The translations under genes and the position numbers were made by a program. The notes beneath the pieces were generated by a model. That model saw nothing but the letters and a program-made list of their open reading frames with translations, did no database searches and was not told where the DNA came from. From the IMG/VR virus record IMGVR_UViG_3300020434_000055: DNA of 64,000 nucleotides; one strand, given 5' to 3'. This document shows positions 1 through 64,000 of the stretch, one piece after another; position 1 is the stretch's first letter; each line of letters starts with the position of its first letter. Source of the stretch: a virus (Duplodnaviria; Caudoviricetes).

Positions 1-1605
1 ATAAGAGGAATCAATTCTAAAATAAGAGGTGGAGAAGTTCAACACACAGGAGTTATTCCTTTTCTTAAAAAGTTTGAAGCTACAGTTAGAAGTTGTACTC
101 AAAATGGAGTACGTGGAGGAAATGCAACTGTACACTTTCCTATATGGCACCAAGAAATTAAAGACATTATAGTTCTTAAAAATAATAAAGGAACAGAAGA
201 CAATAGAGCTAGAAAAATGGATTACTCAATTCAAATTTCTAAATTATTTTATGAAAGATTTATTAATGCAGGAGAAATTACATTATTCTCTCCACACGAA
301 GTACCAAGTTTAATGAAAGCCTGGGGCACACCTAAATTTGATGAACTTTATATAAAGTATGAAAAAGACAAATCAATTGATAGTAGAAAAATATCAGCAC
401 AAAATTTATTTTTTGACATATTAAAAGAAAGAGCAGAAACAGGACGTATCTATATTATGAATATAGACCATTGCAATACTCACTCTTCCTTTAAAGATAG
501 AATAACTATGTCAAACTTATGTCAAGAAATTACATTACCTACAAAACCTATTCAACATATTGATGATGAAAAAGGAGAAATTGCACTTTGTATTCTTTCA
601 GCAATTAATGTTGGAACAATAAGTGATGTATCTGAACTAGAACCAATATGTGAGTTAACTGTAAGAGCATTAGATGAAATAATAGACTATCAAGACTATC
701 CAGTTAAGGCGGCAGAAATAAGCACTAAAGCAAGACGTTCATTAGGTATTGGTTATATTGGATTAGCACACTACCTAGCAAAACAAGGTTACAAATATAG
801 TGAACAAGGTGCGTGGGATGCCGTTGATAGACTATCAGAAGCATTTCAATATTATCTATTAAAAGCTAGTAACATATTAGCTCAAGAAAAAGGAAAATGT
901 TCTAAGTTTGATAGAACAACATATGCAGATGGTCAATTACCAATAGACCATTATAAAAAAGATGTTGATAAAATTGTTCCACACAAACAAAGAATGGCGT
1001 GGGAGGCTTTAAGAAAAGATATTGCAAAACATGGATTGAGACATTCTACAGTAACAGCACAAATGCCAAGTGAAAGTTCTTCCGTAGTTAGTAATGAAAC
1101 TAATGGTATTGAACCACCTAGAGCTGTATTATCAATTAAAAAATCTAAAAAAGGTCCATTAAAACAAATTGTTCCTGGATATCCAAAATTAAAAAATGCA
1201 TATACTTTACTTTGGGATATGGAAAACAACGATGGATATATTAATATTGTTGCAGTAATGCAGAAATATTTTGATCAAGCTATTAGTGGCAACTGGAGTT
1301 ATAATCCATTACACTATGAAAACAATGAAGTACCTATATCTGCAATGGCTAAAGATATGCTTAATGCATACAAATTTGGTTGGAAAACATCTTACTACCA
1401 AAACACATATGACTTTAAAGGCGAAGAAGAAGATGTTCAACCATCTGGTATTGATACCAGTGAAATATATGATCATTTAAAAACCGCTCCAATAACTGGA
1501 GTAAATGGAGAGGCTAGTTTAAATGGAGAAGCGAAACCCCAAGCTGAAAAAATCTTACAATCCGAAACAAATTCTGAAGAAGACTGCGACGCTTGTACTA
1601 TATAA
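1..1605 (+). CDS. nrdA: Ribonucleotide reductase class Ia alpha subunit (5'-truncated by window edge)
   Basis: Frame is open from base 1 (IRGINSKIRGGEVQHTGVIPFLKKFEA...). Motifs SNLCQEI and TVTAQMPSESSS, plus C-terminal redox pair CDACTI. Confidence 0.97.
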   Translation: MRGINSKIRGGEVQHTGVIPFLKKFEATVRSCTQNGVRGGNATVHFPIWHQEIKDIIVLKNNKGTEDNRARKMDYSIQISKLFYERFINAGEITLFSPHEVPSLMKAWGTPKFDELYIKYEKDKSIDSRKISAQNLFFDILKERAETGRIYIMNIDHCNTHSSFKDRITMSNLCQEITLPTKPIQHIDDEKGEIALCILSAINVGTISDVSELEPICELTVRALDEIIDYQDYPVKAAEISTKARRSLGIGYIGLAHYLAKQGYKYSEQGAWDAVDRLSEAFQYYLLKASNILAQEKGKCSKFDRTTYADGQLPIDHYKKDVDKIVPHKQRMAWEALRKDIAKHGLRHSTVTAQMPSESSSVVSNETNGIEPPRAVLSIKKSKKGPLKQIVPGYPKLKNAYTLLWDMENNDGYINIVAVMQKYFDQAISGNWSYNPLHYENNEVPISAMAKDMLNAYKFGWKTSYYQNTYDFKGEEEDVQPSGIDTSEIYDHLKTAPITGVNGEASLNGEAKPQAEKILQSETNSEEDCDACTI

Positions 1606-1614
1606 TAATACAAT

Positions 1615-2715
1615 ATGAGCAAATCAGTATTCAATAAAAACGAAGTAAACTTTACAAAAGAACCTATGTTTTTTGGTGCGGACCAAAATGTACAAAGGTA
1701 TGATGTATTTAAATATCCACAATTTGATAAACTTAATCAAACAATGCTTGGATACTTTTGGAGACCTGAAGAAGTATCTTTACAAAAAGATAGATCAGAC
1801 TACGCAAATTTTAGACCTGAACAAAAACATATATTCACAGCAAATTTAAAATACCAAACATTACTAGATAGTATACAAGGTAGAGGACCTGCTTTAATGT
1901 TCATGCCTTATGTTTCACTTCCTGAATTAGAAGGATGCATTATTACTTGGGATTTCATGGAAGCACTTCATTCAAGAGCTTATTCTCATATTATGAAGAA
2001 CGTTTATCCTAATCCATCTGTTGTATTTGACACTATTTTAACTGATAAAGAAATACTAAAACGTGCTAAAACTGTTACTGAACATTATGATAATTTTGGA
2101 CGTGCGGCACAAGATTATTTTGTAAAAGGTAAAGGTGATCTTAAAGAAGTTAAAAAACAATTATATTTGGCAATGTTTAATGTTAATTTATTAGAAGGTG
2201 TTAGATTTTATGTTTCATTTGCTTGTACATTTGCTTTTGGTGAACTTAAACTTATGGAAGGTTCTGCCAAAATATTATCTTTAATTGCTAGAGATGAAGC
2301 TACGCATTTAAGCCTAACATCACATATAATTAAAAATTGGCAAAAAGGTGATGACCCTGAAATGAAAAAAATTATTAAAAGTTGTGATAAGCAAGTTATT
2401 CAAATGTTTAAAAATTGTGTAGAAGAAGAAAAGGCTTGGGCAAAGTATTTGTTTAATGCAGGTTCTATGATAGGATTAAATGAAAAACTTTTACACAGAT
2501 ACGTAGAATGGACAGGAAATAAAAGATTAAGAGCTTTGGGTTTTGATCCAATTTATGATATTCCACCATCTCAAGATCCATTACCTTGGACTAGACATTG
2601 GTTAAGTTCAAAAGAATTACAAGTTGCACCTCAAGAAACAGAAGTAGAATCTTACTTAATTGGTGGTATTAATCAAGATATAAAAGAAGGACAATTCGCT
2701 AAATTTAAATTATAA
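1615..2715 (+). CDS. nrdB: Ribonucleotide reductase class Ia beta subunit
   Basis: FWRPEEVSL, DSIQGRGP, EALHSRAYS, LEGVRFYVSFAC, RDEATH di-iron motifs; C-terminal APQETEVESY; adjacent to nrdA. Confidence 0.97.
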   Translation: MSKSVFNKNEVNFTKEPMFFGADQNVQRYDVFKYPQFDKLNQTMLGYFWRPEEVSLQKDRSDYANFRPEQKHIFTANLKYQTLLDSIQGRGPALMFMPYVSLPELEGCIITWDFMEALHSRAYSHIMKNVYPNPSVVFDTILTDKEILKRAKTVTEHYDNFGRAAQDYFVKGKGDLKEVKKQLYLAMFNVNLLEGVRFYVSFACTFAFGELKLMEGSAKILSLIARDEATHLSLTSHIIKNWQKGDDPEMKKIIKSCDKQVIQMFKNCVEEEKAWAKYLFNAGSMIGLNEKLLHRYVEWTGNKRLRALGFDPIYDIPPSQDPLPWTRHWLSSKELQVAPQETEVESYLIGGINQDIKEGQFAKFKL

Positions 2716-2909
2716 TGAAAAATTTTGAAAACATGGACGGCATGGAAGTACTTTGGTATCTTTTAACTAATTGGGAAGAAGGTAGAGGACTTTGGATGAT
2801 TATTGGATTCGGCTTGACAATCTTCGCAATCAGTCTTATAATAGATTATATGGACAAAAAGAACAATACAAAAAGCGATTGGCGAATCAAGTACGATGGC
2901 GAAATATAA
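2715..2909 (+). CDS. Small membrane protein
   Basis: One hydrophobic segment; translationally coupled to nrdB (TAATG). Confidence 0.6.
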   Translation: MKNFENMDGMEVLWYLLTNWEEGRGLWMIIGFGLTIFAISLIIDYMDKKNNTKSDWRIKYDGEI

Positions 2910-3312
2910 TTTACTATGTTCTCATGATCATCCTTTCGAAGGTTGGTTTGATTCCGAAAAAGCATATCTAGATCAAAAAAAGAGCAGATTATTAATTTGT
3001 CCAATGTGTGACGATCCTATAATACGGAGAGCAGTTATGTCTCCTAACCTAAAATCTAAAACAACTAAAAGAACAGTTAAAGAAAAAAGTAACAAAGTCT
3101 TTTTTAATAGTAGACAGGCTTTAAAAAATTTAAATAATTGGGTGTCACATAATTGTGAAAACGTAGGTACTAAATTTGCTAAAGAAGCCAGAAAAGCTCA
3201 CAAGGGAGAGAGAGACGATCACATATATGGTACAGCTACCGATAAGGAAATTGACAAACTTTATAAAGATGGCATACCTGCAATAAAAATTCCAAAGGTA
3301 AAGGATAATTAA
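2896..3312 (+). CDS. DUF1178 family protein (zinc-ribbon; alphaproteobacterial)
   Basis: KYNLLCSHDHPFEGWF...CPMCDD...RAVMSPNL and ENVGTKFAKEARKAH...IYGTAT match the DUF1178 pattern. Confidence 0.8.
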   Translation: MAKYNLLCSHDHPFEGWFDSEKAYLDQKKSRLLICPMCDDPIIRRAVMSPNLKSKTTKRTVKEKSNKVFFNSRQALKNLNNWVSHNCENVGTKFAKEARKAHKGERDDHIYGTATDKEIDKLYKDGIPAIKIPKVKDN

Positions 3313-3564
3313 ATGTCAAATATAGTATGGTCTAAAATGCAATGTCATTTTTGTGATATGGCTAAAAGACTTTTAGAACAAAAAGAAATTGTATATGAAG
3401 AAAGAATGATTGGTGAAGGCTGGACTACAGAGCAATTATTAGAAGCAGTTCCTAATGTCCGAACTGTTCCTCAAATTATCTTAGACGGAAAATTAATAGG
3501 AAGTTATGACAATTTAGTAGAACATTTTAAAAAAATAGACAAAGAAAAATATGCCAGAGATTAA
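3313..3564 (+). CDS. Glutaredoxin
   Basis: CHFC active site, RTVPQI cis-Pro motif, IGSYDNL; close to nrdAB. Confidence 0.92.
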   Translation: MSNIVWSKMQCHFCDMAKRLLEQKEIVYEERMIGEGWTTEQLLEAVPNVRTVPQIILDGKLIGSYDNLVEHFKKIDKEKYARD

Positions 3565-3832
3565 TCCAAACGATACTGTATCTATAAAACTACCATCAGG
3601 TGAAGAAGTTGTTGGAAGACTAATAGAAATTACAGATAAAGAAATAATATTAATGCGTCCTATGATGTTAATACAAATGTCAAAAGGAATAGGCTTAGGA
3701 CCTTTTATGTTTTCAGCACCACAACATCAAGAATACAGATTTAATAAAGCATCTGTTGTATCTTACACAAAAACGGAAGTGCATATGGCTAAAAAATATG
3801 CAGAAGGAAGTACCGGTCTTAAATTAACATAA
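3551..3832 (+). CDS. Conserved phage protein, Sm/SH3-like fold
   Basis: VSIKLPSGEEVVGRL N-terminus typical of T4-like small beta-barrel proteins. Confidence 0.55.
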   Translation: MPEINPNDTVSIKLPSGEEVVGRLIEITDKEIILMRPMMLIQMSKGIGLGPFMFSAPQHQEYRFNKASVVSYTKTEVHMAKKYAEGSTGLKLT

Positions 3833-4440
3833 TGAATAAAATAATAGCAACAGACTGTGACGGAGTTTTACTTCTCTGGGAAAAAGGTTTTGATGCCTGG
3901 ATGAAAGCAAATGACTTTAAAAAATGGGATAGTGGTCACTATAATATAGATATGAATTATCATCTACCACAAGGTTCTTCTTTACCTTTAATAAAAGTAT
4001 TTAATGAAAGTGCTTGGATGAGAGATTTAGAACCTGTTGAAGGTAGTGTTGAAATAGTAAAAAAATTATCAGAACAAGGATATAAATTTGATGTAATAAC
4101 ATCTCAAACTTTAGATACAAAAGCACAACAATTAAGACGAGAAAACTTAATAAATGTTTTTGGAGATGTGTTTAATGAAATTACATTTTTGGATATGGGA
4201 GCAGGAAAACGAGAAGTCCTGGATCAAAGAATGAAGCAAAAACAGTACAAGCCAGGAACATTTTGGATAGAAGATAAACCAAATAATGCCGAAGATGGGG
4301 CATCTTTGGATTTGAAGTCACTTCTGTTTGACTTACCACACAACAGATGGTATAATAGTAAAGTAACTCCGGTCCAACGAGTTAGTGGTTGGAGCGAGAT
4401 TTATAACGTTATAATTAAGGAGAATAAAAATCATGAGTGA
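3832..4440 (+). CDS. HAD-family 5'(3')-deoxyribonucleotidase-like protein
   Basis: HAD motif I ATDCDGVLL and motif IV WIEDKPNN. Confidence 0.8.
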   Translation: MNKIIATDCDGVLLLWEKGFDAWMKANDFKKWDSGHYNIDMNYHLPQGSSLPLIKVFNESAWMRDLEPVEGSVEIVKKLSEQGYKFDVITSQTLDTKAQQLRRENLINVFGDVFNEITFLDMGAGKREVLDQRMKQKQYKPGTFWIEDKPNNAEDGASLDLKSLLFDLPHNRWYNSKVTPVQRVSGWSEIYNVIIKENKNHE

Positions 4441-4612
4441 AACACACCAACAAATTACTCAAGCCGTTGAAGCTTACGTTAAAGAAAACGAAGCCTTCGA
4501 AACTAAAGGAATTAAAGCCGCGGCGGCTAGAGCCAGAAAGGCCCTGGGAAATTTGGGGAAACTTTCTAAAGCTCGTAGAAAAGAAATACAAGAAAAGAAA
4601 AATTCTATGTAA
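4433..4612 (+). CDS. Histone H1-like (Hc1-family) small basic DNA-binding protein; not in the ORF track
   Basis: AAGGAG SD upstream. Translates to MSETHQQITQAVEAYVKENEAFETKGIKAAAARARKALGNLGKLSKARRKEIQEKKNSM*; the G-x-KAAA-x-RARKA core is typical of the Hc1-like family. Confidence 0.8.
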   Translation: MSETHQQITQAVEAYVKENEAFETKGIKAAAARARKALGNLGKLSKARRKEIQEKKNSM

Positions 4613-4618
4613 TTCATC

Positions 4619-4665
4619 GTTGGCGCGGATCTAATCGATTATCCGTGCCAACAACACCCTTTTTC
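4619..4665 (+). terminator. Probable intrinsic terminator
   Basis: GTTGGCGCGGAT-loop-ATCCGTGCCAAC stem just after the Hc1-like stop; short T-run follows. Confidence 0.6.
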
Positions 4666-4735
4666 AGGAATCCACATAAATAATTCAAGTTACTAATAAT
4701 TAATATAGTAAATATAATAGAAGACAGAATAAAGT

Positions 4736-4948
4736 ATGGCAACAGGCAAAATCAAATGGTTTAATTCCGCTAAAGGTTTCGGATTCATCACACCAGATCA
4801 AGAAGGCAAAGACGTGTTTTTACACGTTTCTGCTTTAAAAGCCTCTAATTTAAGTGACGTTCATGACGGCGACTTAATGGAGTATGAGCTGGTAGAATTC
4901 CGAGGACGACAAGTAGCTGGAAATCTTAAACGCATTGTAGTAGAATAA
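4736..4948 (+). CDS. cspA: Cold-shock protein (CSD RNA chaperone)
   Basis: MATGKIKWFNSAKGFGFI (RNP1) and DVFLHVSAL (RNP2). Confidence 0.95.
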   Translation: MATGKIKWFNSAKGFGFITPDQEGKDVFLHVSALKASNLSDVHDGDLMEYELVEFRGRQVAGNLKRIVVE

Positions 4949-4993
4949 TCATCCCAACATAAAACAGCATATCAAACTGTACCATCGATGTCT

Positions 4994-5022
4994 TTGACAT
5001 ATCAATAAAAAGATGTTATAAA
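4994..5022 (+). promoter_or_regulatory. Sigma70-type promoter of tmRNA gene
   Basis: TTGACA(4994)-17 bp-TATAAA(5017) with TG extended -10. Confidence 0.85.
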
Positions 5023-5028
5023 TATTAC

Positions 5029-5360
5029 TGTAGACGTTGAAGTTTGGGTAATAAATTTCAGGGACGTCGGGGCAGTACCGACCACCTCCACCAAATTCTT
5101 CCGCGTGAAACATTTTAAGGTTTAAGTGTTTAACGGGGGTGAACTAGGATCGACCGGAATGTAAAGACAAATGGAGTCTATCTAGTAGGCACGAAGTAAC
5201 GTCCAATTTATAAATGCATTAGCATTTAAACCTGAAGTGACAGTTCCAGTTAGCATTTTTGCTGACAGAGAACTGGTTGCAGTTTAATACTGCCATTTCG
5301 GAGAAAGGTTAATCTCGGCAACAGAACATAGACCAGCATAGGGGCTTCGGCCCCTATGTT
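5029..5360 (+). ncRNA. ssrA: Circularly permuted (two-piece, alphaproteobacterial-type) tmRNA
   Basis: Acceptor piece ends with T-arm GTCGG-GGCAGTA-CCGAC plus CACCTCC-A-CCA(5093). Intervening segment 5094-5134. Coding piece starts GGGGGTGAACTAGGATCGAC(5135). The 7-bp acceptor stem has a G3.U70 Ala determinant. Resume context ATAAAT-GCA at 5216, tag ORF ends TAA 5287. Outer ends are approximate. Confidence 0.93.
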
Positions 5361-5362
5361 TA
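5336..5362 (+). terminator. Intrinsic terminator after tmRNA
   Basis: GCATAGGGGC-TTCG-GCCCCTATGT-TTATT, a C(UUCG)G tetraloop hairpin. Confidence 0.9.
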
Positions 5363-5427
5363 TTAAACATTCTTATAACTTCTCTTAACATTTAATTTCC
5401 GCTTTAACTTCTCTAAATAATATTCTT

Positions 5428-5688
5428 ATGTTGTATAGTAGAAGAAGAAAAAAGTTAATGAGCAAATTAAAAAAAAATGCTCCAAAAGTTCCAGATCTTA
5501 CTTGCCCAAGTATAGATAGTGCTATCGAACGACTTAAGAAAATATATGAAAAAAATAAACCAATTTCTGATTACCAATGGAAACTTATAGATAAAAGATT
5601 AGAAGTTCTTAGAGAACAAAATGAACTTCTTCGTGAAAGTGGCAAATATTGGTACGAATCCTGCAAAGAACACCTCAAAAAGTCATAA
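5428..5688 (+). CDS. Hypothetical phage protein (coiled coil)
   Basis: Open frame with VPDLTCPSID...LEVLREQNELLRESGKYWY; start codon uncertain. Confidence 0.6.
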   Translation: MLYSRRRKKLMSKLKKNAPKVPDLTCPSIDSAIERLKKIYEKNKPISDYQWKLIDKRLEVLREQNELLRESGKYWYESCKEHLKKS

Positions 5689-5763
5689 AAATCAACACTT
5701 TTTAACTATTGATTTATGTTTCAAAATCTGCTATTATAGTAGTATATAAATATAGTTAATATA

Positions 5764-6516
5764 ATGAAGAAACAAACCCGAGAACAACGGAAGACATCTG
5801 CATCTAAAAGAATAGTTCTTAAAAACCTAAAAAGATGGGCCAATTATTCCATCGCAGTAATAATATTAATAGCAATTTCTTTTTCATATGGAACATTCTT
5901 TCCTAACAAAGTTGTTTCAAACAAACTTTCGTCAACAATGTTTGAAAGCATAAAAAAACATTTTGCTAAAATCAATATTAAACTAGACAAAATAACTATG
6001 CAAAATAAAAAAGATATGGAAGTATCTTTATATTTGGATATTCACCAACCAGAATTTATATATAATGATGCTGATAGCTTCGTTGATGCAGTACGTCAAT
6101 GTGTAGATTATCTTAATTATACAACAGAACTTGAAAAAAGAATTCCTTCATCTATTATAATAGCAATGGCTGGAGTTGAATCAGGTTGGGGAACTTCTAG
6201 ATTTGCAATAGAAGGTAATGCATTATTTGGAGTACGAACTTGGGATCCAAACACACCACAAATGAAACCAAAAAATTTAGACAATATAGATTGGGGTGTT
6301 AAAAAATACAAGCATCAATGCGAAAGTATTCGTGATATGATAGAAATTATTAATAGACATCCTGCTTATAAAGCCTTTAGAGATGAAAGGGCAAAACAAT
6401 TAAAAAATGGTAAATGGGATTACAAAAAATTAATAGCAGGATTAAATGCATGGAGTGAAAATAAAGATTACGACCATCTAATATATAGTACTATATTAGA
6501 TAGAAACCTTCCATAG
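5764..6516 (+). CDS. Membrane-anchored GH73/Bax-like glucosaminidase (peptidoglycan hydrolase)
   Basis: N-terminal TM helix; IIIAMAGVESGWGTSRFAIEGNALFGVRTW catalytic motif. Confidence 0.85.
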   Translation: MKKQTREQRKTSASKRIVLKNLKRWANYSIAVIILIAISFSYGTFFPNKVVSNKLSSTMFESIKKHFAKINIKLDKITMQNKKDMEVSLYLDIHQPEFIYNDADSFVDAVRQCVDYLNYTTELEKRIPSSIIIAMAGVESGWGTSRFAIEGNALFGVRTWDPNTPQMKPKNLDNIDWGVKKYKHQCESIRDMIEIINRHPAYKAFRDERAKQLKNGKWDYKKLIAGLNAWSENKDYDHLIYSTILDRNLP

Positions 6517-6521
6517 TTATT

Positions 6522-6881
6522 ATGAACTTTATAGAAATAATATTTCCTAAAAGGAAAAAACGTAAATTACCTAATACAGCAAAATTAAGAAAAATCCGTG
6601 CTGAACATCAAGCCTGGCTTAAAAACCTTGGACTAGATGCCAAAAGTTTAAAAAAGCGATGGAAAAATATAGCTAACGAGAGTTGGTTCCCTAATTATAC
6701 AACCGATAATAACTATCCACCAACATCAGACAAAATCCCAGTAGGTACTTCACTTAAAAAAGAACGCATGGAATATTCAGGCGAAAGAAAACTACTTGGT
6801 ATAGCAACAATGCACAAATCTAATATGGTACCAGTCTTTGATAAAGAAGACGCCAAAGATATTGCAAAGATGCGAAGATGA
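6522..6881 (+). CDS. Conserved hypothetical phage protein
   Basis: C-terminal LLGIATMHKSNMVPVF...AKDIAKMRR motif, recalled from marine myoviruses. Confidence 0.65.
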   Translation: MNFIEIIFPKRKKRKLPNTAKLRKIRAEHQAWLKNLGLDAKSLKKRWKNIANESWFPNYTTDNNYPPTSDKIPVGTSLKKERMEYSGERKLLGIATMHKSNMVPVFDKEDAKDIAKMRR

Positions 6882-7162
6882 CATTAGAAAAAAGAAACAT
6901 TAAGCAATTAGCAAAAGAAATGAAAAAACAATTCGATGCTCATGAGGATTGTGTTCTAGATTACGACTTACCAAATAAAGAAGGTTATGAACTTGTAATT
7001 TCAAGAAGTAGTGAGGGAGAAGATGGCTCATACATTACTACAGTAGATCTCCATAAGTATGAAAGCGATGATTATGAAATGCAGTCGACTTACGGGTCGT
7101 CAGATTTAAATGACTTCGAATGGATTGTACAAGAAGTTATAGATAATGGAGGAAATATATAA
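6878..7162 (+). CDS. Hypothetical acidic protein
   Basis: Coupled ATGA overlap with upstream gene. Confidence 0.6.
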   Translation: MTLEKRNIKQLAKEMKKQFDAHEDCVLDYDLPNKEGYELVISRSSEGEDGSYITTVDLHKYESDDYEMQSTYGSSDLNDFEWIVQEVIDNGGNI

Positions 7163-7287
7163 TGACATTAGGCGACGGTATATTATTAGGACTTATAGGC
7201 TGTACATTAACAGTCGTTGGTTTAGGTTACGCATATTATAAAGGTTCTCAAAAGAAAGAAGACGACGAAGAAAACGACCTTTTCTAG
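7162..7287 (+). CDS. Small single-pass membrane protein; not in the ORF track
   Basis: MTLGDGILLGLIGCTLTVVGLGYAYYKGSQKKEDDEENDLF*, GGAGG SD, TAATG coupling. Confidence 0.65.
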   Translation: MTLGDGILLGLIGCTLTVVGLGYAYYKGSQKKEDDEENDLF

Positions 7288-7362
7288 GTTGTATTTTAAC
7301 ATTTTGGTAAACTACTACCAAAAAAGCCTTCAAAACCAAGACTTCTTAATCGAACAAATACC

Positions 7363-7391
7363 TTGACTTTTTGGTAGCAATTCTATATAAT
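7363..7391 (+). promoter_or_regulatory. Sigma70-type early promoter
   Basis: TTGACT-17 bp-TATAAT. Confidence 0.8.
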
Positions 7392-7398
7392 ATAGATA

Positions 7399-8013
7399 AT
7401 GAATACTTTTAATCAAGGAGGCAAAATGAAAGGCTCATTTAAATTAGTAACTGTTTTATTTGCAATGGTATTCCTTTTGAATGCTTGTGCAAACAGAATG
7501 GTAAAACTGCCTACAGAAAATCCAAAACACAAGACTGTTCCTGCATGGTACTTAAATCATGAAGATAGCGGTAAAGAAGGCATAATTTTCAGAGATGGAT
7601 ATTTTTATGCTGTTGCTGTTGCGGTTTCTCCAGATATGGAGATGTCTATTAAAAAGGCAGTACTTAAAGCAAAATCTAAAATTGCTGATAGAATCAACGG
7701 GGAGATGAATAATAAGACAACTATCATCTATAACGAAAGTGGTTCTGCTGAAGCAGTTGTAGGTATTGAACAATCAGAGGATGTAATAGTTAATTTCATT
7801 TCTAAGACAGTTCTTAGAACATATAAAGTAGAGAAGAAATTGACATTATTTAACACTGATAAAAATAACTATAGATCATTTGTTTTGATGAAGATATCTA
7901 AGAAAGAAGTAGACGAAATTATTGCATTAATTGAAAGCAAAAAGATGGTTAAATTAAGCAATAAAATTGATAATATTTCTGACAAGATATTAGACCAAGC
8001 GAATAAACAATAA
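7399..8013 (+). CDS. Lipoprotein (LPP20-like)
   Basis: Lipobox FLLNAC; PAWY motif and AVAVSPDMEMSIKKAVLKAK resemble LPP20-type lipoproteins. The true start is likely the MKGSF ATG after GGAGG. Confidence 0.65.
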   Translation: MNTFNQGGKMKGSFKLVTVLFAMVFLLNACANRMVKLPTENPKHKTVPAWYLNHEDSGKEGIIFRDGYFYAVAVAVSPDMEMSIKKAVLKAKSKIADRINGEMNNKTTIIYNESGSAEAVVGIEQSEDVIVNFISKTVLRTYKVEKKLTLFNTDKNNYRSFVLMKISKKEVDEIIALIESKKMVKLSNKIDNISDKILDQANKQ

Positions 8014-8019
8014 GGACTT

Positions 8020-8349
8020 ATGAAAAAGTTATTTTTTCTATTGTGTGCCACGACTCTATTATTGGTTGCTAGAGCAGAAGCAGGCGGAGTTTGGAGTGAT
8101 CAGTATTGTAATATTGAAACACAAACTATAATAACCAAAGACACTAATGGTAAAATTATTAGTGAAGAATCAATAGAAAAATTAGTATGTAATGACGGAG
8201 CAAAAGATTTCCTTGCTTATAGCGGTATAGCAAAAGAATGCAGGGAATTTTGGTTCGAAATTTTATTAAGCAACAGATTTGTAAAAAGGAAAGGTTATGT
8301 TTGCCAAAAATTTGACGGTAGTTGGGAAATTGTGTATAATCCTAAGTAG
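8020..8349 (+). CDS. Secreted Cys-containing hypothetical protein
   Basis: Signal peptide (ARAEA) followed by four Cys. Confidence 0.6.
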   Translation: MKKLFFLLCATTLLLVARAEAGGVWSDQYCNIETQTIITKDTNGKIISEESIEKLVCNDGAKDFLAYSGIAKECREFWFEILLSNRFVKRKGYVCQKFDGSWEIVYNPK

Positions 8350-8752
8350 CTTATTGTTGTTCGCTTGTAGTTCAACAAAACAAAGTTCACTTAATAGCGA
8401 AAGCACTTTTAAGAGTGTAGAAAGTGACTTTGAACAAACTGGACACGCAGTTAACTTAATATATAATTCAATAAAATCTAAACACTTTAGTTTAACCAAA
8501 CAGGATCAAATCAAACAAATGCAGGCGGTATTCTTCGCATTAGATAATGCAGAAGAAGGTCAAGTTGTTAGTTGGGTTAATGGTAAGAACGATACATTTG
8601 GTTTGGTTAAAGTAGTTTCAAGTTATCCACACGGTAGTGGGTATTGCCGTGTAATATTCACACAAATCTCTAAAAAAGGTAAGGTTAGAGACTTCTCAGA
8701 AACAGCCTGTAAAGACGTTGCTTATGAAGGCTGGCAATTCATTAGAAATTAA
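8297..8752 (+). CDS. RT0821/Lpp0805-family surface-antigen lipoprotein
   Basis: Lipobox LLFAC; ALDNAEEGQVVSWVN...GYCRVIFTQI...ETACK...WQF matches the 17-kDa surface-antigen C-terminal domain. Confidence 0.75.
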   Translation: MFAKNLTVVGKLCIILSSLLLFACSSTKQSSLNSESTFKSVESDFEQTGHAVNLIYNSIKSKHFSLTKQDQIKQMQAVFFALDNAEEGQVVSWVNGKNDTFGLVKVVSSYPHGSGYCRVIFTQISKKGKVRDFSETACKDVAYEGWQFIRN

Positions 8753-8809
8753 CATTCGGGTTAATCAGATAGTTTTATTAACGATAAGTATTAGTTTAAA
8801 TAATACTAT

Positions 8810-10735
8810 ATGTTTATCGCACTTCTTACATTAATATCGGCCCTGTCAATTTCAGGTGTAGCAATATTCTATTCAGTAATAGGATTGGCTACTATATTCC
8901 CAGGAGCATTTGTTCCTGTGGTTATAATGGGCTCTGTGTTAGAAGTAGGTAAGTTAATAGCCGCCAGTTGGTTGTATCGGAACTGGAAACAAACTCGGTT
9001 TCTCTTAAAATTTTATCTCGCCACAGCCGTGGTTGTATTAAGTTTAATAACGTCTATGGGTATATTTGGGTTCTTATCCAAAGCCCACCTAGAGCAGAAC
9101 CTAGCAGAAAATACAGTTGTACAACGAATTGACATTATAAACAACAAAATCACTAGTGAAAAGACATATATCAAAAGACAAACCCTTATTATAGAAAGAG
9201 CTGAAAAAAGTCTTACAAGAACAGCTGGTACTAACGACGAAGCAATTGCAATTGAAAAAGAGAATTTAAAAGCAGTAGAAGATAAATTCAAAACTTTACT
9301 TGTAGTTGAGACCAAAAACATTGAAAATTTAACTGATAGAATGAAAGTATTGGATAAAGACGTTAGTGACGTACTAACTGCAAACAAATCATTTTTTAAT
9401 GAAGAAAAAGCGGCTAAACAATTAAAAGAATCACAAAAAGAAGAACGAGCTGGTATTAATATAAAAATAAGCGAATCCCAAAGCAGAATAGCTCAACTTA
9501 AAGAAGACTACGCAAATGATACTGCCGTTATACAAAAAAGAATAGAGAAGTTAAGAGAAGGTGGAGTTGACGACAAATCAGGTGTTTATGCACAAATAGA
9601 AGTAGCAGAAGAAAACATATTAAAATCACAAAACAATATAGATGATTTAATTATTGACCGAGAGCCTTTAGAGGCAAGAATGATTAAGTTAGAAGCAGAG
9701 ATAGGCCCAGTAAAATATATTGCCGCACTTGTAGTTGATTGGGGAGTAACAGATAAAGTTGATACAGACGAAGCAGTAAGATGGGTTATCCTTATTATAA
9801 TTTGCGTATTTGATCCACTTGCAGTTGCATTATTATTAGCGGCTAATCAAAGTATGCTAAGAAGATTTCCTAATACTTGGGAACCGCCAGAAGACCCTAC
9901 ACCACCAAGTAAACCTAAAACTCCTGAATTACCACCTAAAGAACCAAGTACGGGTAAAGGTTTAAGAGCATCTGATTTAATTAAATCAGGAGAAACAGAA
10001 TTAGGTAAAGAACATGAAACTTTATTACAAAACATAGACAAGCATTCTCCATCTGCAGAAGCAGAGGAATTAAAGGAAATGGATGATACAGTATCTGAGC
10101 CTTCTGTTTCAGAACTCTTAGCAGAAGGATTTGCTGAAGAACAAAAAGCAAGAGCTATAGAAGAAGCGGAAGAAGAAGCTAAAGAAGAAAGACAAGACGA
10201 ACTACTTGATGAATTTATTGACGATAATGCAGACGGCTTTGATGAAGACCAAGTAAAATACGATATGGAAACTGACCCAACACCAATACCTATTCCAATG
10301 GAGCCTATCCCAACAACGGCAGATGTTGCAATGATTTTACCTGAACGTAATGTAGCAACAAAAAAAATGGTCCAAGAGTATGATGTAGAAAAAGAACTAA
10401 AAGAAGAATTATTAAAAGTGGGTCATGATAAAGAAGACGAATTTTTTAGAACTCTTGATCCTGAAGAACAAGGACGTTTAGAAGCATATGATGAAAAAGA
10501 TAAACGTTGGCAAAATGAAAAAGCAGAATGGAAAAGCAAAAACCCTGAAGATACAATAAAAAGACATAAAGAATTGTATATAAAAGGCTTTATAGAAAAG
10601 TTACCTTGGGAAGACATAAGCCTAGAAAAACCAGAAGATTTAGAAAGCTGGAATAAATGGGTAGATGCGGCAAATAAAGAAGCAGAAAAAGAAGACGAAG
10701 GCGTAGAAAAAAAAAGACTGACGAACCTACAGTAG
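8810..10735 (+). CDS. Large conserved phage membrane protein (TM, coiled coil, acidic tail)
   Basis: Three N-terminal TM segments, long coiled coil, EAEIGPVKYIA...WVILIIICVFDPLAVALLLAA, then an acidic low-complexity tail. Late-promoter-like GATAAGTA at 8783. Confidence 0.75.
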   Translation: MFIALLTLISALSISGVAIFYSVIGLATIFPGAFVPVVIMGSVLEVGKLIAASWLYRNWKQTRFLLKFYLATAVVVLSLITSMGIFGFLSKAHLEQNLAENTVVQRIDIINNKITSEKTYIKRQTLIIERAEKSLTRTAGTNDEAIAIEKENLKAVEDKFKTLLVVETKNIENLTDRMKVLDKDVSDVLTANKSFFNEEKAAKQLKESQKEERAGINIKISESQSRIAQLKEDYANDTAVIQKRIEKLREGGVDDKSGVYAQIEVAEENILKSQNNIDDLIIDREPLEARMIKLEAEIGPVKYIAALVVDWGVTDKVDTDEAVRWVILIIICVFDPLAVALLLAANQSMLRRFPNTWEPPEDPTPPSKPKTPELPPKEPSTGKGLRASDLIKSGETELGKEHETLLQNIDKHSPSAEAEELKEMDDTVSEPSVSELLAEGFAEEQKARAIEEAEEEAKEERQDELLDEFIDDNADGFDEDQVKYDMETDPTPIPIPMEPIPTTADVAMILPERNVATKKMVQEYDVEKELKEELLKVGHDKEDEFFRTLDPEEQGRLEAYDEKDKRWQNEKAEWKSKNPEDTIKRHKELYIKGFIEKLPWEDISLEKPEDLESWNKWVDAANKEAEKEDEGVEKKRLTNLQ

Positions 10736-10844
10736 ATCCAAAACAACCAAATAAAGAAGTATTCCCAATAAATTACATAGTTAGAGATAAGAATATTCAA
10801 GTTCGTAAAAAAACTATGCCAAAAGAAGACGACGAATCATAATA

Positions 10845-10873
10845 TTGACATTTACCATCCAATATGCTAAAAT
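10845..10873 (+). promoter_or_regulatory. Sigma70-type promoter
   Basis: TTGACA-17 bp-TAAAAT with TG extension. Confidence 0.8.
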
Positions 10874-10879
10874 AACTTA

Positions 10880-11299
10880 ATGTCAGAAATTAAGTTAATA
10901 ACACCTCCCGATAAACTATTAAACAATAATAAAAGTTTCCTTTTGGTTAATCTAAAGGATACTTTTAAAGATGAATTTAATAACATTATGAAAAACATAA
11001 ATGTTAATATTAACCTTTATATGTATGATGAAGCAGGTTACAAAGATAGTGCTAATTGGTTAATTGAAATATCTAATTTAGCTGACTATATTATTTTGGA
11101 TATAGACCAAACTGGTTTGGATAATTGGTTAATTGGATATCTATTAGCTAAAAATCATACCTTTTATACTTGTATAGATATACCTAAACCTAGACCTTAT
11201 AACTTAATAAACAGTAATAGAATTTATAATTTAGATCCAATAAAAACAATCCTAAAAGACTTAAATGACACACCAACTAACACGAAAACAACTAATTGA
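10880..11299 (+). CDS. Conserved hypothetical phage protein
   Basis: IKLITPPDKL...YNLINSNRIYNL; follows promoter. Confidence 0.65.
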   Translation: MSEIKLITPPDKLLNNNKSFLLVNLKDTFKDEFNNIMKNINVNINLYMYDEAGYKDSANWLIEISNLADYIILDIDQTGLDNWLIGYLLAKNHTFYTCIDIPKPRPYNLINSNRIYNLDPIKTILKDLNDTPTNTKTTN

Positions 11300-11954
11300 T
11301 AGTATAATCAATATACCCAAATATTATATTATTAGATTTACTGGTTTAGGATATGAATCAGTAATGGGTATAATAACAAAAAAACAACATGACTATTGGA
11401 AAAGAAAAGGACAACGTAAACTAGGAGAGTATCTAGCAGAGTTGCGTGATATGAATGACTTAGATTATGTTCCTTATGAATCCCAATTAAAATCATCTGA
11501 TTGGTATGATTATGATAGTGTAGCCCACGCCGCCGGTGCCGAACTTAATCCTAAAAATTATTTGACTATAGAAGAAATTGATGGTCCAGACGTTCATACA
11601 GTATTAACTGAAAAATTATCTATTAAAAAATTAGCTAAACGTGGTATTGGTACATTTTGTACAGGAATATTTAATTGTAATATGAGTACATTAAAAGACA
11701 AACATTATTTCCATGGTCAAAGTCACGAACTAGGTACTTGGACTAATGAAGAAAAAATAGTTACTAACGCATTAGGTTTACAATTAGACAAGTTAAAAAT
11801 ACTATATGCAGATGTAGAAGGTAAACAAATAATTCATGGTGTTAGATATATTAAACAACCATACCATATGGAGACAAATAAAGTTACCGGAAAAAGTCTT
11901 AAACTTGGCGTAAAAAGAGGCTGGTATGATATTTTGGCGAATTTAGGCTCTTGA
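11265..11954 (+). CDS. Hypothetical protein
   Basis: Long open frame with phage-like codon use. Confidence 0.6.
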   Translation: MTHQLTRKQLIDSIINIPKYYIIRFTGLGYESVMGIITKKQHDYWKRKGQRKLGEYLAELRDMNDLDYVPYESQLKSSDWYDYDSVAHAAGAELNPKNYLTIEEIDGPDVHTVLTEKLSIKKLAKRGIGTFCTGIFNCNMSTLKDKHYFHGQSHELGTWTNEEKIVTNALGLQLDKLKILYADVEGKQIIHGVRYIKQPYHMETNKVTGKSLKLGVKRGWYDILANLGS

Positions 11955-12000
11955 TTTTTCGCTGAATAATGTTTATATTATAATAGTATGATAAATAACA

Positions 12001-12063
12001 TTGTACGTGATGCTATGATAGGTCTCGTACACATAACTTGCTTAACAAAGGAGGACGATTATG
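12001..12063 (+). promoter_or_regulatory. ROSE-like RNA thermometer in hsp20 5'UTR
   Basis: CTTGCTT-AACA-AAGGAG: the UUGCU motif pairs with SD AGGA leaving a bulged G. Upstream hairpin GTACG...CGTAC (12003-12030). Confidence 0.7.
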
Positions 12064-12507
12064 ACAAATAAAGCCCTATCAATTTTTAATCAACTAAGAC
12101 CCGTTACAATTGGATTTGATAACGTATTCGATCATTTTGAAAGAATGATGGAAGGCGATAACTTTTTCAATGGTGCTGGTGTTAATTACCCACCTTACAA
12201 TATTGTGAAAACAGGTGAAAACACTCACGATATTGAAGTTGCTCTTGCTGGATTCAGTAAGAAAGATATTGATGTAGAGTATAAAGACAATATGCTTACA
12301 ATCAAATCTATCAAAGAATCCAATACTGGCAATCAAAAGGATGGAGTTGTGCATAGAGGAATATCACAAAGATATTTTTCTAAATCTTTTACAATTGCGG
12401 ATGACGTAGAAATAAAAGGTGCAGAACTTAAAGATGGTCTTTTGACAGTTTCTTTGGAAAGAATAATTCCGGAAAGTAAAAAGGCTAAAAAAATAGACAT
12501 TAAGTAA
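12061..12507 (+). CDS. ibpA: Small heat-shock protein Hsp20/IbpA
   Basis: YPPYNIVK, IEVALAGFSKKDI, HRGISQRYFSKSFTIADD, AELKDGLLTVSLERIIPE. Confidence 0.96.
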   Translation: MTNKALSIFNQLRPVTIGFDNVFDHFERMMEGDNFFNGAGVNYPPYNIVKTGENTHDIEVALAGFSKKDIDVEYKDNMLTIKSIKESNTGNQKDGVVHRGISQRYFSKSFTIADDVEIKGAELKDGLLTVSLERIIPESKKAKKIDIK

Positions 12508-12518
12508 TATTAATGGAG

Positions 12519-12554
12519 ATAGGTGGGGGCGTTTTTTAATACGCCCTAACCTAT
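12519..12554 (+). terminator. Hairpin between hsp20 and clpS
   Basis: ATAGGT.GGGCGT-loop-ACGCCC.ACCTAT; overlaps a TATAAATA late promoter at 12552. Confidence 0.5.
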
Positions 12555-12565
12555 AAATACTTAAA

Positions 12566-12871
12566 ATGAGCACAGAAATAGAAGTTAAAATAGACGAAAA
12601 AATAAAACAAGTAATTAAAGAACCTGAAAATTACAAGGTTATCTTTTTGAACGATAACGTTACCCCAATGGAATTTGTAATAGATATTTTAATCAAAATA
12701 TTTAAACACACCGCAGAAACGGCTCGTGATCTTACTCTGAAAATCCATAAAGAAGGCTCTATAATTGTTGGACTTTATACATACGAAATAGCAGAACAAA
12801 AAGGTATGGAGGCAACTAACGAAAGTAGGAGTTTAGGATATCCACTTCAGGTTAAGATTGAAAAAGAGTGA
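12566..12871 (+). CDS. clpS: ClpS N-degron adaptor
   Basis: YKVIFLNDNVTPMEFVIDIL...LTLKIHKEGSIIVGLYTYEIAEQK...GYPLQVKIE. Confidence 0.93.
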   Translation: MSTEIEVKIDEKIKQVIKEPENYKVIFLNDNVTPMEFVIDILIKIFKHTAETARDLTLKIHKEGSIIVGLYTYEIAEQKGMEATNESRSLGYPLQVKIEKE

Positions 12872-13491
12872 GCAAATTAAAAGAATTAACGTGGGAACAC
12901 CATAAAAACGCAGAGCGACATGAATTCGCCAAACTTCTAATGAGTGGCAAAATGCCAGAGAAGTTATATGCTACATATCTTTATAATCAACACCCTTGCT
13001 ATGTTATAGTTGAAGCAGTTGGAATGGCATATGGTTTAATGGATGGGGGCTTAAGACGAGCACCTGCAATATGGGACGACTTTAAAGAATTATGGCCAAA
13101 CGTTCCAGATGACGATACTAAAGATTATGAAAAACCATTTATAGCACCTTGCGTAAAAGAATTCCTTGATCATATTCAAAAAATAAAAAGTGATAGAAAA
13201 AAAGTAATGGCCCACATTTATGTTCGTCATATGGCAGATTTAAGTGGAGGTCAAATGATTAGAAAACGTATACCTGGTAAAGGACGTTTATATGATTTTC
13301 CTAAACCAATTGACGAAATGAAAGCTGATGTAAGAAAAAATTTAAGTGATGATATGGCAGATGAGGCAATAATAGCTTTTGGCTTTGCCACTAAATTATT
13401 CAAAGAATTAAGTACACAAATTTATAATGAAGATAATAGAAATACTACAAATGATCCTTTTAAAGGAACAGTTATAGAAGGAAAAGATTAA
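12868..13491 (+). CDS. ho1: Heme oxygenase
   Basis: LKELTWEHHKNAE (proximal His helix); AHIYVRHMADLSGGQMIRK distal helix. Confidence 0.9.
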   Translation: MSKLKELTWEHHKNAERHEFAKLLMSGKMPEKLYATYLYNQHPCYVIVEAVGMAYGLMDGGLRRAPAIWDDFKELWPNVPDDDTKDYEKPFIAPCVKEFLDHIQKIKSDRKKVMAHIYVRHMADLSGGQMIRKRIPGKGRLYDFPKPIDEMKADVRKNLSDDMADEAIIAFGFATKLFKELSTQIYNEDNRNTTNDPFKGTVIEGKD

Positions 13492-13697
13492 TGACATCTT
13501 TATCTAAAATAAGACATAGACAAAAGTTTGAAGAAGCACCCAAAAATGATTTTACTGGAAATATGATAAGGGTTAATATTCTTAAAGAAGAAATAGCACA
13601 TCTTAAAACATTACTTCAACCAACGGACACTGGACATATTCATACTGCAATATCTGTCTTGGAAGACCGAATAAAAGAATTAGAAAATGAAAAATGA
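13491..13697 (+). CDS. Small hypothetical protein within the HO-FDBR cassette
   Basis: Coupled at both ends; LQPTDTGHIHTAISVLEDRIKEL. Confidence 0.65.
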   Translation: MTSLSKIRHRQKFEEAPKNDFTGNMIRVNILKEEIAHLKTLLQPTDTGHIHTAISVLEDRIKELENEK

Positions 13698-14394
13698 GTC
13701 TTTTATTTGGAATAAACTTATAGAGTGTCAAAATCAAATACTAAAAGAGTTTAATACTAGAGGTACAGAAATAACTGAACCTGGTATGGATCATTTTAAC
13801 CAACCTGAAAATGGTTGGATGAATAGAGTATGGCAAACTGAAAATTGTAGACGTTGTCATATAGATGTAGTAGATGCTAGAGATACAAAAGCTCTTTGGA
13901 TGATGCACGTATGTGTTTTTCCTAATCTTGATAATGATGGTCCTATATATGGCTTTGATGTTATTGCAGGTAAAAATAAAATGACTGGAGCCTTCCATGA
14001 TTTTTCAGCATCTTCTGGAGGAGAAAAACATCCTTTAGTAGACTGGTATAAAGATGCAGTAGCAGATTATATACCTAGCAAAAAAAGAGTATTACCTGAA
14101 TGGGCAAAAAATATATTTTCAAGTAGTATGATTGCCGCGGGTAATGTTAGAACAGATGAAGAAGCAACTGCAATAGTTGATTTAGCAATTAGCAATCTTA
14201 AAACTTATTTTGACAGTATAGGACAATACTCAGGTAAAGCACTTAAAGAAAATACAATAAAAGCACAAAATTACTATTGTAATAATCAAACACAAAATCC
14301 ACATACACCCAGAGTAATGTTGTCTTTAGGACTAAACGAAAAAGACGTTAAAAAGTTTTGTACAGACATATTATTTCCTAAAATAAGCCAATAA
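13687..14394 (+). CDS. pcyX: Ferredoxin-dependent bilin reductase, PcyX/PcyA-like
   Basis: CHIDVVDAR, WMMHVCVFP, PIYGFDVIAG, AFHDFS and YYCNNQTQNPHTPRVM match FDBR family motifs; next to heme oxygenase. Confidence 0.82.
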   Translation: MKNESFIWNKLIECQNQILKEFNTRGTEITEPGMDHFNQPENGWMNRVWQTENCRRCHIDVVDARDTKALWMMHVCVFPNLDNDGPIYGFDVIAGKNKMTGAFHDFSASSGGEKHPLVDWYKDAVADYIPSKKRVLPEWAKNIFSSSMIAAGNVRTDEEATAIVDLAISNLKTYFDSIGQYSGKALKENTIKAQNYYCNNQTQNPHTPRVMLSLGLNEKDVKKFCTDILFPKISQ

Positions 14395-14413
14395 TATCAA
14401 CACTTCTTTGGCA

Positions 14414-14442
14414 TTGACTTTAATACCAAAAATTGCTATAAT
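14414..14442 (+). promoter_or_regulatory. Sigma70-type promoter
   Basis: TTGACT-17 bp-TATAAT with TG extension. Confidence 0.85.
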
Positions 14443-14448
14443 ATTAAT

Positions 14449-14631
14449 ATGATTCATACATTAGAACAACTCGTACATAAAGTAGATGTTATACATAAAA
14501 AATCAAAAGATCTTGCATTATTAAAAGATACTGCTCATCCAGAAGAAGTAAAATATATGATAGAGGATATCCAAGCCTTAGCAAGAGATATTGCAAACGA
14601 TAAACAGATTACTGAAAAAATAAACGAATGA
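14449..14631 (+). CDS. Small hypothetical protein
   Basis: Directly after promoter; coupled to next gene. Confidence 0.6.
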   Translation: MIHTLEQLVHKVDVIHKKSKDLALLKDTAHPEEVKYMIEDIQALARDIANDKQITEKINE

Positions 14632-15107
14632 ACATTACTATAAGTGGTGGAAGTAAAAAATTATACGATTTAGCATATAGCATAGTTGACTATTGTGGTA
14701 AAACAGTTTTATCTAAACAACTATACAATACAATTTCAATTGACGTAGAATTTGATAAAAAATTATATAGAGAATCTGGTGTATTAGCAGAAGTAGATTT
14801 TGATGACAGAAATCACAAGCCAAGAGAATTCACAATAACTATAGATTGTACAGTATCTAAAAGAAGAATTATGGAGTCTATTGCTCATGAAATGGTCCAC
14901 GTAAAACAGTACGCCAAAGGAGAAATGGTAGACTTGGAAAGATGTGGGTCTACTAAATGGCAAAATAAAGTCATAGACAAAGAAACCAATTATTGGGACC
15001 GTCCTTGGGAAATCGAAGCTCATGGAAAAGAGCTTGGATTATTTGTCCGTTGGGCTGAACATAATTTACTAGGATCTCAATCCTGGACTCAAGAGAAATA
15101 TAGCTAA
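14628..15107 (+). CDS. HEXXH zinc metallopeptidase-like protein
   Basis: SIAHEMVHVKQY...YWDRPWEIEA motif. Confidence 0.75.
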   Translation: MNITISGGSKKLYDLAYSIVDYCGKTVLSKQLYNTISIDVEFDKKLYRESGVLAEVDFDDRNHKPREFTITIDCTVSKRRIMESIAHEMVHVKQYAKGEMVDLERCGSTKWQNKVIDKETNYWDRPWEIEAHGKELGLFVRWAEHNLLGSQSWTQEKYS

Positions 15108-15162
15108 AATTAACTGCGTATATAATTACTGATTTTTACTATCAGATAATAACTGCATATTT

Positions 15163-15630
15163 TTGATAATTAATTATATGCAGAAGCGAATTCAACATAA
15201 ACTACGAGTCAAAAAAGCACTTAAAAAAAGAGAAGGTGTGAAAAATTTCAAGCCGTCAGTTAGCCAAGCCCAAAGCTGGTTTTCTACTTTGAATAGAGCT
15301 TTATTCAGAGGTAGATTATGGATGCCTGATATTCTTGTTAAAAGAATACACAATGCTCGTGGGCAAATTGTTTATGATTGGGATGGCAGAAAATCGCCAG
15401 TAGGCACATACGATTCTAGAAAAATTCCTTATCATAATGATACCTTATGGATGTCTATGGAATTAGCTTCAAAATTTTCAACGTGGAAAGATTTTATTGA
15501 AACTCTTGCACACGAAATGGTACATCTTTATCAAATACAAATCCAAAAAGATCCTTACGCCAACCATAATAAGAATTTTTATGCTTGGAAAAACACATTT
15601 TCTACTGTAGGATTAAACTTAGAAAGATAA
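15163..15630 (+). CDS. SprT-like metalloprotease
   Basis: FSTLNRALF..., ETLAHEMVHLYQ...HNKNF (HEXXH plus downstream His). Confidence 0.8.
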   Translation: MIINYMQKRIQHKLRVKKALKKREGVKNFKPSVSQAQSWFSTLNRALFRGRLWMPDILVKRIHNARGQIVYDWDGRKSPVGTYDSRKIPYHNDTLWMSMELASKFSTWKDFIETLAHEMVHLYQIQIQKDPYANHNKNFYAWKNTFSTVGLNLER

Positions 15631-15644
15631 TTTCTTTAGATCCC

Positions 15645-15815
15645 TTATTTATCAAGATTAGGGTTAGTTAGAAGATCTAGGGTGATTATTTGGTTAATTG
15701 GTACGGCCTTTGGATCCCGAGCCACAACTTTTGGCTTAATTCGGTTACTATACTTAAGACTCTTTTCAGCTTTACGGAGTTCTCTTCGGCGTGCTCTATC
15801 TGATTTCTTTGCCAT
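15645..15815 (-). CDS. Small basic protein on minus strand; not in the ORF track
   Basis: AGGAG SD. MAKKSDRARRRELRKAEKSLKYSNRIKPKVVARDPKAVPINQIITLDLLTNPNLDK*. Minus-strand GATAAGTA late-type promoter at 15853-15860. Confidence 0.7.
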   Translation of the reverse strand: MAKKSDRARRRELRKAEKSLKYSNRIKPKVVARDPKAVPINQIITLDLLTNPNLDK

Positions 15816-15866
15816 TTGTTATCTCCTAAACTGAATGCTTTAACCATCAATCTACTTATCTATCAT

Positions 15867-15895
15867 TTGACTTTTGGTGTAGAAAATGTTATATT
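15867..15895 (+). promoter_or_regulatory. Sigma70-type promoter of rpsU
   Basis: TTGACT-17 bp-TATATT with TG extension. Confidence 0.75.
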
Positions 15896-15914
15896 ATAAG
15901 GTAATTATACATAT

Positions 15915-16112
15915 ATGGAAGTAGAAGTTCGAAATAATAACGTAGACAAGGCAATGCGTATCCTTAAGAAGAAAATGAAAAAGGAAGGTCTTTTTGATTT
16001 AATGAAGGATAAACAGTATTACCAAAAGCCTAGTTTTAAAAGACGAGAAAAGAAAAAAAGAAGACTCGTGAATATCAAGAAAGCGGAAAAATTAAGAAGT
16101 AATTTCATTTAG
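15915..16112 (+). CDS. rpsU: Ribosomal protein bS21
   Basis: [25 protein letters not shown]...[17 protein letters not shown]. Confidence 0.93.
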
Positions 16113-16119
16113 GAGGTAA

Positions 16120-16389
16120 ATGAAAGCAAAAGAATTACAATGGAGTACATTTTCAGTACCCTATGGATTTTTTAAGAATTATTTTCTATTAATGATATTT
16201 GCTTTATGGTTTTTACCCGGCGTCATGGGTATAAGATTTACAGTTTTAGGATATATTCTAAATTATCTTTGGGCAGACTTTATGTTTTATATGTGGTATA
16301 AAACCAAAATGTCAGCTAAAGAATATTGGGAAGAACAAAAAAGAAAAAGAGATTGGCAAGACAGGGACGACGATGACAACACATTTTGA
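16120..16389 (+). CDS. Membrane protein
   Basis: AGGAGG SD; two hydrophobic segments. Confidence 0.6.
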   Translation: MKAKELQWSTFSVPYGFFKNYFLLMIFALWFLPGVMGIRFTVLGYILNYLWADFMFYMWYKTKMSAKEYWEEQKRKRDWQDRDDDDNTF

Positions 16390-16597
16390 TGACACCGTAT
16401 TAATTGAATGTACCGATAATGGTAAAAAAATGGAAGCCGAAGTTCTTACTTTTAAAGAAGAACAATTTTTAAGTGTATCGATCCAAAGAGCAGTGAAATT
16501 AAATATGGCATGGAATTCTAAAAAAAATGTTTATATTGGTAAAGGTTCCGGTCTCGAATTTATAACAACAGGTCCTAAAAAATTTATAACTAATTAA
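16373..16597 (+). CDS. Conserved small phage protein
   Basis: ECTDNGKKMEAEVL...YIGKGSGLEFITTGP; all-beta look. Confidence 0.6.
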   Translation: MTTHFDDTVLIECTDNGKKMEAEVLTFKEEQFLSVSIQRAVKLNMAWNSKKNVYIGKGSGLEFITTGPKKFITN

Positions 16598-16601
16598 TAT
16601 A

Positions 16602-17651
16602 ATGAAAAACGTTGGAATAATTGGCGTTGGTAAAATTGGTAGAACGATTGCCGCCTTTTTAAATAAAAAACCCGAAATATTTAAAGTTCATTTAGCAGAT
16701 ATAAATCCATGGGATAAAGATGAATCTATTATAAAAATAGATGCGTCTGATATAAACGAGTGTAAAAGATTTATAGGTGGCAAAGATATAATAATTACAT
16801 CTACTACTCATGACGTTAATATTAATATTGCAAAATCGTGTGCTGAATTAGGAGTAGCATATTTTGATTTAACAGAAGATACAGAAGTTTCAGAGTATAT
16901 TAAAAATTTAGATACAAAAACATTTATGATGCCACAATGTGGATTGGCGCCTGGGGCAGTTAATATTATTGCCGCAAATTTAATCAGTCAATTTGAAGAA
17001 CCACATAAAGTTAAAATGAGAGTTGGAGCATTACCTAAATATCCTACCAATGCAATGTCTTATTATCTTACTTGGTCAACTGATGGTTTACTTAATGAAT
17101 ATGTAAATTATTGTGATGTCATTTCCCATTACGATCATATTAAAGCACATCCACTAGATGGTATAGAATCAATTTATATAGATGGAAATAGATATGAAGC
17201 ATTTAACACATCAGGAGGTAGTGCTTCTATGTGTGAAACATATAAAGACAAAGTTAGAACATTATCATATAAAACTATTAGGTATCCAGGACATTGTGAT
17301 AAAATGAAATTTTTATTAGAAGATTTAAATTTAAAACATAACAAACAAAAATTTATAGAATTATTTGATCAAGAAGTTCCTTATACAACTGCAGATGTTG
17401 TAGTAATGCTTGTATCTGTAATTGGTAAAAAAGATGGCAAATTACAAGAAGTTACATATTCAAATAAAATATATGGCGACACAGATTTTAGTGCCATCCA
17501 AAGAGCAACTGCTTCTGGTGTATGTGCTGTCGTTTTAGCATATGCTACAGGAAAACTTACAGGTACAGGATATATCAAACAGGAGAACATACCACATAAA
17601 GATTTTATAACTAATTTATACGGAGAAATATACAATGGCAGAGCTACTTAA
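16602..17651 (+). CDS. Saccharopine dehydrogenase family / lysine 6-dehydrogenase-like
   Basis: GIIGVGKIG Rossmann motif, QCGLAPG, TWSTDGLLNEY, EAFNTSGG, YKTIRYPGH. Confidence 0.88.
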   Translation: MKNVGIIGVGKIGRTIAAFLNKKPEIFKVHLADINPWDKDESIIKIDASDINECKRFIGGKDIIITSTTHDVNINIAKSCAELGVAYFDLTEDTEVSEYIKNLDTKTFMMPQCGLAPGAVNIIAANLISQFEEPHKVKMRVGALPKYPTNAMSYYLTWSTDGLLNEYVNYCDVISHYDHIKAHPLDGIESIYIDGNRYEAFNTSGGSASMCETYKDKVRTLSYKTIRYPGHCDKMKFLLEDLNLKHNKQKFIELFDQEVPYTTADVVVMLVSVIGKKDGKLQEVTYSNKIYGDTDFSAIQRATASGVCAVVLAYATGKLTGTGYIKQENIPHKDFITNLYGEIYNGRAT

Positions 17652-19071
17652 AGAAGGTTATAATTTATTAGTTGAAAAATCTACTGACGCCCAAAAAGGT
17701 TGGCTAAAAGTTCCAGCACCTAAACGTGGAGAATTAATTAGAATATTTGGTAACAAATTAAGAGAACACTTACAAGAACTAGGTAAAGGTGTTACTATGG
17801 AAAGTAAAAAAATTTTAGTTGAAGGAGTTGGAGAAGTCCAAGAAGTAATTGATATGTGTGATTTTGCAGTAGGGTTATCAAGACAACTATATGGATTAAC
17901 AATGCCTTCTGAAAGGCCTGATCACAGATTACAAGAAATGTGGCATCCATTAGGTGTAGTAGGTGTTATTACGGCTTTTAATTTTCCAGTAGCGCCATGG
18001 GGTTGGAATTTTTGTTTAGCAATAGTGTGTGGCGATAGTGTTGTATGGAAACCATCTCCTAAAACAATGAAAATATCATACAGATGTAAAGAATTATTTG
18101 ATGATGCAGTTAAAGATTTTAAAAGCAAATATGTTGAAAGTTTAGGAATAGATGTAAAAAATTTATTATTAATATTAGAAGGAGATAAAGAACAAGCAGA
18201 ATGGATGGCTGATGATCCTAATATAAAATTATTAAGTGCAACAGGATCATGTGAAATGGGTAAATCATTAGCACCTAAGGTTTCTGCAAGAATGGGTAAA
18301 GGTTTATATGAACTAGGTGGCAATAATGCAATGATAGTAACTAATAATGCAAATTTTGAATTAGCCGTAAGAGCAATTATTTTTAGTGCTATTGGTACAA
18401 CCGGTCAAAGATGTACTTCTTTAAGAAGACTTTTTGTACAAAAAAATAGTTACGATTCTATGAAAGGTATGCTACATAGAGCATATTCAGGAATTGACCC
18501 TGGTCATCCATTGGACAACGGTGTTTTATTAGGCCCATTAATTGATGAAAAAGCATTTAAAAAAATGCAATCTGTTTTACATAAATGTCGACAAAAAGGA
18601 TACATGGTTTATGGTGGAGATCCACATGAAGAATGTAATAAATTAAATCCGGATCATCCGTATTACGTTTACCCAGCTATTGTTCATGCTGATTTTCATT
18701 CTGAAATGGTTAAAGAAGAAACATTTGCTCCTATCCTTTATATGTTAAAATATGATAAACTAGAAAATGCAATTAAAATGCAAAATGATGTACCTCAAGG
18801 ATTAAGTTCTTGCATTTTTACAGAAAATTTAAGAGAAGCTGAAACATTTATATCTTCAGTTGGTTCTGATTGCGGAATTGTAAATGTTAATATAGGACCA
18901 TCAGGTGCAGAAATAGGTGGAGCATTTGGTGGAGAAAAAGATACAGGTGGTGGCAGAGAATCTGGATCTGATGCTTGGAAATCTTATATGAGAAGAACTA
19001 CAGTTACAATTAATTATGGTAGAAAATTACCTTTAGCACAAGGTATAACTTTTGCATCTGATAAAAAATAA
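17635..19071 (+). CDS. ALDH7 family aldehyde dehydrogenase (alpha-aminoadipate semialdehyde / P6C dehydrogenase)
   Basis: EGVGEVQEVIDMCDFAVGLSRQLYG, ITAFNFPVA, ELGGNNA, catalytic GQRCT, GGRESGSDAWKSYMRR. Confidence 0.92.
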   Translation: MAELLKEGYNLLVEKSTDAQKGWLKVPAPKRGELIRIFGNKLREHLQELGKGVTMESKKILVEGVGEVQEVIDMCDFAVGLSRQLYGLTMPSERPDHRLQEMWHPLGVVGVITAFNFPVAPWGWNFCLAIVCGDSVVWKPSPKTMKISYRCKELFDDAVKDFKSKYVESLGIDVKNLLLILEGDKEQAEWMADDPNIKLLSATGSCEMGKSLAPKVSARMGKGLYELGGNNAMIVTNNANFELAVRAIIFSAIGTTGQRCTSLRRLFVQKNSYDSMKGMLHRAYSGIDPGHPLDNGVLLGPLIDEKAFKKMQSVLHKCRQKGYMVYGGDPHEECNKLNPDHPYYVYPAIVHADFHSEMVKEETFAPILYMLKYDKLENAIKMQNDVPQGLSSCIFTENLREAETFISSVGSDCGIVNVNIGPSGAEIGGAFGGEKDTGGGRESGSDAWKSYMRRTTVTINYGRKLPLAQGITFASDKK

Positions 19072-19697
19072 TGCCTAAAGGATTTTATAGAGATCAAGAC
19101 ATTTGTTTTGATATTAAAAAACTGCAAAATGCAATTAAAGAAGTAGATTCAAGAGTAGCAAGACAATCCCCATTAGGAAAAAATGACCTTACTGCAATTT
19201 GTTTAACACAAATACCTGAAGATCCAAATTCAATTACAGGCGGTAATGTTAGAGGTCTATATTGGACAAAACCAGATAGCACATATAAAGAAGTAGAAAG
19301 AGAAGCACCTATTAATGAATCACAATATTCAGAATTTGTTAAACTGTTTGAAGATACATATTTTAAAGAAGTATACGATAAATTAACAACCAAATATGAA
19401 TTAGGTAGAGTTAGATTACTTTGGAAAATGCCACGTACAACATTAAGTTGGCATAGAGACCCTGAACCCAGAATACATATTCCTATCATAACAAATTTTG
19501 GTGCTCGTATGTGTATAGGTGAAGTAGTTCATCATATGCCTGCAGATGGATCTGTATGGGTTACTAATAATACAAAATATCATAACGCATTTAACGGTGG
19601 AGAAGAAGATAGAATACATTTAGTTGCTACTGTTTTAAATTGCGATATGAAAATTTTTGATAGTTATCCAAATTCTTCTCTTAATCAAATTTGGTAA
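19071..19697 (+). CDS. Fe(II)/2OG hydroxylase, aspartyl/asparaginyl beta-hydroxylase-like
   Basis: WHRD...RIHIPIITN...HNAFNGGEEDRIHLV (HxD...H facial triad). Confidence 0.8.
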   Translation: MPKGFYRDQDICFDIKKLQNAIKEVDSRVARQSPLGKNDLTAICLTQIPEDPNSITGGNVRGLYWTKPDSTYKEVEREAPINESQYSEFVKLFEDTYFKEVYDKLTTKYELGRVRLLWKMPRTTLSWHRDPEPRIHIPIITNFGARMCIGEVVHHMPADGSVWVTNNTKYHNAFNGGEEDRIHLVATVLNCDMKIFDSYPNSSLNQIW

Positions 19698-19707
19698 TCT
19701 ACTCTAC

Positions 19708-19736
19708 TTGACAATACAACCAATTTCCTTTATTAT
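19708..19736 (+). promoter_or_regulatory. Sigma70-type promoter
   Basis: TTGACA-17 bp-TATTAT. Confidence 0.75.
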
Positions 19737-19781
19737 AGTACTAACATTGATAACAATTAATTATTTAAGGAGATATCTTCA

Positions 19782-20030
19782 ATGACAATTACTATACAAG
19801 AAAAAGTCCTTAATGCTTTAAACAACGGACAGGCTCTTTCTTCAGCAACGATCAAAAATAGATTTGGTGCTGGAAATCCAGGCTCTGTAATCCAATCTTT
19901 AAGATTTAAAGGATATCCAGTGTTTTTAAACACAAACAGTAAAACTGGTTGTAAAGTTTATAGAACTGGTAAAGCACCACGAAAAGTAGTAGGTGCAGGA
20001 TATAAAGCATTAGCAAAAGGCTTAATATAA
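19782..20030 (+). CDS. Winged-HTH DNA-binding protein (conserved in large myoviruses)
   Basis: EKVLNALNNGQALSSATIKNRFGAGNPGSVIQSLRFKGYPVF...YRTG; AAGGAG SD. Confidence 0.7.
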   Translation: MTITIQEKVLNALNNGQALSSATIKNRFGAGNPGSVIQSLRFKGYPVFLNTNSKTGCKVYRTGKAPRKVVGAGYKALAKGLI

Positions 20031-20060
20031 TATTAAGAACTCTGTTAGTTCTAATATACT

Positions 20061-20103
20061 AAAGGTCGTCTGTAACCTACGTAATAGGGGGCGACCTTTT
20101 TTT
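20061..20103 (+). terminator. Intrinsic terminator
   Basis: AAAGGTCGTC...GGCGACCTTT followed by a T-run. Confidence 0.8.
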
Positions 20104-20142
20104 ATGGCTAATGACCCGCTATTTTACTCGTTTCTTAGGCTA

Positions 20143-20171
20143 TTGACTTTTTGGCTTAAAGGCTTTATTAT
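20143..20171 (+). promoter_or_regulatory. Sigma70-type promoter
   Basis: TTGACT-17 bp-TATTAT. Confidence 0.75.
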
Positions 20172-20201
20172 TATAATAAAGGCAACAGAAGGGCAAAATA
20201 A

Positions 20202-21206
20202 ATGAATAAACAAATCTACGTTTTAGAAGGAAGTTACCGAAATAGAAAAGTCGAAAATACTACTTTTAAATTAGTTAAACCATACCAACCATATCCACAT
20301 AAAGAAGGTGGATTCATCACAGTAAAAATAAACGATCTCACACAATATCCGGGTGCTACAAAAGATCATATAAGAATTAGTTTAAACAACGAAAATCAAT
20401 TAAGAGATAAACCACCAGAATCTCGTAAAGAAGAAACTGACGCAGAAGTTGTTGAAAGAATGCGTAAACGTTTTGAAATTTTAGATTCAATGACTAAAGC
20501 AACCAAAAAAGGAGACATCAGAGCAATGATAGTATCTGGCCCTCCAGGTGTTGGTAAGTCATATGGTGTTGAAAAAGTTTTAGAAAGATATGGAGTTATA
20601 TCTACATTAGGAGATTCTAAAAAGAAATATGAAGTTGTCAAAGGTGCCATGAGTGCTATTGGACTATATGTCAAATTATACAATTTTCAAGAAAAAGATT
20701 GTGTTGTAGTATTTGATGATTGCGATAGTGTTTTATTAGATGACCTATCTTTAAACTTATTAAAAGCGGCTTTAGATTCTAAACGAACTAGAAGAATATG
20801 TTGGAATACAGATTCACATATGCTACGTAGGGAGAATGTACCAGATCATTTTGAATTTAGAGGTTCTGCTATATTCATTACTAACATTAAATTTGATAAT
20901 GTAAAATCTAAAAAATTAAGAGACCATTTAGATGCATTAGAATCTAGATGTCACTACATAGATTTAACAATTGATACTATGAGAGAAAAAATCTTAAGAA
21001 TTAAACAAATCGTAGGAGACGGTATGTTAAATGAATATGCTTTACCAGAAGATGTTAAACAAGAAATAATTCAATGGATAGAAGGTCATAAAAGAAGACT
21101 TAGAGAAGTAAGTCTTAGAACTGTACTTAAAGTAGCAGACTTGGCTAAAAGTTTTCCAGATAATTGGAAAGCAATGGCTGAAAATACAATTTTAAAACCG
21201 AGGTAA
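20202..21206 (+). CDS. AAA+ ATPase, conserved in large phages
   Basis: Walker A SGPPGVGKS, Walker B VVVFDDCD, IFITN sensor, LESRC arginine finger. Confidence 0.85.
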   Translation: MNKQIYVLEGSYRNRKVENTTFKLVKPYQPYPHKEGGFITVKINDLTQYPGATKDHIRISLNNENQLRDKPPESRKEETDAEVVERMRKRFEILDSMTKATKKGDIRAMIVSGPPGVGKSYGVEKVLERYGVISTLGDSKKKYEVVKGAMSAIGLYVKLYNFQEKDCVVVFDDCDSVLLDDLSLNLLKAALDSKRTRRICWNTDSHMLRRENVPDHFEFRGSAIFITNIKFDNVKSKKLRDHLDALESRCHYIDLTIDTMREKILRIKQIVGDGMLNEYALPEDVKQEIIQWIEGHKRRLREVSLRTVLKVADLAKSFPDNWKAMAENTILKPR

Positions 21207-21207
21207 T

Positions 21208-22542
21208 ATGAGAACACAACCACAAGAAGTAATAGCAAAACTAGAAGCAGATAATTCTAGACTTAAAAAAGAAGCAATAGTTTTAGATGCAATGAAAGAA
21301 GGATTGGACGAATTCTTTGAAGGTCTAAAAATGTGTTTAGACAAACTATACACATTTGGAGTTAAACAAGTACCTACTAAAGATGACGTTATATCAGCTC
21401 AAGGCTGTGAATGGAAAGTGTTTAAAAAATTAGCTGAACAACTTTATAATAGAGAACTTACAGGACACGCGGCTCGTGATGCAATTAAACTTGTAATGAG
21501 TTCTGCAACGCCAGAACAATGGAATGGCTTTTATAGAAGAATCTTAATTAAAGATTTAAGATGTGGTGTTACAGAAAAAACTGTAAACAATGTTGCAAAG
21601 AAAAACAAATTTAAACAATATACAATTCCAGTATTCACTTGTCAATTAGCACAAGACTCTGCAAAACACGATAAGAAACTTACTGGTAAGAAAATGTTAG
21701 AAGTTAAATTAGATGGTGCTAGAGTTGTATCAATTGTTTATCCAGATGGCAAAGTTGATATGTTTAGCAGAAATGGAAAAGAGCTAAACAACTTTGGACA
21801 TATTGCAGATGAAATAAGTGAAGTAGTTAAAAATTCTCCACCACCTTATCCTTTAATTTTAGACGGTGAAGTAATGAGTGATAACTTTCAAGACTTAATG
21901 AAACAAATTCATAGAAAAAGTTCTGCAACAGCCAAAGATGCTAAACTGCATTTATTTGATTTTATTCCATTAGCAGATTTCAAAAAAGGCATTTGGAATA
22001 AAAGCCAAAAGGATAGAACAGAAATGGTTAAGGCTTGGTACGAACAACATAAGGCAAGTCTAACAACTGTAGAAGTGTTAGATCATGAAATAGTTGACTT
22101 GGACACAGAAGAAGGGCAAAAGACGTACACAGCGATTAATAAGAGGGCAGTAGACGGGGGATATGAAGGTATCATGATAAAAGACCTAGACGCTCCATAT
22201 GAGTGTAAAAGAACTACGTCTTGGTTAAAATTAAAACCATTTATTGAAGTATCATTGAAAGTAATTGACACAGAAGAAGGTACAGGTAAAAATGTAGGTA
22301 AATTAGGAGCACTTATTGTTGAAGGTACAGATGATGGCAAGTTTATTAAAACGAATGTAGGATCTGGTTTAACTGATGAAAATAGAGAAGAATTTTGGAA
22401 AGCAAAAGGAAAACTTACAGGACAAATAGTAGAAGTTAGAGCAGATGCAATTACACAGAATCAAGATACAAAAAATGAATGGAGTCTTAGATTTCCAAGG
22501 TTCTTAAGATTTAGAGGATTTGATGTCGGAGAAAAAATTTAA
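21208..22542 (+). CDS. lig: ATP-dependent DNA ligase
   Basis: EVKLDGAR (motif I), LDGEV, EGIMIKD, WLKLKP, NVGSG, SLRFPRFLRFR. Confidence 0.96.
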   Translation: MRTQPQEVIAKLEADNSRLKKEAIVLDAMKEGLDEFFEGLKMCLDKLYTFGVKQVPTKDDVISAQGCEWKVFKKLAEQLYNRELTGHAARDAIKLVMSSATPEQWNGFYRRILIKDLRCGVTEKTVNNVAKKNKFKQYTIPVFTCQLAQDSAKHDKKLTGKKMLEVKLDGARVVSIVYPDGKVDMFSRNGKELNNFGHIADEISEVVKNSPPPYPLILDGEVMSDNFQDLMKQIHRKSSATAKDAKLHLFDFIPLADFKKGIWNKSQKDRTEMVKAWYEQHKASLTTVEVLDHEIVDLDTEEGQKTYTAINKRAVDGGYEGIMIKDLDAPYECKRTTSWLKLKPFIEVSLKVIDTEEGTGKNVGKLGALIVEGTDDGKFIKTNVGSGLTDENREEFWKAKGKLTGQIVEVRADAITQNQDTKNEWSLRFPRFLRFRGFDVGEKI

Positions 22543-23197
22543 AGATACTTTAGCTATGGACTTGTGGTTTCCTACAATTGTATGGAACGACAACTTAAAA
22601 CACATCGATAATAAGATGTTAAATAATTATGTCTTAAATCTTAAAGAAAAAGATAAAGGACGAATTGTAACTAATTATGGTGGTTGGCAAAGTAACATGA
22701 TTAAAAGCAAAATTCACGAAGATTTATCACCAAGTGAAAATACTGATATAATAGAAAAATTTATTGAATCATTACAAAATGCAATTAACCAATGTGTTAA
22801 AATGGCAGGGTTAATGGATTTACAAATATGTGACTATTGGTGGAACATAAATTATAAAGGTGATTATAATAAACCACACCATCACAGTGATAGTATTTTA
22901 AGTGGTGTTTATTATATTGATATACCAGAAGACAATATGGGAGATATTCACTTTGAAAGAGAAGACCCAGCACAATATTTTCTTCCTAGATATATGCCTA
23001 CGCGAAATAAATTAACTTCTACTAGAGCTACGTATAAACCTAAAACAGGTGGTTTATTAATTTTTCCTAGTTGGGTTACGCATAGTGTAGATGGTAATAA
23101 AACAGATAAACCTAGAATATCAATGAGTTTTAATACAACTATTGCCCGAACACCTGCTAATGACGAACTAGCAAGAATGAATGGATTTAAAATATGA
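22520..23197 (+). CDS. 2OG-Fe(II) oxygenase (TIGR02466-like)
   Basis: WWNINYKGDYNKPHHH...LSGVYY...LIFPSWVTHSV...RISMSFN. Confidence 0.85.
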   Translation: MMSEKKFKDTLAMDLWFPTIVWNDNLKHIDNKMLNNYVLNLKEKDKGRIVTNYGGWQSNMIKSKIHEDLSPSENTDIIEKFIESLQNAINQCVKMAGLMDLQICDYWWNINYKGDYNKPHHHSDSILSGVYYIDIPEDNMGDIHFEREDPAQYFLPRYMPTRNKLTSTRATYKPKTGGLLIFPSWVTHSVDGNKTDKPRISMSFNTTIARTPANDELARMNGFKI

Positions 23198-23448
23198 GAA
23201 ATCAATGGTACATTAAAATATATGCAATAACAATTATTGTTTTAGCATTGTTATTTTTTGCTTATAACTCAAATGCTGAAGATAAAAAACCTGGATTACA
23301 AGGGTGGGGTAATAAGTTATTTGAAGTATTAGACCAAGAAGTTCAAGACACTAAATCTTACCAAAAGAAACAATGGGAAAAGATGAAAAGACAGTTTAAA
23401 AATTTATTTAATAGAAGCGAAAAAGAGTGGAATGAATTAGATGAGTGA
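23194..23448 (+). CDS. Small secreted/membrane protein
   Basis: N-terminal hydrophobic signal. Confidence 0.55.
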   Translation: MRNQWYIKIYAITIIVLALLFFAYNSNAEDKKPGLQGWGNKLFEVLDQEVQDTKSYQKKQWEKMKRQFKNLFNRSEKEWNELDE

Positions 23449-23737
23449 AGACATTAAAACAAAATATGACAGACTAGAGCACCCAGCTTTTGGACGTAAA
23501 GAACCTAAGCCAATGACTTTAGAACAAGAAAAAGAAGAATGGGATTTTTGTATGGACCAAGCAGATCACGATACAATGTTAAGAAGAGAAATGGCAAGAA
23601 TTAGAAGAGAATGGGCACCTTGGAAAGAAAAAGATGTAACAGATACACATAAAGTTATCTATGAGGCAGAAAGAAGAGTTAAATTATTGCCTAAGAAAGA
23701 TATTAATAAACATAAGCCTGGTGCACATGAAATATAG
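23441..23737 (+). CDS. Hypothetical protein
   Basis: Coupled ORF in a small-gene array. Confidence 0.55.
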   Translation: MSEDIKTKYDRLEHPAFGRKEPKPMTLEQEKEEWDFCMDQADHDTMLRREMARIRREWAPWKEKDVTDTHKVIYEAERRVKLLPKKDINKHKPGAHEI

Positions 23738-23942
23738 GGCCAGTACACTTAAAAAATATCAACTATTATCAGATAAAATTAATGATGAGCAATGGAGTAC
23801 TCCTCGACTTAAAGAATTTTGGAAAAAAAATCGAAAATTTGAAAAATGGTTTAAGGAAAATGTTTTAGATGATTATTCAAAAGAGTCTGGTCATAGATTT
23901 TTTCCTTCAAAGTTTAGGGGAGAATATGGTGAAGGAAAATGA
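23727..23942 (+). CDS. Hypothetical protein (likely start MKYRAS)
   Basis: Overlap-coupled; the upstream extension in the ORF track overlaps another gene. Confidence 0.5.
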   Translation: MKYRASTLKKYQLLSDKINDEQWSTPRLKEFWKKNRKFEKWFKENVLDDYSKESGHRFFPSKFRGEYGEGK

Positions 23943-24172
23943 ATGAATTAATATTTGGTATATTATTAATATTTGGATTAGGTATAATAGTTGGCTGGTA
24001 TATGTCTAATACAATAAACAAAACTAGATACGAAAGTATATTAAAAAATAGTGCAATGATGATGGGTATGACTAGAGAAGTTTGGGAAAGAATTATTAAA
24101 GCAAAAAGGATGGAACATGGCGTTCAAAAAAAGAATGTTCAACAAGACTCCGAGAAGAATACATCGGAATAA
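23939..24172 (+). CDS. Small membrane protein
   Basis: N-terminal TM helix. Confidence 0.55.
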   Translation: MNELIFGILLIFGLGIIVGWYMSNTINKTRYESILKNSAMMMGMTREVWERIIKAKRMEHGVQKKNVQQDSEKNTSE

Positions 24173-24251
24173 AGGTGGACGTAAAAAAGGAACAGTTTCC
24201 ATCAAACCTATCAAAATAAAAAAACCAAAACAATCGGTCTGGTTTCCTTAA
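24117..24251 (+). CDS. Small highly basic peptide; not in the ORF track
   Basis: MAFKKRMFNKTPRRIHRNKGGRKKGTVSIKPIKIKKPKQSVWFP*, AAGGA SD upstream. Confidence 0.5.
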   Translation: MAFKKRMFNKTPRRIHRNKGGRKKGTVSIKPIKIKKPKQSVWFP

Positions 24252-24293
24252 ATCACTATTTTTCTTTACTCAAGACTATATAAGAAATATAGC

Positions 24294-25115
24294 ATGACTG
24301 AAAAAACGGAAATTCAAAAACCCTCAATACAGGAACGAGTTGCAAAAAGAGTACAACAAATTGCTCAACCAATTGAACTATGGTTAGACAGATTAGTTGC
24401 AAAACCTGAAAAATTTAATCCTGAAAATTACAAATTACTAGATCATCTTAAAAAAGAAAAAACAAAAGGTCAACACGCAAGAAAACTTAAAGAATTATAT
24501 CAAGGACAATATGATGAAATCTTTTTTTATTATAAAGCAAAAAAGAAACCATTTGAAGAACTTAATGATGATGATCAACAGTTGGTAGAGTCATATAACG
24601 AATTTAGTAAAGAAGAACTTCAATTACACATTAAAACATACGAACATATATTCAAGGCTTGTGATTATATGATAGGTATAGCTAATGCTAATAGAAAATC
24701 AAGGAAAAGAAAACCTATTAGTAAAACAAAAGCAATTTCAAAATTAAAATATAAACGTGAAGATGACAGGCTAAAATTGATTAGTATAAATCCAGAAGAT
24801 ATAATAGGTTGTGAAGAACTATGGGTTTATAACACTAAAACTAGAAAACTAGGATACTATGTAACATCTACATTTGATCCAAGAGGTATGGAGCGAGAGG
24901 GCACTGGATTAGGTGTTAAAGGTACTTCGATATTTAGGTTTAATGAAGAAATTAGTGTACAAAAAACACTAAGAAAACCCCCAGAACAGCTTCCACACTT
25001 TATAAACGGTCCTAAGACTAAATTAAAAGAAGACCTTGATAATATTAAAGCAATGGGCTTAAAATTAAATGGACGTATTAATCCAGACGTTATATTACTT
25101 CGGGCTATTAGATAA
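24294..25115 (+). CDS. Conserved hypothetical protein of large myoviruses
   Basis: LISINPEDIIGCEELWVYNTKTRKLG...KGTSI...SVQKTLRKP...LNGRIN..ILLR. Confidence 0.7.
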   Translation: MTEKTEIQKPSIQERVAKRVQQIAQPIELWLDRLVAKPEKFNPENYKLLDHLKKEKTKGQHARKLKELYQGQYDEIFFYYKAKKKPFEELNDDDQQLVESYNEFSKEELQLHIKTYEHIFKACDYMIGIANANRKSRKRKPISKTKAISKLKYKREDDRLKLISINPEDIIGCEELWVYNTKTRKLGYYVTSTFDPRGMEREGTGLGVKGTSIFRFNEEISVQKTLRKPPEQLPHFINGPKTKLKEDLDNIKAMGLKLNGRINPDVILLRAIR

Positions 25116-25118
25116 ATA
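25111..25118 (+). promoter_or_regulatory. T4-like late promoter (ATAAATA); same motif recurs at 11990, 12552, 29051, 41875, 42593, 45746, 47113, 51757, 53489, 54677, 58682, 59948
   Basis: An (R)ATAAATA box without a -35 element sits shortly upstream of start codons of structural/late genes, resembling the T4 gp55 consensus TATAAATA. Confidence 0.75.
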
Positions 25119-25123
25119 ATTGC

Positions 25124-26002
25124 ATGAGTACAAAAGACGACATAATTCACATTAAAGCAGGACTAGTAACATTGGGTGATGCTATAGAAAAATTGACTGT
25201 TTCTGTAGATGATTCAGATGAAGTAGCTAATGTTAGCAAATCTATTAATTTTAAAGGTACTGCAGATAACTCTATATATGGCAAGGGCTTATCTTGGAGT
25301 GGCTATGGTAATAAAAAACAACTAAACTACCAAACCAATCCTGATAGACTATGGAGTAGCGACATTATAGACATTAATAAAGGCTCCCATTTTTCTGTAG
25401 ATAATACATTTGTATTAAGTGAAGTAGAATTAGGGCCAACAGTTAAAACTTCTAATCTTAAAAAAGTTGGTATATTAGAAGGATTAGCAGTTAACGGAAA
25501 TGTTAATTTTGACTCTTTTGTATTTTATGACTCAGGATTCAGTCGACTAGGAATAGGAACCGAACTTCCAAATGGACAATTATCGGTATCTTCTAACGAC
25601 GTAGAATTTAGAGTACAACCAAATGAAGACAACGCAGAAATAGGAACCTACACAACTGCATCATTGAGGATCCAAACAGATAACACAGATAGAATTACTA
25701 TAGGTGCTCATGGAGACGTTAAAATTGGAACACAAGGTGGTCAAACAACGTTAAATGTTTACGGCAAAGTTGGAATAGGCGTTACTAATCTTGATAACAA
25801 CATATCTTTAGACGTTGACGGTCCAATTAGATTTCAAAGTAAAAAATTCCAAACAGGTACTGAAGCACCAACAGAAGGTTCTCATTCCCAAGGAGATGTT
25901 ACTTGGAATAGCAATCCTACTCCAGGAAACGTTATGGGTTGGGTATGCGTTCAAACAGGAACACCTGGCTTATGGAAATCTTTCGGAAATATCGGAAATT
26001 AG
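25124..26002 (+). CDS. Putative virion structural (fibre-like) protein
   Basis: Gly-rich beta repeats (SRLGIGT, GDVKIGT, KVGIGVT); C-terminal GWVCVQTGTPGLWKSFG; late promoter. Confidence 0.65.
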   Translation: MSTKDDIIHIKAGLVTLGDAIEKLTVSVDDSDEVANVSKSINFKGTADNSIYGKGLSWSGYGNKKQLNYQTNPDRLWSSDIIDINKGSHFSVDNTFVLSEVELGPTVKTSNLKKVGILEGLAVNGNVNFDSFVFYDSGFSRLGIGTELPNGQLSVSSNDVEFRVQPNEDNAEIGTYTTASLRIQTDNTDRITIGAHGDVKIGTQGGQTTLNVYGKVGIGVTNLDNNISLDVDGPIRFQSKKFQTGTEAPTEGSHSQGDVTWNSNPTPGNVMGWVCVQTGTPGLWKSFGNIGN

Positions 26003-26316
26003 AAAATCAACTTAACTTTTGGAATTGGGTGGGCAGAATTGCTCCTCTAGTTGCTCTTGTTATTGTTATTTTTCTAATTACATTTCAATTTAACACATTA
26101 CTAGACTATACCATTGGTTTTATAAGCATTGCTTTCGCCTGTATTGCTTTTATATGGTGGTGGTGGGTAATTCAAACAATACATGATTTTTTAAAATTAA
26201 AAAATTATGCAAGTGGTAAATTTAAAGAAATTAAAAAAGAATTAGAAAGTATTAAAATAGATTTGCATAAATCAAAATCTATTAGAAAAAAAGAACACAA
26301 CAAACTTAAAAAATAA
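25972..26316 (+). CDS. Two-TM membrane protein
   Basis: Two hydrophobic helices plus coiled tail; start likely MEIFRK. Confidence 0.55.
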   Translation: MEIFRKYRKLENQLNFWNWVGRIAPLVALVIVIFLITFQFNTLLDYTIGFISIAFACIAFIWWWWVIQTIHDFLKLKNYASGKFKEIKKELESIKIDLHKSKSIRKKEHNKLKK

Positions 26317-26318
26317 GT

Positions 26319-26777
26319 TTATGTGTTTAAAATTTCCTTAAGATATTCTTTATTCCAATAAGAATAGTAATCTGTTTTGCGTAAATTATCTCTTGCTTCT
26401 TCTAATTCTTTTCTTTTTTGACCTAATACAAAATTATATTTTCCATTATTTGTTTTTACTTTGTCTATATACGTTTTTCTTTCTCGATGATCGGGCAAAA
26501 ACACATAAGATGGATGTTCTTTATTAAGCAATTCACATAATTGATTTAATTGTGATATTGAAAAATCATTATTAAACATAAAAATTGTAACATCTTTTTT
26601 AATATGTTTTTCTTCAACAAAACGAAAACAGTTTTCTAAAATACTTTCATCACAAATAACCAAATTCCATACTGCTTTTTTGGCATAAGGGCAGACAGAA
26701 TGACCATTTAAACTTTCATTTACAACACCTAAATGTTGTATCCAATCCTCTATATGGCTGTAAATACGTTGAGTCAT
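26319..26777 (-). CDS. Conserved hypothetical protein (minus strand)
   Basis: MTQRIYSHIEDWI...NGHSVCPYAKKA...ELEEARDNLRKTDYYSYW; minus-strand ATTAAATA at 26789-26796. Confidence 0.65.
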   Translation of the reverse strand: MTQRIYSHIEDWIQHLGVVNESLNGHSVCPYAKKAVWNLVICDESILENCFRFVEEKHIKKDVTIFMFNNDFSISQLNQLCELLNKEHPSYVFLPDHRERKTYIDKVKTNNGKYNFVLGQKRKELEEARDNLRKTDYYSYWNKEYLKEILNT

Positions 26778-26796
26778 TATAATAACGATATTTAAT

Positions 26797-27381
26797 ATGG
26801 TAGTAATAGGAAACGGCGAAAGTAGAAAACTAATCAATCTAAGTGAAATTAAATCTGAAACGATTGGCTGTAATGCTATCTTTAGAGATTGTATAGTTGA
26901 TCATTTGGTTTGTGTTGATCGAAGAACACTTAAAGAAGCAATTAATCACGAAAATACTAAACATACAATGATATACACTAGGCCCGATTGGCTTAATATG
27001 TATACAAGTGTTTTTGAAGTACCAGAACTATTTTATGAAGGAAAAGAAAGACCCGATCAACCTATGCATTGGGGCAGTGGACAATTTGCTCTTTTAGTTG
27101 CAATTGACAATTGTAATAGTGAAAATATAGATATTATAGGATTTGACCTTTATGGAAATGACAATAAAATTAATAACATTTATAAAGGAACCAAAAGCTA
27201 TGAAAATGATAATTCACACGCCGTAGATCCTCGTTATTGGATATATCAAAATAAAAAAATATTTGAGTATTTTTCTAAATTTACCTTCAATTACTACGTA
27301 AATAATAGTTTTAAAGTACCTGATAGTTGGACAGGTCTTAAAAATCTTAAAATTAAGGACATTAAAAAATATGAGTACTAG
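26797..27381 (+). CDS. Glycosyltransferase-like / MptE-like Rossmann protein
   Basis: VVIGNGESR...IGCNAIFRD...HLVCVD...WGSG...IDIIGFDLY pattern. Confidence 0.55.
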   Translation: MVVIGNGESRKLINLSEIKSETIGCNAIFRDCIVDHLVCVDRRTLKEAINHENTKHTMIYTRPDWLNMYTSVFEVPELFYEGKERPDQPMHWGSGQFALLVAIDNCNSENIDIIGFDLYGNDNKINNIYKGTKSYENDNSHAVDPRYWIYQNKKIFEYFSKFTFNYYVNNSFKVPDSWTGLKNLKIKDIKKYEY

Positions 27382-28087
27382 ATACGTTGTTTGTCTTAAA
27401 CATGGATTTAAGTATGGCCCTGAATATGTAAACATTTTAGCTAAAATGGTTAAAAGAAACTGTACTCTTCCTTATGAATTTGTTTGTTATACTGAAAACA
27501 CACATGGTATAGACAAAAATGGTATAACAATTTTACCATTACCTACTGCGTATCCAATGATTTCTGGATGGTGGTATAAACCTTTGTTATTCAATCCTTG
27601 GCAAAAACAATTAAATGGCACAATTCTTTATATTGATTTAGATGTAATTATATTTAGAAATATAGATAAACTTTTTACATATAAAGAAGGATCTTTTTGT
27701 GTAATAAAAGATTTTAATAGATCCACCAATCCTGATTGGACTAGAATGAATTCTAGTGTAGTTAGATGGCAACCAGGACAACAGTCTCAAGTATATACAG
27801 AATTTATAAAAGACCCAGGTCATACAGCACGAAGATTTCACGGAGATCAAGATTGGTTGTATGCTAATGTAAAAAAAGATTTTGAATTTTGGCCTGATGA
27901 ATGGATCCAAAGTTATAAATGGGAAATGAGAAATAGACCGCCTATGGTTAGACAGCCAAATGGTATTAGGAATTTTAAATCACCCGGAGTTCCTATAATA
28001 AAAGAAAATACAAGTATTGCTGTTTTTCACGGTGACCCTAATCCTAAAGTATGTTGTGACCCATGGTGTAAAGAAAATTGGAAGTAA
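27371..28087 (+). CDS. GT-A (GT8-like) glycosyltransferase
   Basis: VVCLKHGFKYGPEYVNIL, GWWYKP, LYIDLDVII (DxD), NSSVVRW, HGDQDW, VFHGDPNP. Confidence 0.8.
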   Translation: MSTRYVVCLKHGFKYGPEYVNILAKMVKRNCTLPYEFVCYTENTHGIDKNGITILPLPTAYPMISGWWYKPLLFNPWQKQLNGTILYIDLDVIIFRNIDKLFTYKEGSFCVIKDFNRSTNPDWTRMNSSVVRWQPGQQSQVYTEFIKDPGHTARRFHGDQDWLYANVKKDFEFWPDEWIQSYKWEMRNRPPMVRQPNGIRNFKSPGVPIIKENTSIAVFHGDPNPKVCCDPWCKENWK

Positions 28088-28272
28088 TTAGTTTAAAAGA
28101 ATTGTTTGAAGTAATACATTGGTGTAATACCATTTCAGAAACTACAGTATTACCAATGAATGTAGTAGAATATTGTTCTGCTGTTCACACATATACTCTT
28201 GGTGAACATTTTGACAATAATTTTGAAAATTTTAAAACCATGTATCAAACATATATAGGAAACCTACAATGA
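28078..28272 (+). CDS. Hypothetical protein
   Basis: Short coupled ORF. Confidence 0.45.
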   Translation: MEVISLKELFEVIHWCNTISETTVLPMNVVEYCSAVHTYTLGEHFDNNFENFKTMYQTYIGNLQ

Positions 28273-28478
28273 TAATACGAAAATTGATACTCGTCATTTG
28301 TTTTTTTGTTCTTATAAGCAGTTGTGTTAGAGGAAATCATACGTTAACCTCAGTATGTTATAAAGAAAAATATCATACGTTACTATTAGATGGAGCAAGA
28401 ACTGTTAAAAGAATAGTTGATGATGAATGCTATAAAAAGGAAGAAGTCCTACGTTGGAAGTGGCATAAACAATTTTAA
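28269..28478 (+). CDS. Small lipoprotein-like protein
   Basis: Signal with LISSC lipobox-like motif. Confidence 0.5.
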   Translation: MIIRKLILVICFFVLISSCVRGNHTLTSVCYKEKYHTLLLDGARTVKRIVDDECYKKEEVLRWKWHKQF

Positions 28479-28495
28479 TAATACCAAAATAGTTC

Positions 28496-28732
28496 TTGAT
28501 TATTAATTTAAAATATTATATAATCATTGAAATGATAGACACATATATTACCAAAATTAAAAATTGGATAGGCCATAGGCTAAAAGAAAGAACTACTGCT
28601 GATGGTATAGTTCTTATCGTAGCAGGTATTGTTTACTTAATTTTTAAACCTATAGCAAGTTTAGTGGCTTATGCCGCTATTTTCTATGGTGGTTGGACAA
28701 TTTATAAAAAAGAAAATAAATCCGACAATTAA
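28496..28732 (+). CDS. Two-TM small membrane protein
   Basis: ERTTADGIVLIVAGIVYLIFKPIASLVAYAAIFYGGWTIYKKE. Confidence 0.65.
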   Translation: MIINLKYYIIIEMIDTYITKIKNWIGHRLKERTTADGIVLIVAGIVYLIFKPIASLVAYAAIFYGGWTIYKKENKSDN

Positions 28733-29016
28733 AAATCACTTACTCGCTTTGTACTAGATACAGGCATATCTAAGAGTTTTCTTTGTTTAACACCTTGTTG
28801 TTGAGCAAACTTTTTAGGATCACATTTAGCACATACGTGCTTATAAAAATCTGTTAATCTCTTTACTTCAATACTACCTCTAGGTCTGATAAATTTTTCA
28901 GAGCAAGAATCACATTTAAAAATGTAAAGGGTTTGTACCCTTTTACATTTGTGTTTTTTACCTAATTTGCTGGTCCTTTCAGACCAAGTAGTTTTTTTCT
29001 CTTCACCAATAAACAT
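28729..29016 (-). CDS. Zinc-ribbon protein (minus strand)
   Basis: CDSC...HVCAKC Cys pairs; minus-strand GTAAATA at 29024-29030. Confidence 0.65.
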   Translation of the reverse strand: MFIGEEKKTTWSERTSKLGKKHKCKRVQTLYIFKCDSCSEKFIRPRGSIEVKRLTDFYKHVCAKCDPKKFAQQQGVKQRKLLDMPVSSTKRVSDF

Positions 29017-29080
29017 ATAATTTTATTTACATTAGGATTAATGGATTTACCATAAATAGTGTTAACAGGAAACATTAAAG

Positions 29081-29437
29081 ATGGCGATATTAACACTTAC
29101 AGACTCGGCAAAGCAAAAAATTAAAGAACTTTGTACAGAAAATAGCAAATATGCTGTGAGATTAGGAATTAAAGGCGGCGGATGTGCTGGTTTTTCCTAT
29201 GATTGGGGATTTGCAAATCAAGACCAAATAGAAACAAATGATGAATTAATTCAAGTAGATGGTGGAAATCTATTAATAGATTCTGGTAGTATAATGTTTC
29301 TACTTGGTTCAGAATTAAGCTACGTAAAAGAAGTATTTGGTTCACAATTTAATATTACAAGTCCTAAAGTAAAATCGTCATGTGGTTGTGGAGAAAGTGT
29401 AACTTTTGATATGGATAAGGTAACTGTAGATGTCTAA
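29081..29437 (+). CDS. iscA: IscA/SufA (HesB) Fe-S cluster carrier
   Basis: LTLTDSAKQKIKE, RLGIKGGGCAGFSY, SPKVKSSCGCGESV. Confidence 0.93.
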   Translation: MAILTLTDSAKQKIKELCTENSKYAVRLGIKGGGCAGFSYDWGFANQDQIETNDELIQVDGGNLLIDSGSIMFLLGSELSYVKEVFGSQFNITSPKVKSSCGCGESVTFDMDKVTVDV

Positions 29438-32400
29438 ACAGATTATTAATATAGGTATAGAAGGTAATGACGGTACGGGTGATGCGATAAGAGACGCATT
29501 TCGTAAAGCCAATGAAAACTTCACAGAATTATATGCAGTATTTGGTCAAGGTGGTCAAATTACTTTTTCTGCATTAAGTGATACACCTGCCTCACTAGGT
29601 TCTAAAAAAATCCCAATATCTAACGATGCCGGTAACGCCATCGAAATGAGAACAATAACAGGTGGCACAGGAATAGCTGTTGACTTAACAACAAATTCCG
29701 ATGCTATTATTTTAAACAGTACAGGAACCACAGTTGATTCTGACGCTACACCAGGATTAGGCGGTCCACTTAATGGTAATACTTTTCCTATAGGAAATAT
29801 ATCCATTACTGATCAAGCAGTAATAGATTACAATACAGCCCACGGGGCAAATATATCTATAGATGATCTTGTAATTAATAAAAAATATGCAGATCAAAGA
29901 TATTTAAAAGTTTCAGGAGGTCCTAGTGGAGCATCAGGACAACTTAGAGTTAGAAATGAACCTACAGACGGTTCAGAATATACATTAACAATAACTGCTT
30001 TTAATAATGGTGACCCTACAATAACTAATCACGGATTTGACGCAGGTTCAAATGGTTTAGCTTTCATTTATAATTCTACGGCAACTGATGCAGTAAATTT
30101 AGTATCAGAGTCTATTTACTACATTAGATACATTGATGTTAATACTTTATCTCTTCACGCCAGTGTAGCAGAAGCTACAAATGATGATGACAGTACAAGA
30201 GTTAAAATTTCTGCTAGTGGTGGTTCAGGAACTCAAACACTTGCTGATAATGAATACGATAGTACGTTAACAGGTAATTGGTTAAGTTCAGAAGCTCTTC
30301 CTAGAAAAGCTATAGTTCGAAGACAAGGCGATACTATGGAAGGAATACTTAATTTATTTGACCATCCAGGAGCAATGGCTGGATTAGGAAGAACATATCC
30401 AGATGCTTACGCAAATATAGTTGCAAATAGAGAATTTTTAGCAGACGAAGTAATGGCTTGGTTTGATACTGCTTATCCAAATGCTCACAATCAACTTTTT
30501 AGTGTATCAGCCGCAACATACTCTCCTGCATCAGGAGTAATGGAATTAACTGTTGGGTCACACACTTTACAAGCTGGTACTACTATTAAGATTGACGCAA
30601 ATAGTTTAACATTTACTTGTGCTTTAGATAGTCATGCAACAAATCATACCTATCCAAGAGCAACTGGATCATCTGCACCAGGCGGATATGATCCTGTTTA
30701 CAATACAGCAATTGCAATTACTGGAGTAACAGCAACAACAATTACTGTAAATGTTGGTATATCAAGTGATACGTCAGCACATACATTTGTAAGTGCTACT
30801 TCTAATTGTATATCTACTGAACGTCATGAAAAATGTGAACGTGATACAAAATTTAATATTGATGCAATTGCACATGACGTAAAACATGGAGGTAATGCAG
30901 AAATAATTAGAGTATCAAAATATTATTGGGAAGGTGCATCATCACAACTTGCCGCTGGCGAAATAAATTATGCTATTCTAATTAATAATAAATTAAGAGA
31001 TTTTATTAATACTAATATTATACCTAATGTTGCACTTTCTACAAATCAAAATCCAGTAGTTACTACACAAACTACTACAACTAAAAATGGAGAAGCAGGA
31101 GCTGATACAAAAGTAACTTCGTTAGTTGCAACTATTAATAATATTACTGAAAACGGTTTAGATGTCATACCAACACCAACACCTGCAGTAGATGTCGGTG
31201 ATTTACAGGCGGCAACAAAAAAATATGTTGATTCAGCAGTTACACATTCAGCAACTAATTTATTTGTAAACACCAAAGGTGACGATTCAATGGAAGGGAT
31301 ACCTCAAGACAAATGGGGTAGAACTTTAGGTACTGCTTATGCTACAATAGGTGCCGCGGCGGCTAGAGCAGAAGAAATAATGAATACTACTCCTTTTGAA
31401 CCAGGTCCTTGGAGACAAGTTATTACATATAATAATGGTGCTAATGATTCTACAATAACATCTTCCGGTGTTGACAATAGTAGCGGTTATGGTGATGTAA
31501 AATTATTAATTGATGCTAATAGACAATTTATAATTGAAGAAGCAGTTGCAAGTACAGAGGCATCATATCCTACTCACGTAAATTTTGGAACTTTATGTAG
31601 AAGAGATTTAGGTTATGCTCTTGATGGATTAATTATAGATATAATAAATGGATTAAATGCTAATTACCAAGCAATTTTAGTAGGGCAAAGATTTTATAAC
31701 AGTAATAGTGGATTGTATGCAATTACTACACAAAAAGATCAAACATTACACGCAATAGGTTATGCTAAACAACTTGTAAATTATATTTTAACTAATACAT
31801 CACCAGGTAGTTTATTCCAAACAGATTATACTCAAACAATTAATAATTCTTGGACTGTAGATGCTAATGGATTAGCTTCTGCTCAAGCAAAATTTACAAT
31901 TATAGAAAATATTGTTACTAATGGTTTAAGTGTTTCTCCTGCTCTTGTTGATGGTAGTACTTGGGAAATTAAACTTGACAATGGTGGCACAGGTAACGTA
32001 GATCCTAATCCAACTAATAGTCCAGATTTAATTGCTGGAAAAATGGTTAGAGGTTTAACTACTCACGCAACAGGAAAAGTAGTTTCTGTAACACAAGGAG
32101 CTTCTGTAGATACAGTCCTAGTTGATTTATTAGAACCAAAAACATTTGCAATAGGTGAAAAAGTAGAATTTGCTCAACCAATAAGAGAGAAACATATAGC
32201 TATAAAAGTTGAATCAGGCGTATATTACGAAGACCTTCCAATCAAATTACCTGATAACGTTTCTCTTCAAGGTGATGAAATGAGAAGAAGTATTATTAGA
32301 CCTCGTGACAGAATTTCTCAATCTCCTTGGGTAAGAATGTATTTTTATAGAGATTTAACATTTGATGGTTTAACAATTGCTACACAAAATTATGGTTATC

Positions 32401-35400
32401 ACTATTTGTCAGATGCAAATGATAACGCCAGTACTCCTAAAAATAATAAAGAATTAGATATTCTTTTATTAAACAACTCAAGTATTATAAAAAATATAAC
32501 ATTCCAAGGACATGGAGGCTTTGCACAGGTATTAGATCCTGAAGGAGCAATTCTTACTAAATCTCCTTATACGTTTGACGCCGCTTGTTATTCTCAATCT
32601 ATAAATGCTAAAGCATTTAGAGGTGGAATGTATATTGATGCATTCGCAGGTAATTTACCTACAAAAGTAACTAATGTTGTTAGTCCTTTTATTTTAGACG
32701 TAACAAGTGATGCAGGAACAGGTTTAAGAATTAGAAAACCAATGACACCTTGTCCTTTTTATATTGATGGTGATAGATATCAAATTAATGCAATAAAAAA
32801 TTATGATCAAGCAAACGGTACAGCTCAATTACTTCTTGACTCTACATCCAATAGTGGTAATGGTTGGACTGGTGCATATTCTCCACCTTATTCTATTAAT
32901 GTTCAAACAGCAGGTAATAAATCAGCTTTAGGTCACGCATTTACTCAAATAAATGATTTAGGTTATGGTATAGTTGTTACTAATAGTGGATTATCAGAAT
33001 TAGTATCTTGTTTTACATATTTCTGTCAAACAGGTATGTATGCAAATCAAGGTGGAAAAATAAGATCTTTAAATAGTTCTTGTTGTCATGGAACATACGG
33101 ACTTGTTTCATCAGGCAGTGACCCTAACGAATCTGTTGATCCTATAACATTAACAAGTGACATGGTTCAAACAGCACTAGCCCGAGATGATGGTGCTAGT
33201 CTAACAAATCCTAGTGGAGCATTATCAATTTATGTTTTTGATTTAGATTATGTTGTTACTAATAATTCTGAAGTAGAAGTAGATCACGGTGGAGTAACAG
33301 GTGTTATAAGATATGAAGTTACAACTATTGAAACAACTACGGAAACTGCTCCGGCAAGTACTAGAGATTCAGCAATCTATAAAATTAATTTAGGAACAAG
33401 TGGTAAAAACGAAACATCTACAACAGGATTAAAACAAGCTATTGCAGATGATCAAACAATAACGATTAGAGCAAATTCTCAATTTGTATTTGGTGCTGTA
33501 GATGATCCGTCCCCAACAAAACCTACTACTGCTATAGTTTTTGATGAAACTCCTACAGTAACATATAGAAGTATTTCTTATTCAACATCTAACCCAGTTG
33601 GTGTTGCCTTACCAGCCAATAGTGCCTTAATTGCTTTTGATGATGTTTATGACTATATTAAAGTAGTTGTAAATGATGCAGAAGCTCAAAATAGTACTCA
33701 CGCAGGTGCAGGAACAACAATGGGACATACAGTAGGTGATGTTGTAATTGCAATTGATAAAGTTGCAGAATCAGTAGATATTGCAAGATTAAACAATGGC
33801 GATATGACATTTGGTTGGGATGGTAAAACTCACAAAATTACAAGTTATACAGATAGAACAACATATGCCACAATAGAAATTACAGATGTATCAAATATTA
33901 ATCCTACTCCAATAGGTACAGGAATTCATAGTCCTATGTCAGGATATACTGGAAGTTCTGGTGCTCCTACATTAAGAGTTGGCTTGTCATCTACTGAACC
34001 AGCTACAATTACTGTATTTGTTTCTACACTAAGAGCATCAAATCATGATTTCTTAGATATAGGAACTGGTGGTTGGAATAGTACTAATTTTCCTAATGTA
34101 ATTTATGGAGCTCCAACAACAGCTCCAGCTCAAGCTAATGAAACTTTAGAATTAGATAAAGGAAGAATTTACTATGTTAGTACTGATCAAGATGGTTTCT
34201 TTAGAGTAGGAAAATATTTTACAGTTGATCAAGCCACAGGAACAGTTTCTTTTGCGGCGGCAATTGCAATTAGTAATCTTGATGGTATAGGATTTAAAAG
34301 AGGTGTTGTTGTAGCAGAATTTAGTACAGACGGCTCAATGATTGACAATTCTACTGATACTGTACCAACAGAATCAGCTGTTAGACAATATGTTAATAGA
34401 AGATTAGGTTTTGACCATGCAAATACTTTAGTAGGTAATCCAATTGGTGCAGGTGCAGTTGCTAGAGATGGTTCTGCTCCATTTACAGCAAACGTAGGTG
34501 CAGGTGGACATAAATTAATTGACTTATCAGATCCTTCAGCAGATCAAGATGCCGCTACAAAAAGTTATACAGATAGCATCATATATGAAACAGATCAAAT
34601 TGAAGATATAAGAAATATTAATATTTCTAGTTTAGCTTCAGGTCACCTTTTAGTATTCAATGGAGCATATAGATTATTTTCTAATCCAGCATCAGGTGGA
34701 AATTTTGCGGCAAGTGATGTAATCACTGGTTCTGTTACAGGTGCAACAGGAACAATAACAGAAGTTGAAGTTCTTGTATTACCTGGAGGCGTTAATGCTA
34801 CTAGAATTACTTTTAATTGGACTTCTAGCCCAACAGCTTTCACAACAGCAGATATAATTGACACAGGTGGTGGAGTTACAGCTCAAGTTATTGATGCTCC
34901 TATGAATGAAGTAGCCAATGCTGTAATGTCTGCATCTAGTGATGTTAGTATAACTGCAACTAGAGGAGCAAATGATACTGAAATAGATTTCCAAATAGAA
35001 TCAGATGTTATTGTAAATGCAGATGTTAAATCCGACGCCAACATATCACAAAGTAAATTAAACTTAAATGCGGCAACTACAAGAGCAAATGCTTCAGGAA
35101 TTAGTCAAGCAGACTTAGGTGTTGCAAGTTTTGATAGTAGCACTTTTACTATTACTGATGGTTGGGTTGAAATTACTCCTAGTTCACTTACATTTAGTGA
35201 CTTACCTAATTTAGCTCAAAATGAAGCATATGCTAGAACAGCCGTTGGTTCAGGTTCAGCAAGTGCAATTAGTTTTGATGATATAATTAGTGGAGGTGGT
35301 GCAGTTATTGATTCTGACTTTGTTACAGAAGTAGGACAAGCAGATGATCCTGGAGAAGCACTTATAAAAATTGGTGCAGGTCAATACAAAATTACTAATG

Positions 35401-36326
35401 TATCAAAAACAGGAGAATCAAACAGTATAATTAAATCAGATGGTTCTGGTGTAGTTAATATTTCATCATTGTCTATAGATAGTAATCCGACAATGGATGT
35501 TGTTTCAAGTACTCTTGAATTTCACACACCTGGCGGAATAAAATTTTTATCAGGAGTTGGAAGTACATCTGCTACTACTGTTGTTGATTTTATAGGAAAA
35601 GAATTTAGCCTTAATCATGTTTCTACTGGAGATGCTTCAGCAAGTAATTCTCAAGAAGCAGATGACGCCGCTCTTGCAGTTAGTCATTTATATACAAAAT
35701 TTATAGAATCAGAAGAAAAAGATACTGATCCAACTGGAATAGGTTTAGGTCAAAGTAGTGCATACGTTTCTGCCAGTGATACAGGTACAGAAGGTAGAAT
35801 AGCACTTGTGGCTGACGGACTTGTTCCAGTATTAGTTACAGCAACAGGAATTATTCCTGATGCAGATGTAACATATAACATTGGTACATCTACAAGAAAA
35901 TATAATACAATGTATGCAACTACTTTTGAAGGTACAGCAACATCGGCACAATACGCTGACTTGGCGGAAAAATATATTGCCGATAATGAATATGATCCAG
36001 GTACAGTTATAATATTTGGTGGGGACAAAGAAGTTACTACTACACAATTATCTGAAGACACAAGAGTTGCTGGAGTTGTTTCAGACAAACCAGCATACTT
36101 AATGAATTCAGAACAAGAAGGTGGAACAGCAATTGCTCTTCAAGGTAGAGTTAAAGTTAAAATAGCTGGAATGTGTAGAAAAGGTGATATGTTAGTTACA
36201 AGTAGTATTAGAGGATACGCTTCATCTAGTCCTGATCCTAGAGTTGGAACAGTATTAGGTAAAGCATTAGAAGATCATATGAGCCCAGGACAAGGTATGA
36301 TAGAAATGGTAGTAGGTAGAGTATAA
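29430..36326 (+). CDS. Giant virion structural protein (baseplate wedge/tail fibre-like), 2298 aa
   Basis: gp9/gp10-type N-terminus INIGIEGNDGTGDAIRDAFRKANENFTELY; beta-helix-like middle (GVYYEDLPIKLPDNVSLQGDEMRR); C-terminal ATSAQYADLAEKY...VAGVVS..PAYLMN...IALQGRVKVK chaperone-like domain. Confidence 0.8.
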   Translation: MSKQIINIGIEGNDGTGDAIRDAFRKANENFTELYAVFGQGGQITFSALSDTPASLGSKKIPISNDAGNAIEMRTITGGTGIAVDLTTNSDAIILNSTGTTVDSDATPGLGGPLNGNTFPIGNISITDQAVIDYNTAHGANISIDDLVINKKYADQRYLKVSGGPSGASGQLRVRNEPTDGSEYTLTITAFNNGDPTITNHGFDAGSNGLAFIYNSTATDAVNLVSESIYYIRYIDVNTLSLHASVAEATNDDDSTRVKISASGGSGTQTLADNEYDSTLTGNWLSSEALPRKAIVRRQGDTMEGILNLFDHPGAMAGLGRTYPDAYANIVANREFLADEVMAWFDTAYPNAHNQLFSVSAATYSPASGVMELTVGSHTLQAGTTIKIDANSLTFTCALDSHATNHTYPRATGSSAPGGYDPVYNTAIAITGVTATTITVNVGISSDTSAHTFVSATSNCISTERHEKCERDTKFNIDAIAHDVKHGGNAEIIRVSKYYWEGASSQLAAGEINYAILINNKLRDFINTNIIPNVALSTNQNPVVTTQTTTTKNGEAGADTKVTSLVATINNITENGLDVIPTPTPAVDVGDLQAATKKYVDSAVTHSATNLFVNTKGDDSMEGIPQDKWGRTLGTAYATIGAAAARAEEIMNTTPFEPGPWRQVITYNNGANDSTITSSGVDNSSGYGDVKLLIDANRQFIIEEAVASTEASYPTHVNFGTLCRRDLGYALDGLIIDIINGLNANYQAILVGQRFYNSNSGLYAITTQKDQTLHAIGYAKQLVNYILTNTSPGSLFQTDYTQTINNSWTVDANGLASAQAKFTIIENIVTNGLSVSPALVDGSTWEIKLDNGGTGNVDPNPTNSPDLIAGKMVRGLTTHATGKVVSVTQGASVDTVLVDLLEPKTFAIGEKVEFAQPIREKHIAIKVESGVYYEDLPIKLPDNVSLQGDEMRRSIIRPRDRISQSPWVRMYFYRDLTFDGLTIATQNYGYHYLSDANDNASTPKNNKELDILLLNNSSIIKNITFQGHGGFAQVLDPEGAILTKSPYTFDAACYSQSINAKAFRGGMYIDAFAGNLPTKVTNVVSPFILDVTSDAGTGLRIRKPMTPCPFYIDGDRYQINAIKNYDQANGTAQLLLDSTSNSGNGWTGAYSPPYSINVQTAGNKSALGHAFTQINDLGYGIVVTNSGLSELVSCFTYFCQTGMYANQGGKIRSLNSSCCHGTYGLVSSGSDPNESVDPITLTSDMVQTALARDDGASLTNPSGALSIYVFDLDYVVTNNSEVEVDHGGVTGVIRYEVTTIETTTETAPASTRDSAIYKINLGTSGKNETSTTGLKQAIADDQTITIRANSQFVFGAVDDPSPTKPTTAIVFDETPTVTYRSISYSTSNPVGVALPANSALIAFDDVYDYIKVVVNDAEAQNSTHAGAGTTMGHTVGDVVIAIDKVAESVDIARLNNGDMTFGWDGKTHKITSYTDRTTYATIEITDVSNINPTPIGTGIHSPMSGYTGSSGAPTLRVGLSSTEPATITVFVSTLRASNHDFLDIGTGGWNSTNFPNVIYGAPTTAPAQANETLELDKGRIYYVSTDQDGFFRVGKYFTVDQATGTVSFAAAIAISNLDGIGFKRGVVVAEFSTDGSMIDNSTDTVPTESAVRQYVNRRLGFDHANTLVGNPIGAGAVARDGSAPFTANVGAGGHKLIDLSDPSADQDAATKSYTDSIIYETDQIEDIRNINISSLASGHLLVFNGAYRLFSNPASGGNFAASDVITGSVTGATGTITEVEVLVLPGGVNATRITFNWTSSPTAFTTADIIDTGGGVTAQVIDAPMNEVANAVMSASSDVSITATRGANDTEIDFQIESDVIVNADVKSDANISQSKLNLNAATTRANASGISQADLGVASFDSSTFTITDGWVEITPSSLTFSDLPNLAQNEAYARTAVGSGSASAISFDDIISGGGAVIDSDFVTEVGQADDPGEALIKIGAGQYKITNVSKTGESNSIIKSDGSGVVNISSLSIDSNPTMDVVSSTLEFHTPGGIKFLSGVGSTSATTVVDFIGKEFSLNHVSTGDASASNSQEADDAALAVSHLYTKFIESEEKDTDPTGIGLGQSSAYVSASDTGTEGRIALVADGLVPVLVTATGIIPDADVTYNIGTSTRKYNTMYATTFEGTATSAQYADLAEKYIADNEYDPGTVIIFGGDKEVTTTQLSEDTRVAGVVSDKPAYLMNSEQEGGTAIALQGRVKVKIAGMCRKGDMLVTSSIRGYASSSPDPRVGTVLGKALEDHMSPGQGMIEMVVGRV

Positions 36327-36541
36327 TGGCACAACAAAATATAAATGTAGGTACAAGTGCAAACAAAGGTGATGGTGATCCATTAAGAACGGCGTTTACT
36401 AAAATAAACTCCAATTTTACTGACGCAGACACTAGAATAGTTGCATTAGAAGATGGAACAATTTCTTTAGCAACTTTAAAATCAGTAGTGGCGGCAAGTA
36501 CAGATTTTAATGATTTTAAAACAAGGGTAGCGGCATTATAG
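36326..36541 (+). CDS. Small structural protein with gp9/gp10-type N-terminal motif
   Basis: INVGTSANKGDGDPLRTAFTKINSNFTD. Confidence 0.7.
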   Translation: MAQQNINVGTSANKGDGDPLRTAFTKINSNFTDADTRIVALEDGTISLATLKSVVAASTDFNDFKTRVAAL

Positions 36542-36549
36542 GATAGATT

Positions 36550-39500
36550 ATGGCAGATAGAATACCACTTATAGTAGATACATCGGACGGTAATAAAATA
36601 AAAGAATTACCAGTAGGTGATAATTTAGATTTATCTAATTCATCATTAGTTAATGTTACATCTGTAACAGCTACTAGTGTAAATGTAGGCGGAAATCTTT
36701 TTACTGGATCATATGCAGATCTTACAAACACTCCTACAATTCCAACAGATATTAGTGACTTAACAGATACTCAAAGTTTGCTTGGTGCAGGAGGTGGTGG
36801 TACAACTATTATATCAGGCGGTGGTGCTGGACGATGGATGTTAACTGCTGATGACAGTACTCAAGTTGATATATTATCAGACAATACAGTAAAAATTGCA
36901 GGAGCAGGTAATATTACTACTGCTACATCTGATGTATCAGGTACTACTGTTCTTACTGTAACTGGAACAGAATCAATAAGATGGGATTCCGGTTCAGGTT
37001 TATTTGAATTATTCACCGGTGTTGATTGGATCCCAATTATAGATACTACATATACATTTGAAGCAGGTGATGGTGATGACGCAACTGCTAAAAAAATTCG
37101 ATTAACAGGTACTGGTCAATCTACTCAAGACGTAACAGTTAGAGAAGGAACAGGCGTTACTATAACTAGAACAAGCAACGAATTAACATTTACAGCTACA
37201 GACACAGATACAACTTATTCTATATCGGCGGCTGAGGATGGTAATACAAATGCTGTACTAAGATTAACAGCTTCTAGTCTTTTAACAGATGACGTTATAT
37301 TTGCTCCAGGTTCAGGTATTGGTATTGCTAAAACAGATGATAACACATTAACTATTTCAAATACTGCGGCGGGAGCCAATGCTTTTGGAACTGTTACTGT
37401 TGGAGTGACTGATATTGTAGCAGATACTACTAATGATACTTTAACCATTGTAGGAGGAGCTAATATTGATGTAACAGGAGATGCAGGAACTGATACTATT
37501 ACAATTGCTAATACTCATGCTGATCAAAATCTTTTTAATCAAGTAGCAGGAGATACAGGAAGTAGAATAGCTCAAACTACTACAGAAACTTTAACAATAG
37601 CCGGTGGCACAAATGTTACAACAACTGTTGCAGGTTCTACTGTAACTATTGACGCAACAGGTGGCGGCGGTTCACAAAATGTATTTGGAGTAATTGCAGT
37701 TAGTGGTCAAAGTAATGTAGTAGCAGATTCTACAACAGATACTTTAACTCTTGTTGCTGGTACAGGAATAACACTTACAACTAATCCTACGAATGATAGT
37801 ATAACTGTTACAAATAGTTCTACGGGATCATCACAAAATTTATTCCAAACAGTTGCAGTTTCCGGACAAAATAATATTGTCGCAGATTCGGCTACTGACA
37901 CTTTAACTTTTGTAGGAGGTGCAGGAATAACACTTACAACTAATAGTACAACTGACGCTGTAACTATTGTTAATGCAGATCCAAATGTAGATCAAAATAT
38001 ATTCCAATCAATTGCGGTTAGTGGTCAAGGTAATGTTGTAGCAGATTCTACAACAGATACATTAACTTTCGTTGCTGGCAGTAATATGACAATTACTACT
38101 GATGTAGCAACTGATACTGTTACATTTGCTTCAAGTGGTGGAGGTGGATCTCAAAACGTATTTGATAAAATTGCTGTTAGTGGAGAAACAGATGTTGTAG
38201 CAGATTCTACAACAGATACATTAACTTTCGTTGCTGGTGCAGGTATAGGAATTACAACTACTCCTGGTACTGATAGCGTAACTATCTCTGCCTCAGGTGG
38301 AGCAGGATCACAAAGTTTATTTGAAACAATTGCAGTTAGTGGTCAAAGTGATGTTGTAGCAGATACAACAACTGACACATTAACTTTTGTTGCAGGTACT
38401 AATATGACAATTACCACTGATGCTGGAACTGATACTGTTACATTTGATTCAAGTGGTGGTGGAGGTTCACAAGATTTATTCAAAACAATTACAGTTGCAG
38501 GACAAGATGATGTTGTCGCAGATTCAACTGCTGATGTTTTAACTTTTGTTGCTGGTACAGACATATCAATAACAACTAATCAGGCGGCTGATAGTATTAC
38601 AATTAATTCTACTGGTAGTGGTGGTGAAGATAATGAATTTTCATTTAAAACAATTGAAGTTTCAGGACAAAGTGATGTTGTAGCAGATACAACAACTGAT
38701 ACATTAACATTTATTGAAGGTAGTAATATGACAATTACTACTAGTGGTGATTCAATTACATTTGCATCAACAGGCGGCGGTGGCTCACAAAATTTATGGG
38801 CAACTGTGGCAGGAGACACAGGTAGTACAACAGCTAACACTACTACAGATACTTTAGGAATAGTAGGTGGAACAGATATTAGTACTTCTATTGTAGCAGA
38901 TCTTTTAACAATTAATTACACAGGCGGAGCTAGTGCTCAAAATTTATTCAGTACAATTGCTATAGCAGGACAAAATTCAATAGTAGCTGATGCTCCTACT
39001 GACACTTTAACTTTAGCATCAGGGGCAGGTATAGTATTAGTAACTACTGCCGCTACAGATACTCTAACTATTGCAAATTCGGCACCAAATATAGTTCAAG
39101 ATGTATTCTCCGAAATTGCAGTTTCAGGACAATCAAGTCTTTTCGCAGATTCATCTGCAGATACGTTAAATGTGGCGGAAGGTGCAGGAATAGAAGTAAC
39201 AACAAGTGCTGGTACCGACACTTTAACAATTACAAATACTGCTCCTAATGTAGTTCAAAGTCTATGGTCACAAATAAGTTCAGATTCAGGTAGCACAACA
39301 GCTAATACTTCTACAGACGCTTTAGCAATACTAGGTGGAACAGATATTAGTACTTCTGTATCCGGTGACACCTTAACTATTGCTTACACAGGGTCTAGTG
39401 GTTCTAATCAAAATTTATGGTATACTATAGATTCAGATTCAGGTTCTACAACAGCAAATTCAACAACAGATACATTATCAATTGCCGGTGGTACAAGTAT

Positions 39501-40101
39501 TGGAACATCTGTATCAGGAGATACTTTAACTATTACAAATCAGGCTCCAAATGTAGATCAAAATTTATTCAATACAATTGCAGTCTCAGGACAAAGTGAT
39601 GTTATTGCAGATACAACAACTGATACATTAACTTTTGTTGCTGGTTCAAATATAACAATTACCACAGATGCCGGTACTGATAGTATTACTATTAATTCTA
39701 CTGGTGGAGGTGGATCAGGAACTCCAGGTGGTTCTACAACAGAAGTTCAATATAATGACGGTGGATCGTTTGCTGGTGATTCTGATTTAACATGGAACTC
39801 AGGCACTAATACATTATCAGCTAAAAATATTATTGCTGAAACTGTAGAAACAGAAACTATTGAAGCTCCTTCCAATTTAGTAGGAACTTATACAATTTCA
39901 TCACCAACAACTATCACATTAGATCCGGTTAGTGAAGTTATACTTGATGCTCCAATAAAATTACTTGGAAAAACAGCGGCTCAATTAGCAACCTTCACTG
40001 CAAGTGCTGGAACAATAGTTGCTGTATCAGATAATAGTTATAAACCAGCATACTACGATGGTTCAAATTGGAAATATGTTGCAACTGATGGAGGTGTATA
40101 A
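36550..40101 (+). CDS. Long repetitive tail-fibre/adhesin-like protein
   Basis: Thr/Gly/Asp-rich with 15 tandem ~50-aa units; ends with GGTTEVQYNDGGSFAGD-type fibre motif. Confidence 0.8.
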   Translation: MADRIPLIVDTSDGNKIKELPVGDNLDLSNSSLVNVTSVTATSVNVGGNLFTGSYADLTNTPTIPTDISDLTDTQSLLGAGGGGTTIISGGGAGRWMLTADDSTQVDILSDNTVKIAGAGNITTATSDVSGTTVLTVTGTESIRWDSGSGLFELFTGVDWIPIIDTTYTFEAGDGDDATAKKIRLTGTGQSTQDVTVREGTGVTITRTSNELTFTATDTDTTYSISAAEDGNTNAVLRLTASSLLTDDVIFAPGSGIGIAKTDDNTLTISNTAAGANAFGTVTVGVTDIVADTTNDTLTIVGGANIDVTGDAGTDTITIANTHADQNLFNQVAGDTGSRIAQTTTETLTIAGGTNVTTTVAGSTVTIDATGGGGSQNVFGVIAVSGQSNVVADSTTDTLTLVAGTGITLTTNPTNDSITVTNSSTGSSQNLFQTVAVSGQNNIVADSATDTLTFVGGAGITLTTNSTTDAVTIVNADPNVDQNIFQSIAVSGQGNVVADSTTDTLTFVAGSNMTITTDVATDTVTFASSGGGGSQNVFDKIAVSGETDVVADSTTDTLTFVAGAGIGITTTPGTDSVTISASGGAGSQSLFETIAVSGQSDVVADTTTDTLTFVAGTNMTITTDAGTDTVTFDSSGGGGSQDLFKTITVAGQDDVVADSTADVLTFVAGTDISITTNQAADSITINSTGSGGEDNEFSFKTIEVSGQSDVVADTTTDTLTFIEGSNMTITTSGDSITFASTGGGGSQNLWATVAGDTGSTTANTTTDTLGIVGGTDISTSIVADLLTINYTGGASAQNLFSTIAIAGQNSIVADAPTDTLTLASGAGIVLVTTAATDTLTIANSAPNIVQDVFSEIAVSGQSSLFADSSADTLNVAEGAGIEVTTSAGTDTLTITNTAPNVVQSLWSQISSDSGSTTANTSTDALAILGGTDISTSVSGDTLTIAYTGSSGSNQNLWYTIDSDSGSTTANSTTDTLSIAGGTSIGTSVSGDTLTITNQAPNVDQNLFNTIAVSGQSDVIADTTTDTLTFVAGSNITITTDAGTDSITINSTGGGGSGTPGGSTTEVQYNDGGSFAGDSDLTWNSGTNTLSAKNIIAETVETETIEAPSNLVGTYTISSPTTITLDPVSEVILDAPIKLLGKTAAQLATFTASAGTIVAVSDNSYKPAYYDGSNWKYVATDGGV
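37375..39720 (+). repeat. 15 imperfect tandem ~150-160 bp coding repeats
   Basis: Unit consensus QNLFxTIAVSGQSDVVADSTTDTLTFVAGxNITITTDAGTDSITI; DNA motif GCAGTTAGTGGTCAAAGT...GTAGCAGAT.C.ACAAC.GA.AC.TTAAC recurs. Confidence 0.9.
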
Positions 40102-41870
40102 TGTCAATGCCCGATCCAGGTGCTCCACCTAAACAAACTCATAAAGAGTTGCTAGAGAAAAATAAAGAGTTCTTCGCAGAACTACATGAAAAAGATCCAG
40201 ATGATAAATTTGAAACTATTGTTACAGTAAAAAAAGGTATTAACTGGGAAGTACTTCATAATGAACTTACTAGAGATACTACTGCCGATCCAAGTGTAGA
40301 TTCAAATATCATACCAGATAGAACTGTTGATGTTATTAAGTTAAAATCTACTAATAAAAGAAATACTCATTATAATTTAAGTCCTAACGAAGCAAAAAAA
40401 TTAAAAAATGATCCAAGAATCGAAGCCATTGAAGCACCGTTAGATCCAAGGTTTATAATACAACGAAAATATCATGACGGAGGATTTGAAAAAAGTTCAA
40501 GTCATAATAGCAATTATAGAAGAGATAATTGGGGATTATTAAGACATTGTTCTAAAACTAATAATTATGGATCAAGTACTTCAGATCCTGGTGGTTCATA
40601 TGATTATGTTTTAGATGGTACAGGTGTTGATGTTGTGGCTCAAGATTCTGGAGTTGTAATGGGACATCCTGAATGGGAAGATTCAAATGGAGTTAGTAGA
40701 TATGATATGCATGATTGGTATTCGGTATCTGGAATATCTGGAACTCAAGCTAGTAACTTTTATTCATTAACCGATGGTTCTCATGGATCTCATGTTATGG
40801 GAACAATTGCAGGTAAAAACTTTGGTTGGGCAAAAAATTCTAAAATTTACAGTATGAGAATGTTTGGATCTGGTTCTATTGGCGGTTATGATGGTATGGA
40901 CATAATGAGAGGTTGGCATAATAATAAAAATGATCCAAATCATGCTCTATGGACAGGTACACATAGACCAACTGTAGTTAATATGAGTTGGGGGTCTTCT
41001 TACACCTTTTTTGGTGTAGGTGATGACGGGCCCAGTGTTTTTGGTTTCCCAATAACCAGTGGAAATTATCGTGGAAATTCTTATTCTATTAGTAGCAACA
41101 GTGATATGAGAAATAAAGGTTTAAGTTTTTATGGTTATGTTGATTCAATGGATTGGGCCAATGCAGGTATTAATTCTGTCGCTCGAAATGCCGAGGTCGA
41201 GCAAATGATTGATGATGGTATTATTGTATGTATTGCTTCAGGGAATGACGGTCAAAAATGGGATCTTCCTAGTGGAGCAGATTGGGACAATTACGTTACT
41301 TTAGGAGCAAATAGTTATGGCTATCGTCCTGATGATTATTCTCCCTCTATTTGGGATAACCCTTTTTCTGGAAATAAGTATTATTATAATAGAGGAGGCA
41401 GTCCTAATCCGAATTTTAATAGGGCAGGTCAGGCTTTTGTAGTTGGGTCAATTAATTACAATACTTATAGTTCTACTAGGGATAGAAAAAGTCCTTTTAG
41501 TTCTCAAGGTCCGGGAGTTAATATTTGGACGGCAGGTGAAAGGATTATAAGTTGTTCTGACGGCAGTGCAGGCGGACCATACTACCATGATACCAATTAT
41601 TGGCAAGAGAGAATGCAAGGAACATCTATGGCTAGTCCTCAGGCGGCAGGAATGGCGGCTTTAATATTCCAATTGCACCCCGATTGGACACCTAAACAAG
41701 TTGTAAGTTTTATGATTCAAAATGCTATTCAAAGTAACCTTTATTCTTCAAAAGCTAATGGTGGACTAGAAGATGATTATACTAATCATTGGTCTCTATT
41801 TGGTAGTGAAGGTAATGTTGCTTATATACCAATGGCTAATCGTAAACCTTGGAATTGGAGTTCAACTTAA
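40101..41870 (+). CDS. Subtilisin-like serine peptidase (S8)
   Basis: Catalytic triad motifs GVDVVAQDSG, HGSHVMGTIAG, GTSMASPQAAG; oxyanion ASGND; N-terminal propeptide-like region. Confidence 0.9.
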   Translation: MSMPDPGAPPKQTHKELLEKNKEFFAELHEKDPDDKFETIVTVKKGINWEVLHNELTRDTTADPSVDSNIIPDRTVDVIKLKSTNKRNTHYNLSPNEAKKLKNDPRIEAIEAPLDPRFIIQRKYHDGGFEKSSSHNSNYRRDNWGLLRHCSKTNNYGSSTSDPGGSYDYVLDGTGVDVVAQDSGVVMGHPEWEDSNGVSRYDMHDWYSVSGISGTQASNFYSLTDGSHGSHVMGTIAGKNFGWAKNSKIYSMRMFGSGSIGGYDGMDIMRGWHNNKNDPNHALWTGTHRPTVVNMSWGSSYTFFGVGDDGPSVFGFPITSGNYRGNSYSISSNSDMRNKGLSFYGYVDSMDWANAGINSVARNAEVEQMIDDGIIVCIASGNDGQKWDLPSGADWDNYVTLGANSYGYRPDDYSPSIWDNPFSGNKYYYNRGGSPNPNFNRAGQAFVVGSINYNTYSSTRDRKSPFSSQGPGVNIWTAGERIISCSDGSAGGPYYHDTNYWQERMQGTSMASPQAAGMAALIFQLHPDWTPKQVVSFMIQNAIQSNLYSSKANGGLEDDYTNHWSLFGSEGNVAYIPMANRKPWNWSST

Positions 41871-41898
41871 ATCTGATAAATATGAGTAGGAGATAAAA

Positions 41899-42582
41899 AT
41901 GGCAGTTAGTAGTGTTAATATAGGTAATATAGCAAACGACGGTACAGGAGATGATTTAAGAGAAGCGTTTATTAAAGTTAATAATAATTTCGCTGACTTA
42001 GAGGCTAGAAATCCTGAACAAACTACTGCCTCTAATTTATTACCCGACGATGCTAACACTAAAGGTTTATTTTCTACAGTAACAGATTTTGATTTAAAAT
42101 TTAAAAGTCTTAAAGCAGGTACTAACGTTAGTTTTAGTTCTGATGCTAATCAAATTACTATAACTTCTTCAGGTATTGTCAGTATTCAAGTTACTACTGA
42201 TGCAGGTAGTCTTACTCCAATAGGTAGTACAGGGTTAGCTAGGTTTCTTGGTGCTGGTGGTGTTCTCACAACTGGTGGAGGAACTGACGTAACTATAGAT
42301 TCAAGATTATCTAGAGAATCATCTCCATCTTTAGGAGGTACTCTAGACGCGGCGGCAAATAATATTAATAATGTAGGTACATTAACAGTTCAAAACGTAG
42401 ATGGACTTGTAAAAGGTATAGATGTTGGTAATATTGATTCTGTTGTAGGCTTTGATATGGGTGGAATTGTTCCTACTGCTGTTAGTAACCTAATGCAATG
42501 GTTTGAAAGTTTAAAACCACTTGATATGGGTACTCCAGCTTCTCCAAACGCAACAAACATAGATTTAGGCACTTTAGCATAA
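41899..42582 (+). CDS. Baseplate/fibre structural protein
   Basis: VNIGNIANDGTGDDLREAFIKVNNNF gp9/10-type N-terminus; SPSLGGTLD motif. Confidence 0.75.
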   Translation: MAVSSVNIGNIANDGTGDDLREAFIKVNNNFADLEARNPEQTTASNLLPDDANTKGLFSTVTDFDLKFKSLKAGTNVSFSSDANQITITSSGIVSIQVTTDAGSLTPIGSTGLARFLGAGGVLTTGGGTDVTIDSRLSRESSPSLGGTLDAAANNINNVGTLTVQNVDGLVKGIDVGNIDSVVGFDMGGIVPTAVSNLMQWFESLKPLDMGTPASPNATNIDLGTLA

Positions 42583-42620
42583 TTGTTCTTACGATAAATA
42601 TTAAAAAAGGACAATAATTC

Positions 42621-44387
42621 ATGAGTACATTATGGAGTGTTAGAACCGGTCATAATTTAGGAACCTATCAAGAAAAGGTTCCGACTACCATCAATCTACC
42701 AACAGTTGGCACTATTGTTACTGAATTATTAGCAGGAACATTACCGGCAGGAACAAGATTAGAAAATAATACAATTACAGGTACATTTTTTGAAGTACCA
42801 AGAGATACAGAATATAAATTTGTTATAAGAGGAACAAAACTAATAATTAATAATCCAAGTGAAACAGAAGATAGAACTTTTACTGTTAATGTCCAAGGAC
42901 CAGATGTTCCATTATGGATTACCCCTGAAGGATCTTTACCTATTGGAGCAAATGCCCAATTATTCATACTAGACAGTTCTTATGTAGATTTTCAATTACA
43001 AACTATTGATTCAGATTTAAGTACAGGTAGTACTTTAAAATATTACATTCCTAACGATGGAGGTGAGTTACCCCCAGGAATTACATTAAGCGAAGATGGA
43101 AAATTAAGTGGAATAGTAGATCCTATATTAGCATTAGACATTAATTCAAGTACAGGATTTTATGATTCAAATAATTATTCAGTTTATCCATTTGACTTTG
43201 GTAACATAGGCGCCTATCCGGCTAGTAGTTATTATTTTGACGTTGAACAAAATTATGCATTCTTTAATCAAAATAATAAAATAAAATCTCCTAGAAAACT
43301 TAATAGATATTATGAATTTAAAGTAAATGTAACCGATGGTGATACTATTACAACTAGATTATTTCAAATATTTGTTATTGGTGATGATTTCCTAAGAGCA
43401 GATAATACTATTATGCAAGTTGGCTCTGGAATTTTTACTTCAGATGGAACATATTTAAGAGAACCAAGATGGTTAACTCCTCGTGATATAGGTTATAAGA
43501 GAGCAAATAATTATGTAACTATTTTTCTTGATTTATATGATCCTAATACATTACCAGGAACAATATCTTATATATTAGAACATAAAAATGATGATGATAC
43601 TGATAGCAAATTACCTGAAGGTATGACCTTAGATGTTAAAACAGGAGAAATAGCTGGTCGAGTACCTTACCAACCTACAGTTACAAAAGAATATAAATTT
43701 ACTGTAACTGCATTAAGATATGACTTACAGTCAGAATTAGTTGCTGTTCCAATAAATCCATATGAAGATCAACTACGAGGTTCAGGAGATTTAAAAATAG
43801 CAAAATTACCATTAGGAACTGCTGATGGTATAAAAGATTTAGAATCATTAAAAACTCAAACAATAATGATTAATGGTAATGAATTTGTAGTTCAAGGAGT
43901 TAATGGTGAAAATGAAAAATATGATACATTATCTCTTGATAAAAGTTTAATTGGAGAAGAACTTCACGTTTATACAGGGATAGTGTATGATCCAGCGACT
44001 TACTTAACCAACCCTACAGAAATTACTAGAGCTAACAATGAAATTTTTGTTTATAATAGAGTAGACAAAGACAAGTACATTGGTAGAACATTAAAATTTA
44101 GCGATTCAGAAAAATATGAAATTGAAAGCATTGAAACGGTATTAGCTGAAGGGAAACCAGCAGATCAAAATATTGCAAACGCAACTGCAATGGAAAAATT
44201 AGTTCTTAATACAAGTATTACTAGAAGTTTTGTAAACAATGAAAATATTAGTATTGGGGCATTCAAAGGAAAAACTACATTTAAACAATTTGTTGTAGGA
44301 TCCACAGATACACAACCTCAAGCAACTAAAACATTTACAGTTAACATATTAGGAGAAATTGACAGTACTATATCATGGGTGACGTAA
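42621..44387 (+). CDS. Putative Ig-domain baseplate protein, N-terminal part (frameshifted at 44379-44387)
   Basis: Repeated Ig-like units (GELPPGITLSEDGKLSG; LPEGMTLDVKTGEIAG...KEYKFTVTA). Confidence 0.7.
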   Translation: MSTLWSVRTGHNLGTYQEKVPTTINLPTVGTIVTELLAGTLPAGTRLENNTITGTFFEVPRDTEYKFVIRGTKLIINNPSETEDRTFTVNVQGPDVPLWITPEGSLPIGANAQLFILDSSYVDFQLQTIDSDLSTGSTLKYYIPNDGGELPPGITLSEDGKLSGIVDPILALDINSSTGFYDSNNYSVYPFDFGNIGAYPASSYYFDVEQNYAFFNQNNKIKSPRKLNRYYEFKVNVTDGDTITTRLFQIFVIGDDFLRADNTIMQVGSGIFTSDGTYLREPRWLTPRDIGYKRANNYVTIFLDLYDPNTLPGTISYILEHKNDDDTDSKLPEGMTLDVKTGEIAGRVPYQPTVTKEYKFTVTALRYDLQSELVAVPINPYEDQLRGSGDLKIAKLPLGTADGIKDLESLKTQTIMINGNEFVVQGVNGENEKYDTLSLDKSLIGEELHVYTGIVYDPATYLTNPTEITRANNEIFVYNRVDKDKYIGRTLKFSDSEKYEIESIETVLAEGKPADQNIANATAMEKLVLNTSITRSFVNNENISIGAFKGKTTFKQFVVGSTDTQPQATKTFTVNILGEIDSTISWVT

Positions 44388-45745
44388 CCGCAACAAATCT
44401 TGGAAGTATTAAAGCAAATTACATTAGTACTTTTAAAGTAGAAGCTACAAGTACAGTGCCAGACGCTAAAATGAAATACTTTTTAACGTCGGGTGAATTG
44501 CCGCCTGGACTTGTTTTATCTATTAATGGTGAAATAATAGGTACTGTAAGACAATTTTCTTCAGGAAATTCAGGTGGGTTAACATTCTTTGAAGATAATT
44601 TAACTTTTGATGGTGATACTACGTCTATTGATAGAGTATTCACATTTACTATAACCGCTAGAGATAGATATGGGTTTAGTGCTGTACCTAAAACTTTTTC
44701 AATATCTGTTATAGTCGAAGGAAGCACTTTATACAGTAATTTATATGTTCAACCTTCACTTCAGTCAACACAACGAGATGCATTTAAATCATTTATTTCA
44801 GATCCTAATATATTTAATCCTGCATCTGTTTATAGAGAAACTGATTCTACATTTGGAGTACAAAAAAAATTAAGAATGTTAATATATGCAGGAATAGAAA
44901 GAAAAACAATTGATCATTATGTTTCTGCAACTGCTTCTAATCATAAAAGAAAAAAATATAGACTAGGTGAAATAAAAACTGCTGTAGCCAAATATCCTGG
45001 TACGCATGATATAGCCTATGAAGTAGTATATATAAATGTTATAGATCCAATGGATGACGGCTCAGGCAAAGTTCCAAAAACTGTTTTAACTCCAGAGGGA
45101 CAAAAACTTTTAATAAATCATACTCAAATTGAAGTAAATGATGATTCTACAAAACTAAATGTAGGAGGTTCTTCATATACAATATTCCTTCAAAATAATG
45201 AAGCAATATCAACCCAAGCTATTGGGGAAGATTTACAAATTTATGCAAGAGCTGGTCGACTTTTCTTAGATGTAATTAATGGTACCCTTTCAGTTACATT
45301 AGTTGATGGTAGTACTGTACTAGATGTAGGAACTGTATCTATTAATAATGCAGATCCTTTTAGATTCAGACCAAAAAATGGCGTAATAAAAGTGGATACA
45401 AATCTAATAAAAACAAATACACTTCACAACAACTTAAAATACCTTAGTAATACGTCTAATATGAGAAATACTATTAAAGGGATAGGAACTACAGCATCAG
45501 AATTTTTACCTCTTTGGATGAGAACTGCTCAAGAAGGTACAATTCAACAACTAGGGTATATAACAGCTATTCCACTATGTTATTGTAAGACAGGTACTAG
45601 TCAAACCATAGCATCTGCTGTTAAAAATAGTAGTTTCGATTTTAGTCAATTAAACTTTGAAATAGATAGATACATAGTAGATAATACTACAGGAAATGAC
45701 ACAGAACAATACGTACTCTTTCCTGATTATGACTATAACATATAA
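44375..45745 (+). CDS. Putative Ig-domain baseplate protein, C-terminal part
   Basis: SGELPPGLVLSINGEIIG...FTFTITARD; ends LPLWMRTAQ...LGYITAIPLCYCK...FEIDRYIVD...YVLFP. Confidence 0.7.
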   Translation: MGDVTATNLGSIKANYISTFKVEATSTVPDAKMKYFLTSGELPPGLVLSINGEIIGTVRQFSSGNSGGLTFFEDNLTFDGDTTSIDRVFTFTITARDRYGFSAVPKTFSISVIVEGSTLYSNLYVQPSLQSTQRDAFKSFISDPNIFNPASVYRETDSTFGVQKKLRMLIYAGIERKTIDHYVSATASNHKRKKYRLGEIKTAVAKYPGTHDIAYEVVYINVIDPMDDGSGKVPKTVLTPEGQKLLINHTQIEVNDDSTKLNVGGSSYTIFLQNNEAISTQAIGEDLQIYARAGRLFLDVINGTLSVTLVDGSTVLDVGTVSINNADPFRFRPKNGVIKVDTNLIKTNTLHNNLKYLSNTSNMRNTIKGIGTTASEFLPLWMRTAQEGTIQQLGYITAIPLCYCKTGTSQTIASAVKNSSFDFSQLNFEIDRYIVDNTTGNDTEQYVLFPDYDYNI

Positions 45746-45770
45746 GATAAATAATATTAGGATATAAAAT

Positions 45771-46328
45771 ATGGCAAGTAATATAGACACAACTAGCATA
45801 GATGCAACATTTCCAGTAGCTGGACAAGACAATAACAGCCAAGGATTTAGAGACAATTTCAACGTTTCTAAGAACAATTTCACGGCGGCTAAATCAGAAA
45901 TTGAAACTTTACAAACTAATACTGCAAAATTAAATGCATCAAACAACTTTGCAGGTAATGAAGTTAGTGGTGCTACATTTAAAGGCAATTATACAAAACA
46001 TTTTGATGGTGGTAGTGTATCTGCCGGACAAAATGTAAGTATGTCTAGTGGTAATTTTCAAACTTTTTCAATTAGTGCCGATCTTACATTAACATTAGCA
46101 GATTGGTCTACTCAAGAAGATGTTTCACAAAGTTTAATAGTTCAAGTAGTAAGTGATGGTTCATCTCGTGCATTAACATGGGCCGCTGATGGTGGAAGTA
46201 TAAAAGGTGAAACAAATTTTACCTCTACAACAGCTATTACTAGTGCAGGAGATCCTTTTATCTTTGAATTCTGGACATATGATAATGGTACAACTGTATT
46301 TGCTAGAAATCTTGGCGAATTTAGTTAA
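45771..46328 (+). CDS. Conserved structural protein
   Basis: MASNIDTTSIDATFPVAGQDNNSQGFRDNF...AKSEIETLQ; late promoter at 45746. Confidence 0.7.
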   Translation: MASNIDTTSIDATFPVAGQDNNSQGFRDNFNVSKNNFTAAKSEIETLQTNTAKLNASNNFAGNEVSGATFKGNYTKHFDGGSVSAGQNVSMSSGNFQTFSISADLTLTLADWSTQEDVSQSLIVQVVSDGSSRALTWAADGGSIKGETNFTSTTAITSAGDPFIFEFWTYDNGTTVFARNLGEFS

Positions 46329-46340
46329 TATGAATAATTT

Positions 46341-46586
46341 ATGCCAGATAATAACATCCATCCATTAAACAACGACTTATCAAAACTTTCTATAGCACAA
46401 ATAGAACAAAAATTAAGTGAATTAAGAACAAAATATTTTAGAGCTAAAAATCCTCAACTTCGACAACAATTAAATTTCTTTATAATAGATTTTAATGAAG
46501 AATTAAAGACTAGAGTAGCCAAAGAACAAGCAAAATTGGCTAAGGAGTCTGGAAAAGATCTTGACAATCTCATCAATATAGATTAA
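46341..46586 (+). CDS. Hypothetical coiled-coil protein
   Basis: HPLNNDLSKLSIAQIEQKLSELRTKYF...DLDNLINID. Confidence 0.6.
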   Translation: MPDNNIHPLNNDLSKLSIAQIEQKLSELRTKYFRAKNPQLRQQLNFFIIDFNEELKTRVAKEQAKLAKESGKDLDNLINID

Positions 46587-46589
46587 AAT
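46561..46589 (+). promoter_or_regulatory. Sigma70-type promoter of dnaE-like fragment
   Basis: TTGACA-17 bp-TAAAAT. Confidence 0.75.
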
Positions 46590-46595
46590 ATATAA

Positions 46596-47117
46596 ATGCA
46601 AATAGATTCTTTAGGATTACCAAAATATGGTACGGATGATTTAATGGACCTTATCTATAAAGGTCAAGAAGACTTATTGTTTAATGTATTATCTGATGTT
46701 AATGAAGAAACAGAAAAATTTAATAAAGCTGTAGACTTAACAGGTGCAGGACAACATCTTAAATTTTATAAATCACTAGATATAGATTTAAAATCATTTG
46801 ATAAACTTTTACAAAATGAATGGTTTATGCCTAATAGCTATAAAAGTTTTGATATAGAAAAATACATTCGTAACGTATGTCCAAATAATCAAAATAGTAT
46901 AAAAAGAGTAGAAGATGAGTTAAAAGCATTTAAAGAAATGGGTTATACAAATTTATTAAGATTTTTACACTATCTTGTAAATTTCATGAAAGAAAACAAT
47001 GTAATATGGGGTGTAGGACGAGGAAGTTCAGTAGCAAGTTATGTATTATACTTGCTAGGTGTCCATAAAATAGATTCATTAAAATATAATCTAAATTGGC
47101 GTGAGTTCCTTCGATAA
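46596..47117 (+). CDS. Stand-alone DNA polymerase III alpha (DnaE) fragment
   Basis: WFMPNSYK, RVEDELKAFKEMG, WGVGRGSSVASYVLYLLGVHKIDSLKYNL..REFLR. Confidence 0.8.
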   Translation: MQIDSLGLPKYGTDDLMDLIYKGQEDLLFNVLSDVNEETEKFNKAVDLTGAGQHLKFYKSLDIDLKSFDKLLQNEWFMPNSYKSFDIEKYIRNVCPNNQNSIKRVEDELKAFKEMGYTNLLRFLHYLVNFMKENNVIWGVGRGSSVASYVLYLLGVHKIDSLKYNLNWREFLR

Positions 47118-47147
47118 ATATATACATAATAATACTAGGAGAATAAA

Positions 47148-47507
47148 ATGGCAGTAAAGCAAACAGGACAAAAAGTTTACCGTACAATGCAGGGAAAACC
47201 GGTTGATATGGATCTGTTAAGAAAAAGATATGAATTAACCCCAGCAGTAGGTAATGCTAAAGTTAATGCTAGAGGTGACGAATTGGGTGCCGGTGGCAAA
47301 ATTATTCGTAAAAGAGAAGAAGTTTTAGCAGATTACTATAGAGATCATCCTAAAGCTGTTCCAGACGTTAAAATAGCTGAAGCAACACAACCAAAAACAA
47401 AAAAAGCCGAAGTAAAAGTCGAAGTAAAAGCCGAAGAACCAAAAACTGAAGCTAAAAAAGAAAATGAATGGGTTGAAGATGCAGACGGTAATTTTGTTAA
47501 AAAATAA
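47148..47507 (+). CDS. Conserved hypothetical late protein
   Basis: YRTMQGKPVDMDLLRKRYELTPAVGNAKVNARGDELGAGGKIIRKREE. Confidence 0.65.
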   Translation: MAVKQTGQKVYRTMQGKPVDMDLLRKRYELTPAVGNAKVNARGDELGAGGKIIRKREEVLADYYRDHPKAVPDVKIAEATQPKTKKAEVKVEVKAEEPKTEAKKENEWVEDADGNFVKK

Positions 47508-47523
47508 AGATTAAAATACTCTA

Positions 47524-47922
47524 ATGTTCGAACGCCAGAACAATCTTAAAATCTATAAAGGCAAAATAACACCTATCCATGACAGAGTTTTAGTTTCTGA
47601 CATGGATTTCGGGGATCAAAAAACCAAAGGTGGACTTATTATTGCAAGTGACGACGGACATACTCGAGGTATCAAACCTAGATGGTGTAAAGTAGTTTCT
47701 AAAGGTCACAAAAATAAAGACACATACAAAGAAGGAGACTGGATCTTAGTCGAACACGGACGATGGTCAAGGGGTCTCCATTTTGAAAGTAAAAACGGAA
47801 AAGTCAAAGTTCTTCGAATTGTTGAAGCCAAAGCAGTAATGATGACTGGCAATTATAAACCAAAAGATTGGTACCAAGCCAGATTAAAATATAGCCCTGC
47901 CGGCGAACTCCTAGAAAAATAA
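47524..47922 (+). CDS. groES: Co-chaperonin GroES-like (gp31 analogue)
   Basis: PIHDRVLV, QKTKGGLIIASDDG mobile loop, CKVVSKG, EGDWILVEHG. Confidence 0.8.
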   Translation: MFERQNNLKIYKGKITPIHDRVLVSDMDFGDQKTKGGLIIASDDGHTRGIKPRWCKVVSKGHKNKDTYKEGDWILVEHGRWSRGLHFESKNGKVKVLRIVEAKAVMMTGNYKPKDWYQARLKYSPAGELLEK

Positions 47923-47926
47923 TTAC

Positions 47927-47955
47927 TTGACTGTAGACATTCTTTATCATATACT
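47927..47955 (+). promoter_or_regulatory. Sigma70-type promoter
   Basis: TTGACT-17 bp-TATACT. Confidence 0.75.
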
Positions 47956-47961
47956 ACATAT

Positions 47962-48132
47962 ATGAGATTACCAGAGCCAAAAAATTCCGGAATTAACACA
48001 ACAGGGTTAACAGGTATAGTATTAATGACTCTCCATTTAACTGGTGTAATTACTGGTTGGTATTGGATTGTGTTATATGTTATACTAATACTATCTGGAA
48101 TAGGACAAGAATACAAAAAGACGATATATTAA
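47962..48132 (+). CDS. Small two-TM membrane protein; not in the ORF track
   Basis: MRLPEPKNSGINTTGLTGIVLMTLHLTGVITGWYWIVLYVILILSGIGQEYKKTIY*. Confidence 0.65.
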   Translation: MRLPEPKNSGINTTGLTGIVLMTLHLTGVITGWYWIVLYVILILSGIGQEYKKTIY

Positions 48133-49047
48133 ATGCAAGAGTTATGGGTAGAAAAGTATAGACCTAAAACTGTTGATCAATATGTTTTTAGAGATGATCA
48201 TCAGAGGAAACAGGTCCACCAATGGTTGAAAGAAAAGACAATTCCACATCTTTTATTTTCAGGCACAGCAGGTATAGGTAAAACTACACTTGCAAAAGTT
48301 CTTTTAAATGAATTACAAGTTAATGATCTTGATGTAATAGAAATAAATGCAAGTAGAACAAATTCTGTTGACGAAGTAAGAACAAGAATCATTAATTTTG
48401 TACAAATGATTCCGTTTGGTGAGTTTAAAGTAGTATTACTAGACGAAGCAGACTATCTAAGTCCAAATGCACAGGCGGCGTTACGTGGTGTAATGGAAGA
48501 ATACCACACAACATCAAGATTTATATTAACTTGCAACTATCCTAATAGAGTTATACCAGCACTTCACAGCAGATGTCAAGGTTTTCATATAGAAAGAATT
48601 GATCAAACAGAATTTACAGCAAGGGTGGCAGAAATTTTAATGCAAGAAGGTGTTACACCCGATCTTAACACATTAGACACTTATGTAAAAGCAACTTATC
48701 CTGATTTAAGAAAATGTATTAATACTGTACAAATGAATACGCAAGAAGGACAGTTAATTGAACCACAAAAAGCAGATACAGGTGATTTAGATTACAAATT
48801 ACAAATGGTTGAACTGTTTAAAGCAGGAAAAATAACAGAAGCAAGAAAATTAGTATGTAGTCAAGCAAGGCCAGACGAAATAGAAGACATATATAAGTGG
48901 TTATACGACAATATTAGTTTATTTGGGGACGAACAAAAACAAGAAAAAGCAATATTAATTATTAAACAAGGATTAGTGGATCATTCATTTGTTGCAGATC
49001 CCGAAATTAATTTATCTGCAACTATGATTAAGTTACAAAATCTCTAA
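48133..49047 (+). CDS. Clamp loader ATPase subunit (RFC-small / T4 gp44-like)
   Basis: LWVEKYRPKT, HLLFSGTAGIGKTT, EINASRTNSVD, VLLDEADYLSPNAQAALR, LHSRC. Confidence 0.95.
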   Translation: MQELWVEKYRPKTVDQYVFRDDHQRKQVHQWLKEKTIPHLLFSGTAGIGKTTLAKVLLNELQVNDLDVIEINASRTNSVDEVRTRIINFVQMIPFGEFKVVLLDEADYLSPNAQAALRGVMEEYHTTSRFILTCNYPNRVIPALHSRCQGFHIERIDQTEFTARVAEILMQEGVTPDLNTLDTYVKATYPDLRKCINTVQMNTQEGQLIEPQKADTGDLDYKLQMVELFKAGKITEARKLVCSQARPDEIEDIYKWLYDNISLFGDEQKQEKAILIIKQGLVDHSFVADPEINLSATMIKLQNL

Positions 49048-50397
49048 ATGTGCGGAATAGTTGGAATATATAATGTTCCAGAGGCTTCTAAAATTGCAGT
49101 ACTCGGAATTCATGCTTTGCAACACCGAGGTCAAGAAGGAGCTGGTATTATTTCATACGATAATGACTTTCATTTTCAAAATTCTTACGGTTTAGTTGAT
49201 CATATTTTTAGTAAAAACAGAATTATAGAAAATCTACCAGGTAATATGGCAATAGGCCACGTTAGATACAGTACTACTGGTGGTACAGGTAAAAATAATG
49301 TTCAACCTTTATTTTATAATTTAGACTTTGGTGGTTTTGCTATTTCTCATAACGGAGATTTTACTGATTCAGTATATTGGCGAGACAAATTAAGAAAAGA
49401 TGGTGCAATATTTCAAACATCTACCGATACAGAAATTATTCCACATTTATTGGCCCGTACAAAAGGAACAGATCCTATTAATCGTTTACTTAAGGTATTA
49501 AATCAAGTAAATGGTGCATTTAGTATAGTGGCTTTGCTTAATAACAAGTTAATTGTTGCACGAGATACTCATGGCTTTCGTCCATTAGTTATAGGTCGTT
49601 ATAAACAAGGTTATGCAGTAGCATCTGAGAGCTGTTCTCTTGATTTAATTGGTGCAACAAATATTAAAGACGTTGACCCCGGAGAAGTACTTGTATTTGA
49701 AGATGAAAAAAAGAAAATTTATCATTTAGACAATAAAATTACAAAAAATTTTTGTATATTTGAACACGTATATTTTTCTAGACCTGATTCTATTATAGAT
49801 GACCAATTAGTATATGACGTTCGTAAAAGAATAGGTGAACAATTAGCAAAAGAAACTTATATTGATTCTGATATGGTTGTTCCTGTACCTGATTCAGGTT
49901 TAATATCTGCACTTGGATATGCTAAACAATCAAAAATTCCTTTTGAATTTGGACTTACGCGAAGTCACTACGTAGGAAGAACATTTATTCAACCCACTCA
50001 AACAATACGAGACTTAGGTGTAAAATTAAAACATAGTGCTATGCGATTATTTGAAGATAAAACAGTTACCGTTATTGATGATTCTATTGTTCGAGGAACT
50101 ACAGCAAAAAAAATTATAAAAATGATAAGAAAAGCAGGTGCTAAAAAAATTCATATGCGTATTGCATCTCCACCGGTTACTGGTCCATGTTGGTATGGTA
50201 TAGATACACCAAATAGACAAGAACTTATAGCTGGAACCAGTAGTGAAAAAGAAATTAAAGAATTTATAACGGCTGATTCACTAAAATACATATCAGTAGA
50301 AGGATTACATAAAGCAGTAAAAGGTAAAGGTTACTGTGATGCTTGTTTTAGTGGCAAATATCCTATTAATAAAAGGACTGAATTACATGAACGTTAA
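49048..50397 (+). CDS. purF: Amidophosphoribosyltransferase
   Basis: MCGIVG Ntn Cys, LQHRGQEGAGI, GHVRYST, CIFEHVYFSRPDS, PVPDSG, VIDDSIVRGTT, YCDACFSGKYP. Confidence 0.97.
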   Translation: MCGIVGIYNVPEASKIAVLGIHALQHRGQEGAGIISYDNDFHFQNSYGLVDHIFSKNRIIENLPGNMAIGHVRYSTTGGTGKNNVQPLFYNLDFGGFAISHNGDFTDSVYWRDKLRKDGAIFQTSTDTEIIPHLLARTKGTDPINRLLKVLNQVNGAFSIVALLNNKLIVARDTHGFRPLVIGRYKQGYAVASESCSLDLIGATNIKDVDPGEVLVFEDEKKKIYHLDNKITKNFCIFEHVYFSRPDSIIDDQLVYDVRKRIGEQLAKETYIDSDMVVPVPDSGLISALGYAKQSKIPFEFGLTRSHYVGRTFIQPTQTIRDLGVKLKHSAMRLFEDKTVTVIDDSIVRGTTAKKIIKMIRKAGAKKIHMRIASPPVTGPCWYGIDTPNRQELIAGTSSEKEIKEFITADSLKYISVEGLHKAVKGKGYCDACFSGKYPINKRTELHER

Positions 50398-51013
50398 ATT
50401 AATTGATAAAATGGGTACTGACCTAACAGTAGTAAATGCCGCTAGGGTTTCTTATGCAAAAACTAAAGAACAATTTGAAGATAAAGACGAAAAACTAATT
50501 GCATTTTTGGCTAAACATAATCATTGGTCACCGTTTGGACACGCATCACTACAATTTAGAATAAAAGCACCTGTGTTTGTTGCAAGACAACTTGTTAAGC
50601 ATCAAGTTGGACTAATATGGAATGAAGTTAGTAGACGTTATGTAGATTATCCACCTGAATTGTTTAATCCAGAGTCATGGAGAGGTCGTCCTATTAATTC
50701 TAAACAAGGTTCTGCTGGTGAAGTTAAACTTGATAGAACATTACAACATCTTTATTCAACTGCTATGGAACAATGTAAAATTTTATACCATGCTTTGATC
50801 GGAAAAAACATCGCACCCGAACAAGCACGAATGGTATTACCTCAATCAATGATGACTGAATGGTATTGGTCAGGAAGTTTATATGCATTTGCTAGAGTAT
50901 GCAATTTAAGATGTAAACCTGACGTACAAAAAGAAACTAGAGAGGTTTGTGAGCAAATTTCTACAGAATGCGGTAAGTACTTTCCTATTAGTTGGAAATA
51001 TTTGAGAAATTAA
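50387..51013 (+). CDS. thyX: Flavin-dependent thymidylate synthase
   Basis: VVNAARVSY, HNHWSPF, ARQLVKHQVGLIWNEVSRRY, EQARMVLPQ, HVQ-type PDVQKETR. Confidence 0.95.
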   Translation: MNVKLIDKMGTDLTVVNAARVSYAKTKEQFEDKDEKLIAFLAKHNHWSPFGHASLQFRIKAPVFVARQLVKHQVGLIWNEVSRRYVDYPPELFNPESWRGRPINSKQGSAGEVKLDRTLQHLYSTAMEQCKILYHALIGKNIAPEQARMVLPQSMMTEWYWSGSLYAFARVCNLRCKPDVQKETREVCEQISTECGKYFPISWKYLRN

Positions 51014-51015
51014 TA

Positions 51016-51336
51016 ATGTATAGACCATTACCAGACGGAATAACAATTAAAAATTCAAACGTACAAGGCCTTGGCTTGTTTGCTACTAAAGATTTTGATG
51101 TTGATGTAATTCTCGGCGTGATTCACATTAAAAACAAAAATTTTCCACACGGTTATATTAGAACTGCCTTAGGAGCATTTTATAATCATTCAGATGAGCC
51201 TAATTGTAAAAATACAGAAGGTTTCTGGCATCAATTACCTGTAAAATATCTTGTAACAATTAAACCTATTAAAGCAGGAGATGAATTAACAGCCAATTAT
51301 ACTTTATATCGAGACTTTGACGAGAAAGGAGAATAA
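51016..51336 (+). CDS. SET-domain protein (lysine methyltransferase-like)
   Basis: SNVQGLGLFATKDF, FYNHSDEPNC, IKAGDELTANY. Confidence 0.88.
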   Translation: MYRPLPDGITIKNSNVQGLGLFATKDFDVDVILGVIHIKNKNFPHGYIRTALGAFYNHSDEPNCKNTEGFWHQLPVKYLVTIKPIKAGDELTANYTLYRDFDEKGE

Positions 51337-51443
51337 TGTTAGAAGAATGGATAATAAGAATTATACTTGTTATTCTAGGAAGTATAGCATTGTTGGTTTT
51401 GATACAATTAATTGTCAATATAGTCACCGGTGTTTATGTATAA
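51336..51443 (+). CDS. Tiny membrane peptide; not in the ORF track
   Basis: MLEEWIIRIILVILGSIALLVLIQLIVNIVTGVYV*, GGAG SD, TAATG coupling. Confidence 0.5.
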   Translation: MLEEWIIRIILVILGSIALLVLIQLIVNIVTGVYV

Positions 51444-51750
51444 AGCAAGTCACATACTAGTAAGCCATTCAGAAGCAGTAAGTTCTACAAGAACAATGTG
51501 TAGGGAAGAAGCATTGTTTTTAGCAGGTGCAATTAGTGAAGAAATAAGAACAGGCAAGTATACTTTTGATCAAGCCGCAAAAATTTATAGTGATTGTCCT
51601 AGTGGACAGGCAAACAGTGGAAATTTAGGAACTTTTCCAGCCAATAGAATGGATAAAGATTTTATAACATATTTAGATAACTTAAAACCTGGTGAAACTA
51701 GTGGTCCTTGCCCTACTATATATGGTTTTCACCTTATAAGAAGAAACTAA
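51436..51750 (+). CDS. ppiC: Parvulin-type peptidyl-prolyl isomerase
   Basis: KASHILVSH, FDQAAKIYSDCPSG...GNLGTF...MDKDF, PTIYGFHLI. Confidence 0.9.
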   Translation: MYKASHILVSHSEAVSSTRTMCREEALFLAGAISEEIRTGKYTFDQAAKIYSDCPSGQANSGNLGTFPANRMDKDFITYLDNLKPGETSGPCPTIYGFHLIRRN

Positions 51751-51782
51751 TCAATAGATAAATAGTAAAAAAGGTACCTTAT

Positions 51783-52313
51783 ATGCAAGATACAGTAGAT
51801 GTTATAAAAACAGTTCAAAATGTGTTTGACAATGACACCGCTTTCACGGTACTCAAGGACTTTGAAAGAGTACTTGATGAATTAGACCTTTATGTATATG
51901 ATAATTGGGAAAATGGTGAATTAGCATCAGGTCCAAACATTAAAAGACACTTTGTATCATGCACTTTTATGTGGGATCGAGATAAAATGCCAGATCCTAC
52001 AGGTGGTCAAAGATTAACTGATTACGATTGCAAAGTATATTACAAAAAAGATCAATTTGTTTTTCCTAGACAAATAATAGAGCCTGGAGATATGCGAACA
52101 GGAACTAAAAAAGGTAAAATGGATAAAAGACCTATATGGTTAGTAGAAATTATGATGCCTAAAGAATTAATCCGAAGCATATACAGTGGTTATGAAGCAG
52201 AAACTGACTACTCTAAAGACCCAGCAACAGCAGAAGAAATTCCAGTAGATCAAAATATAGATGCTGGTATAGAACCAGTAGCAGAACCCGATGCTCCTGA
52301 AGGAGAAATTTAA
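51783..52313 (+). CDS. Conserved hypothetical late protein
   Basis: LKDFERVLDELDLYVYDNWENGELASGP...FMW...MPDPTGGQRL; late promoter at 51757. Confidence 0.7.
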   Translation: MQDTVDVIKTVQNVFDNDTAFTVLKDFERVLDELDLYVYDNWENGELASGPNIKRHFVSCTFMWDRDKMPDPTGGQRLTDYDCKVYYKKDQFVFPRQIIEPGDMRTGTKKGKMDKRPIWLVEIMMPKELIRSIYSGYEAETDYSKDPATAEEIPVDQNIDAGIEPVAEPDAPEGEI

Positions 52314-53041
52314 TGGGTTTAAAAAAAGACGATTTAGCACATACTACTGATAGTATATTTGAAATCGATTCCTATAAATCAAAAATGGGAGACGATAAAG
52401 ATATTGTAGTTCTTAGTTTTACAGTTCTAGGAGAACAACCAGCAATAGATTTAGTAAATTTTATAGAAAAAGGATACGATTACGTTTTAGATGCTGACAA
52501 AACTAGCGGAGAACAAGCTGATGGCAAATATAGAGTGTTTGTTGAATTAGAAAGAAACAATAAAATTTCAAATCAAATTACAGAAATACTAGGTGGTGTC
52601 GGAAAACTAGCAAATTTAGAAAATTTTAAATTTAGATACTATAAAAATTTTAAAAGTTTACCAGCAGATGAAAAAACTTTAGGAGAAGTTGTTCCTTTTG
52701 ATTCTGACGCTTATGAAATTAAAATAGGTGAGGCTCCTATGGAGAATTATAAAAATTTCTTTCATGATAGTTATGTAGATGACGTAATTATGGAAGATAC
52801 AACATTAATTCTTAAAAAGCAACGTCATGATCCATTATTTTTCGAATTTTTGGAATATGGCAATAAAGAAGATGTCTTAAAATCAATAAAAGAGTCATAT
52901 CAGATTAATAAATTCCCAGAAGTAATTTTTTTAAGTAAGTATATAGGAGATTATAATATATCCATTTATGGTAACAAGTATGTTCTTGAAAGCAAGAACT
53001 TCTGTATAGTACTTAAGAAAAAATATGAGACTATCAACTAA
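52313..53041 (+). CDS. Conserved hypothetical late protein
   Basis: FEIDSYKSKMGDDKDIVVLSF...FIEKGYDYVLDAD...YRVFVELER. Confidence 0.7.
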   Translation: MGLKKDDLAHTTDSIFEIDSYKSKMGDDKDIVVLSFTVLGEQPAIDLVNFIEKGYDYVLDADKTSGEQADGKYRVFVELERNNKISNQITEILGGVGKLANLENFKFRYYKNFKSLPADEKTLGEVVPFDSDAYEIKIGEAPMENYKNFFHDSYVDDVIMEDTTLILKKQRHDPLFFEFLEYGNKEDVLKSIKESYQINKFPEVIFLSKYIGDYNISIYGNKYVLESKNFCIVLKKKYETIN

Positions 53042-53486
53042 TTTTACACTAGAAGAATTCACAAGAAGTCAAACAGCAATACGTCAAAATATAGATAATA
53101 CACCCACAGATGAGCATATTGAAAATATGCAACTTCTATGTGAAATGATTCTCCAACCAATTAGAGAACATTTTGGTCCAATAGCAATTAATTCAGGATA
53201 TAGAGGAGTAGTTTTAAACAAAACTATTGGTGGTTCTTGGAAATCTCAACATTGTGAAGGTAAAGCGGCTGATATCGAATGCCCTGGTACAGGTAATCGT
53301 TATGTAGCTCAATGGATTTCAGATAATTGTACCTTCGATCAAGTAATTCTTGAATTTCATAACCGAGAAATACCCGATTCAGGTTGGGTTCATGTTAGTT
53401 ATAATCGTGGATCTAATCGAATGCAACGTCTACACACCTTAAAAGAAGACGGCAAAACTGTATACAAGCCTAACCTAATAGAATAA
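53025..53486 (+). CDS. Peptidase M15A (Zn D-Ala-D-Ala carboxypeptidase-like) endolysin
   Basis: LSTNFTLEEF, INSGYR, SQHCEGKAADI, WVHVSY. Confidence 0.9.
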   Translation: MRLSTNFTLEEFTRSQTAIRQNIDNTPTDEHIENMQLLCEMILQPIREHFGPIAINSGYRGVVLNKTIGGSWKSQHCEGKAADIECPGTGNRYVAQWISDNCTFDQVILEFHNREIPDSGWVHVSYNRGSNRMQRLHTLKEDGKTVYKPNLIE

Positions 53487-53504
53487 TCAATAAATACAAC
53501 TATA

Positions 53505-53636
53505 ATGAAAACCAAGTACTGCAATAATTGTGGCAGAAAAGCCCATTGTGACGAAGTTTTAAAAGAAACTCAGGTTGACTATGATGGCAGAAAATATGAA
53601 ATCGTAGTGTGCGTGTACTGTAGGTGCGAGGAATAG
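53505..53636 (+). CDS. Small Cys-rich zinc-finger protein; not in the ORF track
   Basis: MKTKYCNNCGRKAHCDEVLKETQVDYDGRKYEIVVCVYCRCEE*. Confidence 0.65.
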   Translation: MKTKYCNNCGRKAHCDEVLKETQVDYDGRKYEIVVCVYCRCEE

Positions 53637-53637
53637 T

Positions 53638-54123
53638 ATGTTTTTCTTTGGTCAAATAAAAATGATTTTTACAATGCTAATTATTATCGGTATTGCCGGT
53701 GCTGGTATGTATGTAATGAAGCTACGATCTGACAACGCTATTCTTAAAACAAATCAAATAAAACTAGAACAAAGTATTGAGTCACAAACTAAACTATTAG
53801 AGCAACAAAAAATAGATTTTGAAGCAATAATGGAACATAATAAGCAAATGAATATATTAGTTAAAAATTTACAAGAAGATTTAAGACAATTAGATAAAAG
53901 ATTTACTAAAAAAGGTAGAGACTTTGGTAAACTTGCAATTAAAAAACCTAGTTTAGTTGAAAAAATTATAAACAAAGCTAGTGAACGTGCTCAACGATGT
54001 GTAGAAATTGCCTCAGGGGCACCATTAACTGAAGCAGAAATAAACGCTACAAAGAAATCAGAAATTAATACTGAATGTCCTTCGATAGCTAACCCTAATT
54101 ACAAAGCATACGCGGTAGAATAA
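53638..54123 (+). CDS. Putative i-spanin (Rz-like)
   Basis: N-terminal TM, long periplasmic coiled coil, two C-terminal Cys; follows endolysin. Confidence 0.65.
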   Translation: MFFFGQIKMIFTMLIIIGIAGAGMYVMKLRSDNAILKTNQIKLEQSIESQTKLLEQQKIDFEAIMEHNKQMNILVKNLQEDLRQLDKRFTKKGRDFGKLAIKKPSLVEKIINKASERAQRCVEIASGAPLTEAEINATKKSEINTECPSIANPNYKAYAVE

Positions 54124-54479
54124 TGAGAATACTTTTTATAATATTACTAGCATTTGCATTATCAGGTTGTACACTTGGAGCTGAGAAGAAAATAAAAATT
54201 TTTCAAGTAGAAGAACCTAGAGCAAACTTAAATCTTGAATCTCCTGAACCTTTAGACTTAGAAAAATTAAGATGGATTATTATTACTAGCAAAAATGCAG
54301 AAGAAGTATTTAAAAGATTAGAAGCAGAAGGTTATGATCCTGTATTATTTGGACTTACAGACAAAGATTATGAATTAATTGCAAAAAACTTTGCACAAAT
54401 ACGGTCATACTTAAAAGAACAAAACGCAATACTTGAAAAATATAGAGAGTATTACGAACCTGAAGAAAAAAATGAGTAA
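54123..54479 (+). CDS. Putative o-spanin lipoprotein (Rz1-like)
   Basis: Lipobox ALSGC, Pro-rich segment; coupled to i-spanin. Confidence 0.65.
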   Translation: MRILFIILLAFALSGCTLGAEKKIKIFQVEEPRANLNLESPEPLDLEKLRWIIITSKNAEEVFKRLEAEGYDPVLFGLTDKDYELIAKNFAQIRSYLKEQNAILEKYREYYEPEEKNE

Positions 54480-54681
54480 CATTTTACGCAAAATATGGTA
54501 TTGGATTGTTGGTTACCCAGCTGAATTAACTTATTGGTTTGAAGGTAAAGAGTTTCTAGTTCATGTACGTAAATTTAGAGAGCTTAAACCCAATCATATT
54601 ACATTTATGAATGTAGAAACAGAGAAATATGTTGCAATAAAATCAGATACTCCAATAAAGTACATACTTAAACAAGAATAA
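54469..54681 (+). CDS. Hypothetical protein
   Basis: Start likely MSNILRKIWYW. Confidence 0.5.
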   Translation, partial: KMSNILRKIWYWIVGYPAELTYWFEGKEFLVHVRKFRELKPNHITFMNVETEKYVAIKSDTPIKYILKQE

Positions 54682-54689
54682 ATAGCATT

Positions 54690-55013
54690 ATGTCAGACGA
54701 TTTAATTAAAGTTAAAAAAACAACAGAAGAATACGAAGTATCAAAAAGTGATCTAATCCCAGATACCGGAGATGACGCCCCTACTTGGTATAATAAAACA
54801 GCAGGCCTATTAGACAAATTTAGAATAATACCTAGATTAGTAATGTTGGCTTACATCTTTGCATTTTATTCATCAGTAACTTGGTTTATGCAACTAACTG
54901 ATCCCACAAATGCTCAAGCAATGTTTATATCAACAATAGTTGGTGCCGGTGCGGCATTCTTTGGACTATATGTTGGTAAACCGGGTGCTACACTTCCAAA
55001 AAATAAGAAATAA
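54690..55013 (+). CDS. Holin-like two-TM protein
   Basis: LDKFRIIPRLVMLAY...WFMQLTDPTNAQAMFISTIVGAGAAFFGLY; next to lysis genes. Confidence 0.6.
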   Translation: MSDDLIKVKKTTEEYEVSKSDLIPDTGDDAPTWYNKTAGLLDKFRIIPRLVMLAYIFAFYSSVTWFMQLTDPTNAQAMFISTIVGAGAAFFGLYVGKPGATLPKNKK

Positions 55014-55036
55014 TTCCCATTAAATACAATAACAAC

Positions 55037-55065
55037 TTGACTTTTTGGTAAAGAGTTGTTATATT
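55037..55065 (+). promoter_or_regulatory. Sigma70-type promoter of dnaJ-def-clpA operon
   Basis: TTGACT-17 bp-TATATT with TG extension. Confidence 0.75.
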
Positions 55066-55071
55066 ATTATT

Positions 55072-55923
55072 ATGGCAGACTATTATGATATATTAGGGGT
55101 TAAAAAAGGCGCTTCCCAACAAGATTTAAAAAAAGCATATAAAAAACAAGCGATGAGATATCATCCAGACAAGGGTGGAGACTCTAATAAATTTCAAAAA
55201 ATAAACGAAGCATACGATACACTTAAAGACCCTCAAAAGAAAGCCATGTATGACCAATTTGGTGCTACTGGTAATCAAGGACCTTATTCAAGAACATATT
55301 CAACTGAAGAGTTTGAATTTCCTAATGACATAGGAGATATTTTTAATCAATTCTTTGGTGGATCAAGATCACCGTTTACTCAAAGAAGACAAAGACAAAG
55401 AAATAAAGACATAGCAATTCAAACTCAAATAGATTTAGAAGATGTAATGAATGGTAAATCATTAATTGCAACATATACACTAACAAATGGTAAGCAACAG
55501 AGTGTAAACATTGATTTACCTCCGGGAGTAGAAACAAATACCACGATGAAATTTACAGGACTAGGAGATAATTTCATTCCAAGTATTTCTAGAGGTGATT
55601 TAATGGTAAGAATTAAAGTACGATCTCATTCAAGATGGCATAGAGATGGTGCAAATTTACATTGCGTAGAAAAAGTAAGTGTGTTTGATTTATTATTAGG
55701 AACTAAAAAGGAAATAACAACTGTAGATGGTAAAAAATTATCTATTACCATCCCTAAAGGATGTCAACCAGGTACAGTATTAAGTATTAGTGAACAAGGA
55801 CTACCAAGATTGCATGGCAGAGGCAAAGGTAACATCTATATGACAGTTCAAGCCGATATACCTAACATATCTGATCCAGAAATGTTAAAGCTTCTTCAAA
55901 GGATAAAATATGGAACTAATTAA
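55072..55923 (+). CDS. dnaJ: DnaJ-class II co-chaperone (CbpA-like, no Zn finger)
   Basis: DYYDILGV...YHPDKGG J-domain; G/F region; C-terminal domain with GDLMVRI and GLPRL..RGKGN. Confidence 0.93.
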   Translation: MADYYDILGVKKGASQQDLKKAYKKQAMRYHPDKGGDSNKFQKINEAYDTLKDPQKKAMYDQFGATGNQGPYSRTYSTEEFEFPNDIGDIFNQFFGGSRSPFTQRRQRQRNKDIAIQTQIDLEDVMNGKSLIATYTLTNGKQQSVNIDLPPGVETNTTMKFTGLGDNFIPSISRGDLMVRIKVRSHSRWHRDGANLHCVEKVSVFDLLLGTKKEITTVDGKKLSITIPKGCQPGTVLSISEQGLPRLHGRGKGNIYMTVQADIPNISDPEMLKLLQRIKYGTN

Positions 55924-56428
55924 ACACCCAAATGAATGGTTAGAGAAAAAAATAAAACCTTTCGACTGGGAAAATTTAGATTCAGAAAAAATTGAACAAG
56001 AAATGGTCTCTATTATGGAGGATAATAAAGGTATAGGTCTGGCGGCAAATCAAGTTGGGTTAGATGCAAGAGTTGTAACAATATTGCCAAAAAATATAAA
56101 AGGAATTACTAAATCTTTTGCAATTATTGATCCTACAATAGAACAAATAAGTCTTAATAAAATTGAAGATGTTGAAGGATGTCTTAGTTTTCCAAAATTA
56201 TGGTTAAAAGTTAGAAGACCAGACAAGGTTACTGTAAAATTTCTTGACAGTAAACAAAAAGAGTGTATAATGGACTTTAGTGGTTATGATGCAAGATGTT
56301 TTCTTCACGAATATGATCATCTGGAAGGAATAACGTTCGTGAGTCCTTTACGAGTTAGCAAATTAAGATTAGATATGGCAATAAAAAGACAACAAAAAAT
56401 AATAAAAGAGGAACAACAAAATGGTTGA
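55910..56428 (+). CDS. def: Peptide deformylase
   Basis: GIGLAANQVG, EGCLSFP, HEYDHLEG. Confidence 0.96.
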   Translation: MELIKHPNEWLEKKIKPFDWENLDSEKIEQEMVSIMEDNKGIGLAANQVGLDARVVTILPKNIKGITKSFAIIDPTIEQISLNKIEDVEGCLSFPKLWLKVRRPDKVTVKFLDSKQKECIMDFSGYDARCFLHEYDHLEGITFVSPLRVSKLRLDMAIKRQQKIIKEEQQNG

Positions 56429-58667
56429 GCCTAGCCAAGAACTCCAATTAGTTTTTGATAAAGCAGTTATAGATGCTAAAAAATTAAAGCATGAATATGT
56501 AACTGTTGAACACTTATTATTTGCAATGCTATGCACTGATAAATTTTCAAATATGATTAAAGGATTCGGTGCAGATGTTGACGATTTAAAAACAGAAGTA
56601 GAAAATTATCTTAAAACTAAATTAAAAACTATAACACTTGAAAATATTTCAAAATATAAACCAAAAAAGACAACAAGTGTAGAAAGAATTCTAAATAGAG
56701 CATTTACCCAAGTATTATTCAGTGGTAGAAGCCATATAGACATCTCAGACGTGTTTCTTAGCATGATGAGTGAAAAGAAAAGCTGGGCTTATTACTTTAT
56801 AATGAAGACCGAAATAAGCAAAGACAAGTTTCAAGACTATCTACACGCCGAAATGGAATCATTATATGAAGATGAAGTTGATCAATCCGCGGCAAAAAGA
56901 GCATTAGGTCTTTATACTACAAATTTAAACAATGAAGTTAAAAAAGAAAGAATAGATCCAGTTATAGGAAGAGTAGAAGAATTAAATTCTATAGCTTTAT
57001 CCTTAGGTAGAAGAACTAAAAATAATGTAATCCTAGTAGGAGATCCAGGTGTAGGAAAAACTGCTATTGCAGAAGGATTAGCATTTAATATTGAAAAGAA
57101 TACTTGTCCTGATTTTTTAAAAGAATATAAAGTGTATAATTTAGACATTGGTGGAATGTTAGCTGGTTCTAAATATAGAGGAGATTTTGAAGAAAGATTT
57201 AAACTTGTATTATCTGCTTTAAAAAAGAAAGGCAAAACAATTTGTTTTATAGATGAAGCACATAATATAAGTGGTGCAGGAGCAGGCGGAACTACAAATA
57301 GTAATGATTTAGCTAATTTATTAAAACCTGTATTAACTAAAGGTGATCTTAAAGTTGTAGCATCAACTACTTGGGAAGATTATAGAAAATATTTTGAAAA
57401 AGACAGAGCTCTAATGAGAAGATTTCAAAGAATTGTAATTGATGAACCAGATAAAGATACTACAGTTAAAATATTACACGGACTTAGAAAATACTATGAA
57501 AATTTTCATAATATTGCAATTACAGATCAAGCAATTAAAGAAGCAGTTAAAACTAGTGTCAAATATCAAACTGATAAAAAATTACCTGACAAAGCAATTG
57601 ATTTAATAGACTTGGCGTGTAGTAGATTTAATCTTAAAGACCCTACTGCTGAAAAAGTAATAGGTCAAGAAGAAATACAATATGAAGTAGCAAAAGCTGT
57701 GAAAATGCCTGTTGAAAACATTCAACAAAAAGAGTCTTCAGCACTTGCTAATTTAGATAAGAATATGAAGAGTGGTGTATTTGGACAAGACAAAGCAATA
57801 GAGTCTGTTATTGATAAAATTATGGTGGCACACGCAGGATTAAAAAGAGAAAACAAACCAATAGGATCATTTGTGTTCATGGGCCCAACAGGTTGTGGTA
57901 AAACAGAAACAGCAAAACAACTTGCAAATCATTTAGGTGTTAAATTAGTCAGATTTGATATGTCAGAGTATCAAGAAAAACACGCAGTATCAAAACTAAT
58001 TGGATCTCCTCCAGGATATGTTGGATTTGAAGAAAATACAGGATTGCTTATAACAAAATTACAAGAACATCCTAATTGCGTATTGCTATTAGATGAAATA
58101 GAAAAAGCACACCCTGATGTTAGTCAAATATTACTTCAAATAATGGATGAAGGAACTGTTATGGGTAATAATGGTAAAGAAGCAGACTGTAAAAATGTTA
58201 CATTAATTTTAACTACTAATTTAGGTGCAGATCAATTAGATAAAAACGTAATGGGATTCACTGACTCCTCATCTACTAGTGAATATGACGATAAAGAAAT
58301 GAAAAAGTTCTTTCCACCAGAATTTAGAAACAGATTAGACGGAACTATTGTATTCCAAAAATTATCAAAAGAAACTCTAATAAAAATTGTTGGTAAGTTT
58401 ATGCTAGAGCTTAGATTGATGTTAAAAGACAAAGATACAGTACTAGAATTAACTGATGAAGCTATTGACTACCTAGTAGACAAAGGATATGATGATAAAA
58501 TGGGTGCTAGACCTATGCAAAGACTAATTGACAATGACATTAAAAGACCTCTATCCAAAGAATTGCTATTTGGTAAGTTAAAAAATGGTGGTAAAGCTAA
58601 AATTGACTCAAAAGATAAGGGTATTACTATCATCTACGAAGAAGCAGTGAAACTAATCAAAAGTTAA
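56421..58667 (+). CDS. clpA: ClpA AAA+ unfoldase
   Basis: Clp N-domain (HEYVTVEHLLFAM), two NBDs (GDPGVGKT, GPTGCGKT), no ClpB coiled coil, KNVMGF ClpP-docking loop, MGARPMQR. Confidence 0.95.
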   Translation: MVEPSQELQLVFDKAVIDAKKLKHEYVTVEHLLFAMLCTDKFSNMIKGFGADVDDLKTEVENYLKTKLKTITLENISKYKPKKTTSVERILNRAFTQVLFSGRSHIDISDVFLSMMSEKKSWAYYFIMKTEISKDKFQDYLHAEMESLYEDEVDQSAAKRALGLYTTNLNNEVKKERIDPVIGRVEELNSIALSLGRRTKNNVILVGDPGVGKTAIAEGLAFNIEKNTCPDFLKEYKVYNLDIGGMLAGSKYRGDFEERFKLVLSALKKKGKTICFIDEAHNISGAGAGGTTNSNDLANLLKPVLTKGDLKVVASTTWEDYRKYFEKDRALMRRFQRIVIDEPDKDTTVKILHGLRKYYENFHNIAITDQAIKEAVKTSVKYQTDKKLPDKAIDLIDLACSRFNLKDPTAEKVIGQEEIQYEVAKAVKMPVENIQQKESSALANLDKNMKSGVFGQDKAIESVIDKIMVAHAGLKRENKPIGSFVFMGPTGCGKTETAKQLANHLGVKLVRFDMSEYQEKHAVSKLIGSPPGYVGFEENTGLLITKLQEHPNCVLLLDEIEKAHPDVSQILLQIMDEGTVMGNNGKEADCKNVTLILTTNLGADQLDKNVMGFTDSSSTSEYDDKEMKKFFPPEFRNRLDGTIVFQKLSKETLIKIVGKFMLELRLMLKDKDTVLELTDEAIDYLVDKGYDDKMGARPMQRLIDNDIKRPLSKELLFGKLKNGGKAKIDSKDKGITIIYEEAVKLIKS

Positions 58668-58694
58668 CCTTAGGGCATATAGATAAATATCTAT

Positions 58695-59045
58695 ATGTCA
58701 GCATCAAGTGAAACAATTATGTCAGCAACTACCCATCCTGGGGATAGTACCGTCGAGACTGTCGAAGGTTCTAGCTTTAAGGGTGATGGTTACTATGGTA
58801 GATCGGACGGTGTTCATACTGTTCAATATAGTATTTCTGGTTTTACAGGAACCATTAAAATGCAAGCCACTTTAGCAACAATACCTACAGCAAGTGACTG
58901 GTTTGATGTTAGTGGAACAGAAATAGTATATGCAAGTACTACAACTACCAATGATTACAAAAATTTTACCGGAAATTTTGTATGGGTGAGGGCACACGTG
59001 GTATATACTGATGGAGACATTAACGCCATTAGTTTAAATCATTAA
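58695..59045 (+). CDS. Conserved late protein
   Basis: KGDGYYGRSDGVHTVQY...NFTGNFVWVRA; late promoter at 58682. Confidence 0.7.
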   Translation: MSASSETIMSATTHPGDSTVETVEGSSFKGDGYYGRSDGVHTVQYSISGFTGTIKMQATLATIPTASDWFDVSGTEIVYASTTTTNDYKNFTGNFVWVRAHVVYTDGDINAISLNH

Positions 59046-59053
59046 GGAGAGTT

Positions 59054-59380
59054 ATGAAAATTAACGAATTTACAACTGTAGACAAACCCAAGTTAGATTT
59101 TAACTTATTAGATGATATACATTATTTCATGATTAATGATTCTAGCTTTTATAGAAAACATTACTTTCCAACAGTAGATAAAGCCAAACAAACAGGCGAC
59201 AATTCAACCTTACAACCTCTGATCGATACAGCAATTAATGAATATTTTAAAACATTTAGATTAAAAATGAGACCTGAAAATGTAATTAAAGATGAAGACA
59301 AACAATCATTAAAACAAAGAATTATAGACAGTGAAAAAGAAGAAGACGATATCGAGAAAGAGCGGAAAGAGAATGAATAA
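59054..59380 (+). CDS. Putative internal head protein
   Basis: N-terminus MKINEF; FYRKHYFP motif. Confidence 0.55.
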   Translation: MKINEFTTVDKPKLDFNLLDDIHYFMINDSSFYRKHYFPTVDKAKQTGDNSTLQPLIDTAINEYFKTFRLKMRPENVIKDEDKQSLKQRIIDSEKEEDDIEKERKENE

Positions 59381-59949
59381 TGAGATTAAAGGAGTTTACT
59401 GAAGCATTATCTAAACCTGCATCTTTCGCCTTTGGTCGAATGAATCCTCCTACCTTAGGACATCAAAAATTAGTTAATACTATCCAATCTCAACCCGGCG
59501 ATCATTTTTTATTTTTAACGCATACTCAAAATGCAAAGACAGATCCTCTAGCATTTGCTGAAAAATTGTTTTTTACTCAACAAATGTTTGCAGGAATTAA
59601 AATAGGTGACCCTAAAGTCAGAACAATAATCCAAGCCATGCAAAAATTAGAACAAATGGGGTATACCGATATCACATATGTGGCTGGTAGCGACAGGGTC
59701 AATGAATTTAGAGAATTATTAAACAAATATAATGGTCAAGAATATACATTTGATTCTATTAAAACCGTAAATGCAGGTACTAGAGACCCTGATTCACAAG
59801 GTGTAGAAGGTATGAGTGCAAGAATGGTAAGAGATTTAGCGGCTAGAGGTGATAAAATTGCTTTTATGAAAGCAATACCAGGTGATAGAAAATTAGCAAC
59901 CATGATGTATGACAAACTTAGAAGTAAATTAAATGTACCAGCAATTTAA
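59380..59949 (+). CDS. Cytidyltransferase-like nucleotidyltransferase (HxGH superfamily)
   Basis: SFAFGRMNPPTLGHQKL, DPLAFAEK, YVAGSDRV, AGTRDPDSQGVEGMSA. Confidence 0.85.
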   Translation: MRLKEFTEALSKPASFAFGRMNPPTLGHQKLVNTIQSQPGDHFLFLTHTQNAKTDPLAFAEKLFFTQQMFAGIKIGDPKVRTIIQAMQKLEQMGYTDITYVAGSDRVNEFRELLNKYNGQEYTFDSIKTVNAGTRDPDSQGVEGMSARMVRDLAARGDKIAFMKAIPGDRKLATMMYDKLRSKLNVPAI

Positions 59950-59960
59950 TAAATATACAT

Positions 59961-60167
59961 ATGGAAATAGCGAAATTAAAAAAATTAGCAGGCATTACGG
60001 ACTCAGAGGCACCCTCAGAAACACAACTTAATATTAGTCATACAGCACAGGCATTAAAAGACAGAGAAAAGGCATTAGGTTTAAGACCCGGTGATCCAGG
60101 CTGGTTTAAATTATGGTTTAGTAGACCATTAATGCAACAAAGTAAAGGATATAAAAGTAGAAAATGA
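59961..60167 (+). CDS. Small late protein
   Basis: MEIAKLKKLAGI...PGDPGWFKLWF. Confidence 0.65.
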   Translation: MEIAKLKKLAGITDSEAPSETQLNISHTAQALKDREKALGLRPGDPGWFKLWFSRPLMQQSKGYKSRK

Positions 60168-62290
60168 ACTTACGTGAATTCATAAAAGATTTTAGAGTTA
60201 ATTCACTAGCTGAATTTAGACAAGTTGTTACTCCACGAGATGAAAAACATTATAGAGAATTAATGAAACATCTTCATGCTATGGAATTAGACCCTGTAAA
60301 TAGAAGTGATCCTGATCTTATGGGAGAAATCCGAAGAAGAAGAATGGAATTAAGAGGCTGGGCTGAAAAAAATATAAAAAGAGAAGATACTGTTAAAGAA
60401 GTTCCAGGAATGACACAATCGGCTAATACACAGGCGGCAGGTGTGAATCATTTAGGATTACCATCAGATGATGTAGTAAAAGAAGATAACGAAGAATTTT
60501 CTTTTGGTCAAATAGCAAAAGCAAAAGCATATGCTAAATTATATGTAGATAATTATACAACCGCTGTAAAAAATATTGAAAGAATTGCAAAAGGATTATC
60601 AAGTCATCCAGATGTTGCTGATGCATTAAGAAAAGCAAACGAAGATGACGAACCACAAATAACAGATTATACAGATGTAGTTTCACCAGAAGAAATGGCA
60701 AAAATATGGTATTATGATGAAAAACACGGTAGAGCTAAAGACTTACAAGCACGATTTAAAACTTGGCAAGATTATTACAAGTCAGATGACTTTGAATTAG
60801 ATTTAGATCATTTAAGAAGTAAATTTGAAGATGACGATAAAGACGAATTAATGAAAAAATTTCTTGCTAAAGGTGGTAAAATTCAAAAATTAAAACCAGG
60901 AATTCCTAAAGGTGCAACTCATATGGATCGAAGAGGGGATTATAAGAAAAGTGACTTTCCTAATGTAAAATTTCAAAATAGAAAAGACGTAGAAAAATCA
61001 AAAAGTAAAGCTCTAAGAAGTACACCTATAACAAGTCCAATGAGTGATGAATCAGTAAAAGAAGATTCTGAAGCAAGTTTATTAGGTGCCGCACAGGCTT
61101 CTTTAAGTCATGGATTAGAACTAGCTGATGCTGTACTTAAAGATGATAATAATATGGCAAAAGTTATATCTTCTACTATTAAAGAAAATTGGCCTCCTTT
61201 AATTGATAAAATTCAAAATGTATATAAAACTGATTCTGCAAAAGAAGAATTATCTAAAATACTAAATTTTGATAAAAAAGATTATGGATTGAAAGAAAGA
61301 ATGCCAGCATCTATTATTAAACATAAACAAAAACTTGATATGATGACTGATAAAGAATTAGCAATCAGATTTCAAGACAAAGATGAAAACACACTACGTC
61401 ATATGGCTTGGAGACATGGTTACGGTAAAATGAGTTCACACTATTGGGATAGAGTTCAAGCAGGTAAACAAGAAACAACTGAAGATTTAGATCATCTAGG
61501 ATTATCAATAAAAAAAGAAGATGATGGCGGTAGAGCTCAACAGGCATACAAATTAGCAAGAGATCAAAAAGTTGATTATGCCAATATAATGTTTCGTGGT
61601 AAAGAAATAGATCATAATAGCATAGACTATGACATGAAGGATTTTAGTGATATGATATTTGAACTACATGGAGCAAAATATATAGATGGCACACCTTTAA
61701 CTGATGAAGAATTAGAAGAATTTGAAAAAACAGATGAACTTCTTGATTGGGTTGCTGAGGATTATGCAACACAAGGAGAATCAGTTAAAGAAGAAGCACC
61801 ATTTGGAACAGGAATGGATTTAGTTAGAATGGCTGTATTTAGAAAATTTATATCAGCAGAAGAATATGTAAATTTTGCAAAAGAATTAAAAACAGCAGGT
61901 GAAGAAGTTGCTAATAGTGAACAGTATGCAGATTGGCCTGATGGAGAAGGCTTTGGTTCATCTGATGGAAACTTTGCAATTAGAGATTTAATGAGTACAG
62001 CAGGATACGAATTTGATGACAATGATACAAGTGGTAGATTTGTTGTAACTAAAATGCCAAAAAAATTACAAAAATTAGGTATAACAAATGCAAGAATGAA
62101 ACAACCTGAATTACCTCTTAAACAAGAAGGGGATAGTGATGGAGTCCAACCTGCTGATTTAAAAAGAATGGGTCTTTCAACTCCTAAAGCATATGTTCAT
62201 AAAGATGGACGAACAGTAATGATTAATAAAAAAGATTTACAAAAATATCTTAAAAAAGGGTGGCAAAAATCTAGTTTAAGAGCAGAGTAA
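60164..62290 (+). CDS. Large modular acidic protein, putative internal head polyprotein
   Basis: MNLREFI N-terminus; unrelated small modules separated by (S/T/V)VKE-type sites. Confidence 0.65.
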   Translation: MNLREFIKDFRVNSLAEFRQVVTPRDEKHYRELMKHLHAMELDPVNRSDPDLMGEIRRRRMELRGWAEKNIKREDTVKEVPGMTQSANTQAAGVNHLGLPSDDVVKEDNEEFSFGQIAKAKAYAKLYVDNYTTAVKNIERIAKGLSSHPDVADALRKANEDDEPQITDYTDVVSPEEMAKIWYYDEKHGRAKDLQARFKTWQDYYKSDDFELDLDHLRSKFEDDDKDELMKKFLAKGGKIQKLKPGIPKGATHMDRRGDYKKSDFPNVKFQNRKDVEKSKSKALRSTPITSPMSDESVKEDSEASLLGAAQASLSHGLELADAVLKDDNNMAKVISSTIKENWPPLIDKIQNVYKTDSAKEELSKILNFDKKDYGLKERMPASIIKHKQKLDMMTDKELAIRFQDKDENTLRHMAWRHGYGKMSSHYWDRVQAGKQETTEDLDHLGLSIKKEDDGGRAQQAYKLARDQKVDYANIMFRGKEIDHNSIDYDMKDFSDMIFELHGAKYIDGTPLTDEELEEFEKTDELLDWVAEDYATQGESVKEEAPFGTGMDLVRMAVFRKFISAEEYVNFAKELKTAGEEVANSEQYADWPDGEGFGSSDGNFAIRDLMSTAGYEFDDNDTSGRFVVTKMPKKLQKLGITNARMKQPELPLKQEGDSDGVQPADLKRMGLSTPKAYVHKDGRTVMINKKDLQKYLKKGWQKSSLRAE

Positions 62291-63231
62291 TGAAAATAAG
62301 ACAATTCTACATAGCATCTGAAGATACTTTAACAAAAGGACAAAAAAAGAAAAAAGAAAAATATGTTAAAGGCATGAAGAAAGGTGCAAAAGATTTCAAA
62401 AAAAGATACGGTGACGACTATAAATCAGTAATGTATGCTACTGCTACAAAAATGGCTAAAGAAAACACAAATGAAAGTCCTATAGAACAAGATAGAGATA
62501 ATCCTATTGCAAAACCATATGTAGATACTCCAGAGTGGAAAGCTCTACACGATATGGATGATAAAATTATTGACGCATACATCAAACATAAAGAAGAATC
62601 AGTTGAAGAAGATCAAATTCCAAGTAATATGCCAGGTGGCATTGGAGACTATGCTAGAGAAATAGCAACAGGCAAACTTGTAAGAATAGTTGACTATACA
62701 GATGATGACGAAGGCATTTACACAATATCTTACGGTGATGGTAAAGGTGAAACAGATGTAGTAGCGAAAGATTTAAAATTTAAGGACCCTACTTCTTATT
62801 GGTCCGATGAAGAAACAACAGAAGGAGCTAATTTAAATCCTTATTTCTTAACTAAAAAAGAATTTGATGGTAAAATGAGAGACGTTTGGGATTTTCCAGA
62901 TGGCTATGGAGATGAAGACGACAGTCCTTATCTTTCAAACTTTTCAATGAGAGATGTATTAAATTCATTAGGTTTAGATCCTAATTTCGAAGATGCAGGA
63001 CCTATTGAAATTAATAAATTTATTAATATTACAACTCAATGGTTAAAGAAAAATATTAATAAACCTTCAGCAGAAGTTCCTACAACAGTTGATAAAAGTG
63101 GGGGCGGTGCTACAATGATAGGTGGTGGAAAACCAGAAGGTTACGAAAATAAAGTCATAATGGGATTCAATCAATTCGCACGTAGTATCAAACAAAAATA
63201 TCCTAAAGTTACGCATATAGGAATTGCGTAA
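62290..63231 (+). CDS. Modular protein, putative internal head protein
   Basis: MKIRQF N-terminus; KKEKYVKGMKK...YGDDYKSVMYATATKMAK module; ESVEE/ETTE linkers. Confidence 0.6.
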   Translation: MKIRQFYIASEDTLTKGQKKKKEKYVKGMKKGAKDFKKRYGDDYKSVMYATATKMAKENTNESPIEQDRDNPIAKPYVDTPEWKALHDMDDKIIDAYIKHKEESVEEDQIPSNMPGGIGDYAREIATGKLVRIVDYTDDDEGIYTISYGDGKGETDVVAKDLKFKDPTSYWSDEETTEGANLNPYFLTKKEFDGKMRDVWDFPDGYGDEDDSPYLSNFSMRDVLNSLGLDPNFEDAGPIEINKFINITTQWLKKNINKPSAEVPTTVDKSGGGATMIGGGKPEGYENKVIMGFNQFARSIKQKYPKVTHIGIA

Positions 63232-63237
63232 AATTCA

Positions 63238-63804
63238 ATGTTACTTACAGAAATAGATGGTCAAGAGCCAGTGAACAAACCAATAGTCTATGTAGATTTG
63301 GATGGTGTATTAGCAGACTTCTTTGGTGGAGTAGAAAAACTATATGGTGTTGATCATTGGAAACAATTAGTATCAGATAAAACTAAAGATCTTAAAATGG
63401 AAGTAATAAACAAAATTCAAGGTACAGATTTTTTTGCAACATTACCTAAATTCCCAACTGCTGATCAATTACTTGCTATTGTTAAAGAATATACAGGGGG
63501 CACATTTTCAATTTTATCATCTCCTTTAAGAGGTGATCACCAAAATTCTGCAAATCATAAAAAGACTTGGATAAGTCAAAATATAGAAGCACCTGCTGAA
63601 ATTATTATTACTGGACGGAAAGAATCATATGCAAAAGACAAAAGAACAGGTACTTCTAATATACTAATTGATGATAGACCTAAAAATCTTGATCGCTTTA
63701 AGGCGTCAGGAGGTTATGGTATTTTATATCAAGCTAATAGAAATCCGGTAAGTAAAGTAAAAATGGAGTTGGAGCAATATGCCAAAATTTACGGGGATCA
63801 ATAG
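63238..63804 (+). CDS. HAD-family 5'(3')-deoxyribonucleotidase-like protein
   Basis: VYVDLDGVLADF, ILSSP, KKTWI, NILIDDRPKNL...GGYGILY. Confidence 0.85.
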   Translation: MLLTEIDGQEPVNKPIVYVDLDGVLADFFGGVEKLYGVDHWKQLVSDKTKDLKMEVINKIQGTDFFATLPKFPTADQLLAIVKEYTGGTFSILSSPLRGDHQNSANHKKTWISQNIEAPAEIIITGRKESYAKDKRTGTSNILIDDRPKNLDRFKASGGYGILYQANRNPVSKVKMELEQYAKIYGDQ

Positions 63805-63949
63805 AGCTTATTCAAGCGGTAAACCTGACAAGAGATCTTCACAAGAAGAACGTGACAGATTAATGAAAGAATTCCTTGCCAAAGGTGGCAAAATACAAAA
63901 AATTAAATCTAAGATAACAAAACAAATGTTAGATAGAGGTAAATTATAA
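63779..63949 (+). CDS. Small protein with SutA-like RNAP-binding motif; not in the ORF track
   Basis: GGAG SD; MPKFTGINRAYSSGKPDKRSSQEERDRLMKEFLAKGGKIQKIKSKITKQMLDRGKL*. Confidence 0.65.
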   Translation: MPKFTGINRAYSSGKPDKRSSQEERDRLMKEFLAKGGKIQKIKSKITKQMLDRGKL

Positions 63950-64000
63950 TGAAAATTGTTGAAATTATAGCATTACCTTTAAACGATTCAAGGGCAAAAA
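63949..64000 (+). CDS. Start of next late gene (truncated)
   Basis: TAATG coupling; MKIVEIIALPLNDSRAK..., same N-terminal motif as neighbours. Confidence 0.55.
   Translation, partial: MKIVEIIALPLNDSRAK

Follow-up and report, generated by a model that had tools for sequence, protein, structure and literature searches.

We describe a pair of overlapping genes in the window, a 64,000-nucleotide stretch of DNA from a large uncultured marine phage (Caudoviricetes; IMG/VR record IMGVR_UViG_3300020434_000055). The pair probably forms an auxiliary metabolic module through which the phage would break down lysine by the lysine dehydrogenase route, with predicted substrates and a putative role in infection. 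The lysine dehydrogenase (LysDH) gene (P0001, 349 aa; 16602–17651, + strand, ATG start) encodes an NAD-binding Rossmann domain and a saccharopine-dehydrogenase-type catalytic domain; its 3′ end overlaps by 17 nt (17635–17651, + strand) the start of a gene for a predicted ALDH7-type alpha-aminoadipate-semialdehyde (AASA)/piperideine-6-carboxylate (P6C) dehydrogenase (P0002, 478 aa; 17635–19071, + strand, ATG start), a junction that we read as translationally coupled. Both the overlap and the intact catalytic motifs are present as a prior reading of the sequence alone (hereafter the sequence-only reading) had described them. In the close relatives that we compared (L012, L015 and L001), a spacer of 185 bp with a 67-aa ORF replaces the overlap. 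Downstream, the ALDH7 stop shares the sequence TAATG (19069–19073) with the start of a gene for an Asp/Asn beta-hydroxylase-like Fe/2OG oxygenase (AspH-like; P0003, 208 aa; 19071–19697, + strand; Pfam PF05118). Upstream lie a bS21 gene (15915–16112, + strand; Pfam Ribosomal_S21) and two small called ORFs (16120–16389 and 16373–16597, + strand), which are tightly packed and possibly belong to the same transcription unit as LysDH and ALDH7. Promoter-like sites occur at 15867–15895 and 19708–19736, in a promoter and terminator scan whose sites were no more numerous than in shuffled sequence.

The region that carries the pair is phage DNA. GC content is even around the pair (30–34%), the genes all lie on one strand, and phage genes flank the pair on each side: its surroundings encode ribonucleotide reductase (RNR), heme oxygenase, bilin reductase, bS21, DNA ligase, a baseplate wedge protein and a clamp loader. 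The same gene arrangement recurs in many independent viral and metagenome contigs; independent viral contigs are syntenic at 86–90% nucleotide identity across 10.6–22 kb, related phage contigs reach lengths of 124–311 kb, and several studies contribute to the 14 or more public marine metagenome runs in which near-identical DNA is present. Host contamination, which the sequence-only reading had named as a possible refutation, is therefore ruled out by composition, flanking genes and synteny, and the probability that the region is either contaminating host DNA or an assembly chimera is vanishingly small. The clamp loader and a phrog_1250 protein are closest to those of the Pseudomonas jumbo phage PA5oct (40–55%), the nearest matches of the ligase are in Bacillus phages, and one structural protein is closest to cyanomyophages. 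ClpS is found, with heme oxygenase, among the stress-type genes of the phage region.

Sequence and fold comparisons support placing P0001 in the L-lysine 6-dehydrogenase (EC 1.4.1.18) branch of the saccharopine-dehydrogenase superfamily, with the corresponding predicted activity. P0001 contains the Pfam domains Sacchrp_dh_NADP and Sacchrp_dh_C. As a single-sequence query against the PDB it returned only two passing matches, the best being 3ABI (Pyrococcus horikoshii lysine dehydrogenase; full length, E 2e-21) and the other 3IC5 (a Ruegeria pomeroyi N-terminal-domain structure); a family profile matched 3ABI over positions 2–286 with E 3e-44 and 3IC5 with E 1e-24, whereas AASS, saccharopine reductase and CASDH matched through the N-terminal NAD domain only (E 1e-15 to 5e-11). 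The AlphaFold model of P0001 (pLDDT 94.9, pTM 0.93) predicts a compact two-domain fold of ~350 residues that lacks the additional insertions seen in CASDH, saccharopine reductase and HSS. Foldseek ranked 3ABI first for this model (E 5e-29, TMq/TMt 0.84/0.84, 24% identity), ahead of CASDH (TMt 0.72–0.75), saccharopine reductase (0.63–0.64) and HSS (0.49–0.56), all of which are larger proteins with 12–16% identity to P0001. We accordingly rejected carboxy(nor)spermidine dehydrogenase, saccharopine reductase and homospermidine synthase as the best assignment for P0001, as their matches were confined to the NAD domain or scored lower than 3ABI. The sequence-only reading had called gene 1 a lysine/saccharopine dehydrogenase, and the profile and Foldseek comparisons favour the lysine dehydrogenase branch; its proviso that the enzyme might prefer another substrate finds no backing in sequence or fold, which do not appear to indicate another substrate class.

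P0001 keeps the residues that are invariant in the family. G8, G10 and G13 of its GxGxxG motif are invariant and D33 is nearly so (alignment A1); an acidic residue that ends β2 after this motif indicates a preference for NAD. In the segment YKTIRYPGH, residues Y223-K-T225-I-R227 form a Y-x-T-x-R motif, of which R227 is invariant across the family. A model of Geobacillus LysDH assigns binding of the lysine α-amino and α-carboxylate groups to H181, Y238, T240 and R242 (PMC6697735); the Y-x-T-x-R motif of P0001 has the same spacing as the modelled residues, a mapping by motif spacing rather than by alignment, in which no counterpart of the histidine was identified.

The assignment of P0002 as an ALDH7-type enzyme with AASA (P6C) as its predicted substrate is likewise supported. 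P0002 matches the Pfam family Aldedh (1.6e-102) and the NCBIfam model pip_6_carb_DH over model positions 18–474 of 475 with 686.8 bits, just below the equivalog cutoff of 730 (runner-up family, 243.7); its best 16 PDB matches are all ALDH7 or Pcd proteins (420–551 bits), with other ALDHs at 197 bits or less. The motifs GEVQE, FNFP, ELGGNN, QRCT and PLAQG align with identical residues in human ALDH7A1 (4X0T) and in the bacterial proteins 6DBB and 6RTR, and alignment with human ALDH7A1 shows that the catalytic Asn, the general-base Glu and the nucleophile Cys are all kept. We take the Glu of GEVQE to anchor the substrate, the Arg of QRCT to precede the Cys and PLAQG to be the C-terminal segment. 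PDB ranking and both catalytic and substrate motifs agree with the earlier identification of gene 2 as ALDH7, as does the ranking of the family models. Compared with the closest phage relatives of P0002, its residues 241–360 are mosaic.

The pair recurs in phages. The survey of viral databases that the sequence-only reading had proposed yielded at least 19 complete LysDH-ALDH7-AspH triplets in IMG/VR, and the gene order was invariant in all 19 of those compared, which span 60–97% LysDH identity. Both LysDH and ALDH7 are under purifying selection, as dN/dS among phage copies is well below 1 (0.08–0.17 and 0.12–0.45, respectively). Fragments identical to both genes are present in four RNA libraries, as contigs that are not proof of transcription and in which uncovered stretches of the genes carry no meaning. 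Many viral contigs have a LysDH-like gene with no ALDH7 partner, among them loci L022 and L025, which we annotated with Pfam. Among isolated phages, a tblastn search with P0001 gave one weak match only (26% identity), in a 636-kb uncultured phage record that also holds a 51%-identical ALDH copy, not adjacent to the LysDH-like match; the search with P0002 found a partial ALDH at the record end of Pseudomonas phage MK511038.1 (59.5% across query residues 274–473), its remaining matches being of low identity and in draft or host-contaminated records. Cluster names for the LysDH gene give only the generic label “saccharopine dehydrogenase-like”. The sequence-only reading knew of no phage auxiliary metabolic gene (AMG) operon of this kind, and our literature search found no paper that describes a lysine dehydrogenase and ALDH7 pair in phages. 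The two genes are of bacterial metabolic type, are flanked by phage genes and recur in independent phage sequences; they probably make up a new AMG module composed of known enzyme families.

Among the best 80 cellular loci examined, ALDH7 adjoins LysDH in 36, and two genomes in which the genes stand apart carry an ALDH7 orthologue at another place. The nearest cellular relatives of the phage genes are SAR86 homologues (50–57% identity for LysDH, 55–60% for ALDH7). The LysDH and ALDH7 trees are congruent, and in both the phage genes group with the SAR86 homologues away from all other bacteria (clade support 99/95 for LysDH and 100/100 for ALDH7); this shared grouping suggests a joint move of the two genes, with SAR86-type bacteria and phages as the parties. 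Within the SAR86 order, no more than 23 of the 121 genomes searched had the LysDH gene, and these patchy copies might derive from phages, because in the LysDH tree they nest within a mostly viral clade. LysDH at no more than 46% identity to P0001 occurs in 62 of 401 alphaproteobacterial genomes, and one of 10 LysDH loci from small alphaproteobacterial genomes has a SAR11-like GC content (30%).

We propose that the product of gene 1 would convert lysine to 2-aminoadipate 6-semialdehyde, which would cyclise to P6C, and that ALDH7 would oxidise the semialdehyde/P6C to 2-aminoadipate, with a net yield per lysine of one NH4+ and two NAD(P)H. We favour a role in which lysine, abundant in AT-rich proteomes and probably liberated by Clp/Lon-type proteases of the phage itself, would feed nucleotide and DNA synthesis with nitrogen and reducing power. 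Possible uses put forward in the sequence-only reading are NAD(P)H for RNR, pipecolate as an osmolyte and a precursor for a modification. Given the presence of ALDH7, flux would be expected toward 2-aminoadipate rather than pipecolate, and given the many viral contigs with a LysDH-like gene alone, the dehydrogenase may serve a use that does not involve a phage ALDH7. More tentatively, and with the odds clearly against it, the module might be self-sufficient and give the infected cell a catabolic ability that it may lack: lysine from phage-driven proteolysis would yield ammonium and NADH on which the synthesis of phage DNA could draw, with the SAR86 copies perhaps phage-derived.

The same chemistry might instead have a stress-related or osmoprotective purpose, such as has been proposed for R. 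pomeroyi at high salt: raised levels of 2-aminoadipate, or of pipecolate made through host P5C reductase, would help the infected cell to survive. In R. pomeroyi, high salt favours the LysDH pathway, which leads to the osmolyte aminoadipate (PMC4334477); pipecolate has been reported as a compatible solute (PMC6397837); and the stress-type genes ClpS and heme oxygenase lie in the phage region. We consider this purpose unlikely: the salinity of the open ocean is stable, lytic infection is short, the coupled ALDH7 would drain P6C from pipecolate, and sequence does not discriminate between this purpose and the release of nitrogen and energy. A different alternative concerns the substrate itself, with gene 1 having drifted to another diamine or amino acid or to reductive amination, and ALDH7 acting as a general aldehyde-detoxifying or betaine-aldehyde dehydrogenase. 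The phage/SAR86 clade is indeed far from any assayed LysDH, solo LysDH-like genes are common in viruses, and members of the superfamily are known for substrate switching (PMC10413350). Yet LysDH is the best match of P0001 over its full length; the putative carboxylate-binding Arg and its neighbouring residues are invariant across the family; the substrate-binding motifs of ALDH7 are conserved; and both genes have a common history and are found linked across many phyla, all of which makes such drift improbable.

The AspH-like gene could be taken as the third step of a three-enzyme pathway, as its start is coupled to ALDH7 by TAATG and its place in the viral triplets is fixed; the oxygenase would then hydroxylate lysine, P6C/pipecolate or 2-aminoadipate, and the cassette, if this were true, would make a new hydroxylated lysine derivative. 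We judge this very unlikely. The AspH-like gene is core to all pelagimyophages in a study that never mentions the LysDH-ALDH7 pair (PMC7029224); P0003 is 69% identical at the nucleotide level to a gene of Pelagibacter phage Mosig that is preceded by pstS rather than by the pair; no AspH-like gene is found beside LysDH at any of the 80 cellular loci; and viral contigs with a solo LysDH are without one. The AspH-like gene is probably a conserved neighbour instead, since it belongs to the pelagimyophage core and is found without the pair as well.

To our knowledge, few of the phage AMGs that have been characterised act in amino-acid catabolism. A two-step lysine-oxidising module that is conserved and under selection, in a pair carried by abundant marine phages, would give phages of surface oceans, where nutrients are scarce, a new means of rewiring the flow of nitrogen and redox equivalents. 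Our work also supplies a large clade of predicted lysine 6-dehydrogenases, enzymes that serve as an amine dehydrogenase scaffold and for pipecolate production, and would offer a clean case of two genes travelling jointly between SAR86-type bacteria and phages.

Compared with known proteins, P0001 most resembles P. horikoshii PH1688 (3ABI), which is of the same size (349 residues modelled) and with which it shares, besides its fold, the motifs GxGxxG, G(L/F)APG, TWS, EAF and T(I/L)R(Y/W)PGH; this characterised LysDH differs in being archaeal and thermophilic and is about 24–27% identical to P0001, and we know of no pairing of it with ALDH7. P0002 aligns over its full length with human ALDH7A1 (antiquitin) and bacterial P6C dehydrogenases (4X0T, 6RTR and 6DBB; 437–551 bits), but begins ~50 residues later than these crystallised proteins; the NCBIfam model of 475 positions has the same late start.

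Compared with known gene systems, the pair is close in kind to that of Ruegeria (Silicibacter) pomeroyi, in which the same two families are adjacent and in the same order and lead from lysine through AASA/P6C to 2-aminoadipate. The osmotic-stress precedent in Ruegeria that the sequence-only reading had named holds: SPO0234 (lysdh) lies next to SPO0235 (aasadh), the published annotation gives both functions as verified by experiment, and both are linked to growth at high salt (PMC4334477), the pair being ascribed to Neshich et al. 2013 as cited there. The Ruegeria pair is, however, cellular and favoured at high salt, whereas that of the window is phage-borne, and alphaproteobacterial LysDHs fall outside the phage/SAR86 clade. 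In both trees the SAR86 pair (loci L008, L028–L030 and L108–L113) either forms the sister of the phage sequences or nests among them, but it has the reverse order (ALDH7, then LysDH) and no AspH neighbour. Like other known marine phage AMGs, for example the polyamine enzymes of pelagiphages and the virosphere (PMC9992855) and pelagimyophage AMGs (PMC7029224), the pair is bacterial-type, embedded, conserved and recurrent; neither of those studies reports a lysine dehydrogenase or ALDH7 in phages, LysDH being named in the former only as a relative of homospermidine synthase.

Our analysis establishes the pair of LysDH and ALDH7 genes as a real, recurrent auxiliary metabolic gene (AMG) module of phages. 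The LysDH-family gene (16602–17651, + strand; product P0001, 349 aa) and the ALDH7 gene (17635–19071, + strand; product P0002, 478 aa) overlap by 17 nt (17635–17651), and the sequence-only reading had placed both overlapping ORFs exactly; the next gene (19071–19697, + strand; product P0003, 208 aa) encodes an AspH-like Fe/2OG oxygenase and starts within the ALDH7 stop (TAATG). Nearly all long ORFs of the window lie on the + strand, and its GC content is 28–37% throughout and ~31% near the pair. In the closest relatives, LysDH is followed by a 185-bp spacer, in which a 67-aa ORF lies, and only then by ALDH7 (contig L012, 7040–7224; also L001, 2808–3011); because the window lacks this spacer, its LysDH C-terminus runs into the ALDH7 start region and the two genes overlap. 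Upstream of 17691, RNA-library contigs from runs X15 and X17 depart from the window and share an alternative sequence, which fits the co-occurrence of variant LysDH–ALDH7 junctions.

The predicted enzymology of the module is well supported. P0001 contains both saccharopine-dehydrogenase domains (Pfam), and a single-sequence search of the PDB returned significant matches only to 3ABI (E 2e-21, residues 4–315), which is PH1688, the L-lysine 6-dehydrogenase of P. horikoshii (PMC10413350; likewise its Foldseek title), and to 3IC5, the N-terminal domain of a Ruegeria pomeroyi protein. A family profile built from 26 members matched the same two entries at 3e-44 and 1e-24, whereas human AASS, fungal saccharopine reductase and carboxyspermidine dehydrogenase (CASDH) were matched at 1e-15 to 5e-11 and over the NAD-binding domain only. 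The AlphaFold model of P0001 (pLDDT 94.9, pTM 0.93) likewise points to 3ABI as the closest fold in Foldseek (E 5e-29, 24% identity, TM 0.84 by both lengths); the proteins ranked after it, namely CASDH, saccharopine reductase, AASS and homospermidine synthase, are larger, only 12–16% identical and lower in target-normalised TM. All family-invariant residues are kept in P0001: G8/G10/G13, D89, G114, P117, G118, R140, N150, W158, Y167, E199, F201, K224, R227, Y228 and H231. In the Geobacillus enzyme, Y238, T240 and R242 were modelled as holding the α-amino and carboxylate groups of lysine (PMC6697735); Y223-K-T225-I-R227 of P0001 has the same spacing, as mapped by motif alone.

For P0002, the top NCBIfam model is L-piperideine-6-carboxylate dehydrogenase (686.8 bits, slightly below the cutoff of 730), and the second-ranked family reaches 243.7 bits. 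Its best 16 PDB matches are all ALDH7 or Pcd (420–551 bits), the next ALDH family scoring 197 bits, and GEVQE, AFNFPVA, ELGGNN, GQRCT and the C-terminal PLAQG are identical in human ALDH7A1. Part of the gene is mosaic: LysDH is 97–99% identical to the nearest relatives at the nucleotide level, whereas ALDH7 falls to 59–75% at ~18300–18750 (59% at ~18450–18750), and residues 241–360 share 30–58% amino-acid identity with those relatives, compared with 75–88% in the flanks. Because RNA-library contigs cover 18208–18734 with zero mismatches, the divergent allele occurs in independent samples and is no assembly artefact; the pattern suggests recombination among phage ALDH7 alleles.

Host contamination, which the sequence-only reading had put forward as a possible undoing of its proposal, is ruled out by phage genes on both sides of the pair and by synteny with independent IMG/VR contigs over 10.6–22 kb at 86–90% nucleotide identity. 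The upstream side carries RNR beta, an endolysin-like gene and an AMG-rich block (12868–16112) that encodes heme oxygenase, a ferredoxin-dependent, PcyX-like bilin reductase, a SprT-like protease and ribosomal protein bS21, and that also accompanies the triplet (LysDH–ALDH7–AspH) in contigs L005–L007. Downstream, tail-fibre-like proteins and a T4-type baseplate wedge protein are encoded along with a phrog_1250 ATPase, an ATP-dependent DNA ligase, a clamp loader, a 2OG-Fe(II) oxygenase and a Lon/Clp-type protease. The phage is no close relative of any isolate. Its phrog_1250 ATPase (20202–21206) and RFC-like clamp loader (48133–49047) are nearest to the group of the Pseudomonas jumbo phage PA5oct (40–55% amino-acid identity), not to pelagimyophages, so the phage is mosaic or of a jumbo type. 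For one structural protein the nearest match is in cyanomyophages, and related contigs reach 124–311 kb.

An IMG/VR profile scan found a relative encoded on 120 contigs. Among the best 80 of these, 19 carry the complete triplet, 3 a triplet-type arrangement ended by the contig edge and 5 the pair in another arrangement; in the remainder, the LysDH-like gene stands alone within 3.5 kb. A well-sampled solo group (one contig of 328 kb) has a ClpB-like AAA+ ATPase on one side and a family B DNA polymerase on the other. Metagenome contigs with ~66%-identity homologues keep the triplet order among phage genes (bS21, heme oxygenase, bilin reductase, ClpS, HSP20, ligase), and one such protein has index entries in 191 blocks of the assembly collection. 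The whole cassette recurs near-identically at the DNA level in 14 marine metagenome runs, 4 of which were flagged as possible sources of the window while the rest include studies without any flagged run. Four RNA libraries, each from a different study, contain short contigs identical or near-identical to LysDH, ALDH7, AspH and bS21, although such contigs are not proof of transcription. Homology searches did not find the pair in isolated phages. A 636-kb uncultured phage record (LR756504.1) has an ALDH7 homologue (469773–471119, 51% amino-acid identity) and, ~75 kb away and not paired with it, a weak LysDH-superfamily match (26%). A 220-kb JGI contig (L009/L010) has a LysDH homologue (8001–9029, 55% identity) without adjoining ALDH7; since its neighbours include UvdE, MaoC dehydratase, fatty-acid desaturase, acyl-CoA dehydrogenase and amidoligase, it probably represents a further large virus that carries genes for lipid metabolism.

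Aspartyl/asparaginyl β-hydroxylase is listed as core to all pelagimyophages in a study that mentions no lysine, saccharopine or aldehyde dehydrogenase (PMC7029224). The AspH-like gene of the window is 69% identical in nucleotides to that of Pelagibacter phage Mosig, where it comes after pstS, and none of the 80 best cellular LysDH loci has such a gene nearby. Insertion of the pair upstream of a conserved phage gene would explain this most simply; a functional link between that gene and the pair is conceivable, adjacency being the sole support found.

In the LysDH tree (76 rows), triplet-type phages and L010 join a sister group of solo phages and SAR86 (clade support 99/95), and all other bacteria fall outside; the solo group flanked by ClpB-like and DNA polymerase genes (L020–L026, L136 and L138–L144; for example L025, 5992–7020) is sister to the SAR86 LysDHs. 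In the ALDH7 tree (49 rows), phage sequences (100/97) are sister to SAR86 (100/100), with 100/100 for the joint clade. Both genes thus share one phage–SAR86 history, neither tree being reliably rooted within the clade; this agreement argues for transfer as a pair between phages and SAR86, in either direction. Among phage copies, dN/dS is 0.08–0.17 for LysDH and 0.12–0.45 for ALDH7.

The first enzyme would convert lysine to 2-aminoadipate 6-semialdehyde (AASA)/piperideine-6-carboxylate (P6C), releasing NH4+ and NADH, and the second would convert AASA/P6C to 2-aminoadipate, yielding NAD(P)H. We favour a role in infection in which nitrogen and reducing power would be freed from lysine, and the phage has genes of its own for ClpS, a Clp/Lon-type protease and RNR; the main alternative, by analogy with R. 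pomeroyi, is that the pair may serve in stress or osmolyte functions. In full-text literature searches, neither a lysine dehydrogenase nor an ALDH7 was found reported from a phage: one survey lists “lysine degradation” among the AMGs of large marine phages but goes no further than the pathway level, and in a study of polyamines in the virosphere LysDH is named solely for its relationship to homospermidine synthase (PMC9992855). The module is made of two known enzyme families; no description of the module itself was found.

In cells, the same two families are found side by side. In R. pomeroyi, lysdh (SPO0234) adjoins aasadh (SPO0235), and among the 80 best cellular LysDH loci, surveyed with one genome per species, ALDH7 lies directly beside LysDH in 36 (50–59% identical to P0002), spanning Planctomycetota, Verrucomicrobiota, Myxococcota, Beta- and Gammaproteobacteria and SAR86; in Thalassospira and Rhizobium the two are unlinked, with the ALDH7 orthologue elsewhere in the genome. 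LysDH occurs in 23 of the 121 SAR86-order genomes searched, and the SAR86 pair has the reverse gene order to that of the window.

Follow-up and report, generated by a model that had tools for sequence, protein, structure and literature searches.

Gene organization at the hydroxylase locus

The window analysed here, i.e. the whole 64,000-nucleotide stretch of the Caudoviricetes record IMGVR_UViG_3300020434_000055, includes a 208-aa open reading frame (ORF) on the + strand (19071-19697) predicted to encode a stand-alone Fe(II)/2-oxoglutarate (2OG) beta-hydroxylase similar to Cpz10, the caprazamycin beta-hydroxylase. Its neighbours in the window are a bS21-like gene, two putative lysine-metabolism genes, and replication genes. 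The first of the lysine genes (16602-17651, + strand) encodes a 349-aa lysine-6-dehydrogenase-like enzyme (LysDH) with a saccharopine dehydrogenase fold (PF16653, E 5e-20; PF03435, E 1e-7), whose closest solved relative is PH1688 (PDB 3abi, E 2e-21). We take PH1688 to have lysine dehydrogenase activity. The second (17635-19071, + strand) encodes a probable 478-aa ALDH7, or piperideine-6-carboxylate (P6C; aminoadipate-semialdehyde) dehydrogenase, based on matches to PF00171 (E 1.6e-102), NF050084 (686.8 bits, below the equivalog cut-off of 730), and the structures 6dbb (E 2.8e-164), Pcd 6rtr (E 4.9e-148), and human ALDH7A1 (E 6e-130), with the C-terminal family signature aligned in these PDB comparisons.

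Both upstream genes thus match the bacterial pair of lysine dehydrogenase and aminoadipate-semialdehyde dehydrogenase, and some bacteria are known to oxidise lysine directly with a lysine dehydrogenase (reviewed in PMC7253579). A cellular ALDH7-LysDH pair was matched at 55% and 51% identity, respectively, but in the opposite gene order and with no hydroxylase beside it. A 208-aa ORF found near this cellular pair was checked and rejected as unrelated. Our literature search returned no paper on a phage saccharopine or lysine dehydrogenase as a metabolic gene.

As originally predicted, the hydroxylase gene starts within the stop codon of ALDH7, its ATG and the upstream TAA sharing a single A (TAATG; the junction reads GATAAAAAATAATGCCTAAA). 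The best promoter-like site of the region on the + strand (19708-19736; TTGACA-17-TATTAT, 11/12) lies 11 bases past the hydroxylase stop, in front of the next gene (19782-20030), and marks the end of the unit, in agreement with an earlier proposal that the operon ends before the next promoter. The second-best + strand site (15867-15895; TTGACT-17-TATATT with TG, 10/12, a consensus match only) precedes the bS21-like gene and is the probable start. Since these two sites flank the block and no + strand terminator-like site was detected between them, the transcription unit likely comprises six genes rather than the three first proposed: the bS21-like gene (15915-16112, + strand), which stays upstream of the cassette in relatives, two small overlapping + strand ORFs (16120-16389 and 16373-16597; 30-91% identity among relatives), LysDH, ALDH7, and the hydroxylase. 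Promoter-like matches overall were not above chance (30 vs 26.2 expected), and the limits of this operon are thus inferred. Co-transcription and co-expression of the hydroxylase with the lysine pair are probable given this tight packing.

Family and active site of the hydroxylase

More than 8000 database proteins match the hydroxylase ORF, many of them ~80% identical, which indicates that it is a real, conserved gene; one matching protein was found on 913 contigs. PF05118 (Asp_Arg_Hydrox) was the single domain returned by a Pfam search (34.3 bits, E 2.6e-8, residues 106-188; gathering score 22.6 bits). PHROGs and NCBIfam returned no family for this protein, and the ESM Atlas yielded only clusters named “Asp/Asn beta-hydroxylase domain”. 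The best sequence match in the PDB is Cpz10 (E 2.9e-16), with the HRD...H...RxH motifs aligned. Specifically, H128, D130, and H171, the predicted facial triad for iron, align with H115, D117, and H160 of Cpz10, R181, the predicted basic residue binding the 2OG C5-carboxylate, aligns with R170, and H183 aligns with H172. Across 51 diverse homologues, H128, H171, and R181 are invariant, while D130 and H183 are conserved in at least 90%. These alignments support the original assignment to the AspH-like Fe/2OG dioxygenases, with an intact Fe(II)/2OG cupin active site (H128-R-D130...H171...R181-x-H183). An AF2 model (pLDDT 89.5, pTM 0.87) likewise predicts a double-stranded beta-helix (cupin) fold, for which the best Foldseek match in the PDB was again Cpz10 (7v4f, E 3.5e-13, TM 0.85 on the target), followed by proline cis-4-hydroxylase and then AspH, with AlkB also matched.

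Like Cpz10 (PDB 7V4F/7V4M; PMC9814697), the phage protein is a small single-domain AspH-family cupin with the HRD...H triad, the 2OG arginine, and the RxH histidine, and it displays the features expected of Cpz10-type enzymes, i.e. an HRDxnH motif, an R-x-H near the C-terminus, a stand-alone architecture, and membership in the ~180-200 aa size class. Cpz10 places a beta-hydroxyl group on a 2-aminobutanoyl moiety, its target being the beta-carbon of an alpha-amino-acid moiety in a small molecule, and it also oxidises free L-Met (PMC9814697). However, the two proteins are only 26-27% identical, Cpz10 derives from a Streptomyces nucleoside-antibiotic cluster and uses a glycyluridine-conjugate substrate, and no caprazamycin-pathway gene lies beside the phage hydroxylase.

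Two other solved enzymes provide more distant comparisons. Human AspH (PDB 5apa, 6yyu) belongs to the same Pfam family and shares the double-stranded beta-helix core, but it is membrane-anchored, carries a TPR domain, and hydroxylates EGF domains. Neither a TPR docking domain nor a membrane anchor is present in the 208-aa protein, and the AspH matches cover the oxygenase core only, at 12-16% identity and Foldseek E ~1e-4. The original prediction had also pointed to related folds acting on proline or pipecolate. L-proline cis-4-hydroxylase (4p7x in the PDB, with pipecolate bound), which uses a free amino acid and also hydroxylates L-pipecolate, is indeed the second-best match by fold (E 1.2e-6), yet it is 286 aa long, 14% identical, and aligned with a TM of 0.43 on the target. 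This family returned no sequence match in the PDB search, hence we retain the fold-level likeness and reject membership in the pipecolate/proline hydroxylases. Longer “fused” homologues, in which the hydroxylase is joined to D5 primase, topoisomerase IV, QueC, or GNAT, mostly look like gene-calling chimeras and were excluded as evidence. One of them, a GNAT fusion (P0257), gives a weak hint of a small-molecule amine.

Distribution of the hydroxylase and its linkage to lysine genes

The hydroxylase was detected in 136 of 151 sampled Pelagibacterales genomes (135 of 150 without G084, an unpublished genome in this set). None of the 151 yielded an ALDH7-like match, and no LysDH match was found in the three SAR11 genomes looked at. 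Similarly, 79 of the 80 best genome matches, nearly all from Pelagibacteraceae at 60-66% identity, carry the hydroxylase without ALDH or LysDH. On the viral side, an Asp/Asn beta-hydroxylase has been reported as a core gene of pelagimyophages, with no function given (Zaragoza-Solas et al. 2020, PMC7029224). In a search of 50,697 phage records, Pelagibacter phage Mosig was the only match at E ≤ 1e-3: the product of this SAR11 marine myophage (gp118, QOI69081) belongs to the same Pfam family and shares 53.5% identity across 88% of the protein, but its gene is next to pstS and has no lysine genes with it. Sister phages and many IMG/VR contigs likewise carry the hydroxylase without lysine genes. 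The family is thus found almost throughout SAR11 and is frequent among large marine myophages; it predates the lysine genes at the phage locus and has a far wider distribution than they do. By homology, SAR11 is the probable host of the virus studied here.

All ALDH-linked hydroxylases form a single clade in our tree (SH-aLRT 96), which means that one rearrangement accounts for every linked copy. Within this clade, the ALDH7-hydroxylase adjacency is found in all 24 unique sequences and was never lost, with at least four kinds of flanks: the main bS21 block, a ligase...TctA context (L024), a CHASE2 cyclase...methyltransferase context (L039), and a SufS-L12-SufB...porin context without LysDH (L034/L045). 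One linked copy lies on a contig from a single-cell assembly labelled SAR324, which leaves SAR11 a probable rather than a certain host. The three-gene order persists in relatives down to ~60% ALDH identity, and it is the same in close relatives of the window, although the ALDH7 allele of the window is only 71-73% identical to theirs amid flanking genes at 90-97%. Synteny of the three genes is kept in one phage clade only, and is absent from sister phages, Mosig, and 79 of the 80 best genome matches. Compared to their unlinked sister orthologues, the linked hydroxylases show fixed differences only at residue 4 and at residues 192-193 of the C-terminal tail, with no clade-specific substitution in the catalytic core or pocket. 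The hydroxylase and ALDH7 also occur unlinked in two phage genomes: the complete 328-kb phage G1137 carries the hydroxylase at ~98 kb and ALDH7 at 286 kb, the latter in a ClpS...FeS-assembly-ALDH7-ClpP context without LysDH, and on contig 3300031646_000503 ALDH7 lies beside PutA, ~18 kb from the hydroxylase. Three representatives at 50% identity (P0138, P0126, P0151) derive from contigs of 0.7-1.5 kb and added no context.

Candidate functions of the hydroxylase

Gene neighbours in cellular genomes point to a possible downstream step. In 23 of 29 non-SAR11 alphaproteobacterial orthologues, a PF01212 gene (PLP-dependent, threonine-aldolase-like) lies immediately downstream on the same strand, a count drawn mostly from a single order and three further lineages, since a phylum-wide scan recovered a full-length orthologue in only 3 of 401 genomes. 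A divergent LysR regulator flanks 6 of 16 such loci. Only the sister group formed by other Alphaproteobacteria shows this pairing with an aldolase, and that group is ~40-45% identical to the SAR11/phage group and separated from it by a long branch. In SAR11, the hydroxylase heads a HYD-rpiB-glyA-nrdR operon in 62-65 of ~66 unique loci, which places glyA, encoding serine hydroxymethyltransferase (SHMT), two genes downstream. Neither the window nor the phage records searched showed a PF01212 gene directly downstream of the hydroxylase, and a search for SHMT gave no match in the window or five phage records; the aldolase is thus not phage-encoded. We found no paper linking a threonine aldolase with this hydroxylase family. 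Carnitine biosynthesis has a step on a beta-hydroxy amino acid at which threonine aldolase and SHMT can replace each other (PMC11016064). Taken together, these neighbours suggest that the enzyme hydroxylates a free amino acid at its beta-carbon and that an aldol cleavage then releases glycine and an aldehyde.

We therefore favour, with moderate confidence, a reading in which ORF 19071-19697 is an intact, soluble PF05118 beta-hydroxylase of the Cpz10 branch, a phage copy of a gene family shared by SAR11 and large marine myophages. A single rearrangement in one phage clade would have moved the gene to its place right after LysDH-ALDH7, where it closes the unit that begins with bS21. The enzyme would act as its cellular relatives are expected to, i.e. 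by hydroxylating a free alpha-amino acid, or a metabolite resembling one, at the beta position. A PLP aldolase would then split the product into glycine and an aldehyde; in SAR11 this would be SHMT, and in the other Alphaproteobacteria the threonine-aldolase-like enzyme. No result obtained here makes the hydroxylase dependent on the lysine pair. Several observations count against this reading: the direct pairing with an aldolase is confined to the sister group across a long branch, glyA in SAR11 belongs to a housekeeping block and could be near by coincidence, neighbours at other SAR11 and phage loci (katG, hemB/hemC/hemE, IscA-like, SufBS) suggest different roles, and an unbroken ALDH7 adjacency despite differing flanks is also what a functional link would produce.

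Such a link was the central proposal of the original prediction, in which the three genes may make a hydroxylated lysine derivative. In one sharpened version of it, 2-aminoadipate made by LysDH and ALDH7 (or P6C/pipecolate) would be beta-hydroxylated, either as the end product or before cleavage by a host SHMT or threonine aldolase to glycine and succinate semialdehyde; in another, the hydroxylase would act first and ALDH7 would oxidise the aldehyde released by the aldolase. The overlapped, tightly packed genes with no internal promoter or terminator of note, the adjacency kept throughout the linked clade and its varied flanks, and the gene order retained around a divergent ALDH7 allele are all consistent with this pathway, as are the intact enzyme and nearest relatives that act on small amino-acid-like molecules. 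The first three steps of carnitine biosynthesis also offer a precedent on a lysine derivative, with TML dioxygenase followed by HTML aldolase (threonine aldolase or SHMT), which releases glycine, and then TMABA dehydrogenase (PMC11016064). Because an aldehyde dehydrogenase acts next in that pathway, following the same logic, coupling of the hydroxylase to ALDH7 is conceivable by analogy, although TML dioxygenase is not among the fold matches of the hydroxylase and the likeness is thus one of pathway logic, not descent. However, a single origin of the linkage suffices to explain the adjacency, the linked hydroxylases lack pocket changes, two viral genomes or contigs carry both genes apart, SAR11 keeps the hydroxylase without matches to the lysine genes in the genomes searched, and the cellular ALDH7-LysDH pair has no neighbouring hydroxylase. 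A three-gene lysine pathway is hence possible, but on balance we consider it rather unlikely. More speculatively, and in our estimation improbable, the cassette and a host SHMT or threonine aldolase could form an undescribed lysine-to-glycine route, in which LysDH would yield aminoadipate semialdehyde/P6C, ALDH7 2-aminoadipate, and the hydroxylase 3-hydroxy-2-aminoadipate, which would be cleaved to glycine and succinate semialdehyde; more broadly, the SAR11/phage family would open a general pathway that turns amino acids into glycine and an aldehyde.

Two further roles appear very unlikely to us. The enzyme might be a protein hydroxylase acting on a translation factor or on a protein of the ribosome or the phage, given that its Pfam family is named for AspH, that it shares a unit with bS21 in the window, and that it is listed as a core pelagimyophage protein alongside peptide deformylase and S21 (PMC7029224). 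Yet it has no TPR or other substrate-docking domain, its matches to AspH are far weaker than those to Cpz10, and its cellular orthologues occur in LysR-flanked two-gene operons with a PLP aldolase, an arrangement typical of small-molecule catabolism. We likewise give little credence to a role in haem, iron-cofactor, or oxidative-stress physiology, such as metabolite repair or modification under peroxide, for which the lysine genes would be incidental neighbours in an island. This would fit the divergent hemB next to the SAR11 type-1 copy (61 of ~66 loci), the position of the second SAR11 paralogue directly behind katG, phage loci with hemB upstream (L197/L200/L201/L203) or with the order hemO-pcyX-hemE-hemC-hydroxylase (L163), an IscA-like gene no further than two genes downstream at most of the 17 Mosig-like loci, SufS/SufB at two linked loci (L034/L045), and the oxidation of Met to its sulfoxide by Cpz10 (PMC9814697). 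These contexts share no consistent single partner, however, phage metabolic genes form islands anyway, and none of these genes flank the other alphaproteobacterial orthologues.

The original prediction had allowed that the protein may be one of many unrelated 2OG oxygenases, which is too weak: it belongs to one specific family common to its probable host, with gene partners that point to amino-acid metabolism. At present, this is a phage metabolic gene of a known kind that is newly arranged; if coupled to lysine, it would represent a new catabolic route carried by a virus. Its function is directly testable, since the nearest solved relative is a small-molecule beta-hydroxylase and orthologues are paired with a threonine-aldolase-like enzyme. 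The family is very abundant in the ocean, as seen from the thousands of matching proteins, its presence in ~90% of sampled SAR11 genomes, and its occurrence in many large marine phages. SAR11 needs an external supply of glycine or serine. If glycine is indeed released, this reaction would bear on how SAR11 and its phages obtain it, and a lysine-to-glycine route would provide the infected cell with glycine, plus succinate via succinate semialdehyde.

Oxygenase family and probable transcription unit

The ORF at 19071-19697 (+ strand, 208 aa) encodes an AspH-family 2OG oxygenase of a known type, carried here as a phage metabolic gene. The protein exceeded the Pfam threshold for PF05118, with no family match in PHROGs or NCBIfam, and its sole solved relatives by sequence were entries for Cpz10 (7V4F and others, E 2.9e-16), an enzyme that oxidises free L-methionine and, in a caprazamycin intermediate, hydroxylates the beta-carbon of the 2-aminobutanoyl part. 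Residues H128-R-D130, H136, H171, R181, and H183 align with Cpz10 H115-R-D117, H123, H160, R170, and H172, which are described as the triad that holds iron, an arginine that binds 2OG, and two histidines with a structural role (PMC9814697). Across 51 aligned homologues, with identity down to 27%, R113, H128, H171, N175, and R181 were invariant, and D130, R134, H136, and H183 were conserved in at least 90%. An AlphaFold model derived from this alignment was confident (pLDDT 89.5), and its top PDB match was again Cpz10 (E 3.5e-13, TM 0.85 on the target). An L-proline cis-4-hydroxylase with bound pipecolate came second (E 1.2e-6), in agreement with the original prediction that related folds act on proline or pipecolate, followed by AspH and AlkB-type enzymes (E near 1e-4); unlike the phage protein, AspH carries extra domains. 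The Pfam match, Cpz10 alignment, residue conservation, and fold matches hence all indicate an intact Fe/2OG oxygenase whose closest characterised relative acts on a small amino-acid-like substrate. Elsewhere in the window, 22520-23197 encodes another, unrelated 2OG-Fe(II) oxygenase (PF13759, phrog_81); its gene overlaps the end of a DNA ligase gene and is missing in some close relatives (L002-L004).

Between 15915 and 19697, six + strand ORFs overlap or are spaced by a few bases at most. The ALDH ORF ends at 19071, and at this junction its TAA stop overlaps the hydroxylase ATG by a single base (AAATAATGCC), so that the hydroxylase does begin within the ALDH7 stop, as had been proposed. The two best + strand promoter-like sites of the region, both consensus matches, lie before bS21 (15867-15895) and 11 bases past the hydroxylase stop (19708-19736), although the total number of promoter-like matches was not above chance; no + strand terminator-like site was found between the two. 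Given this tight packing, the flanking promoter-like sites, and the lack of a terminator-like site between them, bS21, two small ORFs, LysDH-like, ALDH7, and the hydroxylase probably form a single transcription unit. The hydroxylase would thus end the operon ahead of the next promoter, again as predicted, with limits set by consensus matches.

Upstream, the 349-aa LysDH-like protein (16602-17651, + strand) has a saccharopine-dehydrogenase fold (Pfam), and its closest solved relative is Pyrococcus PH1688 (3abi), which we take to be a lysine 6-dehydrogenase. The 478-aa ALDH7 (17635-19071, + strand) scored 687 bits on a P6C-dehydrogenase model with a cut-off of 730, and its alignments with bacterial Pcd and human ALDH7A1 span the full length and take in the family C-terminal signature. 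From these similarities, “lysine pair” seems a reasonable name for the two. A cellular contig carries homologues of both in the reverse order, ALDH7 (55% identity) then LysDH (51%), with no hydroxylase beside them. In the close relatives L005-L010, ALDH7 is 71-73% identical to that of the window vs 95-97% for LysDH and 90-96% for the hydroxylase, and the LysDH/ALDH7 junction is a gap of ~200 nt vs a 17-nt overlap in the window. The middle gene looks to have been replaced by a divergent allele, for which no match closer than 73% was found in IMG/VR.

Linkage of ALDH7 and hydroxylase in phages

The LysDH-ALDH7-hydroxylase order was found again in many IMG/VR contigs (75-96% identity for the hydroxylase, 62-97% for LysDH, 60-73% for ALDH7). 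The ALDH7-hydroxylase pair follows DNA ligase and precedes a TctA transporter in L024, and lies behind a CHASE2 cyclase in L039, a 124-kb viral contig in which this adenylate/guanylate cyclase gene (365-2392) is directly upstream of the three-gene cassette. L034 and L045 carry the pair without LysDH, after consecutive genes for a SufS-like cysteine desulfurase, ribosomal protein L7/L12, and SufB (L034:1219-4387, L045:589-3760). In the hydroxylase tree, all copies adjoining ALDH7 fell in one clade (24 rows, SH-aLRT 96), nested among stand-alone phage copies (L145, L151/152/154/155, L035, L160), so that one joining event would explain every linked case. Synteny, the proposed check of the prediction, is kept across the linked clade, for which a single origin suffices, but there are members lacking LysDH as well as unlinked sisters. 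These sisters are 72-81% identical to the window hydroxylase, comparable to many linked copies, and differ from linked copies in a fixed manner only at residue 4 and in the C-terminal tail (192-193), with no fixed difference in the catalytic core.

Two phage genomes encode both ALDH7 and the hydroxylase, unlinked. On contig 3300031646_000503, ALDH7 adjoins a PutA gene, ~18 kb from the hydroxylase. In the complete genome to which L145 belongs (328 kb), the hydroxylase lies near 98 kb and ALDH7 (60% identity) at 286 kb, flanked by an Fe-S assembly gene and clpP, with no LysDH nearby; L036 shares this context (ClpS, Fe-S assembly, ALDH7, ClpP). In phage contig L043 (3989-8253), the gene immediately after ALDH7 encodes a full-length PutA of 951 aa, with both its proline dehydrogenase and P5C dehydrogenase parts.

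SAR11 homologues and a threonine-aldolase-family neighbour

When genomes were searched at one per species, nearly all of the top 80 matches came from Pelagibacteraceae (60-66% identity, complete chromosomes included), and ALDH7 and LysDH were absent within 5 kb at 79 of the 80. The family occurred in 136 of 151 sampled Pelagibacterales genomes (including the unpublished G084), many with two copies; none of the 151 had an ALDH7-like match at E <= 1e-100, and LysDH had no match in the three genomes searched. Whatever its nature, the SAR11 role thus appears to be exercised without ALDH7. Around the main SAR11 copy the gene order hardly varies, with rnc, recO, hemB (opposite strand), then hydroxylase-rpiB-glyA-nrdR in 62-65 of ~66 unique loci. 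A second paralogue directly follows katG in L267-L271 (G065, G089, G072, G010, G046); this catalase-peroxidase gene is on the same strand, 4-23 nt away. Pelagibacter phage Mosig gave the sole match from a cultured phage (53.5% identity, gene adjoining pstS), and an Asp/Asn beta-hydroxylase is described as a core protein of all pelagimyophages (PMC7029224). The hydroxylase is thus far older and more widespread than the cassette.

The window’s clade is sister to the SAR11 copies rather than nested in them. Hydroxylase-bearing contigs reach 235-328 kb, and a neighbouring AAA protein has its closest relatives in jumbo Pseudomonas and T4-like phages, which points to a large myophage lineage; we infer SAR11 as host. 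A SAR324 single-cell assembly includes a 15.6-kb contig (L049, AGAU01000055.1) with a phage-type ALDH7-hydroxylase pair (73% identity) that falls inside the phage clade; this may be contamination, or phage DNA present in the SAR324 cell or on its surface, and is relevant to host assignment.

Other Alphaproteobacteria seldom have a full-length orthologue: the class-wide sample of 400 gave ~8, but one order gave 22 out of 121. At 23 of 29 non-SAR11 loci, with G+C contents of 41-68%, the next gene, a few bases downstream on the same strand, encodes a threonine-aldolase family protein (PF01212, roughly 345-400 aa), and a LysR-type regulator was nearby in 6 of 16 loci examined, mostly divergent upstream. 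This two-gene operon is conserved in L226, L230, L232, L234-L240, and L244-L254; no description of such a pair was found in the literature searched. The layout looks like an inducible small-molecule catabolic operon and fits a beta-hydroxylase role, in which the enzyme would yield a beta-hydroxy-alpha-amino acid that the aldolase would cleave into glycine and an aldehyde. The SAR11 operon contains glyA, and carnitine biosynthesis can use either SHMT or threonine aldolase on 3-hydroxy-trimethyllysine before an aldehyde dehydrogenase acts (PMC11016064). The aldolase-linked genes are sister to the SAR11-plus-phage group, however, and carrying the putative function over spans a long branch.

Competing explanations for the cassette

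We see an even chance that the hydroxylase is a host-type amino-acid beta-hydroxylase lying behind the lysine pair by chance. The original prediction, a single three-gene pathway to a hydroxylated lysine derivative such as hydroxypipecolate or hydroxy-aminoadipate, is favoured by probable co-transcription, by a pairing never lost in its clade, and by the exchange of the ALDH7 allele (71-73% vs 90-97% for flanking genes) with gene order unchanged. Hydroxylase, aldolase, then aldehyde dehydrogenase is also an established logic, and if 2-aminoadipate were beta-hydroxylated and the product then split by an aldolase, glycine and succinate semialdehyde would in principle result. We nevertheless consider such a pathway improbable: a single origin of the linkage suffices, the linked clade shows no accompanying change in the hydroxylase catalytic core, both genes are unlinked in two genomes, SAR11 keeps the hydroxylase without ALDH7, and a cellular lysine pair exists without the hydroxylase. 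The gene arrangement originally described is confirmed and its interpretation is supported in part; the finding brings a useful new functional lead, along with a novel pathway that is testable yet unlikely.

A minor alternative ties the hydroxylase to haem or iron cofactors, as suggested by hemB upstream in four phage loci, the order hemO-pcyX-hemE-hemC-hydroxylase in L163, an IscA-like gene directly or almost directly downstream of the hydroxylase in 17 Mosig-like loci, SufS/SufB in L034/L045, and katG and hemB beside SAR11 copies, although such neighbours may only mirror metabolic-gene islands. Genes directly beside the hydroxylase encode ALA dehydratase in L197 (4117-4968), L200, L201, and L203, and haem oxygenase, bilin reductase, uroporphyrinogen decarboxylase, and porphobilinogen deaminase in L163 (1786-5552). 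The window itself encodes an IscA/HesB-like Fe-S biogenesis protein at 29087-29398, 38% identical to the product of the gene following the hydroxylase in Mosig-like phages.

What the first reader, a model, noticed from the sequence alone, without database searches (positions are those of the whole stretch)
60164..63231. Polyprotein-like cassette arrays with repeated ESVKE linkers conserved at DNA level
Unrelated 40-100-aa modules are separated by DTVKE, DVVKE, ESVKE (twice), ETTE and ESVEE. These fit T4 gp21-type cleavage after hydrophobic-X-Glu. The junction DNA is nearly identical: GAATCAGTAAAAGAAGA (61049), GAATCAGTTAAAGAAGA (61778), GAATCAGTTGAAGAAGA (62596). Inference: a payload system in which small effectors are strung together, packaged, cut into separate proteins by the prohead protease, and swapped by recombination at the linkers.
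Basis: partly seen in the sequence, partly recalled or inferred. Interest (0 to 1): 0.8.

Follow-up and report, generated by a model that had tools for sequence, protein, structure and literature searches.

The report
Phage head-cargo polyproteins, cleavable shuffling linkers
Two late genes of an uncultured giant marine T4-like phage are strings of small, freely swapped protein modules joined by a short linker that fits the cutting rule of the phage's head-maturation protease, so they are probably loaded into the capsid, cut into separate small proteins and delivered with the DNA, though no cutting or packaging has been measured.

Summary
ORF-A (60164-62290, 708 aa) and ORF-B (62290-63231, 313 aa) are chains of about 10 and 4 independent modules.

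- **Module family.** The modules recur in any order in at least 415 metagenomic protein clusters. None was found in 50,697 cultured-phage records.
- **Junction rule.** Nearly every module is preceded by hydrophobic-x-Glu. The special form ES(A)VxE[D/E/G] occurs 48 times in 148 relatives, against 1.5 expected.
- **N-terminal leader.** The leader M-K-hydrophobic-x-E-F/I is the same junction at the N-terminus. It resembles the T4 propeptides of Alt (MELITE), gp24 (MAKINELLRE) and the internal proteins (MKTYQEFIAE).
- **Timing.** T4-type late-promoter motifs (NATAAATA) lie 12 nt before ORFs 58695 and 59961, which head the operon.
- **Relatives.** Related genomes encode a gp21-type prohead protease and a Gp23 capsid protein with L-A-E|A at the T4 cleavage column.
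- **Module mobility.** Orthologues differ by module transposition, gain and loss. The breakpoints of the transposed module lie in linker microhomology.
- **A host target.** One module resembles the RNA-polymerase-binding domain of SutA.
- **DNA identity.** The identity of the three linkers in the window is mostly codon bias.

Packaging and cleavage are inferred, not shown. The scan has noted the same kind of system on other DNA (other giant T4-like phages). I found no paper describing it.

The parts
58682..58689 (+). Late-promoter-like motif GATAAATA, 12 nt before the ATG of ORF 58695
   Evidence: RATAAATA occurs 12 times in the window against 28.9 expected, 11 of them on the + strand. ATAAATA lies within 35 nt upstream of a start codon in 12 of 16 cases (p about 1e-13), including the structural operons at 41899, 42621, 45771 and 47148. 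NATAAATA is the late promoter of T4-like cyanophages (PMC2984593).
58695..59045 (+). First gene of the late operon, 116 aa, a likely virion protein
   Evidence: Matches phrog_13657 (9e-15) and phrog_14467 'virion structural protein' (6e-6).
59054..59380 (+). 108-aa ORF with the leader MKINEF
   Evidence: It is one of only 4 of 85 window ORFs with the leader, all four lying within one late operon at 59054-63231.
59380..59949 (+). 189-aa cytidylyltransferase-like ORF with the leader MRLKEF
   Evidence: Matches phrog_3041 at 8e-45. The same domain is fused to pool modules in relatives: P0128 (1170 aa) and the 1020-aa ORF of G005 at 315644.
59948..59955 (+). Late-promoter-like motif AATAAATA, 12 nt before the ATG of ORF 59961
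59961..60167 (+). 68-aa ORF that overlaps the ORF-A start (ATGA). Its N-terminus carries LKKLAGI.
   Evidence: The motif occurs once in the window's + frames. It occurs once among the 445 ORFs of G005, at the C-terminal end of the scaffold protein.
60164..60214 (+). ORF-A leader MNLRE|F ... SLAE|F (residues 1-17)
   Evidence: Fits the leader pattern M[KRNHQ]-hydrophobic-x-[EDQ]-[ILFV]. That pattern is found in 60 of 150 relatives against 0.5% expected. L-A-E precedes module A.
60215..60400 (+). Module A (residues 18-79), ending IKRE-DTVKE
   Evidence: Alignment starts at residues 11-20 and ends at 71-80. It also occurs as a stand-alone 71-aa protein, P0067.
60401..60484 (+). 23-residue scar plus DVVKE (residues 80-107), remnant of a lost module
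   Evidence: The 98%-identical P0151 has 151 further residues here. L002 carries a module of about 200 residues at this position.
60485..60838 (+). Modules B and C (residues 108-225)
   Evidence: Boundaries; found in other orders.
60839..61063 (+). Module D (residues 226-300), SutA-RBD-like, ending MSD-ESVKE
   Evidence: PF20661 matches 15 of 16 family members, best 2e-6, below the Pfam cut-off. A profile of the module hits PDB 7f0r_G (SutA) at E = 5e-5, with the Gly-Gly pair invariant.
61064..61297 (+). Module E1 (residues 301-378), ending LKE-R
61298..61483 (+). Module E2 (residues 379-440), the commonest module, ending ETTE
   Evidence: Found in about 80 of 150 relatives. Nine columns are invariant, including the first Met-Pro. 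AlphaFold2 gives a four-helix domain with pLDDT about 90 and disordered flanks.
61484..61522 (+). Linker DLDHLGLSIKKED (residues 441-453)
   Evidence: HLGLP...K(K)ED recurs at three joints in the orthologues.
61523..61792 (+). Module F (residues 454-543), ending QG-ESVKE; transposed relative to the orthologues
   Evidence: Its first 24 nt are identical in the window and in L004, but the neighbours differ. The breakpoints lie in ATAAAAARAGAAGAT and in GAATCA / AAAGAAGA. The tail SES(A)VxED is conserved across the family.
61793..62113 (+). Module G1 (residues 544-650)
   Evidence: A folded alpha/beta unit in AlphaFold2. The preceding residues 533-544 and residues 648-660 have pLDDT below 50.
62114..62290 (+). 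Module G2 (residues 651-708) and the stop codon, which overlaps the ORF-B start
62290..63231 (+). ORF-B: leader MKIRQF, then four modules with joints at ESVEED (62596) and SDEETTEG (about 62800)
   Evidence: Its modules occur in 70 of the 262 proteins retrieved as ORF-A relatives. Alignment starts and ends pile up at residues 51-60, 101-120 and 161-180. Orthologues are 376 and 419 aa with different module sets.
63779..63949 (+). Stand-alone 56-aa copy of the SutA-like module D
   Evidence: PF20661 at 3e-5. It is 83% identical in DNA to 60842-60895 over 54 nt.

Best explanation
ORF-A and ORF-B are late-expressed capsid-cargo polyproteins of a giant (about 330-355 kb) marine T4-like phage.

**Proposed mechanism**
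1. A short N-terminal propeptide (M-K/N-hydrophobic-x-E|F) addresses the chain to the prohead core. This would work like the T4 capsid targeting sequence and the Alt and gp24 propeptides.
2. During head maturation the phage's gp21-type (S77) prohead protease cuts after Glu in the hydrophobic-x-Glu linkers that precede almost every module.
3. This releases folded proteins of 6-14 kDa that stay in the head and enter the cell with the DNA.
4. At least one module (D) probably binds the beta protrusion of host RNA polymerase.
5. Because every bead carries the same short in-frame linker, the linkers also serve as microhomology for recombination. Modules can then be moved, gained and lost without breaking the protein.

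**Status of each step**
- Shown here: modularity, shuffling, the junction rule, the leader, the late-promoter motifs, disordered linkers around folded modules, and the protease and capsid cleavage motif in relatives.
- Inferred: targeting, cleavage, retention in the head, injection and the effector roles.
For: **Modules are independent units.**
- 415 clusters match at E <= 1e-3. Module order is arbitrary: F-B-D-G1-E2, E2-G1-C-D-B-E1-G2, A-E2-G2-B-G1 and others.
- Single modules also exist as stand-alone leader-tagged ORFs with a late motif at -12 (L018, 119 aa).

**Junction rule.** [LIVM]-x-E ends within 4 residues before the module start in:

| Module | With the motif |
|---|---|
| E2 | 50 of 64 |
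| G1 | 21 of 29 |
| A | 10 of 10 |
| three further modules | 6 of 6, 4 of 4, 8 of 8 |
| background | 7.4% |

. The form ES(A)[VI]xE[DEGA] occurs 48 times against 1.5 +/- 1.1 in shuffles, between many different module pairs. P3 varies among V, I, L and M, and P2 varies freely, so the constraint acts on the peptide.

**The leader is the same junction at the N-terminus.**
- Module D has MKFTE|FDTPEKK at the N-terminus and ..MQE|YDTPEKK internally.
- Module A has PIKE|YRNVV, SLAE|FRQVV and SVTE|YRNVV.

**T4 precedents.**
- Read from the T4 record: gp24 MAKINELLRE, Alt MELITELFDE, gp22 MLKEQLIAE.
- Alt is cut at ITE-6 (PMC5694885).
- The CTS is MKTYQEFIAE (PMC8442874).

**Late motifs** lie 12 nt before ORFs 58695 and 59961, and at -11 or -12 before nine E2-containing ORFs elsewhere.

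**Relatives carry the protease and a matching capsid site.**
- PF03420 protease in G001, G005, G006 and G007.
- Gp23 capsid protein with L-A-E|A at the T4 E65|A66 column.
- Scaffold protein with three copies of E-I-A-E.
- Between portal and protease, G005 has a basic 131-aa ORF and a 66-aa ORF that both start with the leader.

**Structure.** AlphaFold2 gives folded E2, G1 and G2 with linkers at pLDDT below 50.

**Site distribution.** Hydrophobic-x-E is scarce inside the module cores of E2, G2, G1 and A (152 observed against 222 expected overall). ORF-B has a single such site, and it is in the ESVEED linker.

**Module D** resembles the SutA RNAP-binding domain.
Against: - No proteomic or biochemical datum exists for any family member. 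None is in a cultured phage, so cleavage and packaging are untested.
- The window itself does not contain the head genes. The protease is seen only in related contigs.
- The commonest P3 residue is Val, whereas the T4 sites read here and the predicted capsid and scaffold sites of the relatives have Leu or Ile.
- Some orthologous linkers have Thr at P3 (ESTKED).
- Module G2 is preceded by DG[LV]Q|P, not by the rule.
- Module F contains more internal hydrophobic-x-E than expected.
- Enzymes with the leader, a nucleotidyltransferase-like ORF and in L002 a 5' nucleotidase, are not obvious capsid cargo.
- Counts across homologous sequences are not independent.
- Most modules are acidic (ORF-A pI 5.6), unlike the basic T4 internal proteins.
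Confidence: 0.5

Rival explanations
1. Uncleaved beads-on-a-string proteins. The chains act intact as polyvalent late proteins, packaged or cytoplasmic. The conserved linker is kept because it is the in-frame recombination joint and a flexible acidic spacer, not because a protease reads it.
For: - The breakpoints of the transposed module lie in linker microhomology.
- The Ser codon of the linker is TCA in 10 of 12 distinct contexts against 35% overall, a DNA-level signal.
- Phage N4 vRNAP and several polyvalent proteins are delivered unprocessed (PMC5512222).
- SPN3US relatives differ in whether homologous head proteins are processed at all (PMC5694885).
Against: - The constraint is on the peptide class: V, I, L or M at P3, Glu fixed at P1, P2 free, and Val and P2 codons vary.
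- The same rule holds at N-termini, where no upstream module can recombine.
- The 151-residue deletion did not use the linkers.
- Microhomology of 8-15 nt does not need a fixed Glu.
Confidence: 0.25
2. Prohead core or scaffold filler. The chains are addressed to the prohead and cut, but the pieces are degraded or expelled like T4 gp22, gp67 and gp68. They would serve assembly rather than act in the next host.
For: - The leader is shared with the small ORFs in the gp67 position between portal and protease.
- The 68-aa ORF upstream of ORF-A carries the scaffold protein's C-terminal LKKLAG motif.
- Many modules are acidic, like the T4 core proteins.
Against: - The modules are well-conserved folded domains with invariant residues, which expelled filler would not need.
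- One module resembles an RNA-polymerase-binding domain.
- Module content varies widely between close relatives, which fits accessory cargo better than assembly parts.
Confidence: 0.12
3. Internal translation starts. Modules are made separately from one mRNA by initiation at in-frame Met codons behind Shine-Dalgarno-like linker DNA.
For: Module E2 always starts with Met, even when internal, and is often preceded by E-G-G (GAA GGN GGN ATG). Some database entries start at the Met inside G1.
Against: - Most modules (A, B, D, F, G2 and the ORF-B modules) have no Met at their start.
- ESVKED linkers have no nearby start codon.
- The entries that start at internal Met are mostly contig-edge fragments.
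Confidence: 0.05
4. Compositional artefact. Glu/Lys-rich low-complexity spacers in an AT-rich genome give similar peptides and DNA by chance.
For: Strong codon bias explains most of the 17-mer identity within the window.
Against: The motif is 30-fold enriched over residue shuffles of the same proteins. It sits specifically at homology-defined module boundaries.
Confidence: 0.02

Closest known systems
Phage T4 internal proteins IPI, IPII, IPIII and Alt: capsid targeting sequence plus processing by prohead protease gp21 (Mullaney and Black 1996; PMC9026906, PMC5694885, PMC8442874)
   Same: - A short N-terminal propeptide with a hydrophobic-x-E-F/L core, followed by unrelated mature parts.
- The hydrophobic-x-Glu cut rule.
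- Late expression.
- A gp21-family protease and a Gp23-family capsid protein in the same phage lineage.
- A diverse, fast-changing cargo set.
   Different: - In T4 each gene gives one cargo protein with one or two cuts. Here up to about ten unrelated modules sit in one chain, each with its own linker.
- There is no sequence homology to the T4 internal proteins or to Alt.
- Most modules are acidic, not basic.
- The usual P3 residue is Val.
- Nothing has been measured.
Polyvalent proteins of phages and conjugative elements (Iyer, Burroughs, Anand, de Souza, Aravind 2017; PMC5512222)
   Same: - Many unrelated domains in one polypeptide, with extensive mosaicism.
- Predicted delivery with the invading DNA.
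- Predicted separation of the domains by proteolysis.
   Different: - Polyvalent proteins are built around known enzymatic hub domains and an embedded zincin-like peptidase. None was found here.
- The modules here are small (50-110 aa) and of unknown fold.
- The proposed protease acts in trans, as the head-maturation enzyme.
- The linkers are standardised.
Inner-body and ejection proteins of phiKZ, 201phi2-1 and SPN3US, cut at several sites by a gp21-related protease (PMC5694885, PMC9026906)
   Same: Giant phages whose head proteins carry several Glu-ending cleavage motifs. Their propeptides are thought to target proteins into the prohead.
   Different: - Their motif has a small residue at P3 (S/A/G-x-E).
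- The cuts remove long propeptides rather than separate strings of independent modules.
- They belong to a different phage lineage.
- Cleavage there is shown by mass spectrometry.
SutA RNA-polymerase-binding domain (PF20661; PDB 7f0r; PMC9300723)
   Same: Module D and the stand-alone ORF 63779 share the helix plus Gly-Gly plus strand segment that binds the beta protrusion in SutA.
   Different: - Scores are below the Pfam cut-off in the window.
- The acidic N-terminal region and the wedge loop of SutA are not evident.
- The host and its polymerase are unknown.

Membership tests
T4-type capsid-targeted, gp21-processed head cargo (IPs, Alt) | Short N-terminal propeptide ending in hydrophobic-x-Glu | tested here: met
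   ORF-A has MNLRE|F and SLAE|F. ORF-B has MKIRQF..IASE. The pattern occurs in 60 of 150 relatives against 0.5% expected. T4 Alt, gp24 and gp22 N-termini were read from the T4 record.
T4-type capsid-targeted, gp21-processed head cargo (IPs, Alt) | Phage encodes a gp21/S77 prohead protease and a Gp23-type capsid protein with a matching maturation site | tested here: met
   Met in relatives only. PF03420 hits G001 (1e-25), G005, G006 and G007. PF07068 hits at 1.5e-97, with L-A-E|A aligned to T4 E65|A66. The window does not reach the head genes and no whole genome is held.
T4-type capsid-targeted, gp21-processed head cargo (IPs, Alt) | Late transcription together with the head genes | tested here: inconclusive
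   Promoter-like NATAAATA motifs lie 12 nt before ORFs 58695 and 59961 and before the structural operons. No transcript data are available.
T4-type capsid-targeted, gp21-processed head cargo (IPs, Alt) | Protein present in virions and cut after the propeptide Glu | not testable with these tools
   There is no cultured relative and no proteomic data.
T4-type capsid-targeted, gp21-processed head cargo (IPs, Alt) | Sequence homology to the T4 internal proteins or Alt | tested here: not met
   No Pfam or PHROG hit to internal proteins or Alt. tblastn against 50,697 phage records found no match.
Polyvalent proteins (Iyer et al. 2017) | Two to fifteen unrelated domains in one phage polypeptide with mosaic architectures | tested here: met
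Polyvalent proteins (Iyer et al. 2017) | Presence of the hub domains, above all the zincin-like MPTase or other embedded peptidases and known effector enzymes | tested here: not met
   No Pfam domain other than a weak SutA-RBD match in ORF-A, ORF-B and the nine largest relatives.
phiKZ-type processed inner-body proteins | Cleavage motif S/A/G-x-E | tested here: not met
   P3 at the joints is V, I, L or M.
SutA-RBD (PF20661), module D only | Match above the Pfam gathering score, with the helix and the two glycines that contact the RNAP beta protrusion | tested here: inconclusive
   The window scores 17.8-23.7 bits against a cut-off of 29.3. Some orthologues carry a precomputed PF20661 hit. A profile of the module against PDB 7f0r_G gives E = 5e-5 over SutA residues 61-103. 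K-G-G is invariant. G78 and G79 are needed for binding in SutA (PMC9300723).

The most novel reading that the evidence does not exclude
Giant marine T4-like phages use a standardised linker that is both protease-cleavable and recombination-competent, together with a five-residue address peptide. This would work as a plug-and-play system. Any small protein module, whether an RNA-polymerase binder, an enzyme or a capsid-protein mimic, can be spliced in frame into a cargo polyprotein. The polyprotein is loaded into the head, cut into separate proteins and injected. The result would be a combinatorial, rapidly reshuffled arsenal of dozens of pre-made proteins, a bacterial-virus counterpart of viral polyproteins and of exon shuffling.
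Probability: 0.4. Interest if true: 0.85.

Novelty: new variant of a known kind. Interest (0 to 1): 0.68.

Why it matters
- **More injected proteins per gene.** If the chains are cut in the head, one late gene would deliver about ten different ready-made proteins into the next host. This greatly enlarges the known repertoire of injected phage proteins, which in T4 is three internal proteins plus Alt.
- **A source of dark matter.** It would explain part of the protein 'dark matter' of abundant marine jumbo phages. More than 400 clusters have no Pfam family and no structural match.
- **A rule for fast evolution.** The fixed linker gives a simple, testable rule for how phages shuffle cargo at high speed.
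- **Practical use.** The linker could predict the start and end of hundreds of unknown small proteins for expression and screening. Examples are RNA-polymerase binders and candidate anti-defence factors.
- **A cargo design.** It also suggests a natural design for multi-cargo loading of T4-type capsids.

Tried and rejected
- **Cultured relatives.** blastn and tblastn of the locus against 50,697 cultured-phage records gave no match for ORF-A. Only the Lys-rich N-terminal module of ORF-B matched, in a few Synechococcus phages next to a 'cytitidyltransferase' gene. No cultured model exists.
- **Family scans.** Pfam and PHROG scans of both ORFs and of the nine largest relatives gave nothing except a weak SutA-RBD match.
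- **Language-model search.** The ESM Atlas search gave no usable hit.
- **Fold searches.** Searches with the E2 and G1+G2 models found no match in PDB at E <= 1e-3. In the AlphaFold DB clusters (searched with the G1+G2 model only) the only match was a family member.
- **Whole-protein alignment.** One MAFFT alignment of shuffled fragments to half of ORF-A misplaced the fragments. I dropped it for per-module alignments, so no full-length model was made.
- **Exact T4 late promoter.** TATAAATA occurs only 3 times in the window and not before the structural genes. The working motif here is NATAAATA, mostly GATAAATA.
- **DNA-level conservation in the window.** Rejected as an independent signal, because codon bias accounts for most of it.
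- **gp67 homology.** The small ORF after the portal gene could not be confirmed as a gp67 homologue. It matches only phrog_13986, of unknown function, so that argument is positional.
- **Site depletion inside modules.** Depletion of hydrophobic-x-E inside module cores is suggestive only. Members of a module are homologous, and module F goes the other way.
- **Literature.** A search for phage cargo polyproteins found no description.


Full report
**Setting.**
- The window is a one-strand, 32% GC stretch of a T4-like myophage. It carries ribonucleotide reductase, DNA ligase, a clamp loader, baseplate and fibre genes, and a dnaJ-def-clpA group.
- No whole genome is held. The exact ORF-A protein lies on contigs of up to 355,620 bp.
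- A related complete genome with terminal repeats, G005, is 328,149 bp at 31.8% GC. This is therefore an uncultured marine jumbo T4-like phage.

**The observation.**
- The stretch holds two ORFs joined by an overlapping stop and start: ORF-A (60164-62290, 708 aa) and ORF-B (62290-63231, 313 aa).
- The 17-mer GAATCAGTWRAAGAAGA occurs three times against 0.01 expected.
- With GAA at 93% of Glu codons, AAA at 92% of Lys codons and GTT/GTA at 93% of Val codons, identical peptides give nearly identical DNA. Within the window only the shared Ser codon TCA (30% of Ser codons) is informative.

**The modules are real units.**
- A full HMMER search of 1.84 billion cluster representatives found 415 proteins at E <= 1e-3 and 45 at E <= 1e-30, from 60 to 1537 aa long.
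This defines modules A, B, C, D, E1, E2, F, G1 and G2.
- In the relatives these modules occur in any order and in any subset.
- ORF-B's four modules occur in 70 of the 262 proteins retrieved as ORF-A relatives. Both ORFs therefore draw on one module pool.
- Single modules also exist as stand-alone small ORFs (P0067; L018).
- None of this is found in 50,697 cultured-phage records. Pfam, PHROGs, PDB and the AlphaFold DB clusters give no function.

**Orthologous loci are not collinear.**
- The usual order in close orthologues is A-F-B-C-D-E1-E2-G1-G2. In the window, F sits between E2 and G1.
- Other orthologues carry an extra module of about 150-200 residues after A, a 115-residue insert between G1 and G2, or an insert inside E1. 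The last two begin right after L-K-E|F and V-K-E|F.
- ORF-B orthologues are 313, 376 and 419 aa with different module sets.
- The first 24 nt of F are identical in the window and in L004, while the upstream DNA differs. The breakpoints fall in ATAAAAARAGAAGAT (I-K-K/R-E-D) on the left and in GAATCA / AAAGAAGA on the right.
- One event does not use a linker. The 23 residues between DTVKE and DVVKE are the scar of a 151-residue deletion between two Gly-Met pairs.

**The junction rule.** I looked at what precedes each module across the family, whatever the upstream neighbour.
- [LIVM]-x-E ending within four residues of the module start is found for E2 in 50 of 64 distinct contexts, G1 in 21 of 29 and A in 10 of 10.
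- For three modules that are not in the window it is found in 6 of 6, 4 of 4 and 8 of 8 contexts. The background is 7.4%.
It lies between many different module pairs.
- P3 varies among V, I, L and M, P2 is free and P1 is Glu, so selection acts on the peptide.
- G2 is an exception (DG[LV]Q|P).
- Across IMG/VR loci the linker Ser codon is TCA in 16 of 19 cases and in 10 of 12 distinct contexts, against 35% overall (p about 8e-4). The linkers therefore also share DNA ancestry or a DNA-level constraint.

**The leader.**
- Four ORFs within one late operon at the end of the window (59054, 59380, 60164, 62290), and no other of 85 ORFs, start M-[KRN]-[IL]-x-[EQ]-F.
- Sixty of 150 relatives do so. So do 26 of 43 E2-containing ORFs with complete N-termini in IMG/VR, against 0.5% expected from position-wise composition.
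- The leader is the N-terminal form of the junction. Module D follows MKFTE|F at N-termini and ..MQE|Y inside chains. Module A follows PIKE|Y, SLAE|F or SVTE|Y.
- T4 proteins read from the T4 record start MAKINELLRE (gp24), MELITELFDE (Alt) and MLKEQLIAE (gp22).
- Alt loses six residues at ITE-6 (PMC5694885). The internal-protein CTS is MKTYQEFIAE (PMC8442874). In the CTS, positions 4 and 7 serve targeting and positions 8 and 10 serve processing (PMC9026906).

**Timing and the protease.**
- RATAAATA is depleted in the window: 12 copies against 28.9 expected, 11 of them on the coding strand.
- ATAAATA lies within 35 nt upstream of a start codon in 12 of 16 cases. These include the structural operons and ORFs 58695 and 59961, which head the operon holding ORF-A and ORF-B.
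- NATAAATA is the late promoter of T4-like cyanophages (PMC2984593).
- Contigs holding orthologues or E2 proteins encode a PF03420 prohead protease. They also encode a Gp23 capsid protein whose L-A-E|A aligns with the T4 E65|A66 cut and a scaffold protein with three copies of E-I-A-E.
- Between portal and protease, G005 has a very basic 131-aa ORF and a 66-aa ORF. Both start with the leader.

**Structure and function hints.**
- AlphaFold2 gives a confident four-helix E2 domain (pLDDT about 90) and folded G1 and G2.
- The linker stretches 533-544 and 648-660 and the E2 flanks fall below pLDDT 50.
- Module D and the stand-alone ORF 63779 resemble the SutA RNA-polymerase-binding domain. PF20661 matches 15 of 16 members below its cut-off. 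A profile of the module against PDB 7f0r_G gives E = 5e-5 over SutA residues 61-103, and the Gly-Gly pair is invariant. Those glycines are needed for binding the beta protrusion (PMC9300723).

**Reading.**
- The best-supported model is a capsid-cargo polyprotein. It is addressed by a T4-like propeptide, cut by the prohead protease at hydrophobic-x-Glu linkers, and reshuffled through those same linkers.
- The main rival is that the chains stay intact and the linker is kept for recombination and spacing.
- Cleavage, packaging and injection are inferences. The Val at P3, the Thr variants, the acidic modules and the leader-tagged enzymes are points against the model.

**Relation to what is known.**
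- The system works like the T4 internal-protein/Alt system but is not homologous to it.
- It fits the idea of polyvalent proteins (PMC5512222) but lacks their hub domains and embedded peptidase.
- I found no paper describing it.
- Earlier notes of this scan describe the same kind of system in other giant T4-like phages with other linkers. Those are unchecked AI notes and do not count as evidence here.

Noticed in passing
window 59961-60167: The 68-aa ORF translationally coupled to ORF-A begins MEIAKLKKLAGI. The motif LKKLAG[IL] occurs once among the 445 ORFs of G005, at the very C-terminus of the scaffold protein. G001's scaffold protein similarly ends in IKRLAGI. This may be a capsid-shell docking peptide borrowed from the scaffold.
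   Followed up: partly
L002:11270-11542; G005 319012-319263 (in L106): Small leader-tagged ORFs whose next residues (ATAGATSAGNIATV) copy the N-terminus of the mature major capsid protein just after its predicted L-A-E|A cut. They may be capsid-protein mimics or protease decoys. They lie just beyond the window's end in relatives.
   Followed up: no
family proteins P0003, P0015, P0027, P0079, P0087 and others: Many family members end in a conserved C-terminal tail, YESKLxxMLNQRLK, directly after the SLRAE end of module G2. ORF-A stops exactly at that Glu and lacks the tail. It could be a second (C-terminal) address or propeptide, as in T4 Alt.
   Followed up: no
window 61298-61303 and relatives: Module E2 starts with an invariant Met-Pro even when internal. 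It is often preceded by Glu-Gly-Gly (GAA GGN GGN ATG), which reads like a Shine-Dalgarno sequence plus a start codon. The module may once have been a separate gene, or may still start internally.
   Followed up: partly
window 59380-59949: A nucleotidyltransferase-like ORF (PHROG 'cytidyltransferase', with an HxGH-type motif) carries the leader. In relatives it is fused to pool modules in proteins of 1020-1170 aa. In L002 the 5' nucleotidase next to ORF-B also starts MKFFEV. Enzymes may therefore be part of the cargo pool.
   Followed up: partly
window, whole: The octamer RATAAATA is depleted more than two-fold and is almost confined to positions 12-34 nt before start codons on the coding strand. 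This gives a clean map of late transcription units. Exact TATAAATA is rare.
   Followed up: yes
window 55037-58667: A dnaJ-like, peptide-deformylase-like and clpA-like gene group with a sigma-70-type promoter lies directly upstream of the late cargo operon. A link to the handling of the polyproteins is not excluded.
   Followed up: no
L002:6500-6720: The extra module in the 915-aa orthologue contains a Pro-Ala-Gln repeat tract (PAQAPAQ...), a low-complexity spacer that is absent from the window.
   Followed up: no
G005 203534-203929 (L101:3534-3929): A very basic 131-aa ORF with the leader and a late motif at -26 lies between the portal and the prohead protease. It is the best candidate for a T4-style basic internal protein in this lineage.
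   Followed up: partly
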